From Oopsacas minuta (lineage: Eukaryota > Animalia > Porifera): 64,000 bases of DNA. Positions within the stretch are counted from its first letter, which is position 1. Every line of letters starts with the position of its first letter. The notes beneath the pieces are model-generated. The model saw nothing but the letters and a program-made list of their open reading frames with translations. It searched no databases and was not told the DNA's origin. The translations under genes and the position numbers were made by a program. The DNA lies in the NCBI GenBank assembly GCA_024704765.1, contig JAKMXF010000277.1, forward strand, positions 124,001 through 188,000, read 5' to 3'. Shown one piece after another: positions 1 to 64,000 of this stretch.

Positions 1-925
1 TTTCAAACTTTCTATGAATTGTTTAAATTATAACTTATTTCTTGCCTTTTGATTTCATACAATAGATGGGTTGTCTGGATAGATTGGCGAAGGTTACGTC
101 ATCTGTATCTTGAGAAATTTGTTATATTTTTCAATGATGCATATCACAGTGGTTTCAACTTTCAAGAAACGATCGCAGGAAACTTTTGTTGGCCACTTAA
201 TTTCAGAAATAATGAAATATCCCAGAGCTGCGACGCCACGGCAGTCAATTTTTTCTCAAAATTCCAGCAGCTGTGTCCAAGACCCGTTGGAGTGGGAATT
301 TGAACTTTGCCGTTGCGGGCATTTTAGCCACAACCTTTAAATTATCTGTAACATTTAGTTTCCTGGCATAATTTTATCAAAATGTTTCATGTATTCGCCA
401 ACCACTATCAGTCATTTGCAACAACACTAAACTGCATAATATCTTTGAATATTTCACAACATGAGCTTAGCTTGTTTATCTCCTCCACACAGGTTTGTTC
501 ATCAGTTCCTTGCTAGGGAATCATTGGAAAAATTTCTTATCGATTATCGTAGTTGCAGTTCAATTTGTAAAGATAAGCTCTAGTTACTAAATTCGATAGC
601 TATTTTCATAATTTGGCCAATCAAATTTATGTGTGAAATGCTCATCTCGGAAAGTTAGTCAAAATAACATATTTGCCCCCCTTAATGCATGCTCAAATAG
701 GAAAATATAAGTTGCTCGCAAATGCATCGATTTTGACTGTATTTCGATGGCAACCTTGTCGGAGAGGCATTAATGTCCGATGCCAAGGTCTCGTCATATT
801 TGCTTAATTATTCATGGAATATATGAATACGCTAGCTTGTGACTTATAAACCATTTGTTATATGTTGAAACATGGTGTAAATTGTATAAATTTCAAAGTA
901 ATAAATACAAAATCATATTTAGCCC

Positions 926-3900
926 ATGGCAATTACAAGCCATGCGAAAGCGTTATTTACCTCTCTCAAGGAAGTATATGGTCCTCAAGTTGCTGTCCTA
1001 GCAACCAATGAGGTCAGAGGAATGTTTTGGAAGAACGGCCTGACGATTAAAGAATTCTTCGAGCCATTCTCTAATCTCAATATTGAATGGACATTACGTG
1101 ATCCTAGTGGATTAGGTGGTGGATCAGGAAGTTCACAAAATATACATTCACCACAAGCGAATGCTGGTTTGCTCGGCACTTATAAAATCCGGACACTGCA
1201 CGTAAATATTTCCGAGGTTACAGGCCCAGATAATCCGCCGATAAGTTCGGAATTGTTTGATCAGATTTTGCAAGAAGAATTGGACGACATTGCTAAAAGG
1301 TAGGTTAAAAACAGGCCAATTGCAATTATGGGTGTAATTTAAACTTTCATTCAAGTACACCCATGATATAATCACAGAACTCCAAATAGTTTGCAATCAC
1401 AGGGTATTTTGCCAGAATTTTCAAAAATTTCTTCTAATTGAAATTCGCAAATAATCAATCTAATTCCTAAAATCCTGATGATTGTGAATAAGTTGATTGA
1501 TGCCATATGACCATAAATTTCACATTGTAATTTTCGATGTCCTTTGACCTGATTAACCAATTTTTTCATAGAGAGTTGCAAAATAAATGTTATACGTTGA
1601 TAAAAATTTGGTGACAATATACTGGAATTCATTATATTTTGCACTATAATCAACATTCATGACATAATTTATAACAAGCTGATAGATATGTAAGCCCGAA
1701 TCGAACATCTGATTTACACAAACAATTAAATTTAATTGAGATTCCTTTTCCAGAAAAATTATTCATTTCTATTTGACCATTATTGCTAACATTAGAATCG
1801 AAACATGCAACTTTATTACTTAAGTGTAATATGTTAAATACTGCCAGGCGATTTTAGTGACTGCACTAATGTTGTATAATGACCAAGCATGGCCTGGGCC
1901 AAGTATTGAAATTACTGCTTAGTATGTAAAAAGATTTGTAAAGCTCTGCATACAGTTTTGAAAAGTAAATGGAGGCGGCACAGGCAATCTTGAGATCCTG
2001 TGGAACTGTAGTTCGTGTACCAAGGGCTCCATGAACCCGGTTGAGAACCGCTAACCTAAAACAATTTTCATATAGACTTGTGCCAGTAGATGAAAGCGTA
2101 GCCAACAGCCCAACAGAGTTACCAGGCCCCGTAGCAACCTCCTCCAATGCATACCCATGGTATAATTCATATAGGAAATGTTGGTTGCAAAATATTCCTG
2201 TAATGGAACACGAATACCTGAGGTACTATGTATCAGTACTATTAATGGTTTCAAGCAATCAATCAGATCCAATTGCAATATTCGAACAGCTAAACTTAAA
2301 GCTAGCTAGTATGATACAGAAACAGCAAGAGACCAAACCAGAGGATAGGTTCTCACAGCCAAAGTTCCTGACAGAGCATTTACTAAAAACTTATGTTCTA
2401 CTGCATGACATGAGTAATAGTAATTTAGCTCAAGCTGAGTCAATATACTCTGTAAGTTATATTATGATATTCTGGAATAATGTAGGATTTTATAGATATT
2501 AGCATTGATTTTGCAGGACGTCACAGCTATCATGCCCAAGGGTCAACTCGAGCTGTACTACCAGCTTGCTGACCGATTTTTCATATTATTTCAATTTTTA
2601 TTTGAATCAAGAGTTAATTATTCCTTTATACTGATTCTCCATAGACAATGCAATCTAAATACTCACCAAAATACTGTCATTTCCTCAAAATCAACTCTGC
2701 AACAACTTCAATACCTCCTACACCCAGTGACTCAACTCAGAATATAGATAAGTGGCACAATAACTTGCGTTATAACCGCGATTTAGCGAGGAGAATGAGA
2801 CAATATAATACCAAGAGCGATTCAACAGAAAAACATCAGGCAATTTTTAGTATACCAAAATAGACATACATATATTGACTCTCTTTAATAAGAACACCGT
2901 CAAAAGGTTTATATTTAAGGACCAAAATCTAAAATTCCTATATATGTGCCGACAGCGAATAGAATAATTGAATTTATTTAATTTGGAGGCACTTAATGCA
3001 TATATTCAACGTATATGCCGTGTTTTTATAATGAAAGTCAATATTTTAAACCATAAAACAAAATTTCAAATAATTACAGAATCTCCATCAATATAGGCGA
3101 CTAAAATAGCGCCTTCAGGTGCTGCAGAAGATGGCACAGAACATAAAGAATCCAATGCACATACACCACCAAACCATATCATCCATAAAGTAGGTCAATA
3201 CATGTCAGCTGAAGATATGGAATTGGTCACACAGTTTTTACATGATTACATCAACTGGTCGTTATTATCACATCTTGAAACATTGATGCGTGTTTTGTAT
3301 GAGAAAGTCAATAGTCATAATAAATTCTCACGGTTATTCTCATCTTTTAAGAAGTATACTTCAAACAAGAGTGCTACTCCATCTCATGTTGGTTTGGATC
3401 AGTTCAGTGAGGTTTGTGTGTGAAATTCTTTGTAAAATGCTGAATATAACCTACTTTTCCTGTTAGATCTACACGACGGATTCAGTTGAGCTACATATGA
3501 GAATGTTAGGAGATATCTCATTTATGCTCCAAAACTGGGATTTAGCATATAACATGTACCACGGTGTTAAAAAGGATTTTCAGAGTGACCAAGCTTGGTG
3601 GTTATACGCTGGCGCAGTTGAAATGACAGCTTTAAGCGTTTTTATGCTGCCGACTATCAAAAAAGATGCTGTGACGTATTTTGATGAATGTTTCCAGCAA
3701 TATTTCACGATTTGTAAGTCAATTAAGTATGCATTGAGAGCGTTGATGTTGTGGGGCGAAGTGATGAAGGCAAAGGCATTGTATTTGGATGCTTCGGTTG
3801 TGTATACTAGACTAGGAGCAAAAGTTGATGATCTTTGTAGTTCAATGTTACTGGAGCAGGCTGCATTATGTGTGATGAGCAGGTGAGATATTTCGCGGTT

Positions 3901-6900
3901 TTTAGGGCAGTAAACATAATGCGACTATCTAGTTATTGTCATTTTTGATGACTTACACCTTTTGATATTTTCGTGCCTAGCGCCTATAGGCACGGCTAAA
4001 CATTTTAGAAAGTATAATCAACCACGAAGTCCACATAGCGGTAATACAAATTCATATTTCATTTAGAAAACCAATTCGTTCAAGGAAAGCGGCTCAATTA
4101 ATGGTTCTATCTTCTCATATGTATACCAAATCGAACCACCCACGTCATTCCGTTCGCCTCCTAAAACAAGCATTAGTTTCTCTACAAGGCAAAAGTTGGA
4201 TTGCTGCTGAAGATTATTTGTTGCATTTGTTAGGAAAACATTCGAGTTTTCTAGGGAAAAAGGATTTTGCTTATACTCTATTCGAATCATTGCTGTCACA
4301 TGATCCTAAAATTTATTTTCAATTTGTATCAGCGAGTAAACAAGAAGAGATTTTGAAGGTATTTTTACTTACTTTCCAAGAAAACAAGGAAATTAATCAA
4401 GGTAAACTGACTATACTATATAATGCAACATATTCTGGCCTTTTTTGCCATATTTCAAACGTATGAGGCATGACATCATCTTTGCCCACCCAGGTTCATG
4501 ACCTATCTCCGCCTATGTTTCAAACATTACGTATTACCAGCCACCCACTGTTGATATATTAGATTTACAAATCCACTTTTTACAATAGAGCCACAGATCG
4601 TGATATTCAGTGAAGATTGTAGCTACAATTCAACAAAGCAGTTACTACCATTGCCTATACCCAAAGTAGACTGTACATTAATACGTACTTCTTGGTGTTC
4701 AGGTTGTCTTGAATTCGCATTTACATCGAGATTCGAGGCAACAGAAAATGCATCAAATTTCTATGTGAACGCAGGTGATGAAGAATTGGAGCTTTGTAAG
4801 GGACGTAGAGAAAGGAAAGAGTTGGTGTCTAGAAGGAGAGAAGTGCTTTTGAAACGGCCATCGAGGGGTAGCTCAGTTTTCAAATCTTCTATAAGTAAGT
4901 TAGCCCATAATATGATCAATTAACGTATTTCCTTATGTGTTCAATAGCTTTAGAAAGTCCAATCCATCAACCGAGTGGATTCAAACAGAAGATGTCTACA
5001 ATCAATATTGGAACAGCTCAATTCGCTTATTCAGGATCACTACAAACAACTGAATGGAGAGATTTAGAAATGTCTGCAATCAAGCTTGTTACTGGAAAGA
5101 AATTGAGTCCGATCGCTTTTAGGTACAAAAAAAAGTAGCAATTTTTGTTCTCTGATGAAAAAAACCATAGTATTTTTGATTAGGGTACAAAAAGCTTTTG
5201 CATTTGGAAAAGGGGGTCAGATGGAGTCTTTTTGAAAAGGTCTTGACTTTTTTATCCAATTGGTGAAATTACAATTTTTTGACTTTTTCATTTCAACACC
5301 CTCTCTAGATCACTTGCACCATTTCTAAACCCCAAAACTAACAATCTCACTCGCGGAATATGTGTATCTCAAGAATGTATTTGTGTTGAGATTCTCCTCC
5401 GCAATCCTCTCAACGTTTCACTCCTATTAAGTGACATAGCTCTCCAGTGGGTATTAGAAGCAGAAACAGGCGAGCAAACTGTATTATCTGAGATTATATC
5501 AACTTATAAACTGCCGGCTTGTGGCCAGAGATTGCTGCAATTACAATTACAACCTCTAGCTTCACAAGGCATACTCCATGTAACTGGATTGTTGTATTCA
5601 GTTGAGCCGAGCGCTAGTAAATTATCGCCTCTACCAGAAAATGATGACCCAATACTTAATAGTTTTAATAGGGTACAGTTCAATTATATCTTCATTATTC
5701 GATAATTTTAGCACTATTCAAATTCAATTATAGTTGACCATCGAAATTAATTATCCGTAGTACATATCACCCGGATTTTTGAAAGGTGTATTTCACGGCA
5801 TTTGGTATCTTTCTCCATCTAGGGTGACGATAATTGTAACGCACAAGGAGTCTTAGAATTGTCAGTGAGAGGAAATCGACTCAACGAATCGAAAGAGCAT
5901 AAGACTAGTGTTTTATACGCACCGGACTACAGATTGCAATGGGAAATTGTGCCAGCAATGCCAAGATTATTTCTAAGGTAATATTATTTTCTTGTTAATA
6001 AAGCACTAATCTTTGGGGATGCCCTGAATGACATGAATGTGTGCGATTCATATATATCCAATTGACGTTAATTTGTATATACTTTAGGATGTAGATGTTC
6101 ATTAGCTAGATTCAATATTTTTCACATTTTCAGGTTTCAACATTGGCCAACACATCTACTATCTGGTGAAATATACATAATACCAATTGAATTATACAAT
6201 TGTGGTACATTAACATTGCATAACATGGTTATATCGAGTCCGAATTACACTTCATTCCTCTTCAATTTTGATTTGAAATCAGACTCCACGATTATCGCAA
6301 GGAAAGGAGAGGAGATGGAGTGTATGGAGCTAAAATCTGATAACAATATCAGTCGGAGGATTAATTTTGAGCCCCTTCAACCTGCTCAAGGGGTAAAAGG
6401 TTTGTATTTGTAAATATATGAATACAACCGCGAAAATAATTTTGTTATAAATTCTGATATTTTACATATTTTTCACCTAAAAAGCTGTTTGAGAATTTCT
6501 GACTGACAAGGCTCTTTTACAATTCTTTATTTTTAGGTACCAAATTGCTTTTGGGTCTTTGTTGCGGAGAGCTGAAAAAATATATTCTATTTTCTTGTAG
6601 GTACCCTCGTAATTTTAGCACCCGACGCACATGGAGAGCATGAAATGAATCTTCTATTCTACTATGACACAATACACGATACAAAGAAAAAAACATCTTT
6701 GCCATATCGTATTCACACGCACACTGCTTATCTACAAGTCCTACCATCAATAAACGCAAATTCATTCATTACTCAAACAAACATCAATGAGAATAACGAA
6801 ATTCAAGCTTTTGGTTCGTTTTCAATAGAAAACATTGGGAAAGATGGTTCACCAGAGACTTATAAAATAATATCAATCATCGCAATTAGTAAGGAATGGA

Positions 6901-7706
6901 GAGTTAATGTAATTCCAGGTACATACGATGAATCAACTCTTGAATTGGAACCCGGTGTTACCACACAATTATACTACCTTGCGACTAAAGATAACGTGAA
7001 TATTGAGAATCAAAATTCCAACAAATACACAGTGGCAACTCTATTAGAAATTGAAAAATCGTCTGAAACTGATTATAATTACGATTTATTAACACATCAA
7101 GATGAATTCAAAGCCCTGGCCGATTCTCGAAGTCAATTTTCAATTATTTTCCTAATAAAATGGAAGACAATGCCTTTGGAAGATGTAAAACCACATTATG
7201 GGACCTATTACGTCACACCGACCTATATCGACCCTTGGAAAGATCCAACGTTTTCTCACGGAAATCTAATCAAACCAAAAGATTTAACACAGAAATCAAT
7301 GGCACGATCACCGCATCAACTTATAAATTACGTTTTGATACATCCAAATGAACTAAAGCATGATTTCGCAATAAAACCTCTATGCTATCAAAAAGTACAG
7401 GTCAATTTGCAGAACATTTCTGGTCAAATTGTGCACATTATGATTCAATTTAATGTGCCGCTTGCTGAAAGTAAAAGATCATTCTCATGGGTAGGAAATG
7501 TTGTGAAGAAAGTAAAACTGCAACCATTTGAAGTTTTGTCCAAAGAACATAAAATAGTATTCAGTGAAGTTGGTGTCTACAATTTGATGAATTTCACCAT
7601 CACTGCATCAGCAAACCCAAAAGGAAATTTTCTACCGCAATATGGACCTAAAGTTAGTTATGTATTCCTAGAAACTAATTGTAATACTTTGATTGAGAGA
7701 AAATAG
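926..7706 (+). CDS. TRAPPC8: Trafficking protein particle complex subunit 8 (TRAPPIII, Trs85), 12 exons, ~1460 aa
   Basis: Phase-consistent exons: 926-1299, 2076-2451, 2645-2839, 3097-3411, 3467-3882, 4067-4401, 4589-4894, 4948-5122, 5309-5672, 5823-5977, 6134-6399, 6601-7706 (4383 nt, divisible by 3). Motifs match TRAPPC8: PWYNSYR, EHEYLRYY, ELHMRMLGDISFMLQNWDLAY, VEILLRNPLNVSLLL, RGNRLNESKEHKTSVLYAPDYRL, EHEMNLLFYY. Intron 3 requires a GC donor. Confidence 0.92.
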
Positions 7707-10700
7707 ATTATACAAATGGTTATTAGTTCTGGAAGATGATTAGTGCATTTAGGTATGTAAATATCAATATAGTTATCTAATTCATTTATGTATGATGTGA
7801 TGAAAGTCTTATTAAAAAGACAAAAGACTAGTCAAGTTTTCAATTAATGTAGGGAGGAAGCAAGAATAGTGATTTCTCAGGATAGTAGTGAAATTAAAAT
7901 TTCTAGAATTTCAAAACTATTCTGATAGAGCAAAATCAGCAAATGATGAAAAAAATTTATAAAACAGTCAGATCAATTAACATAATTACATTATATGAAT
8001 AAGGTTGGTTATAAAGAAACCTGAATGTTATACAAGAAGATAAAATAATATTGTGGGGTGATATCAATTTAATGACATTAATGGCTTACCAAAATACATC
8101 CTGGATTGCCAAACACTATTATTCATATAACTGATATGACTTATGGATCCATAGTATTCTTATGGTACTTACACGTTTAATCCAAGAGATTATGAGTTTC
8201 AAAACAAATTTCAAGTTAAAACATGCAACACGGCCAGGAAGAATGTTCTGACGAATTTTGGTCATTTGAACTCCGATTAGGGTAGGGAATACATTAATGA
8301 AGAATAATACCCTGATAAGATCCTTAACATGACCAGAATTAATTCTATGATTAGAACATAGTAAATTATTTGTAATCTGACGAACAAGTTACATAACTTT
8401 TGGTTCTATTAAAACATTGAGTTTATGCTAATGCTCTGTTCTTTATGGTAAACCGAATTATATTGATGAAGAGATTTGAAGATGAACTTGTATACTTTCA
8501 AATTTCAATTACATTTGATAAATGCATTTCGAACAATAATTGGCAATGGTAGCTTTAGAATTAGATCAGAGCAAAGATGCAAATTAAACTCAACCATAAA
8601 TTTATTCAAATCAAATCACAACATTGCCAATATCTGCCAAAGGTACTTTGATTTCTTTCACCAATATCATAATGAACTAATTAAAAGCAATTACTAAGAT
8701 AAAATTAATTTTATGTAAAAATAAACTATGTCGGGGTTATGTTGAAAATTTCACACAATTTTTTAGGTTAATTACATGCCCATAATTTATGAAATTACTG
8801 TATAAGACTTGAATTATTGAAAAGGGAAACATGAAAGTAGTAAGGACATAGCATTGGAAGCTACCAAATTTTTACATACTTTAGCAATAATTTTAGGCAC
8901 GTAAGTTGTGGAAATGTTTGCACATGTGTTAACTATAATTATCGATAGTGTGACTTGAATAATTATTGATAAGTCCATAATTAATCACCGAAAGTACCAC
9001 TGTTCTTTCGGCAATAATGAATTAGAGCTTTTGGTGTTTAGTAATTGGACAGGAAATGTCCTGAAACCGATAAATTGTGGTATTGTAGTTTCCTGTGAAA
9101 TATCAAGCTGAAAATAGCTTAGAATTTCATAGAACATAAATACCTTCATAATTTTCTAATGTATTATAATACAGCCTATTCGCAATTCGTCTAATAGCAA
9201 AATCCGCCTACTGGCAATTTTTTTCATGGACATAAAGTGCAGTTTTGTATGATAAATAGTGTCCATAATAGCAAAATTCGCTTAATAACAAGGGAATTCT
9301 TGCAAAATATGATTTGCTAGTAGGCGGTTTCCACTTTACAACCATAACCTTCTTAAGCATTATAATACACCCATAAATACAGATATTATTGCATCCATAC
9401 TTCCAATAATTCCAGAACTTTGCATCTGGCCCTTACAACACCCTAAATTTACCTGAATTATTACACATTAACAGAATAGACTATGATTCAATCATATACT
9501 GTTGTGGTACTCTGTAATTTTCAATATAAGGATCATACTCTATCTATTTTTACTTGTTTTTTATGATTTAACGAGAAAATACAAATATTCATATTCTATT
9601 TATCTCTGTCAAAAGTATTTTAAAACACTTGTGCAGTGTACTTACCCTTTCCTTTTCTTTTTCACCATACTTTTGCCACGTGCTAACCAAATTTAACATC
9701 AAGCAAGGTACGAATAGTTCTTTGGTGTAAAGTTCAGATCTTTTTAATATTTTGAGCATTTGATTGTTGGATAATGGTCCAATTATTGTAAATTAATTAC
9801 TAGTGCAAATTTGGCCTAAATTTAGATAGGCATACGTCTTCTGCTAATATTAACTAGCCTGAAAGGAATCTGGGTTATTCGGACTAAAATGACCTACAAT
9901 GATATTTAAATGGTCATAGCTATTCACAAAATTATTTATAGTGTTACTTGGGCCAAGAAGCCTATAGTACATTGTTTGTCTTCGTCACAAACGAATAAAT
10001 CTCAAATCTGTCGCATATGGTTCGTTTACATGTCTAGGACTTTTCAATTAGAAATTCAGCAATGGAGTCTCTCATTATAGATTGCCTCATAGTGTTCATC
10101 ATCATGCTACCACTATAATCTAAATATGATGTAATATACTTCAACATAGATCAAAAACTATTCAAGCTATTTGATAGTGGTAAATACACCTGGGTAGGTA
10201 TGCTGTTGAATTAAATTCAATTGAGTAATGGTCATTCGGTCACTTGTTGGAAATATTATTCCCTATGGATGAATACAGATGGAATTTTATATAACAAATG
10301 CTAATCACCACAATTACTTTATCATAGAACTAATTTTTGATAAGATCAGGATTTTGTCTTGAGTAGAGGTAATTAGTTGGAGATAATTTTTTAATTACAA
10401 GCTAAAATGTTTGATATTGGAGTGGTCCTAGCATGGGACAGTACGTGGTTATGCCGGAAAAATCTGAATTATAGATAATTTGGTCCAACCAGATACTTCC
10501 CTAATTCCGCATAGGCTTGGGTCTAGATCACTTCCACAATCTGATAATATTTCATTATCTAGATGAGATAGTTAGTGCTCCGATTTTATTAGTAGTCCCA
10601 CTCTATTGCTTTTCTTACCTCGTGTACTCAGATGGCGAAATCGTGTGGAAGTAGATAATTTAAATCTTTGGTAATTTAAGGAGCGATGAGCTCACTGTTT

Positions 10701-13700
10701 GGTCTAACTTCCTACAATCTTGTTTGGGGTTGAGGACTTCGTGAAAAGTTAACATTTTGAAATTGAAACAATTCGCATTTATTTATCGATTATTTGTGAT
10801 ACTCAACTCGAATACTCAAACAAATAAAAGTGTTCAGTTATTTGTTCTGGATATATTGTTAGCTAATTGTAATTAATATATTTAGACAGCTGAATGGATG
10901 GTTTCTAGTTATTAGAGGAGATGGCGAGGTTCATTGTTATCGTAATCATAGCAGAAGATTGGAATTAGTATTATATCAATTCTAAATTCAATTATCACAT
11001 AAATGGATACATCGAGAATTATATATCAAATTTCTGTTGGAATGAGAGGTTTTAGAAATATGTTAGGGATGTTCTTTTAATTTGGCCGAATCAAGTTTCA
11101 ATGACTTGTTGCTTTCACAATTCATATGGCATTCAATGTAGGTCTATTAAAGATAAATAATGACTAGCTAGAAGCGTTTTGAAAATGGTGATCAATGTTT
11201 TTATTAAATAACGAGCAACTAATTTGAAGATAATTATTCAATATTATGATAACATGATTTATAGATACATGAAGAATATCATAGGATAATGTTAGATTGT
11301 ATTCCCAGAGAAAGTAGATACACAACCATATCAATTATATTTTCAGAAAATAATATACCAGTGTGTATATTAGTAGAAAATGTAACATGGAGGTGTGGTT
11401 GTATTTTAAAAGTATTGAATTATGATTTGGTAGTCTCGTAAAAATTATGATGAAGACATATTCTTCAAAATTTTGGAGCTGGGTTTTGCTACGTTGGCAT
11501 TAGCTATTTTATCAGACGATGCAATAATCAGTAACCTTATTCTTAACATTTAAATTTGGCATATACTGGCTTTGACCTGGAAGGGATGAACTGGCTATTA
11601 TGATAATAGAATATATGTTAGAAATGTATTAAATTTGCACTCATCCAAACTTTCCAGAGCATTCATAGAATCGATGTGACCCCAAAAGTAGTGGCGAATC
11701 TAGGGTGGTTCCAAGGTTTCCTGCCACTTTGACCACTCTAACTGCAATGGAACCAGGGGCAAGGTGCAAAATCTACTGGTTTGGAAATCATTTCTAAAAT
11801 ACCCGTTTTCAAGTTTCTTTGATGTTTACTATAATATGAAATGAGGTCACAAAGTAATATTTTAAATAACCTGATCTTGGCTAAGACTCTAAGCGCGTGA
11901 ACAGATCGAATTACAAAGAATTTTGACATCAATGCAATAAAACAATAATTATATAATCGTACTGTCACTGCTCAATTAAAAGCTCTTTTGAACTGTCTTG
12001 CTAGTTAATTCCCATATTAAAATGTCTACCCACAGAAAGTACGTAACTACACATTTTCTAAAGAAAATTATCCACAACTATCTACCGTCCCTTGGCATGA
12101 CTACCATGTAATGACTTCTGTCCCATTTCTTAGCAAACTATACCTTATAGCTCGTGCACAATACACTAATACGTATCCCATTGTGGAATACTTTAATGAA
12201 TATCTACCACTCCTTGCCTTATGTTCATTAGGAGGATTTAAGTAAGTATATCAGTATTAGTATAGCATTTATGAAAAATTCTATATCAAGACAGACAACC
12301 TCCATAGACTTGTATTGGAGGAGCCAGGGAGAGTTGTACCCTCTATTTGTGGTAGTTAAAGGTGGAGTAGTTCATTTCAACATGAAAATTTACAAATACT
12401 ATAAAATATCTAAAGTTACGTCCCATCTCAGAATTATATTAGTCTAGGTAGATAAAGATTTCAAAGGGTTTATTGGAAGTGTTGAAAAGTTAGCATATTT
12501 GTGCTACTGGTACAATTAATGCATTATTAAACTTTGCAACAATAAGGTATATGAGATTAAAATCTTCAAGCTATTCACAGATAAGTTATGTTTCCATTAT
12601 TTCAAAGGAAAGCTTCTATTTAGCAGTAAAGTGAAGTTTGCCTATTAGCAAGTCGTATTTTGCATGAATTTCCCTTGCTATTAGAGGAATTATTTCAAAA
12701 AAGTGGACTGTAAGTCACCGAAAGAAACTAAAATCAGGAATTTTCGCTTTTGGCACGTTTTCCAAATAAGGTGAAAAAGTCACGAACTCCATTAATTTCT
12801 ATAATTGTCTGAAGTTCTATACTTTCATTATTCGGTTAATTGAAGCATGGAGCACATTGCATTACTTTAATAAATATCACTTTGGGTACAATAAGACACC
12901 ATGATTGGATACGTAATAGAATTTTGCAGTATTCGGACAGGTTCTAATTAGTTTGGGCACATGTGTAACTAAATTTCTACTATAAATTGCGAAAATAACC
13001 AAAACAGACAATTAGGAATATTTACAAAGTGTCAGACCTCAATTTGTAAGAATTTATAAATCCACTATCAAACCATAATGTTAAACTTGCAAAACAATCG
13101 ACACATGACATGTAAATGCGTCTGCAATGTGTGCTGTTGTTGCATGGCTAATTGTATACAGAAATAATGATTACAAACATAATGGTAGAGTAATTATAAT
13201 TAATCTAGAACTATTTAGCAGAACAAATACACTAATTGTGGTTTATAAAAGCACACTTTGCTTGTTCTGCGCGACTTGTGATCGCTTTGTAATAGCTTTT
13301 CGCAGTTCCTCAAACGAATTCTGTACCATAAACAATGAAAACATCAAGTTTACTATATATGGAATTGTACTGCGCAGGAACACCTATTCTCGCACCATAT
13401 ATGTAACTTAGATTAAATTTGGCATAGTTCTGTTAGTCGATGTAACTATGAGATTAAGTTTCAACATCTTTACTGCTAAGATGCAAAACTATTCCTCACT
13501 TAAATGCTGTCATATCGGCAAATTTGATCCAGCTGGACATAAATATTACAATTTTTATTCCACAGTTCAGGCTGTCTAGCATACATATGTTCTCAAATTT
13601 GGCATAGTTTACAGTGTCTGAGAGTTTACTGTAATCGAACTATGTTAAAAAACATACACCCGAACTATATACTGAAAATTAAATTGAATTAAACTGAATT

Positions 13701-16700
13701 AAATTAGAATTGCATAAGCTAACATAGAATCCAATGATTCTCATTAACAAGTTAGAATTCACAAAATAAAGATTGCAGACAAAACATTATTGAATGATTT
13801 CTAACCGAAAAATATAGATTCATATCCACTATTTTACCACAAAGAATTATCCATGTTTATAATGCAATTTTGAGTGATGAACGTGCTATTTGTGACATAA
13901 AGAAATAATTCGGAAGTATAGATGTAACGAGACACCACATAATAAGTTTTGGTATTCTTAAGCAAATTATGGTGATGAATATTCACATTTTCATAGTTAC
14001 CCTTGATCTTTGAAGGATTATTGTGTTGGTGAAGTCTATTTTTTAGTTCTAGCGCTTTAACTTGAGCGCTTGGAATAGTTCACATTTAGATAGTAGAAAT
14101 AAGCAGACTGACAAAATTAACTTGAAAGTAGAGGGCCTTCATATTGGCTTAAAAGATATAATCTAAGCAGATTGTTGGTAAAAGCATATTGAATGAATAA
14201 TTTCTACGTATAAAACTAATGTTACAACACTATTACTGCAGTTGTTGAAATGACTAATACAATTAATTAATCACCTGGCTGATAGATATCTAATTATAAT
14301 AGATCATAGTTCTAGTGTCTAATCAATTTGAATAATTTCGCGTCTCTCATATTGTATATACATATAGTGCGCAGACGATTGCAAAGAAACATATGATAGA
14401 TGTATTCAACAGTTTCTTATGTATTACAATGAGAGTTCGAGGTTTAGCACAAAAATAGAGTAAACGTTTTTGTTGAAGACAAATTAGATTTGAATTGTTT
14501 CGGCGTTTTACCCATAGAACTTTATTGCGTCTATTGACTAACTAAACAAAATTCGGGCGAGACAATATATTTTAACAATAGAATAGGGAAAAGTTACATT
14601 GCTAATGACAGCTTCGATAATCATTAAATTTCCAGAATCAGTTAAAAATCTACTTGCTGAGTGATGCAAGAATTAAGTAGAGAAACGTCCACGACATTTG
14701 GTGTATGTTAAATATGCTCTAAACATAAACTCAGAGTCTAGCATCAAACCATATGCAATAGGAATTTAAGTACTAGTATAAACAACATTTCTAGTGTATA
14801 CGAGCTTTGTCTAGAATACTTCATGCCAGATTTATTGGCGCTCCGCTCTACAGCTGTACACTAATTAGCTCCTAATTGAACTAGTTAGTCACAATTAACA
14901 TTAGTGTCTTAATGATAGTATCAGTTAAACCCATTAAGTTAACTAGGAGAGGTAGGAGCTGTAGAGGTGGCCAGTCATGGATGTAATCATCTTACTCTGG
15001 TTATAGGCGATTGTAAAATGACACACGTTAAGAGAATAAGTGAACTCTAAATTGAGAAAAGAATAGAATATGTGACCTTCTATCATAGATATATAGATAT
15101 GTGTAAAATTTCGAATTTATAAAGTTTGGTATTAACTGATGTAATATAAAGCACTGGTGGTTGAGTAAGTAAATGTAACTTTACATAAAGATGAAAAGTA
15201 TAGGAGATGAAAACTATTGATAAATAATAATGTTGGTGCAGTCGTCTGTTTTACGATAAATTGCTTTCCCGGTGGAGGGAATTTCGGTCGACTGTTACAA
15301 TTCTGAATTCTTGCATAATGTATATTTCTTTAAATTGAGCGCGTTTACTGAATTGATTGATCTATAATTTATCTATTTAAGAGGTAACTGCTAATGGCGC
15401 TTAAATCAATTATCCTAGAAGGATGATAGAAACAAAATTTGTCAAAGTTATTTTCTATATTCGGCGGGATATTTCAAAGTAGAAAATAGGCAGCATTGCA
15501 GTAAAATTTCAATCAGAAAAATTTTAAAAGAAAATTCAAAACTACAAAAATAAAAGAAAAACGATAAAAGAAATTGGAAATTACAAAGAAGAAAATTAAC
15601 GAATATTAATTGACCAAAATTTGAACAATTATCGTTGAATTTTCTATAAGGAAATACGGCAAAGCTTCTTCTCATGATCACGACAAACAATCCGAGAAGA
15701 GGGCAACCTATCCACCAACGCTATACTGTAAAAAGTAGAATGAAAATCTAAGAAAAATTCATCACAAGAATTTGGTAGAAATATAAAAATATTCAAAAGA
15801 ATGGTAATAAAAATAGTAGAAAATTGTCGCAAAAAAAGATACTGGATTATTATATCAAAAGCGCGGACCTGGAAAAAAATGTAATTTTCTACTAAAGAAA
15901 AATTGTATACTCGCAAATTTTGTGGTCTCTAACTGATAGCTACCCATGCGGTTGTATACTTAAGTATATAAATACCTGATAAAATTGAGACAATTGAATT
16001 TCAATAATCAGGACCAACAGCACTGTACTCACAGAAAACTATCCAAAAATATCATTCTACAGGTTTGTTTCATAAATATTCCAATTTCTATACATTAAAA
16101 TGTGGTTATATTTGTTAAAAATATCTGAGAGGAATATATACTTTTCAAGCGCTGAATTACGAAAAATATCACCCCAAACTGGCTGATAATTAAACAAACA
16201 TCTAATTAAAATAACAAATTTTTTATCTTCAAAAAGTATTGGATTAAAAAAAGTTACATTTTGAAATAAACTTCATTTTGATCATCACACTTTATATAAT
16301 AAATAATTTGGGGTTATCATAATGGAAGTGGCACAACACATTCTCAGTTCGGTGATTATTTTACATGAACGTAGGCAATATGTAGGCAATATGCAAGCAT
16401 ACAAGTAAGACAAATGACCAAAATTAATTGCCTCTGACTTTGTGGATCTTTGTGTATTTTGGAAACACAAATTTCTCGAAACTTTACTTTAAATCCGAGC
16501 TGAAATAATAAATAAAATTCGAACACTATCCTAGACGTTGTGCAAAACACAAAAAGTATTTCAAATTATGACTTATTTTGAAGTTATATTGGAGAGACAG
16601 AATTAAATTTCCAATGTATCTGACCATAATTTTTCAAATTAATTATCGAGTTAGATCTAATCAAGTCATTTCCAATATGGTTAACAATATATAAATCTGT

Positions 16701-16901
16701 TGGCTTGAAAGTCATTTATTGGTTTCACGTATATCCAATCAACAAATTAAATATGTCACCACCAAATGTAATTAGTGGAACGAAAATGCAACTCGATAAG
16801 AATAAAAAAGAGGTTGTATTGGATAAACAGGTGTAATATGATGCCAGGGTAAATTTGAAATTCTATGTTTGGAGATAGTGTATTGAACATCTGAAAAAAT
16901 T

Positions 16902-17012
16902 CAATTAGAATACCAAAATATGTAGAGTAATATACATGTTGTTGTTGTATTTCCTGCTGAGAACAAATCAACAACATGTATATTACTCTACGTATTTTGG
17001 TAATTCTAATTG
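16902..17012. repeat. Near-perfect inverted repeat / long hairpin (43-44 bp arms, 24 nt loop)
   Basis: Left arm 16902-16944 caattagaataccaaaatatgtagagtaatatacatgttgttg is complementary to right arm 16969-17012, except for one bulged base and one T:G pair. Confidence 0.9.
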
Positions 17013-17215
17013 TACAATAATATTAATAGAATTCATCATATGGTAATACAAGCTTTCCTGGAGCAATTATGAGTAGTTTAGAGTTGAAATGCACTGAATA
17101 TTATGTCTATACTAATATTCTATTCCTTTGAATTAACAAAAAACATTTATACCATGCAATAAAGAAGAGATAGCTTACTTACTTAATTATTGTTAGAACA
17201 AATCGTATATAAATA

Positions 17216-17365
17216 CAATTAACTTCTGTTATGTTGAAGCTCAAGGTACAGCGATAATTACTTCGATATAATGGATGTAATTTATGTTACTTTGACGGTT
17301 CGGGACCACATTTGTACAATTTCAGGCTTCGATATATTCGTGTTCTATGTAACGGGAGTTGATTG
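17216..17365. mobile_element. Tc1/mariner (Tigger/pogo-like) MITE, family A
   Basis: TA on both flanks; degenerate termini CAATTAACTTCTGTTAT ... GTAACGGGAGTTGATTG; internal motif ttatgttactttgacggttcgggaccacatttgtaca shared with other copies in the window. Confidence 0.75.
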
Positions 17366-19500
17366 TATTTCTAACTTCAGAAATTAATAGAACATGTCCA
17401 TAGGTAGATATGTGATGTGAAAAACAAGGCATTGACAATTCTCAAAAGTTTAACAAGGGTCAACTATAAATTGTAACTCTCACTTAAGTTTAGCCTATTA
17501 TTGAACATACTTGTTTTCCCAACTCAGCAGTGATTACTTTGTAAGTTAATTCAGTTCTGATTGTGCAAGAAACTCTTTGTATTACCATATAAGGAAACAC
17601 ATATTAATGGCCTCGAAGCAAATAAATTAGACTAAAGCTTTTAGCGGTAAAATTGATCTAATAATGTATTGTTTAGGCGCCTAAGTTATGAAATAATAGC
17701 AAATGCTATTGTGTAAATTATAAAAATAGATTCCCTGAGCGCCATATTCAGATAGCGCATTTATTCTGGGCGGGAACAAGAGTATGTAAACCAGACACTA
17801 TAAATACAAAATACCATATCCCCCAATGGTTAGAAAGAATACCTTACTATTTAAATTGAATTATCATTCTACAAGAATAATTTCTAAGTCATGAGTATCA
17901 TCACATGACATCGGTCCAGGAATTCTGATGTTGAGTCTATTCCCAATATTTCCAACTCCGGTTTCACATTACCCGTATATTATTATCAATACTTGAAAGA
18001 ACAAAATATACATTCAAATTGATGAATGAATATCTATGTAGATTGCATATTGTAATGTAAATAAATGTATTGCAATGATTAATGTATTTATCTTATCGGA
18101 TATGGTTCTCTTATTTCAAGTTATAATAAGAATTATCAAAGTAAGTGCGTAGCTCATAAAATAATGTTAAGATTTTATTCGTTTATATTTTTAGCAAAAT
18201 ATTGTGCTACAAAATTATAGCAACATATTTAGTGACGTAATCATGGGATTTGTAATATGTCGCTACGAACAAAATCCAACCATTTTTTGCTCAATACAAA
18301 TCCAGAATAGTTGTCTTTATCATGAATTAACAATATTGATATTCATTGGGGTATTCCTAATTAATTAAAACATGATTCTGTTGTTTAAGCGCGGTCAAAC
18401 AAATTTCTTCAGATGACAAAGGCAAGTTTTACTTCAAAGAAACTGCCAATTCCATGAATGTACGAACTTTCCATTTTTCATTACTTCTTATAAATGTGGT
18501 AATCTATTTTAAAGAAATTGGTATTCAAATTGGAAAGAATACACCATATAAGAAGATTGAGCAAACTCATTTTTTCATATATAGAATTTGCTGAACATTG
18601 AAACTTTTGCATAATTTCAAAAAATTTGTGTTTTGCTCGTATAATTTTCAAATTTACAAAAGTAGGAATATTCTAAGTAAATCTCTATGTATACTTACAG
18701 TTTTTATTGACAAAAGTTATGAAAATGGAGCAATAATAGGAATTATAGCAATTGGAGTATACAAACAAGTATTCTATTGTTGATTTTCTTAGAAAAACCC
18801 GTATTAGGCGTATAAGAAATAAATTCCCTTTCAAAACCATAAAATTGTAAAATTATAAATCCTTGCAACTGGCAAAAGTCTCTTTAGTAAATTTCTTAAA
18901 TAAAATGTAAATCTGTAAACTGGCTATAACATGATTCAGGAATAAATTCTAACACATGTGCATTCAAATATGAACTTTAGAATGGCCTAACAATTCTAGA
19001 AAGATTTTTTAGTATTCTTTGAAAGAAAATATACAAAAATGTAGAAACCGAATGTGAATGATGTGTTATAATTCATGATATATACATACAAGTGAAATAT
19101 GTATTAAATCAACTATTTCGAATTGAAAGTAACATACAAATGTCTCTTTGCTCTATAGATTGAACAGTATAAATACATTTGAATACTCCAGGAAGAAAAA
19201 GCAATATACAATTTGAAAAGACACTAATTTTTGGTTTTTAGATCATAACAAATGAGTTGTAAAGTTGAAACTATGCATATTCAGGTGAGATTATTCACCA
19301 ACAAATATCTAATTACAGTAATTCAAATGAATATTTATGCAAATATTAATATAAATTGGTGGAATTGTGATAATAAAATAACATTTCCTAAACGGAATAT
19401 ATTTGCTTAGACCTTTTTCTGAGCGATTATAATTCTCAATTTAAATGTCTTTGGAAAATAAGTTTACATTTGATAAGGTAAGGAGAAATTGATTTACAAT

Positions 19501-19640
19501 TGATTTGGGCGGGAAACATCATTTACGCGCGGGGAAAATAAAACCCTGTTACCCGCGCTTAAAGTAAGCGCGTAAATTAGGGATTACTGATTGAGTAATA
19601 ATTCTGGAATTTATATTGATATTTTTATAGAAACTCGCGG
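19501..19640 (+). promoter_or_regulatory. CpG-rich proximal promoter patch upstream of the EGR-like gene, with E2F-like sites
   Basis: Cluster of CGCG/GGCGGG words in otherwise very AT-rich DNA: ggcgggaaa (reverse TTTCCCGCC), tttacgcgcggggaaaa, cccgcgc, aagcgcgtaaa; ends 30 nt before ATG 19670. Confidence 0.45.
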
Positions 19641-19669
19641 ATCAACTACCAAGCTGTAGTGTACCTAAA

Positions 19670-30820
<11,151 letters not shown>

Positions 30821-31620
30821 AATTATTATTTAAATAAAGATTTGAATCCCTCAATAACAAGAATTTTACAGCGCTAGATCTCTTCGCAAAAATTTGCAAT
30901 TGTTAATACCTCATAAGTTTGGAAAAAATGCTTCAAATATCTCTATTGGAGGCATTCAAGATCACTTTTGAATAAATAAATACTTTTTTTCATTGTATAT
31001 TATCTATACGCAGTTTTTGTGTGATGCCTTGTATATAGTACATGTGTTACAATCCCATTTTAATTTATTGAATATTAAAGCTCAAAATGTATATTGTATA
31101 TATGATAATAATTCTAGCATATTGTGTACTTGCCAACCACAAGAAATCCAAGGAAATATTAGCGAATTTCAGTGTTTAATTCTCAAATAACTGCTTGGAA
31201 TTCAAAGAAATAAAATCAGTTAACTAACTTGAGCTTGGGGTTTACTTAACTTTTTGAATTCGCCAATTAGAAGGCAAATTCAGCGAACAAAATTTCATTT
31301 TTTCAGCACTATAAAGCCGATAAAATAACATTTCCTCCAACTCCTGAACTCGCTTACTTACGTAGTAAAATCACGCGTACGGAGAAACAATTTATACTTA
31401 CTATACTGATTTCTCAAAAACTAACATACACGCACTCATAGTTAATGTAATATGATATAAATAAAATCAATTTCTAATTGATCTAATTGTATATGTGTAG
31501 GAGTATGCTTCTGACTCAGATGCATAAATACTGAAGACTGAAGAAATTATCCAAAATGTGAATTATTGTTGTCTTCTCAAAATACGTTGATTGAAAATTC
31601 TCAAAATATTCAAAAGAGTG

Positions 31621-33738
31621 ATGGCAATGTTTATAAGAACGGTAAGTATAATCGACGGGACGCTATCCGACTCTGATAGGAATTAACCTGTCGCGATCAG
31701 TGTCGCAAAGGGAAATTGAAATAATCCCAATCTTTTGAAACACAAAAATCTAAGCTTTGGTTTGAAAGACAAATAAGCATCTTGAAATATAATATACACT
31801 TGCTTTCCAACTTTCCTAATTTTGGCGGGATTCGCCGTCTTTCAGGACGTGTACTGAGGCTAATGTCCCGCCGAAACTTGCTGAAAACATTAATTACCCC
31901 GCGTTTTTTGTAACTTCCGTCCCGCTTTTTACTTCACTAAAGTGACAAGTAGACTCGGATTAACAATTAGAGTCAACGTTAGTCGGGTCAAAATGGCCTA
32001 GTCCCGATGTGACCCTATTTAGCCGAGTCCATTGTAAATCGATACTCATAAACTTCCTTCATATATCGTGCATATTCAGACGTCCTTAGAGAGGAGAGGA
32101 ATTAGAATACCTCAATACAGAGGCTGTGTATACAGCCTAGCAATGGATATCGGAGAAAGCTACAATATATATAGTCATTTCATTAATTCAATACAAACAC
32201 ATTTTCCAGAACACTTCAACGATATTCTTAAAATAATATCAATTCAAGTACCACCAAGTTCTTATGAAAGGAGAATCTTAACTTTGAATGTTCTCAATGA
32301 GTTAGAATTTCTTGGAGTTTACTCGATACTAGAAGCAAATTTCACTGGCTTGGATAAGATATTGCGTAACGCAGCTGGGAAAGAATGCAAAGATATAGCG
32401 GACACTTTTATGGATGATCTAGGAGAATTCTCAGATTGGGATTCTCCATTGAACTCGGGTACTTCGTCTGATGGTCAGATAAAGAAAATTGAATGTTACT
32501 ACTTACGAAATGAAAATAATGGAAGTCGGCGAATACATTCCGATGAAAAAATACTCGATTATAACGATTCGTGTGACTATAGGGATATCCTCAAAAATTG
32601 TGGTCTAGACGTCACTGAAAAAAACTCGCGACTTTTCTACCAGTTATGGGAAGATATAGACAATGAAAATGCTAAAACAACAAAAATATTCAAGTATCTC
32701 ATATTTATAATGATTGGCTACATTCCAACTGAAAGAGAATATATATTTATGATGAACGACACAAGACAAGGAAATACGAAACTCCTCACATTCGCCATAC
32801 TTGCCCATCTAGTTGATAAGCTGAATAAATGGTATTATGGTAAGAATATCATTGTAATTAACCTCACACAGCCTCTACCGAATAATTATCCTAAATACGA
32901 AGAAACGGTAATATCAAATGATGAAGTTTTTCCAGAAGGATTCGGGTATATACATATACATGCTGATAATAGTAAAGCAATGATAGAGGGTTTATTAAGC
33001 AAAGAGTTCACTGAAAAATGGGTGAAAAGCGACGATTATTTACGCACAATAAAACAAAATATACAAAACCTTCCAAATATTCAACTTATAACGTATCATA
33101 ACCCGTTCACCTCATCTTTGAAAATGGAAATGGATTCAGCAATATTCGTAGCTAATGTTCTGCGGCCGAAAAACATATTAATGTGCAAAATCAGAATTAA
33201 TGAAAAACAGACTGAAGTGGTCAGAAGGTTTTATAAACAAGATCTAGTGGAAGGGAATGATAAGCGAATTTTATCAAATATTACATATGAGAACGACCAT
33301 ATAAAATGTGTACCATTAGAAGAGCAAATAAAGGAAATCTGTCATAATAAAAACTACGAACTATTCGTGTTCGTTATAGCGTCAAAAGACCCGGTTGCAG
33401 GAACTTTTTACGATGAAATGGTGGACATTTGTTGTGAAAATATACCACAGCCAGCGAGAAACCAGCCAAAGATATTTCTTATCGATGCCGAAATGAAACA
33501 AGGACAAAAACATTCTCAACCAAAAGTACAACCGGAAACTTACCGAATGTGTTCATGTATCAAACATGAGCACTGGGAAGATTCAATAATATCCCATTTC
33601 CGAAAATTATTAGATGAAGACAAACATGGAAAATACGAATTGAAAAGACATTTGAAGACTGCACAGGGCATTGGGCTCAAGGATAAAATATACTTTGATG
33701 ACCAGTTGAATACTTGCATATATCTAGACTCTGTTTAG
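31621..33738 (+). CDS. Putative DED-like death-fold plus catalytically inactive caspase-like protein (c-FLIP-like architecture), ~559 aa
   Basis: Long uninterrupted exon 32080-33738. Probable micro-exon 31621-31641 (MAMFIRT, donor GTAAGT, phase 0 matching acceptor attcag at 32079). C-terminus aligns by eye to the caspase fold: YELFVFVIASKD (cf. CFVCVILSHG) and PARNQPKIFLIDAEMK (cf. SLAGKPKLFFIQACRG). N-terminal helical segment YRGCVYSLAMDIG...VLNELEFLGVYS...GLDKILRNAAG resembles a DED. Confidence 0.6.
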
Positions 33739-33867
33739 TGGATAATCTAACAATTAGTGTATATTGATTGACAAATATGCAAATATTACTTATTATGTGT
33801 GGGTGTGTAATTTGTGTTATAATAAATACATTATTAAGGAGTAGGCAGTAGTGTAATTCCCATAGAG

Positions 33868-34116
33868 CAACGGTTCCCAACCTGGAGTCCATGGATTTGA
33901 CCCCTTGGTGGTCGAAGGACGACACCAGGAGTCCACAGGATCACAAAACATGTACAGTGAATGCAGGTCATAGGAACCCCCTTTGGGAGTAGCAATACAT
34001 GTTCTTACAGCCGGTATAAAATATACAGGAATATATGAGAACCGGTTTCCAAAGGATGATGTGTATATCCGGTGTTATAACCGGGATCCATGAGTGAAGA
34101 AGGTTGGGAACTGCTG
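33868..34116. mobile_element. hAT-family non-autonomous element with intact 8-bp target-site duplication
   Basis: TIRs CAACGGTTCCCAACC / GGTTGGGAACTGCTG; identical 8-bp TSD ccatagag at 33860-33867 and 34117-34124; contains an internal family-D fragment (~33960-34090). Confidence 0.85.
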
Positions 34117-34363
34117 CCATAGAGTAAAGAGGGCCTCAAAAATCTCTCAGCTCGTACTTAAATATTCGAGGGGACTGCAACAAGAACAAAATATGCATTA
34201 TCTACAAACCACATATTTGAAAAAAACAGTAACAATTTATAAGAAAAAATAATTCGATTGGATAAATATACAATGCAGTAAATCGCATAATTAAAATAAT
34301 AACCCCAAAGTCACAAAATGTGGAGATATAAATATCTGTTTCTAAATTGGAGAAAATTCAAAT

Positions 34364-35294
34364 TTAATAAATATCAGGACATTTATGAAAATTCTGCTCC
34401 AAATATTTGTAATTAAATAGCCACTCCTCTTTCTTGGTAGCAGGATTTGGCACCAAATCAAACCACAACGGCGTCCATGTCTCACCCCTTGCTTCACGTA
34501 GCCTTCTGGCAGCTCGTTGCTTCTCTTCCAAACGATGTTTCTCTGCAGAAGCTCGCTCTAAATCTCCGTTTTCAAGGAATGAAATGTCAGGACGGAATCT
34601 TGCATCAGTTGGTGGTAAATTCATATTTTCACGTAATTCATTCAAAGCAATGGAAAACTGTGGCATATTGAAGTATTGTTCAGAATTTGGCAATCTATAA
34701 ATTGAAAATATGCGTAATATAAATGAACCTCAATAAACCAGGAAATTGGTAGAATGGAAAACGGGGTCCCTGTCACCACATTTGTGGAGGTGACACTGTA
34801 CCATGAATCGAGAGATGTAATTGACCCTTTTATAAAGTTCGTATAGAACAACTTACTTTGGAATTGCTTTACACAATAATTTAGAATCAGGGCCTTTACT
34901 CAGATTTGAATGAGCTTTGATCCTTTTATAGGTTTCAGGGGTACAGCTCCAAACCTCATTGTTCCAATTGCCATAAAGATTCCTTAATTCTTTACCGTTT
35001 TTATCAACGAGTACACCTTCTACTGCATGCAACTCACGGTTGTTGAACCAATTTTTCTTTTTGAAGTTCAAATTTAGCTTATGACCAGTAGTATGGTTTA
35101 CAAAGTGCATAACTCCGTGTCTTTCCAACCAAATATTTCCTAGATTGAATATAGCTTGAAGTAGCCTATAAGGGTCCACCCAAATCATGACAAATCTCAT
35201 CTTTGTAGGTTCGGCGAGACATAACACTCAACGAATGTCAAACGTCCCGCCAAAAACGGGGAAAATTCTAGATACGTAATTGAAAATTCACACA

Positions 35295-35345
<51 letters not shown>

Positions 35346-36157
35346 CATATTAGTACTAATTCGTTACAGGGACGCCATTACATCACATTTCGCTAGTTTA
35401 TCCTCTTCAATCTTTACATAACGATTGAACACACAAACTTACCCATAATAATATTTCTTGCAGAACAAGGCGGTACATTACTAAGAGTAATCAAAGTCTC
35501 AACTTCACCGTTTTCATCTAAGAATTCATAATTGAATGTACCGTCTATAAGGATATCAATGCTGGTGCCCCAGAACTTAATGCTCTGTCCGATAAAACCG
35601 CGTACTCGAATTTTGGGCAACTGAAAATGGATCGCAGAAATCGGCGGATGATGGCTAACTTGCTCCGTAACAAAATAGAAGTCTTTATTATTATTCATGA
35701 TTTCATATGTTTCACCTAAAAGAGGGTTAAATGGCTTGTAGATACGGTGAGCAAGCGAAGATTGTGAGACAGCGAACACTCCTGCGATGTATTCAAGTCG
35801 CTCAATGGGATCTGTCGTATTCATCAAGTTATACATATCACCTCCATGAGAAAAACATTCGAAATATTTTTGCAAAGTACTCAAAGGTTCATTTAGGATA
35901 ATTGGCAAGGAAATGTGTGTCAAATCATTGCCAACGAATTCCTTCAACATCGACCAAATACTGAATCTCTGAACTGGGCTACGCCCAGGGAGCTCTTGAC
36001 GCGGATCTGAAAATGGTAAAATGGAGAAATCTTTCGAACGAATTTCATCTTCAGGAGCAAAACTTCCTGCAAAAATTTTCGTTGAATTTGGAGCAAGGTT
36101 TTCACAACTCGCATCATGGAATATTTCTTGTTCGGTGTTTTCCATAGTTACACTCAT
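34364..36157 (-). CDS. Short oxysterol-binding protein-related protein (FFAT + ORD; OSBPL1/OSBPL2-like), paralog A, 3 exons, ~442 aa
   Basis: Exons 36157-35443, 35139-34857, 34694-34364 (1329 nt). FFAT-like EQEIFHDASCE; ORD motifs WSMLKEFVGNDLTHISLPIILNEPLSTLQ, YKPFNPLLGETYE, EQVSHHPP, TDARFRPDISFLENGD, KHRLEEKQR, CPDIY C-terminus. Confidence 0.9.
34720..34798. mobile_element. MITE family C (copy 2), in OSBP paralog A intron 2
   Basis: AAATGAACCTC ... TTTGTGGAGGTGACACTG|TA. Confidence 0.7.
35289..35342. repeat. (CA)n microsatellite with one interruption, in OSBP paralog A intron 1
   Basis: About 54 bp of CA repeats visible directly in the sequence. Confidence 0.97.
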
Positions 36158-36441
36158 CAGTTATGGGCGAAAATGGAAAATGCTGTAATAATATGAAAAA
36201 ACAAAGAGAAAATTGTAGAAAATACAAAAAGTAACTTTATATATATATATACGAGTTATATACGATTTCATGGGGTAAATTATAAATAGAATTTTGCCAA
36301 AATGCCACGTATAGAAAGTATATAGAGACACAATAAAGTGTAAGAAATATCAAATTAGAAAACAAAACATAATGGAAAGTAATCAAATACTTAGAAGTAC
36401 AAAAATAATATGAAATTACTTCATAAAGATTAATATAATCG

Positions 36442-36747
36442 AATTTAATAAATATCAGGACAGTTTTCAAAATTCTGCTCCAAATATTTGTAATTAAATA
36501 GCCACTCCTCTTTCTTGGTAGCAGGATTTAGTGCCAAATCAAACCACAACGGCGTCCATGTCTCACCCCTTGCTTCAGTAGCCTTCTAGCAGCTCGTTGC
36601 TTCTCTTCCAAACGATGTTTCTCCGCAGAAGCTCGCTCTAAATCTCCGTTTTCAAGGAATGAGATGTTATGACGGAATCTTGCTTCAGTTAGTGGTAAAT
36701 TCATACCGCCACGTAGTTCATTCAATGCAATGGAAAACTTTGGCATA
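36442..36747 (-). pseudogene. Orphan, frameshifted duplicate of the terminal exon of OSBP paralog A
   Basis: Aligns to 34361-34667 with about 20 substitutions (manual count, ~93% identity) and a 1-bp deletion near 36577 (cttcagta vs cttcacgta). Lacks the first 27 nt of the exon and its splice acceptor. Confidence 0.88.
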
Positions 36748-37020
36748 GTCCCAAACGTCAATTCATATACGATAGATTCCGGCTATTATAAAGTCCTATT
36801 TTGCGAGAAATCATTGCAAATATGCGAAATTTGATATGAGCTCTATTTCTGTGAAAAAATTGTTACAATGCGAATATTGGTATCGAATGAATTATAAACC
36901 ATTTATCGTAAAAGTTATAGAAACCAGTAGATTTAGAAAGTAGTTAATAGGCATGAAACACAAAAGAAAATACGTTGAATAAAAGTGAGAAAGTTGCACG
37001 AAAAAGTACACAATTTGGAA

Positions 37021-39349
37021 TCAAAAAATATCAGGACATCTGTCAAAGTTTTGTTCAAAATATTTATAGTTGAATGTCCACTCATCACTGTTATTATAGG
37101 GATTATACTTCATTTCAAACCAAAGAGGTGTCCATTTTTCCCCTTTAGCTTCACGGAGTTTCCTTGCCGCTCGTTGCTTCTCTTCCAGACGATGTTTCTC
37201 CGCAGAAGCGCCGTCCAAATCACCATTTTCAAGACATCGGATATCAGGTCTATATCTTACATCAGTTCGTGGTAAATACATACCTTCACGGAAATCGTTT
37301 AATGCAAGTGAATTCAGTGGCAAATTGAAACAGTATTCTGAATTTGGTGGTCTATATACAATAAGATTTAGAGGAAATGTCATACAGTTAACTTCCTTAG
37401 TATCAAAGCTCAAGGGACCACGATAATAATAGTTAGATATTAGGTTTGGGACCATATTTGTGTAATTATATATCTCGATATATCCGTGTTAGATATCACA
37501 GGAGTTGATTGTATCTAGGTGTATTTTAAGAATATATATCCGAAAATATTCACGTAAATTATTACAGGGGTGGTGAGCCAGTTTCACCCATGGGATCATT
37601 TTGACCCACTGTCACAACCTGTACTAGTTTTTCTGCAACAGTCAACTCCCGTAATATCAAACACGGATATATAGAAATTGTACAAATATGGCCTCAAACC
37701 GTCAAAGTAACATATTTCATCTGTCAAATCGAAGTAATTATCGCAGTCCCTTGAGCTTCAAAAATTTCAAACAAACTCAATTACCTTGGATTAGCTTTCA
37801 CCAATAATTTAGAATCATGTCCTTTCCTCAGTCTTGGGTTTGCGAGAATTCTTTTATAAGTTTCAGGGGAACAGCTCCATATCTCACTCGTCCAATGTCC
37901 ATACAGATATCTTAATTCTTTGCCATTTTTATCAACAACAACTCCTTCTACTGCATGTAAATCTCTATTATTGAACCAAGATTTTTTCTTGTATGTCATA
38001 TACAGTTTATGACCAGTCGTGTGGTTTATTATAGGAATAGTGCCGTGTTTCTCAATCCATAGATCACCTTAGGTAATAGAATACACGGTTGCAATCGAAG
38101 AGTTAAATATTTGTTACAAAAATATATCTGAAAATTACAATCTATGCCAGCAGCATAAACTGCATTGAGTTTCATCTACAGATTGCTGTCCATGTGTTAC
38201 TCGTAAGGAATTGAAACTACCAATTCCCACAAAATAGAAATAGAATCAGCACAACTTCAACATCCTATAATGCATCGAATTAATAGTGCTGCCATTACAA
38301 ACAGACTGCTATCGACACAGATTGTAATCTTAGATTTTTGCTCGCTACACTCGAGGTAAATTTTCAAATGAACATAATTGTTGTCACTTACCGAATATAA
38401 TATTACGCCCTGTAGTAGTAGGGAAAGGATAAGTAATCACAGACTCAATCTTCTCGTTTGAATCAAAAAATTCAAAAGTCCATCCTCCCTCAACTACAGC
38501 ATCAGCACTGTTACCCCAGAATTTAATGCTCACTTGGATGACGCCATATCCTCTAAAGTTTGGCAACTGGAATAGCATTGCCATTATAGGTGGATGATGA
38601 CTAACTTGTTCTGCAACAAATACAAAGCCTTTTTCATCGTTTCGCAGTTCATACGTCTCACCGAGAAGAGGGTTAAAAGGCTTATATAAACGGTAACATT
38701 GTGAGGAATTAGTAATTGCGTAATGCGCAGCTACATACTCTAAACGAGTGACAGGGTCTATATTGGGTTGAATCATTTGTTTGAAAGGTTCAGGATATGA
38801 GAATGCTTCAGCAGGCCTTTGCAAAGCACTAAGTGGTTCATTGAGACAAGCAGGCAAAGTAATTTTAGTCAAATCCTTTCCAACAAACTCTTTTATATAT
38901 GACCAAACAGAGAATCGATAGGGAGGCAGAGGTTTGGGTAGCTCAGTGCGACTCTGAGGAACTAATTCGTAAGGTTCATCTACGATAAATGTGTCGTTTA
39001 TTATACGTTTAGGGGTATGCTCTGTGGGAAAGGTTGTGAGATCAATAAAATCATCTCCACTACAATTTTTAACTTGTATAACATTCGTTTCTGGATTTAT
39101 TCTGGCTATTTCTGAAAAATTATTTCTTTCAGTTTTCTGGCTTTCTATATCATCATTCGCGTCTAGGAATATTTCCTCATCAGCATTGGAAGCTTGGTCT
39201 TCAACACTGAAATTCTTCGTTATTGGCTCGCACATGCTAATTAAACTTACACAAGAATTATAAGTAAAAAGGAACGACATTTCTAACGTTGCGTGACTCT
39301 GGTTAAGGTGGCCTGATTTTGGTGAAGGTAGCGTGACGTAACTGTCCAT
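37021..39349 (-). CDS. Short oxysterol-binding protein-related protein (FFAT + ORD), paralog B, 3 exons, ~523 aa
   Basis: Exons 39349-38392, 38067-37785, 37351-37021 (1572 nt); exons 2 and 3 are the same lengths (283, 331 nt) as in paralog A. FFAT-like DEEIFLDANDD; motifs YKPFNPLLGETYE, EQVSHHPP, TDVRYRPDIRCLENGD, CPDIF. Confidence 0.9.
37385..37760. mobile_element. Cluster of three MITEs filling OSBP paralog B intron 2 (family A 37385-37511, hAT-like ~37565-37625, truncated family A 37639-37760)
   Basis: TA|CAGTTAACTTCC ... GGAGTTGATTG|TA; CAGGGGTGGTGAGCC start; CAGTCAACTCCCGTAATATC start with the shared internal motif. Confidence 0.7.
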
Positions 39350-39479
39350 AATAAAAAATTGTAAAATCTTGAAATTTGATGACCTAATACAATTTCAATG
39401 GAAAATTGTAAAGTGGCAATTTGTGTCAGAGAAAAAAATCGTGCCTTCAGTGTATACTTCAGTTTGCACAGTAGAATTA

Positions 39480-39640
39480 GGGTCAGACTGAATGGTGGAA
39501 AAATGGTGGAAATAATATACTGTAAAGTAAATGATAGAATCCTTTTCCACCACTTTCCATAATTCAGTCTACTTTTCCACCATCAGTCATTACGACGAAA
39601 ATTCAGAAATTCCACCATTTTCCACCATTCAGCCAGACCG
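39480..39640. mobile_element. TA-flanked MITE with ~32-bp TIRs and internal TTCCACCA repeats
   Basis: TA|GGGTCAGACTGAATGGTGGAAAAATGGTGGAA ... TTCCACCATTTTCCACCATTCAGCCAGACCG|TA. Confidence 0.75.
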
Positions 39641-39757
39641 TAAATAAATCTATAAATCTTCAAAATTACAAATAATTATTGAACAATAAATAGACATAAA
39701 TAGTTAATATTTAAACACATTGAGTCAATTCTCAAATGTTTCTAATAAATATTTGGA

Positions 39758-42700
39758 CTACTTTAGTACTGTCTTAGCAGTAGATAAATCAATTTGGTTA
39801 ACAAGGGTATCTAGATCAGCTACCAATTCATTTTCTATCTCAAACATTGTGTCTGTACTACTACTAATAGTTGGGGTTAGTGTGTATTCTTCGTCATCTT
39901 GATCCATGGCAGATGCATTTGCAAGACTATCATCTAATTCATGTAATTCATTAGAAGCTTGTCGACGTAATTCGTCTAAAAAGATTACAAACAAATTACA
40001 GCCTCAAAAATATTCAGACTTAAGCAGTGCGTAAACTTCACCAAATATGTATCAACGTAAGGCAAGCGAAATTCCGCAAAGATCCCAATATAGTAGTACG
40101 TACAGTTGAAATCAGTTTTTGCATCATTACATGTACTTGCTTCTCCCTAATACATACCAACTCATTGGGTTTTGCCTATTTTCTCGTGCATTTTGAGCGC
40201 AAAAACCCGATTTCGACTGTATTATGAATCGCATGATAAGCAAATGAATTTGAAAAGACAACACGTTTGATGGGTCGAATGTGGGCCAAATATATTGAAT
40301 AGAGTCAGGCCGAGGCAAGAGATTATTCACCCTTGTTTCAATTATAAATTCTTCAACTTACCAAACATATCAGGTGAAAAAGAGCGCGATTGTAGGTAGA
40401 TGAGCTCTGGCATGCTAGAAGCATAATTCTCATCAGGTTCAGAGGGTGGTGGAGTAGCTGTTACCATGCGACCAGATGGTAACATCATTCTTGTGTGTTC
40501 CTTCTGGAAAAATTGATCTTCTAAATACGCATCTGCATATGCATAGGTAGGTATGGATAATCTCTCTCTTGGTTTGGAGGTTCCTGTCTTTTTGACGTTT
40601 CTATTCATCTCAGTTATTTTCTTCTCCCAAAAGGCGAGAATTTGGTTAGGTCTATTCGCGGCCTATTTACAAAAGAGAGAATTTAAAATTGGCCATCGCA
40701 ATATCCACAACAAGGAATGACATCATTGGAAAATATCAAAATCTAAATTCCCAAAAATAAAAGGATTAAAAAATTTCGAATAATTCGCCGATTTTCCAAA
40801 TATAGATATTCGCAAAATCTTACCCTTTTGGAAGGTGGAGTTTTTTCATCAAACGAATCTGAGTTGACAATTTTCGCAAATTTAGCTTGTATTAGCACAG
40901 ATGGATCCATCAATTCATCACTCTCAGCCTTTTTAACAGAATTAAAAACTTCACTATCCTTAGGGTCAATTTGACCAGAAGCATTGATTTGAGATTCAGA
41001 TCGTGAGCTAATACTAATTGGATAGTAAATAGCTAATTCTTGCTGTTTAGAATCTTCGGATTGAGTTATGTCAGATTCTGTCTCCACTTCAGTTAAAACT
41101 TTCAAACGAGATGGTTTCCTTGGTGGTGCTTCGACACCTTTTAGAATATATTTATAATATCAGCGGTGTCGAAAAGGCGATCTAAAGTACCGTGGATTCC
41201 GGTTATACGAATACAAGATATAAGCACCATCCTCTGGAAAACGGTTCTCATATATTCCTGTATATTTATGGCGGTTATAAGAATATGTATTACAACTCCA
41301 AAGGGTGTTCTTATAACCCGCATAAAATACACAAGAATAGAAGAGAACCGTTTTCCAGACGATGGTGCTTACATCCGGCATGTTCTCGTAACCGACATCC
41401 ACTGTATCCGTGTTGGATATAAACCATTCACCAAAATTTTCTTTATAAAATAGAATATGGAGATAATAATGTAAGGAAAATACACATTGTAAATTGAGAC
41501 AAAATATTATAAGAAAATGCAAGAAATAGCAAATATAACGAATGCTTACCAGTAATAACTGGAGGAGCGAATGTTGAAGGATCCATAATATCAATCTCAT
41601 TCTCAAATACAAAATCCTTTTCACCCTTCAATAATTTCGAAAAATCCACACTGCTAGACAAAATATCACTCCCAGACTCATCGATAGCCTCCTTCGAATC
41701 AGTTTCTACAATCGGTTCATGTTGTACACGAATCGCCAATTCAGCTTGTGTAACCACACGACGTCGAGGAGTAGGCAATAAACGCTTTGAAATACGAATG
41801 TGTTTACAGAAATTTTTCCCAGTGTAGTACTCAATTCTCTGGTGTATTTCTTGATGAGGGATCAGTACAACTCCGAATAGAAAAAAACTCGCTTGTATTG
41901 CATTCAAAACCGCAGAAATATAAGCCAAAATCGCAATATTTGTACTCAGAAATGATAATAAACACGCCCAACTGAGGCCAAATAAAATAATATAAATCAA
42001 AAGTACACGCGAAAGCTTTTTAGAAGATTTCAAGCCAAAAGTGCTCACCAAATCTTTGATAAGAGTCAATCCGATTATAATACAACTTGCAAAGTATAAA
42101 ATAATAATCGGTACAGCTACTAAAAATATGTAATAAGATTCGCCGATATTTTGCGTATTCACCCAACAATATCCAAATCTTTCTTCCAAACTGTCAGAAA
42201 AATACGTAGAATTTGAAATATACTCTTCATGGTAAAAAGGTGTGAAAGGGAAAACAATAAAAAGCGAGAATAAAGTCGCGAAAACGAAAATAACAACAAA
42301 CGATTTCTTTTTAAACCGATAATGCGGAAATGATATTAAAATATAACAAACAAGCGTATAGGTTGCTAGCCAGATAAAAGACGCAGTGAGAAAAAGGTGC
42401 ATGAAAATGCTAGCAATTTTACAGCCAGTTTCAAAAAAATATACTGCTTCTAGCGTGAAAATGAATAGAATATCATAGCAGATGAATACCAGTGATAAAA
42501 CGAAGTTAATAAAGTGAACTATCTTTTTCAAGAGTCGGAAAAATAAAATGTACAGCAGAACTGTAGTCGAGAACATAATTAATGATATGAGTGTACCGAT
42601 ATACCCAAACATGTTGAAAGGCCGTATGGTATCTTCAAGTTGGCGAAAACCGGCGAATTGTGCGTATAGGCCAGCTGATTGCTTAATATTACAATGAATA

Positions 42701-45700
42701 TTGTCTATATTGTCTAGCCATAGAGATTGCTGGTTTGAATATTGAGCACAAAATATAGGTGATTGTACTTGATTGAGTGAGAACGGAGAATATGAATGAA
42801 GATATGTATTGAAATTGATTGTATAACTAGAATAAAGGAATTTCATAAAGTAGTGTGTAATTGTAGATAGCAGGGTTTCATACAGGATTTTTTGCCTACT
42901 GTTGTCATAATACCTAAATATTCAGTATTAATCTTTAGGAATTCTGACGGGGACCGGATGTGGGGGGCAATCCCAGGGCGCGCCCCCCACTGTATGAACC
43001 CTGATGCTTTATAGTTTGTTTTGTTGGCTCACATCTTTTCCTTGGAATTTCCATCATTTTTTCCAAAATTCTCAATACAGTGTAACCTCCACAACGGGTG
43101 TCAGGTAAGCCGAAAAATGCTTCGCCGTTTCCACTTTTACCAAATTCCACCTTTGTGAAGGTTCATTTGTATGGAACCAGGAAATCGCTTCATTGATTTT
43201 CCACTCAGTTTCCAGAACTTCCACGGTTCGACAGGCCTGTTTGTGGAGGTTTCACTAAACTGTGTAAGAAATTTTTGCAAAAATAAACAAAATTTGTAAG
43301 GAAATTCTACCGAAAGGACAGAATAAATATATGTTCGTACTAGCGACAGTAAAATAATAATATACCTGTATGTAAAACTTGAAGTTTGAACATTAGTAAA
43401 TTCCACAGAAATAATATCACTAATAATCTCAGGTTCTTGAAAATAATTCAAAGCCAAAGTGTTACCCTCCAGCACCAAATTATCACTAGCTATAACATCA
43501 CGAAACTCCTCATCTAATGGTATTATAAAAATATTTACTGATAGACCAACACAGTCGATACAATATTGAAAAGCTTCGTGTATCAAAGAACCTGGTACTG
43601 AGATTTCATTCCCATATTTGGAGAATCGATAAATTTCGTTTGGATTAACATTACTTGCTTTGAACCATGCAGAACGTAGAGTGAAAAGACCTGTCGTGAA
43701 AGTTTGGGTATTCGATAGCTGAATCGAACGAGAAAACCGATTCAAATTGCTAATAACTTCCTCAACAAATCCAGACTGAATAGTGATAAACTTCGCAAGC
43801 ATACTCGTAGTTGCATTTAAGAATAATCGTATCATAGCACTTTCTTGTGTAAATTCAGTATACAAACTTGCTTGCGTTGTAAGACATGAAAATAGCCTGG
43901 AATAAGCTTCTATGTCAGGTTTACCATAAGGGAAGTTTTGACCGATTATATTGCTAGTAATATTCACTAGTAATTCAATTACATCTGATAGTACAGGGCT
44001 AGAATTGCATAATGATAGTGCAGAGCCATACAGATCTAAAAAAGGAATATTCCAACATTAATTCGAAGTACAGCAGAACTCAGATAAACAACTCGGTTAG
44101 TTCGTACTAATATTGTTTCCGGAAGGGCTACGTCTTATCCGAGTTACACTGTATGTATCAAGGCCACAAAAGCTGCGATGAGCTACTTGTTATGTCAAAC
44201 ACTTATAGAATCTGGGTGGTAACATGACGTCATGCCCATTTCTATTTCCAGGTTGGTATATGTCGATCAAGATGGCACTAATTTCGGCTTTTATGGCCCC
44301 CCAATTACAGTAAATTGATGTTGCAGAATTATACTAGAAACGGGGCTCTCAATCTGTGAACTAATCAAAATCGTGAGATGTACGATTTTGAATTATTTTC
44401 TATAAAAAGACTAGGGGCTTATATTAAGTGTAGGTCCAAAATTGTGAGACTCACGAGCCATTACGAGATCGTGAAAGTTGAAAGCTATATGTTACCCACG
44501 TTGATATATTATATGATCGTAAGTAATCTTACCTGAAGCACATTCAGAAATATTCGTTTCAACCCAATTTCCACTCAAATCGCATTCTCTATACGCTATC
44601 CCTATACCACTAAAACAGCTCTGAGAATCTATCAAACCATTACCAACGCCACATAGCCATGAAACACCATACATATCTCTATCAAACGGACAGATTGGCC
44701 CATCACATGCATCTCCTTGTCCATTCATGTCACAGTCTAACTGATCGCTATTAGAGTCTGTAGGACAATTATCTTGTTGGCAATATGTATAGTTCTGTTG
44801 AGAAATGCAGGTGAGTAAGTGATCCGGGTAGCCGTCAGTATCTGTATCAATACCACATTCCTTTCCAGTGCCAGTGTGACCATCGTTACAGGAGCAATTT
44901 CCAACGGCAGGGCAATCGCATGATCTAAACACAAATAATAAAATGAACCAGTAATGATAAAATATCATCACAACTCAAGGTCATATCGATTCGATTTTTC
45001 AACTTTGGATCTCTCGAAAATACAGGGAAAATACCGAAAATAGTTGAATTATTCGAAATTCCATATTTTGATATTTTTCAGCTATTTTGAGTGATATTCG
45101 ATTATCTTCCGATTTTTTCGATATTTTTCATTTCCGATATGGTACCAAACCTTTTACAACTTACCGATTTCCACATATTTCAAAAATATTCTCTTGTAAT
45201 GGAAAATCATTTGTTATATCAAAATCACAATAACAAGTCTTTGAAGGTATAAAAGCTTGAATTTCTACCAAAGTATGAGACAATATTTCCATATTTAACG
45301 CGAGATAATCTTCAATTTGGATGATCGTATTTGAAACTACGTTTTCTGGTATTGGTATAGATAAATAAGTAAATTCTGTTTGTAAAACTGTATTGAGAAC
45401 AATATGAGTTGTAAAACTGGCAGTTGGTATACCTGTCAGACTTCCTAACTTCAAAATAATATCATTAATCGAGTGAACCAAGAAATCCAAATTCGGCAAA
45501 AAAATAATTTCTATCACAGCAGAATCGATAAGCATAAGACATTCTGACGTCATCGAAAATCCAGAATTGGCATCACAAGCCAAATATAACTGTCCATCAG
45601 CTTCGAAGAATTCGCCAAGATCTGAACAATCTTCTTGCCAAAATGCACCATGGATTAAACCAGGCCAAACTAATCCATACTGATAACTAATCTCACAAAA

Positions 45701-47662
45701 GTCTGTAACGTTTGCAGTCAATGTAAATCCATTGGATAGATTAAACAGCGTATAAGCATATACATATCTACCAATATGGCTTGGAGAAAGTGATTGAGTT
45801 TGAATGGTGAAAGTAGTTATGACTAATACATTATCTTCAGTCGTAATTACTGTTCTAAGCTTGAGTTTTAATTGCATGAAAGTTCCGCTTGCTTCAATAG
45901 GGAAATATGAATTTTTGAGTGCTTTACGGAAAATGAAATTATCAATATCGAATAATTCAGTAGGGCTAGTGATGAATATTGTGAGATCTGTTGAGAATTG
46001 ACTACCAATCTATTTAAGGGAAAAGACTTCCAGTAAATTCTCGTTATATTGAAGTGTTCGGGACCCCTGTTTTATTTCGTTTCGTTATATCCGACTCGGT
46101 TACATAACGAGAGTTTATTGAATGGTAATTACTTGTTTATAAATTCATACATTTACTAGACAAGATACTCAGCAGTCAACAATACTTGCCATACTCTCCC
46201 AGATTTTTTGGATTATTTGGGAAGTTTGAAAATGTCTCGGCATCCCTGGTCCCGATAAAGTTACATTTCCAGGGAAATTTTGCCATATTTCTGGCGAGTT
46301 TCGGGATAATTATTTGAAAAATTTCTCGAATGTGTATTTCATAGAAATGCTTCCAGTAAAAGTTTCTAGTAAGTAATTTGCCAATTGGGAAAATACGATG
46401 TAACTTCTAAATACAAATGAACCTCCACAAGCGTAAATTAGCAGAAACGAGTAACAATTTTCGGCGTCCCTGACATACCGTTTGTGGAAGTTACACTGTA
46501 TTATAATGAAATGGGTTGGTAGATAAGTAATACGTATGTATATACGCAATAAAAATAAAACTCACTAACATTGACAGTATATTCAGTTTCTTCTGGTATT
46601 AGCAAGGGAAGATTCCGTGTAAGATATCTCACAAATGATTCATTATGACAAATAGAACCATTCTCTTTAGCTGTGTAAGTACAAGTGAATGTGAATATGT
46701 CTGTTGTCTCTGTATGGAATATATCTTGACTGTAATAGTACTTTCCATTAGAAAATTTATCGAAAATAGGGCCTTCATTTGTGAAAGTCTAAATAGAAAT
46801 ATAATGGGTGTGTATACAGTGGTGTTCGCCTATTAGCAAGTTATATCAGGGACTTTTGTATTTGGAAATAATTCCTTTAATAGCAAGTTCGCGATTAGAA
46901 AGGAAAATTTTTCAAAATAGGCGAACTCCACTGTACATAATTAATATCAAGTTACCTCGAATAGTAGCCGACGAGGTATTTATGAATTTTGGAAGCCTAG
47001 GTGAGTGCCTAATTAATATGATCACAAACTGGCATATTCATAAACTTCACTCGTGTGGCTCCAGTAAGTTGAATGATAATTAACGCTACAGAATTCCATA
47101 CTTACCTACCTTCTTTGACAATTTTCCGGGATGATTTCAGGTTATTCCTCCTATTCTACCCGAAAATATCTAGAAGTATAGCAAAAATAGTAAAATTCCC
47201 AATTTTCAAAATTTCCTCTGGATAAGACGTGAAACCTCGGGATCTCGGGGTGGTTGACAAGTATGGATTCCGTAGTGACCACTATTGGCATTTGCCTACA
47301 GAGGCATGTAGGCGAGGAAAGCGATTCATAAAATACTAATTATCTCACTTTGATGCGAACTTATAGTCAAATACTACCCAACTTTTGGGTGAATATCAAT
47401 CAATTAAACTCACCTGACACTCTCCATTATAATTACAAAGTTCTATCACAAAAATAGAATCAATCCCAGCTTCATCAATAAGATCATTACCAATATTACT
47501 AGGATGACATCTGTATATACAAGTGAAGCTACCATTATCAATAGGCTGTGTGTCTATAAATGATTGAGTAGCCAGTTGTATTATAGTAGAACATGATTGA
47601 GATTTGGTTGAGGTAATTGTTGTTATAAGGAGGAATAGGGGAAGAACGAGGGTTTTGAACAT
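39758..47662 (-). CDS. Adhesion GPCR (signal peptide, Ig-like, HRM, EGF, TSP type-3 repeats, HRM, GAIN/GPS, 7TM, long C-tail), 9 exons, ~1494 aa
   Basis: Exons 47662-47414, 46788-46570, 46009-45165, 44924-44533, 44035-43366, 42826-41550, 41137-40824, 40662-40362, 39975-39758 (4485 nt, all phases match). Signal peptide MFKTLVLPLFLLITTITSTKS. Secretin-like 7TM motifs GYIGTLISL, GCKIASIFMHLFLTASFIWL, GYCWVN, LIYIILFGLSW, AVLNAIQASFFLFG. Confidence 0.88.
41190..41404. mobile_element. Palindromic (foldback-like) TA-flanked MITE, family D, in aGPCR intron 6
   Basis: TA|CCGTGGATTCCGGTTATA ... CGTAACCGACATCCACTG|TA; internal IR aagcaccatc.ctctggaaaacggttctc / gagaaccgttttccaga.cgatggtgctt. Half-copies occur at ~33960-34090 and ~57125-57240. 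Confidence 0.8.
42871..43003. mobile_element. hAT-like MITE in aGPCR intron 5
   Basis: TIRs CAGGGTTTCATACAG / CTGTATGAACCCTG; no clear TSD. Confidence 0.6.
43078..43169. mobile_element. MITE family C (copy 3)
   Basis: TA|CAGTGTAACCTCCACAACGG ... TTTGTGAAGGTTCATTTG|TA. Confidence 0.8.
46414..46498. mobile_element. MITE family C (copy 4)
   Basis: TA|CAAATGAACCTCCACAA ... TTTGTGGAAGTTACACTG|TA. Confidence 0.8.
46817..46933. mobile_element. Tc1/mariner-type MITE in aGPCR intron 1
   Basis: TA flanks; 18-bp TIRs CAGTGGTGTTCGCCTATT / AATAGGCGAACTCCACTG (1 mismatch). Degenerate relatives at ~9170-9336 and ~12630-12700. Confidence 0.82.
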
Positions 47663-47808
47663 CGTGTGTATATAGCTATGGAATAGTAGGTTTTCACATA
47701 TATAATTAATGTATTAAACTTAGGAACCAAGGTTTCCGTATTATGTATCATGACTACGTATTCACGTATGTATATTGATTATGTATAGCTGAGCTAGTAG
47801 ATAGTCAA

Positions 47809-47962
47809 CTGACTCAACACCCGTTATATCGAGATATTCGCCTATTTCAAAGTCTGAAACTGTACAAATATGGTCCCAAACCATCAAAATAGCATATCTT
47901 TTATCGGTTATATCGAAGTAATTATCGCGGTCCCTTGAGCTTTTATAAACAGGAGTTGACTA
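47809..47962. mobile_element. MITE family A in the aGPCR/ANKRD39 head-to-head spacer
   Basis: caacacccgttatatcgag ... tgtacaaatatggtcccaaacc ... atcgcggtcccttgagc ... aggagttgact, the same internal motifs as the other family A copies. Confidence 0.75.
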
Positions 47963-48041
47963 TACGCTCTATTTTGTGTTGTGCGTTTCCTGGTTCTTAT
48001 TCAAGTATTTCCGGTGTATTTGTAATTTTTTATACAAAAGT

Positions 48042-49567
48042 ATGGCAGAATGTAAGCATTCAGAAGATTGCTGTCAGCATCAACCAGCAGTAACCAGTGT
48101 AGTACAAACAATAGATGAAATGGATTTTGAAAGAGGAATATGGAATGCTGCACTGATGGGAAATATACACAAAATTGAGAATATGATTGCCAAAGATGGA
48201 ATTGATCCGAATTTGACAGATAATTATGGATACACAGCACTGGTAAATAGCTCCAAACTTTTTGGCAAATTTAAAAGGGTTTACTTATATGTCGGCTGAA
48301 AATTATCGGCGAGATTTTTAGTATAAAACCCCACTCCAGCGATTCCCAACCTGGGTTCTATGGTCTGCGGACGATAGTAGAGAGTCTATAGGATTTCAAA
48401 TTGTATTGCAGTCTACGGGAGGGAGTCCTCATAATGTGTAAAATTGGTATAGCATACTTGCCAACCTGAATGAAAGGAAACGCGGGACGTAGCATATTTG
48501 TATAAGACTGGACAACAAAAGGCGAGACAATTAAGGTCTTTGGCAAGTTTTGACGGGAAATTACTCTCAACACATGTCCGAAAAACGGGACAGTTGGCAA
48601 GTATGGTATAGAGGGTCCATGAGTGAAAAAGGTTGGGAAATCCTGCTGTATCCCTTCAGGATAAAAAGTGACGTTTTTGACACTGAAAAATGCACAGAAA
48701 TATCTCACCGAGTAATAAAAGCTCTGATATATAAGTAAAGAGAATCATCACATGAATAGGGAAAATTCGAATTAATGAGTTTCCAATTCTCAGGGGTAAT
48801 TTTGGGTAGAACACAAAGGTTCAAGTGTCGACCATGAGACCCAAATTTGTACAGGACAAATATGTTACCATTAAAATTGTGCCTGTCCAGAAATTCCTGG
48901 GATAGCCCTCGAGCTGCCTCTCCTGTCTGCCAACCGAAATCATAATCATTTTTATATCCTAGCATTATGCCGCAAGACACAAGCGATTAGAAGTATGTAG
49001 ATTGCTATTACATAACAGAGCTAATACTAATATTCAAAGTAGAGTAGGTGGAGTAACTGCACTACACAGAGCTGCTTATACGGGTGATAAAGATATTGTG
49101 ATTATATTGTTAGAGAATAGAGCTAATCAAATGCTAGCTGATTCTGATGGTCAATTACCATCACATAAAGTGAGTTATAACGTGACTATGAAAATCATAT
49201 ATTAATAGCAGAGCCTCTGACTGGATCGGAGAGGCCCAGACCATTTGCTATTTTTTCCGAATTGAGTACATATTAGCCGAATATTGTGATGATCTTTCGA
49301 AGAAATATAAATCTATCAGTCTGATTGACATGAAATTGTTCATTGGTACATTTACGGGTGTATATAGTATTTAATGCTTCTCTACTCCTTATATTATCGC
49401 TCCTGTAGGCGTGTCAAGGAAATCACATTGAGATTATGAAGATATTATACAGACATACTCCAGAAGCTTTTGACAAGTTGGATGATACAGGAAAATCACC
49501 AATGGACTATCTAACAGATTCAAATGCTGTTATAGAGTTGAAAGAATTAATGAAATGTGATAAATGA
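48042..49567 (+). CDS. ANKRD39: Ankyrin repeat domain-containing protein 39, 3 exons, ~188 aa
   Basis: Exons 48042-48242, 48963-49169, 49409-49567 (567 nt). Diagnostic N-terminus CCQHQPAVTSVVQTIDEMDFERGIWNAAL; ankyrin repeats YGYTALHYAAR, GGVTALHRAAYTG. Confidence 0.93.
48337..48648. mobile_element. hAT-like MITE with a nested 153-bp element (48453-48605) that has a 6-bp TSD
   Basis: Outer ends CAGCGATTCCCAACC / GGTTGGGAAATCCTGCTG; inner perfect 13-bp TIR CATACTTGCCAAC / GTTGGCAAGTATG flanked on both sides by gtatag. Confidence 0.78.
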
Positions 49568-50110
49568 ATAGACTTCATTTGATGGTAAAACTCGGTTAGT
49601 ACGTACAAACGTTTTATCAGAGTTCTAGTGTAATACACTGTTTTTATTATACCAAATTATTAAAGGTTTCGCACTACACTATATATAGTAAGACGTAACT
49701 TGCATTAAGGCAGAGGAGGCAACTGCTCCTAGCTTTTTCGGGCGTTGCCTCATCTCCCTATTGTAATCGCCGTTATATCGAAGCAAATATCCATCCTTGC
49801 CTCCTCGCTCTGAGATCTCTAGTTTCGCCCCAGATATAATAAAGAGATGTGAATTTCCAACATATTGTAAACTTTCGATTTACAGTAACATCGTTTCATA
49901 GCAGGTTGCCAAATGATGAGGGCACAAAGTTCAATCCACATAGTACAAAAGTTCAAGTCACATTCATGTCAATAGTCAAATCTTCTTGCCAAGGTCAAAA
50001 TCTTTGTTTATGAACTGGCAACACTATTTTTCAATCACAATTCGATCTTATAATAATATATATTAATTGACAACATTCACAAATAGTAACAAACACTGTA
50101 TCTTGAATAT

Positions 50111-51422
50111 CTATTCTTTACAATAAAATAATTCTAATGGCTTTTTCGAGTGCCAGTATTTGGTATAAATCTGACTTAAATTGAGTTTGCCTTCCAAAAA
50201 TATGAATTCTTTACTTGATCTGATTGATTTAATGTAAATACAATATTTTCCGTTTGATTCGGGGGAAATTTTGGGATCTTTTTTCGCGGAATTTTTGGGT
50301 GATTTTGTGCTCTCCAGCGCGATTCTATCTGATAAATATTTCGCGAGATGGTCAATAGTCGCGAATGCTTTAGTCTTAATATATCTTTCCTTATTCAAAC
50401 TTGTTGATAACTCCGGGTGAGTTGAAATAATCTTTGGCTTGAAAATAAGTTCAATCTCAAGTTGAGGATCTAATGGTGTTGTTGATGGTGTTGAGGACGG
50501 TTTTGTTTGTGTAATTTGTTGTTGTTTCAATTCGTTTGGTGCTTGAGGGGTCGTTTTCGCTTGTGTATTATTTGGCTGTATATTTTTCGGGGCTTTTTCA
50601 TTTTCGTTGTCGCTACTTAGATTGTCTTCACTTGTAGTGTTACTGACTGGTTTTGATTCTTCAGTTTTTCGCCTTTTTGGTTTAGGACCTGATCGTAATT
50701 TCCCTGAATATCCCTTCTGTCTAGTAATAGAAATAAATATATAGATAAATACAGAGCTACCCAGAGACAGTTTGTCCAGATTAAGCAGATTTCCCTATTA
50801 TGAAACTATTTTGTGACTTATATTTTATGATTAAAATCGGCGAGATTGCCATGAAAATATTTAGAATTTTAACCTATGATAATATAAATTGACTGATTTA
50901 TTAATACAGCAGCTGTTCCCTAATTCAGGCTATTTTTAAATAGAAAATGCACAGGAAACTACAAATGTGTTCCATAGAATTCTTGTGATATTCGGGATAA
51001 TCGCAAGAACATACTCTAATATATTTGAATTACCGTATTGTGTGTAGTTTCTTCATCATTTCATCCTGATGAGCTTCATACTCTTCTCGTTTAGGAAATA
51101 TCCTCCCAATTAAATCATCAAAATTTGGATCAGTACGTAACGATCTTTTGGAAACTAATTTCTTTCTACAAGTCGGACATTCCTTATTCCCACTTCGTAA
51201 CGCAGTTATGATACATTCCTGGCAGAATCTATGCAAACATTCCTTTGTACACATAGTGTTCTTAAGGATGTCAAGGCAGATTGGACACATTAGCTCGTTA
51301 TGTAAACTCCGCGGTGAAATAGCTAGTTTGGTTTGGTCAGTTATTACTTGATGAGGTTTGCGATGTTGTTCGTATAAACTTAACTGCCAAAAATTCGAAT
51401 TTGAATTTGATGAAGTTGCCAT
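50111..51422 (-). CDS. RNF2: Polycomb PRC1 E3 ubiquitin ligase RING1/RNF2 (Sce), 2 exons, ~332 aa
   Basis: Exons 51422-51034 and 50720-50111 (999 nt). [71 protein letters not shown], and C-terminal RAWUL domain EIELIFKP...[18 protein letters not shown]...[12 protein letters not shown]. Confidence 0.95.
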
Positions 51423-52399
51423 TGAGTTGAGCTAAATAAAATTATGAAAATGTAAATATTAAAAGGAAATAAGTAATGGATGTCAATCAACTTCCATCAT
51501 GGAATCCATTATTAATGGTTTCAGGTATTTAATAATTACTCGCATGCGAACACTTCGTGTCCACACTCGGGCCTACGGCCCTCGAGTACATAAACTCATA
51601 ATCTTAACCGTAGCAAACATGATACTGCCATAATCTTTAAATCTGCTTACTTTATGTGCCTAAAAGTAAACAAATATTCACAATATATTGTTTACAATAC
51701 CATATTCGGACTCAGCATACTAGATTACCCCAATATAATGTTGTTTCTTTGTTGTTATGTTGTGTGTAATATTTGTTTCTGGACTTTATGAACTGAACCT
51801 ATATGTTTTCTATATGGGAGCGTGACACACAGACACAAATTGAAATTTAATAATATAGATAAGATATTCTTGCATTTATAAGAAATATTAAATGCATAAT
51901 TGGGGACTTCAAACGGTCCTTGCAAATAGTCCCAAACATATTATGAAAAAATTATAGCACATTTTTTGCCGGATTATACCGAAAAATTTCAAAATCTCCA
52001 CTTTAGTTACATTCAGAAATTTAGAATTTTTCCCTGCAATAACTGTCGTTAATAGCAAAATATCAGTGAGTCTCAGATTATTATGAAGAAATTCAGTAAT
52101 TGAATTTGGAATTCTTCATGGATTGGCTCGTATATTATGTCATAATTCGCCTCATTCAATGCTTTTAAATCCAAAAAATCCCCAAAAACCTCGAATCAAA
52201 CGAAAAATAAATGAAAGAAATATAAGACGAAACTCCACAAAATAAAGAAAAACAAAAATAACAAACCTACAACAAAGTGAATGAATGAAATTACCAGAAA
52301 ATGAGTGTATAAATACTAGAATTACAGTATTGCATAATAAGGATAATATGGTTGCCTGCATGCATATATAATTACATAATGTTAATTATGTAAGCATAT

Positions 52400-55300
52400 T
52401 TATACCCAATGAGATGTAGGGTAATTTGTGATGGTAGGTTGTTGCTCAATATTTGTAGGATATTTCCTAAAATTGCCAGGACGCAGAGGTGGATTAGGCG
52501 GGGTTTCAATGAAATTTGGAGGATGTGACGGTAACGCTGGGATGGTTTGGAAATTTCGCGGTTGTTGAGGTGGTGGAAGTGGCGGTTTATACGTAGGCGG
52601 TTTGAGTTGTGAAGATTGTGGTTGAAACGGCGAAATCGGACGGGGATTTTGCGGTGGAAACCTTTGATTTTGAGTTGAGGAATTTTGAAAAGAATTTTCG
52701 CGGTAACCCATTGGTTTATGTTGTTGTTGTTGGGTGAATATGGACTGCGGCATATATGAAGTCTTTTTCGCGAAATTATGTGTTTGTGAGCTAACACTTG
52801 TTGGGTGATTAGCAATCGCTGTATGCTGCGAATTCGAATTTATATTTTGTGTATTTTGTTGGGAATTTTGTGAAGTCACTTTAGCTGGTAAGCTATTTGT
52901 AATTTCAAATGTTTCATTGCTTCTTGGAGGCAGTTCAGGTGGCTTATCGACAGTTTTTGGTTGCAATTCGAGAGTTTTCGTCAAACTTTGCTGTGTATAC
53001 AAAGGTGCATTTATTTTGGAAACTTTTTCAGGGCTTTTAGACCGTTCAATTGTATTCATACTCGGTTCAGAAAGTATTAAACCTTCAGCTGTATAGCTAT
53101 GTGTTGCTCTGGTTGGATGTTGTGCTATACTTTTCATGTGTTTTGGGCTGTGTCCAGCTGCTATAGGAGAAGGTGGGGGAATTCCATCGGAGGAATTCAA
53201 GGCAATAAATGGGAGTTTTATTCTTTCACTGTTGTCCATGTTGAGATAATGCGTTTGGTTATGCCTGTTAAAGAGAATACAATAAATTACGGTTTATATA
53301 CATTATAAACCGGATATTTTTAACAATCGGTAATTTATCAAATTTTTCGTGCAAAGAACTTATGAACAATATCCGGTTTCTACTGTACTTCATATCCAGA
53401 GTACTAAACAAACCTTGTTAGTAATTCCTGGGTTATATCTTGAAGCAGACTAATCTCTCCAGTATTTTCTCGCAGATTTTCATCCAATATTGTGCTCAGA
53501 TTTTTTACAAGTTTCGGGGTATTCGTATTAACCAATTGAACAGTAGAATCCGTTTCGTTTTGTACTGTAAGCTGGTAGGGAGTTTGTGGTAAATTGAACG
53601 TTTTATTTTTGTTTAAACTTTCATTTATTTCATTTTGGATGACATCATTTTGTATTTGTGCGGTGTTATAACGTTTCTTGGGTTTTATTGGAGGAGGAGA
53701 CTTTAATTTTTCTAGCTTGAAGGATTCTATCATAAAATATAAAAATCTCTATAAATAACATAATTACCAATCTCTTTCACAAATTTCCAGGAATTTCACG
53801 TCATTCCCTCTATCCCATCAAAGTATCCAGAAATAAATCAAAAATTCATAATTTTACACAGAATAAGACCCTTCCCGGTAGGTTGGGCAAGATGAAATAG
53901 TTTTTGATAGGAAATAACTTAAATAAATACCTGAATTCTCCTTTTGGAATTTTAATTTTATTTCATTAACTAGAAGAGATTGATTCTTATCTTTATCATT
54001 CACAAACTCAACAGGCTTCACTTCAGGGAAAATAATATTGTGATTATAGCTAGATATTCGCTTAGGAGGAGTAGGAGGTAGAGATCCTATGGAATACAAA
54101 TACGGTAGATACATCATATTTAAACAGGAGATCAGCGGTTCCCAACTTTAACACACTCTGTGGACTCCCTCCCATAGAATGCATACAAATTTTGAGATGC
54201 TATGAACCCCAAGTTGGGAATCGCTTCACTAGAGACAACGGTAGAAACAATTAAAGTAGTTTCAATTGGAGATTCATAGAAGAGATTCGAAGTTTATCAG
54301 GGCATAATAATGTTCGTATTGTTCTAGTTATGGATAAGACTACAATCAACTCCCAATATATTGAAGTTCAAGAGACCCTGAAAAATTGATAATTTCTATG
54401 TAACTTATATTACACTGACGGTTTGGGACCATATTTGATATAGCAGACTGCATGTTTGATTGAAATTTACCATATACGTAGTTTATTTACCAATTAGATT
54501 GCTTTTCTTCTGAGGACTAGTGTATGAAGTTAGATATTGATCTAACACATCATTAGTATTAGTTTGTTGTTGTTCAGGAGAGGTAGAGAAATCATCTGGA
54601 GGTTCTAACACTACAGAACACCCTATAAGAAAATAATAGTAATCAGGAAACTCTGGAAACGGAGTGAAAATAATACAGCGAATTCCTAGTCCCATGCAAA
54701 TGAACCTCCACTAAAGGGGTAACAGGTAGCAATTTTCGGCGTATCTGGCACCCGGTTTGTGGAAATTACATTGTACTTTACCATGATTTTGCCCCATTGA
54801 CCGAGCTATACACTATTCTTACTTTGCTCATTAGATTCCATAGACTCATTTATCTGATCGACACTAACATTATAACTCTCATTAAACTTCTCAGGAGTAC
54901 TATGTGCGGAATTTCGCGGTTCCACGACAGGAGATTTATGTGCTAAATACTGCGAAATTTGTTGTAAACTCTGCCCTGGAGAAGGTGGAGTAGCTGTAGA
55001 CGATCGCGTGTCGTTAGAATGTGAATCTGTTGACTCAAAAGAAAGGTCATGATGAATGAATTTTATTTCCAATCCTTGTTGTTGTCTGCTGTTAGGACTT
55101 AGACCTTGACGATATGGTGTTGAAGTAGGATTTTCTGGACGTACATAAATATATAAACAAGGGAAACATAGAGATCTCCGCGGAGAAATCGATATAAGCG
55201 GGTATTTTGATATATCCGTGTTCGATATTACGGGGGTTGACTGTTTACTTCTTTCCAATTATATATCATAGAAATACTTAGAGTCGTATATACAAACTTG

Positions 55301-58300
55301 TATCTTACCATTACGAACAGTTAACGTCTCTTCAAAGCTCTCATTCCCTGTATCCACATCTGCCACAATAGAATATCTATGTTCCGGTGATATACTCCTG
55401 ACGTCATCAGTTTGATTAGGTAATTCTGGTTTATTCGATAAGGGTAACATCTTTGGAGGTACTTTAGGTAAGGAAGATCTGAACGTGAGGTAAGGAGGTT
55501 CAGATGATAGGCTGGGTATATCTGGATGGTCTCTACGGTAACCATAACCACCTATGAAGTATGATTAAGCCAAAATTTATGATATTACAAAATTTCGCGA
55601 TGCGTAACATAGAACAAAACATCTACTATAAAATACATAAGGACAAACCAATAGATTGACTCTTTTGAAAATAACTCCCTTCATGCTCTGCATTAACCTT
55701 AACACTTCTACTACCATTAACTACAGTAGGAGGATCTATATTGATTATATTATTGAATGGTGATGGAGTTATACTTCTGCTAACTGGTTGTATTACTTGT
55801 GAACTTGTGTGCAGTTCAGGCTCCTTCTTCATGAATCTTGCACTGTAACGGAACTTAGCTAGCATACTGCTGCAATCACGGGACTCTCTATCAAAGGAAA
55901 GGATACATAGATAGTTGGAAATAATATAGAAACACAATTTTTTGCACAAAAATGCAGTTGGATTATGAATTTGAGGAAAATAAAATTTTTGAGATTTTTC
56001 AAAATTCCTCGGATCCGGCGGATATTCGCTTAGTATATTTAATCAATTATTTTTCGCAGAAAATATATTAAAGTATACGATTCTGCGGCACTAATTATGC
56101 CTGAATTCAGAAATGGCTCATATTTTTGTTACAACCTTATTTCCGGATTATAGATCCCAGAAACTTTGGTAGTAAAGGCACAGTTAAATTTGATAGTCTT
56201 TATCAAAATATACATTGCATTAAACGCAAAAGGAATTGGTAATTATGGATCAGGCGCATTTTTGTTATAACAAAAGTGCCTGATCAATAATTACCAACTC
56301 CTTTCGCATTTTCTCTGGATCTCACACATTAGCTAAGAAACTTTCCTGAAATATTGCGAAAAAATTGGTACCAATCATTTTCAAAATTTTCTCTGGATAT
56401 GAAGTGAAGTCCCACATGCTGATTTCGTACAACCTTCACAAAATAGAGAATTCCCCCTACAAGACAACTCACCGTATATTCATTCTCATTCTATAGAACT
56501 GTAGATAATCAATAAGATTATCATACAACACTTCACATAGTGCTTTAGAATCCAATTCAAATGTTACGTACTTTTCCTCAACAGGTTCTGAGCCCAATCT
56601 ATTCTTGATAGATAAAGTTATACGCTTGCGTTTTTGCGAAACTTTTAAAACTCTTCCCCAGGCGAATAGCGCTATCATTTTCCAATCTTTGTAGACCTTA
56701 ATTCCAGAGGGAGCCATTCCAAGCTGTAATTTCTCTTTGTTACTTCCTGTTACTGGATAAGAGTCTAAACCGTAGAATTCCAAATTCAGGACTGTGTAAC
56801 TAAGAAGAGTATTATAACACAAAATTGCTAGGTTGTTGGTCAAATAGAAATCTTTTATATATTTAATCAAATTTGCTCTACAAATACTTACGTGAGGAAA
56901 TGCAATTCAGCATCAGTCTGTGACATTCCTTGCCTCTCTCTGTGTTGCTCTGCAATAGCTCTCTCCAATTCAGTTGATTGATTAGGCATGAATAGGAAAT
57001 TACATGTGTAACCAGGCAAATGTCTTGTACCATCAAAATCACCAAGTTCTGATTGGATTGAGTAAGAGAATAGCTTTGCTGCATGATGCTATAACAGAGA
57101 ATAGTATAATACTAAGACTGTGAATGTGGTTATAAGAACACCCTTGGGACTAACAATACATGTTCCTAAACCGGTATGTTCCCTATATCCGGCATAAAGT
57201 ATACAGGATATAAGAGAACCGGGATGATACAGGTATCTACAGTATTAACATATTTCCCAGAGGTAACACAATTTCTACAATCTGACAGTTTGGGATATGT
57301 CAAGACACTAGAATTTTCTTTTGGAGGATGTCAGAGAATTCTAAATTTTGTTGTTTCAAAAGGGCAAAGAAATTGTCGACAGCCAATGGGAACCAATTAT
57401 TCTAAATCAGATTGAGGAAAAGATGCCAAATTTTGCTCCAAAAGCTTTTTATCAATCACAGATTATCTTAAAATATCCCAAAAAACAAATCACCTACCTG
57501 TGAACAAGGTAGTTTACCCTCCAATATATCTCTCCGTACATGTAGAAAGAACAAATATCTAGTGAACTCTTCTCTAAGACTAGATGGATCTGGTGTGAAG
57601 TACTTAACTTGTAGATGAAAGTCACATGGAGTGTATTGTGTATCATCTGAGTTGTTAATGAATTTCTTAGGAATCTAAATAAAAGTACAAATGTAATATT
57701 CGACTCTCTGATAATCAAATAAACTTCCGTTATATCAAACACGGTTATGTAAAAATAGCGGCTATATCGAAGTCCGAAATTGGACGAATGTGATTCAAAA
57801 CCATCAAAGTAACATATTCCATCGGGTTATATCGGAGTAATTATCGCAGTCCCTTTGAGCTTTGATATAACGGGTGTTGTCTGTCAAGAATAAACCAAGT
57901 TTCTAATAATTATAGAAAATTGAAAGAATTTGATAAACTTTCACTAATATTTTAGAATTTTTAGGGATAAAAATTTCGAAATTTTGGGTTTAAGTCAAAA
58001 ATAGGTAGAATATAATACAGTCGACTCCGGTTAATCGGACACTCCGGATAATCGGACCACTTTACTCTGGACAAAAGTGGTCCGATTAACCGGAGTCGAC
58101 TGTATTCAATATTACCCATTCATGCCGCATAAACAGCAATTCTGGAATAAAGTTACAGTAAAATTTTTCAGAGATAGGTATTCCAATCGCATACCATAAA
58201 TGCTTTCCTTGACAACGGACAAACAGACAGAAATACTTGAAATCTAATAATGTAGATTATTTATTGCAAAACTATTAGGAATATTTGAATGGTAAAATAC

Positions 58301-58606
58301 CTGTTTTCTTATCTTCCTTGTGGAATCTAACCAAACCTTCATCCCATTTTTATTCTCATATTTCAAACCAAAATATTCCTTCTCTCTAAGATCAATTCTC
58401 CAAAATACATAATCTGTCAATTCTCTGCCAGTAGCTTTCTTCGGGACCATGTGATTAAAATCTGTGCCATCTGGTAGGAAGATTTGACACATAAATGTGG
58501 CAGTTTTCGACTGTTTTTTGCGTTTCCAGCGTCCGGAAGAGCGGATGTGTGAAGGAGATGATCCGTCACTAATATCAACGGGGATGAAGCAGGTTTCTTG
58601 GGGCAT
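52400..58606 (-). CDS. Band 4.1 family (EPB41-like) FERM + FA domain protein with long Pro/Ser/Gln-rich tail, 11 exons, ~1088 aa
   Basis: Exons 58606-58301, 57674-57498, 57088-56892, 56799-56473, 55887-55649, 55551-55309, 55134-54823, 54622-54491, 54086-53931, 53726-53414, 53264-52400 (3267 nt). FERM motifs CQIFLPDG, EKEYFGL, WLDSTRKIRKQ, VKYFTPDPSSLREEFTRYLFFLHVRRDILEGKLPC, YSIQSELGDFD, LEFYG; FA motif KFRYSAR. Tail exons are supported by phase only. Confidence 0.82.
54133..54226. mobile_element. hAT-like MITE (CAGCGGTTCCCAAC family)
   Basis: CAGCGGTTCCCAACTT ... AAGTTGGGAATCGCTT. Confidence 0.7.
54697..54773. mobile_element. MITE family C (copy 5)
   Basis: CAAATGAACCTCCAC ... TTTGTGGAAATTACATTG|TA. 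Confidence 0.72.
57716..57883. mobile_element. MITE family A in FERM gene intron 1
   Basis: ccgttatatcaaacacgg ... atcgcagtccctttgagctttgatataacgggtgttgtctg. Confidence 0.7.
58018..58102. mobile_element. 85-bp TA-flanked MITE with perfect 23-bp TIRs
   Basis: TA|CAGTCGACTCCGGTTAATCGGAC ... GTCCGATTAACCGGAGTCGACTG|TA, with an internal subterminal repeat ctccggataatcggac. Confidence 0.9.
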
Positions 58607-58730
58607 TGTAACGTCCTGTAACGATAATAGTGAAGCTTTTTCAGAAAATATAGAATTTAAAAATCTTTGCAAAAATACAAAAATAGAATAAATAACGAGA
58701 AAAGTTGGTAAACGTCCAAATTTTGCAATA

Positions 58731-58882
58731 CAGACAACTCCGGTTATATCGAAGCACAAGGAACCGCGATAATCATATCGATATACCCGATGATATATAT
58801 GTTACTTTGACCGTTTCGGACCATATTGGTACAATTCAAACTTTGATATAAGCGGCTATTTCGATATGACAGGAGTTGACTG
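58731..58882. mobile_element. MITE family A just upstream of the FERM gene
   Basis: TA|CAGACAACTCCGGTTATATCGAAG ... TTCGATATGACAGGAGTTGACTG. Confidence 0.8.
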
Positions 58883-59904
58883 TCAAGTTAAAATTTTGGA
58901 AATATATAAATATGAAAATACCACAAAATTCTCTATGTAAATATATAAGAATAATATACGTATTTTCCGACAAGAAGCTATAAATACTATTAGAAATCAT
59001 ACAATTATTATCCTGTCATAATGTATTATAAAATATGATGTGAAAATCAGATAGACACAATACCAATACTTACATGCAAATCTTTGATTAATCATCGCGA
59101 AATATCACAAACTTTGAACTTATAAACATCAAATAAAAACAATATTAGAAACACTTATATTTATACTTTTGTATTGAAAGGATGTTAATAGCGAGAAAAC
59201 ATAGCAGTGATTATAAATCATAGATTTGAATGCTTTTATTGTCAATGATGAGCAATGAATGGAAGTGTATTGAATTGGCATATGTTGCCAATTCGTTGAA
59301 ACCATATACGAAAGAGATACGGTGACAATACATTGGCTAGGTTTGTATATTTTCTGTATGTATAGAAATATTTTGTTAAAAATTGAGGAAAATATGAAAA
59401 AGTAAGCTGGGATATGAAATAATTTCTGAACATATCCGGACTGTAATTTCTATGCTTGCCTATATTTCCCGGGATTCCTGAATATTTCCAGCAATTTAGA
59501 TGCAATCTAAAAGGTTTTTGCAAATTTATTTGTCTTTTTCCCTAATTAAACCCTAGAATTGCTATTTATTGATGTAATTACCATCAGGAATTGCAGGCAA
59601 TTTTAGAAAATCCCGGGATTCAGCAAATAATATCCTGGAAAATTTGGTTGGTAATTCTGAATTTCACACATTTTCATAATATTCTCGGCTAATATTTCGT
59701 GGATAACCAAATTGAAAATATCATTTTGAACGAAAGTAGTATTGTTTGCCAAAGATAAATCATTTTTTTTCGAAATAAGTTGAATAAAACAATCAAATAT
59801 ATTTCCAAAACTAAACTGTAAGTTTTTTGTAAAATAATACGAAAATAATTGATAAGGGAAGAGAGAGAGAGAGAAGCAAAAATGAGCGAATATGTGTGTG
59901 TATT

Positions 59905-62900
59905 TTATTTTCTATGTCTAAATGTGTGTAATTTCGCTTCTTGATCTGCGATAAGTATCATTTTATCAGTCAATTCATTTTCAAGTTGTTCCAAGATCGC
60001 GTCATTATCGTGGCAATTTTCGCAGCTTTTGCGATTGTTTTGTGGTTTTCGAGTTGTATTTGGTGTGTTGCTATTCGCGCGAAGAGCCGCGATTTCATTA
60101 TCTTTGACTTTACAATCGATACAAGCCGAAGATTGTATATTTTCCAACATATTTTTGTGTTTCGCGAAATTTAACTTTTCCTTATCAAAATTATTCTGTA
60201 AAGTATTGAGATCATTTACTAATTTTTCATTTTCGTGTTTGTAATTTGAGGCTTGTGAAATCGCGAGTTTTAGCTTATCTTTGGCTGTAGTTAGCTTTGT
60301 ATGTACTTCTTCAGAAAAGCGGGAAATTTCGCGTCTTGTAGTTTCGAGTTGTGCGATTTCTAACTGTGCTAATAATGAAAATTTTCCTAAAGGAGGATAT
60401 TAGTATATTCTTGCGGATATTAACAACTATCAATCACCGAAAATTACATATAAAAGTTAAATTTGAAAAATATTCGAAAGAAATACCTGTTTGACTAATG
60501 CCTTTTACAGCCATCGATAGAGAAGTTGAATCTTTTTCAAAGGTTTCCAACTTAGAAATAGAATCTTTGTGTTCTTGGTTAAGCTGTACAATTGATTTCT
60601 TCATTTCAGTTACCTTTAGAAATATATAATACAAGTAAATTTGTAATAATAAGGTGTGGAGAAAATCATGTCAAAAATTTGGAAAATGCATTCAACTCCC
60701 GTTAGCCAAAGAGTTCGAAATAATCGATGAAAATTTATGTTACTTTGACTGGGATTGGAACCATATTTGTACAATTTTAGACTTCTATATAAGCGGGTTT
60801 TTCGATATATCCGTGTTCGATTCAATGGGAATTGACTCTATATTACAATTTCAAATTTGAAAGTAAGTCAACTATTCGAAAAGGATGGCAACAATCATGT
60901 TCGAAAATTTGAAGATTATTCCTCACAGAAATATGAAAAATCTGCGAAATTCCTCACCTGTTGATTCAAACAATTATTCTTAAGCCTCAATCTAGATAGA
61001 ACAGGTTTAGAAGCTTTCAAAGCTCGATTCAACCTTTCAATTTCTTCTTCAACCACATCACTAACCAAAGCCTCCGTACTTGTAGCAGGTTTCAGTTTAG
61101 ACCGAGCTATCACGAATTTAACAGGTCCAACACAATTACGTATTATCCCAGCTACCGTGACACTATTTGCTCCGATCACTACTCTGTTGTTGACCTCGAT
61201 AATACGGTCACCTTGTTGGATAGACCCTTCATTATGGACTGGGCTTCCGGGTATAATTGTTTGTACACCTAATAGACCAGTTCCAGTTTCATTTAGACTC
61301 ATTCCTAATCCTATAGAATTGAAAATATAAATTATATTACATGATAGTTGCAGTATTTCTGTATATTTTAGGCTGGGAATTTGTAAGGTGGTTGGAAAGT
61401 ATTCGGGCTACATTTTCATTTCCAATTGCCTCGCTATTACGCCAATTTTTACCACCAAAAAGCAGTTGAACTGATGGCTAGAAATTCTCATTGAAAAATG
61501 CAATTGTCTTTTCAATTCAATGAATATAACATACGTATAGCGGCCTTCGGACACTTCATGCCAAATTCTCATGGTCAATCAAGTTCCACTATGATCAGCG
61601 GTTCCCAACTTGGGTCGATGGACCCCTTGCTGGATCCACAAACGATAGCAAGGGGTCAACAGGTGAAAAGGTTGGGAACCGCTGCAGGCTGCACTGTACA
61701 CATTAATAACTACATACCTTGTCCATTATTCACCACTTCTACAGTAGACACATCAAACTCCTTGAATATAGAAAACATAGATATATTGTGTGCAGTATTT
61801 CTTTGTTGTTGTGAGCTAACAGACAAATCATATAGGAGAGTTCCTGGTGCATATGCGAGGCTAGGTGTAGTGCTTGTACTTGTTAGACTTGTTTCACTAA
61901 GGAAACTTATTCTAGAACCGTCTTCTTGTGGTGGTGTGTTTTGATGTGGACTGCTTATACCTGTAAAGATGGGGTAAGTATAACAGTTTATCCAAAGTAT
62001 GCAGAGATTGCAAGAGAACTAACTTAACAGAGATAATTATTGCAGACTCTACGAATTCTCAAGGCTAACTGTAGAATGTGTATTTTTGCCAATGACTGTA
62101 CATTTTGCTGCAAATATACTAAATCTCACTCGATTTTCAAGGAATATAACGGAATGGCGGACAGGAATGGTTTTTGGGGAAGTAATTTGCCCAAAAAGGC
62201 TGAATAGCTCGCTTTTTGGTCGGAAAAAATACAGTAAATTCGGATAAACTTTTAGTATTGAGAATAAGACGTATTAACCGAATTCTATTGTATCTGAAAA
62301 TTTTCAAAATGTACAAACAATTACCTGAATCTTGTTCTGTAGGAGATAACAAATTGTATTTAGAGAAATGAGCCTGTTCTAGTGTCTTGTTCGGTGAATC
62401 TCCTCTAGTGATAGAAATAGGGTCAAATGGTGGTGGAGGAGGAAATTTTAAGAAAGGCATAGGTGAGTTTGAAGCAATAGTTTCAGAAAGTGATTGGAAA
62501 TCTTTGTGTTCAGCAGATGGTGAGAGATTCGAATCTGGTGTTAAGTATAGCTCAGGAGAAGAAGGTATGTCAACAGGATTCACTATTGCCAATTCATTCT
62601 TCACATACGCAGGAGTACTATAAGACCTCGTCACATCAAGCTTATTAACATTACATATAGGTAACATCATGTTATCTTGTGGTGCATGACATGGTGTATC
62701 ATCATATGAATTCCTACTAGAATCACTGTTAGAATCAACACTAACAAAACTAAGGCCAGTTAAACTGATTAGACTATCTGTGGTTAGTAAGTTATTCGTG
62801 CTTGGCCCGTCTATTAGTATTCTACCAACGTTACTTGATTTTGTGGTAGGCTGAACTGAGAAGTCATCTAAACTATAGAAAATGGGGTAAAGTATATTAT

Positions 62901-63782
62901 GGTTTGAACAGCTAACCAAAGATTCATAGGTCATGGGTCATGGGTCATCAAAGTGACCCATGGTCCACTCTGGTGGCTGTAGCAAAGGTCAAAGTTCAAA
63001 AAAATTCTACATATTATTATACAATAACTATAATTCAACAAAATTTGGTTCTATTTGTTCACTACAACAAATTTCGACCAACGAGACAGATATTTATTGA
63101 TGGATAAAGGACTACAAATTCGAATCAAGAGACAGTGGAAGTAGAATTCTAGTGAAAAATAACGTAGGTCTGCGAAAATTCATAATGATCATGTATACGC
63201 TAGAGACTCAGAAAATTTCATTGTAACTTACTCAATATCCGGAGAATCAGGTGATCTCAACTCTTCAGTCGACAGTTTAGCCCTTGTCCTAGAAAACCTT
63301 GATCTTCTCTGAGGTTCAGATCCCGGTGTATGCTCCCTTATAAGTAGAAAGCTAAACTCATAACCACATCCTCTCAGAGCAGCCAACGCTAAATCATCCT
63401 GACCAATTGCAATTCTCCGTGAAGCCATTCCAATACTTGGTGAAAATGCCTGCAGCACGAACTTATCAATTGATTCATCGACTCGCATCGCTCGTAAAAC
63501 CAATTGCATAACTTCTCTACAGCTAGTTTTACTGTCAATAGCTAGTGTTTTGTATTCACATCCTGGTACGATAGAATTCGAATACACTTTAATAACAGTG
63601 CCTTGTCGAGTTTGTAGTTTAAAATGTGAGATTAGCCCAGCTGATTTTTGTATTATAACCAAGGGTGATACGTCATGACGTAGTTCTTTTGATTCAGTAT
63701 TGATGTCTATGCTAGCTATGTAGAATAGGTTTGGATCTCGTTTTGCATTTGATGGATTCAATTGTATTACTCGGCTAATAAC
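59905..63782 (-). CDS. 5'-partial scaffold protein: tandem RA domains, Pro/Ser-rich linker, RVxF-like motif, PDZ, coiled coil (afadin/neurabin-like)
   Basis: Exons 63782-63232, 62872-62325, 61960-61718, 61310-60958, 60613-60487, 60386-59905 (2304 nt, phases match). The first visible exon starts at an acceptor, so further exons lie beyond the window. RA motif GTVIKVYSNSIVPGCEYKTLAIDSKTSCREVMQLVL; PDZ GLGMS...VQTIIPGSPVHNEGSIQQGDRIIEVN...IIRNCVGPVKFVIAR. Confidence 0.8.
60689..60838. mobile_element. MITE family A in an intron of the RA-PDZ gene
   Basis: cattcaactcccgttag ... ttatgttactttgactgggattggaaccatatttgtaca ... gggaattgact. Confidence 0.72.
61596..61684. mobile_element. hAT-like MITE with perfect 14-bp TIRs
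   Basis: CAGCGGTTCCCAAC / GTTGGGAACCGCTG, plus inner IR gaccccttgct / agcaaggggtc. Confidence 0.85.
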
Positions 63783-64000
63783 CTAAAAGAGACAGAAAGG
63801 GTAAATACATGCAGTTGACACAATCAGAAATAATACAAAAATTTAACACAGCATACTCCCGTTTTTTAGGAAGGGTTTCTTTACCCTCTATAGATTGAAA
63901 TAATTGATTTTACACAGCTTATTTTACAGTGAAAACCGGGAATTACAGCCAACAAAAAGACAGAAACTTTTTGACGTTCGCATTCCGCAATTTAATGTCT

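Follow-up and report, generated by a model that had tools for sequence, protein, structure and literature searches.

c-FLIP, which arose in vertebrates as a duplicate of caspase-8/10, combines two DEDs with a single pseudo-caspase domain. Pseudo-caspases as a class are rare, and according to a 2020 review c-FLIP is the only one in humans (PMC7586951). Chains that contain two caspase folds have also been described. Coral caspase-X (Acropora) has two caspase-fold domains per chain, of which the first is inactive and the second keeps the catalytic dyad and kills cells; it has been modelled as an intramolecular β6–β6 pseudo-heterodimer resembling caspase-8/c-FLIP, and the inactive first domain damps killing by the active second domain (PMC4715348). 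In mammalian caspase-16, which originated by a mammalian exon duplication and has no death fold, a duplicate of the caspase domain that has lost the catalytic site forms the prodomain, and the C-terminal domain is catalytically intact (PMC12198278). A tandem in which every caspase domain is dead was not found in our search of the literature, which was limited in its reach.

Here, we describe a gene of the glass sponge Oopsacas minuta whose product is predicted to contain one DED-type domain followed by two dead caspase-fold domains in tandem, an architecture that has fold-level support. The gene lies in a window of 64,000 nucleotides (assembly GCA_024704765.1, contig JAKMXF010000277.1, forward-strand positions 124 001–188 000), and all coordinates below are counted from the first nucleotide of this window. 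Like the long form of c-FLIP (CFLAR), the protein has a DED-type recruitment module and then a caspase fold without the catalytic His and Cys. The initial annotation of the locus had accordingly read it as a DED plus a pseudo-caspase in the c-FLIP architecture; the DED and the dead caspase fold both stand in the predicted model, but their numbers do not: relative to c-FLIP they are reversed, the sponge protein having a single DED-like domain and a pair of pseudo-caspase domains.

The comparison with the tandem proteins is similarly divided. The sponge protein shares with caspase-X the presence of two caspase folds in one chain, but both are dead and a DED-like domain stands in front of them. 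In both caspase-X and caspase-16 the C-terminal domain is live, whereas that of the sponge protein has Lys443 and Glu478 at the dyad positions; unlike in caspase-16, moreover, no closer kinship could be detected between the two sponge domains than between them and caspases (P 0.12). The order of a DED and then a caspase fold is also that of caspase-8 and -10 (MEROPS C14A, DED prodomain), and both end domains match the corresponding parts of caspase-8 well. Nevertheless, the sponge protein differs from these enzymes in lacking the dyad, the S1 pocket loop and a Pfam PF00656 match, and in having an extra caspase fold in between.

Results

Gene structure, copy number and orthologues

The gene is encoded on the forward strand. 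The coding part of exon 1 comprises only seven codons from the ATG (31621..31641) and ends at a GTAAGT donor; it is followed by a GT..AG intron of 438 nt (31642..32079) and by exon 2 (32080..33738, 1659 nt), which encodes residues 8–559 and the stop codon within an open frame of 556 codons (32068–33738, +). The large exon and the junction 31641^32080 had both been proposed in the initial annotation, and both are borne out: the exon lies within the open frame, the GTAAGT and CAG boundaries are in place and the joined product of exons 1 and 2 is exactly the NCBI hypothetical protein LOD99_3594 of O. minuta (559 aa; P0001), to which exon 2 is 100% identical. The three peptide strings quoted there are likewise all found in the protein. 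As exon 1 is too short, searches were run with exon 2 alone, and the database record P0001 served as the full-length query.

Two RNA-derived Logan contigs from two runs (L028 and L029), both from one orthologue, align in two blocks with its genomic locus (L023). The blocks are separated by a 1.38 kb GT..AG intron, across which a short exon holding little beyond the ATG is joined to a large exon, and the spliced contigs support the same two-exon structure for the O. minuta gene. For a second orthologue, from another species, there is an mRNA-sized, RNA-like contig, a putative transcript. The locus is thus a real two-exon gene of O. minuta.

On one side the gene is flanked by the end of an EGR gene that carries nested WD40 genes (EGR/WDTC1), and on the other by tandem OSBP-type genes of the opposite strand. 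The paralogue count that the initial annotation had suggested gave one copy: in the 61 Mb assembly of O. minuta, the protein and three domain profiles led to their own locus alone, a result that, with the loose pre-filter used, fits a single copy and is uninformative on remote kin.

When 1.84 billion representative proteins were searched exhaustively with phmmer, five full-length relatives were recovered (E of 1e-38 to 6e-61, 29–34% identity), with no other credible relative. P0007 (E 9.9e-4, nine short stretches) was judged to be a low-complexity chance match and was left out. A word-index search for homologues, whether started from the protein or from the family alignment, returned only the protein itself, which reflects a limit of the index, as orthologues exist elsewhere. 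The five relatives, their near-identical cluster mates (pairs of about 99–100% identity) and the window protein amount to six effective sequences that are 23–46% identical pairwise; the alignment of the six species has 40 invariant columns, and a frame of roughly 500–560 codons is intact in all of them. Four relatives could be placed on long genomic contigs of other assemblies, each between the same EGR/WD40 and the same OSBP genes, and owing to these shared flanking genes they are positional orthologues. Between species, the gene is 26–32% identical, compared with 51–78% for exons of the flanking genes. It is an old gene that is present in single copy and evolves fast, and to date it has been seen in glass-sponge-type assemblies only.

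The nearly intronless body had earlier been taken as a sign of retroposition or of rapid gene turnover. This suggestion finds no support, because the single-copy gene shares its position and neighbours with four other assemblies, because a spliced upstream exon with the ATG is backed by RNA in one orthologue, and because single-exon caspase domains are the norm in the O. minuta genome.

Overall fold prediction

Sequence comparison of the window protein gave no match in Pfam (E ≤ 10) or, by phmmer, in the PDB. AlphaFold run on the single sequence gave an unusable model (pLDDT 33), and AlphaFold2 was then given the six-species alignment, the depth of which is six effective sequences only. The resulting model has a mean pLDDT of 69 and a pTM of 0.44; in most parts of the three domains block means reach pLDDT 60–88, and the linkers are disordered. 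Six helices come first, and then two α/β domains in which the secondary-structure elements follow the caspase order (β1-α1-β2-α2-β3-α3-β4, linker, β5-α4-α5-β6), so that the death fold and the caspase fold expected in the initial annotation were both recovered. A pTM of only 0.44 is too low for the model to establish how the two caspase-like domains pack against each other.

Comparison of the model with the PDB by Foldseek yielded top matches that were almost all caspases (E about 1e-4, probability 1.00). A Foldseek search of viral structures, aimed at the DEDs of vFLIP, gave caspase and metacaspase matches only, and the nearest clusters in the ESM Atlas were caspases, at a weak 0.79. The model was further compared with 48 161 representative chains in an independent, wide VIA structure search.

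N-terminal death-fold domain

The DED-like helical pattern noted at the N-terminus corresponds in the AlphaFold2 model to a six-helix death fold at residues 17–127 (32107..32439, +), with helices at residues 17–31, 35–48, 50–57, 68–84, 96–103 and 108–122 and block pLDDT values of 60–85. DEDs ranked first in the wide VIA search: the caspase-8 DED (4zbw_A) superposed with a Z of 11.2 and an r.m.s.d. of 2.1 Å over 87 aa, and the PEA-15 DED (4iz7_B) with a Z of 10.9 over 90/90 aa, likewise at 2.1 Å, followed by MC159 (Z 10.3) and the FADD DED (Z 9.0); PYD, DD and CARD structures reached Z values of 7–9.3. Helical bundles can give Z values of this size by chance, yet all listed matches of the N domain are death-fold proteins. 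A SAM prodomain was also considered and rejected, as Pfam gave no SAM match and the structure search led to the death fold.

The sequence signal of this domain is faint. In one orthologue (P0006), the N domain matched the Pfam DED family (PF01335) with an E of 0.0054 and 17.4 bits, below the threshold of 35.9 bits; phmmer with the same domain gave chance matches alone. The N-domain profile found no DED among PDB sequences at E ≤ 10, only chance matches such as Lem3. In hhalign, neither the DED (P 0.18) nor the DD (P 0.24) of the glass-sponge FADD-like protein gave a significant match to the N domain, and in the shuffle control (60 column shuffles) the domain was indistinguishable from the null. 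An N-domain HMM found no match in the prodomains of the sponge's own caspases, and the ESM Atlas gave no usable match for residues 16–126. With the register set by eye, an invariant Glu109 would take the place of the Asp of the DED RxDL charge-triad motif in helix 6, and the Arg is unconserved. The DED-type assignment is based on the predicted structure and on the sub-threshold match in P0006, and is the least secure of the three domain assignments.

Middle pseudo-caspase domain

The initial annotation had left about 250 residues in the middle of the protein uncharacterized. This region instead appears to be a second dead domain of the caspase-hemoglobinase fold, the first in chain order, at residues 140–352 (32476..33114, +), as indicated by profile, hhalign and wide VIA searches. 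When the profile of the six proteins was run against all PDB sequences, it matched 51 chains, all of the caspase-3 type, the best being 6pdq_A (ancestral caspase-3/6/7; E 7.7e-4) on β1–β3 of the middle domain; a profile search of the PDB with the middle domain alone reproduced the caspase-3-type result. Against 14 caspase domains of the sponge's own genome, the middle domain gave an hhalign score of 32.7 (P 4e-4), compared with 12.9 ± 2.7 for 60 column shuffles. The structural matches are broad: the wide VIA search returned SAVED-CHAT at Z 11.7, the MALT1 caspase domain at Z 10.2 over 191 aa, and legumain, metacaspase-4, the GPI transamidase PIGK and Raptor at Z 8.8–9.7 (Raptor 8.8). In an orthologue (P0005), the middle domain matched Pfam Peptidase_C14 with an E of 0.046 and 13.8 bits, below the threshold of 21.4. 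The match to 6pdq_A is the sole database-significant sequence link between the protein and caspases, and it comes from this domain.

By hhalign and alignment columns, the catalytic His position is occupied by Tyr221 (32719..32721, +), which is invariant in the six species and is part of a conserved Gly-Tyr, and the catalytic Cys position by Thr270 (32866..32868, +), also invariant, in a motif N/Q-L/M/I-T that replaces the caspase Q-A-C. Together with His299, His301 and Asn233, these residues are unchanged across six species of 23–46% identity. That Tyr221, Thr270, His299 and His301 never vary hints at a conserved pocket that serves some binding or catalytic role in its own right; a simple decoy would have no need of one, so this observation counts against that reading.

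C-terminal pseudo-caspase domain

The second pseudo-caspase domain spans residues 361–559 (33139..33735, +) and was identified by VIA, Foldseek and hhalign. The caspase-like nature of this part, which had been proposed from an alignment by eye, is well supported. Residues 363–558 superpose on the whole protease domain of procaspase-3 (4jqy_A) with a Z of 14.4 and an r.m.s.d. of 3.0 Å over 168 residues, and the domain also superposes on caspase-7, caspase-8 (in 3h11_B, Z 13.9) and caspase-6, as well as on the protease-like domain of c-FLIP (3h13, Z 12.6). True caspases, at Z 13–14, are better matches than other members of clan CD, separase reaching Z 7.3. The hhalign score against the 14 own-genome caspase domains is 35.5 (P 1.1e-4), whereas 60 column shuffles gave 12.7 ± 2.1; the C-domain profile had no matches among PDB sequences.

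The replacement of both catalytic residues that had been noted in the initial annotation is confirmed by hhalign and the alignment columns. Codon 33385..33387 (+) encodes Lys443 at the position of the catalytic His, where orthologues have K, E or S, and codon 33490..33492 (+) encodes Glu478 at the position of the catalytic Cys, where orthologues have E, V, T or P. The strand that precedes Glu478, PK-I-x-x-I-D-A, is conserved and strongly caspase-like.

Loss of catalytic features

According to the profile alignments of the six species, from which the His and Cys equivalences are taken rather than from residue-level structural superposition, no orthologue has a His or Cys at the dyad positions of either domain. 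Of the long substrate-binding loop after β5, which in caspases carries the S1 Arg, both domains retain only a few residues, and hhalign places a gap there. In the middle domain, the β5 strand (residues 295–302) is almost directly followed by a helix (305–312); in the C domain, the spacing between strand 494–499 and helix 503–508 is similarly short. With the dyad replaced and this loop cut down in both domains, neither can be a conventional caspase.

The locus was absent from a genome-wide PF00656 scan of O. minuta, and neither BLASTP nor phmmer found a significant pair between the protein and 20 caspase open frames of the sponge. A Pfam search with each domain of each orthologue gave only scattered sub-threshold noise, in addition to the DED match of P0006. 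An internal duplication was undetectable when the middle and C domains were compared by hhalign (P 0.12). Of the features of Peptidase_C14 and MEROPS C14A, the fold is present in the predicted model, but the dyad, a score above the Pfam threshold of 21.4 bits and the S1 loop are not, and neither as an enzyme nor by Pfam does the protein belong to Peptidase_C14.

Discussion

A probable independent counterpart of c-FLIP

Sequence similarity to CFLAR was found neither in the PDB searches nor in the phmmer search of 1.84 billion proteins, and the latter also gave no sequence match between caspase-X and the sponge family. Since kinship to CFLAR is undetectable and c-FLIP is itself a duplicate of vertebrate origin, the sponge gene is best seen as an independent invention, and the earlier proposal that it was derived independently in an early-branching animal agrees with its place in the glass sponge O. 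minuta. It is not a c-FLIP orthologue, and at most resembles c-FLIP in its working. A decoy or regulator role is what we infer from this resemblance.

Proposed mechanism and alternatives

We favour, as the probable reading, that the 559-residue protein with its DED-type domain and two dead caspase domains forms a dead pseudo-dimer that is docked by the DED and acts as a non-catalytic modulator of initiator caspases. The protein would probably be cytosolic, and its two dead domains would probably pack in the manner of the halves of a caspase dimer, as has been modelled for caspase-X and observed in the caspase-8/c-FLIP heterodimer; caspase-16 is a further precedent. The DED would then probably dock this pre-formed dead dimer onto assemblies of a sponge FADD-like adaptor and a DED-carrying caspase, where it might modulate the activation of the initiator caspase by capping or decoying it, or by scaffolding, without cleavage. 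Candidate partners are present in the same genome, namely a FADD-like gene with a DED and a DD (L026) and a DED match that lies 3 kb upstream of a caspase domain (contig C45). A more specific form of this proposal, which we offer tentatively and hold as possible rather than probable, is that glass sponges possess a c-FLIP-like brake of their own, in which a fused and fully dead caspase 'dimer' on a single DED caps or re-routes FADD/DED-caspase assemblies. In a bolder version still, the pocket formed by the invariant Tyr, Thr and His residues of the middle domain would act as a sensor, of either a ligand or a modification.

The caspase-like domain of Raptor and the pseudo-protease domain of separase are, by analogy, examples of binding scaffolds, and the same folds in the sponge protein might have left cell-death control altogether, with the dead domains forming a general binding scaffold and the DED-like domain serving for self-assembly only. 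The resemblance of the middle domain to many non-caspase members of clan CD, including Raptor at Z 8.8, the very slight sequence kinship to real caspases or DEDs and the invariant pocket residues of the middle domain would all suit such a scaffold. We nevertheless regard it as unlikely, as the C domain matches true caspases best (Z 13–14, against 7.3 for separase) and the pairing of DED-type and caspase folds is, to our knowledge, otherwise confined to death signalling (caspase-8/10, c-FLIP). The pocket could also be viewed as that of a re-tooled enzyme, an atypical hydrolase or transferase in which Thr270 would act with Tyr221 and/or His299/His301: these residues and Asn233 are invariant, whereas the dyad positions of the C domain drift freely. 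However, no clan-CD enzyme is known to us to use Thr as its nucleophile, the substrate-binding loop after β5 is nearly deleted, and a binding pocket or a structural core would explain the invariance equally well, which makes catalysis by this domain quite improbable.

That the gene is non-functional, whether as a decaying caspase pseudogene or as an annotation artefact with a chance open frame, is hardly credible. Such a view could appeal to the missing Pfam match, to the NCBI label 'hypothetical protein' and to a divergence faster than that of the neighbouring genes; yet the frame of roughly 500–560 codons is intact in six species of 23–46% identity with 40 invariant columns, spliced transcripts were assembled in independent RNA runs, and the predicted domains are well folded. 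The label itself follows from the failure of Pfam and of single-sequence searches to detect the protein. Against these alternatives, the non-catalytic modulator docked by its DED remains the reading that we prefer.

Significance

A conserved protein that combines a DED-type domain with two dead caspase domains would be a new arrangement of known parts, in a lineage, the glass sponges, whose death-signalling machinery has been almost unstudied. It offers a natural test case for whether a pre-dimerized dead caspase can regulate DED platforms, and adds to what can be said about the control of initiator caspases in early animals. It also illustrates that AlphaFold can reveal the folds of a 'dark' protein from no more than a few highly divergent orthologues. 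If the tentative proposal of a c-FLIP-like brake is true, pseudo-caspase control of extrinsic death signalling would have arisen at least twice in animals and would already be in use in one of the earliest-branching animal lineages.

Tandem OSBP-related genes downstream of LOD99_3594

Downstream of the LOD99_3594 gene, tandem OSBP-related genes occupy window positions 34364–39349 on the minus strand. Within them, the ORF at 36528–36761 repeats the exon at 34364–34693, with a change of frame near the ORF end. The tail of the ORF matches the out-of-frame ORF at 34342–34497, as would be expected of a pseudo-exon or of a partial duplicate that has undergone a frameshift.

Recovery of the orthologues

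The five full-length orthologues of LOD99_3594 were recovered by exhaustive representative protein search. They were absent from the results of word-index protein searches, even when the query alignment contained them, and a blank from such a search is not to be read as absence for proteins present only in ENA or Logan.

Caspase repertoire and prodomains

In six-frame translation, the O. minuta assembly shows no fewer than 47 matches to Peptidase_C14, and many of these are single-exon. Caspase-match loci were noted on contigs C288, C22, C133 and C266 (loci L002–L021), with dense tandem arrays on C288 at about 369–377 kb and 461–476 kb. The adjacent genes L011 and L019 on C22 carry an N-terminal caspase domain fused to NHL/β-propeller repeats, and two further caspase domains, those of L006 and L004, are embedded in open frames of 1694–1937 codons. 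The 180–300-residue prodomains of several of these caspases (L003, L005, L007 and L017) gave no Pfam match at E < 0.01; in glass-sponge caspases, recruitment domains can for the most part not be recognised from sequence.

Candidate partners of LOD99_3594

What looks like a caspase-8-type DED-caspase gene lies on contig C45 (L027 and L008; C45:27045–33809). Here, a sub-threshold DED match (E = 0.05) precedes a caspase domain on the same strand by about 3 kb; the matched stretch holds one in-frame TAA, which probably marks an intron, and more DED-like helices are present in the ORF at L027:777–1283. A FADD-like gene of 206 residues lies on contig C3 (L026, C3:119434–122661), as the plus-strand ORF 1489–2109 of that locus, with two orthologues, P0020 and P0021, in other assemblies. 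Its N-terminal DED scores only 23 bits against Pfam and keeps the KRHDL motif, and its C-terminal half is death-domain-like. The L026 product is a candidate partner of LOD99_3594, the protein with a DED-like domain and two pseudo-caspase domains.
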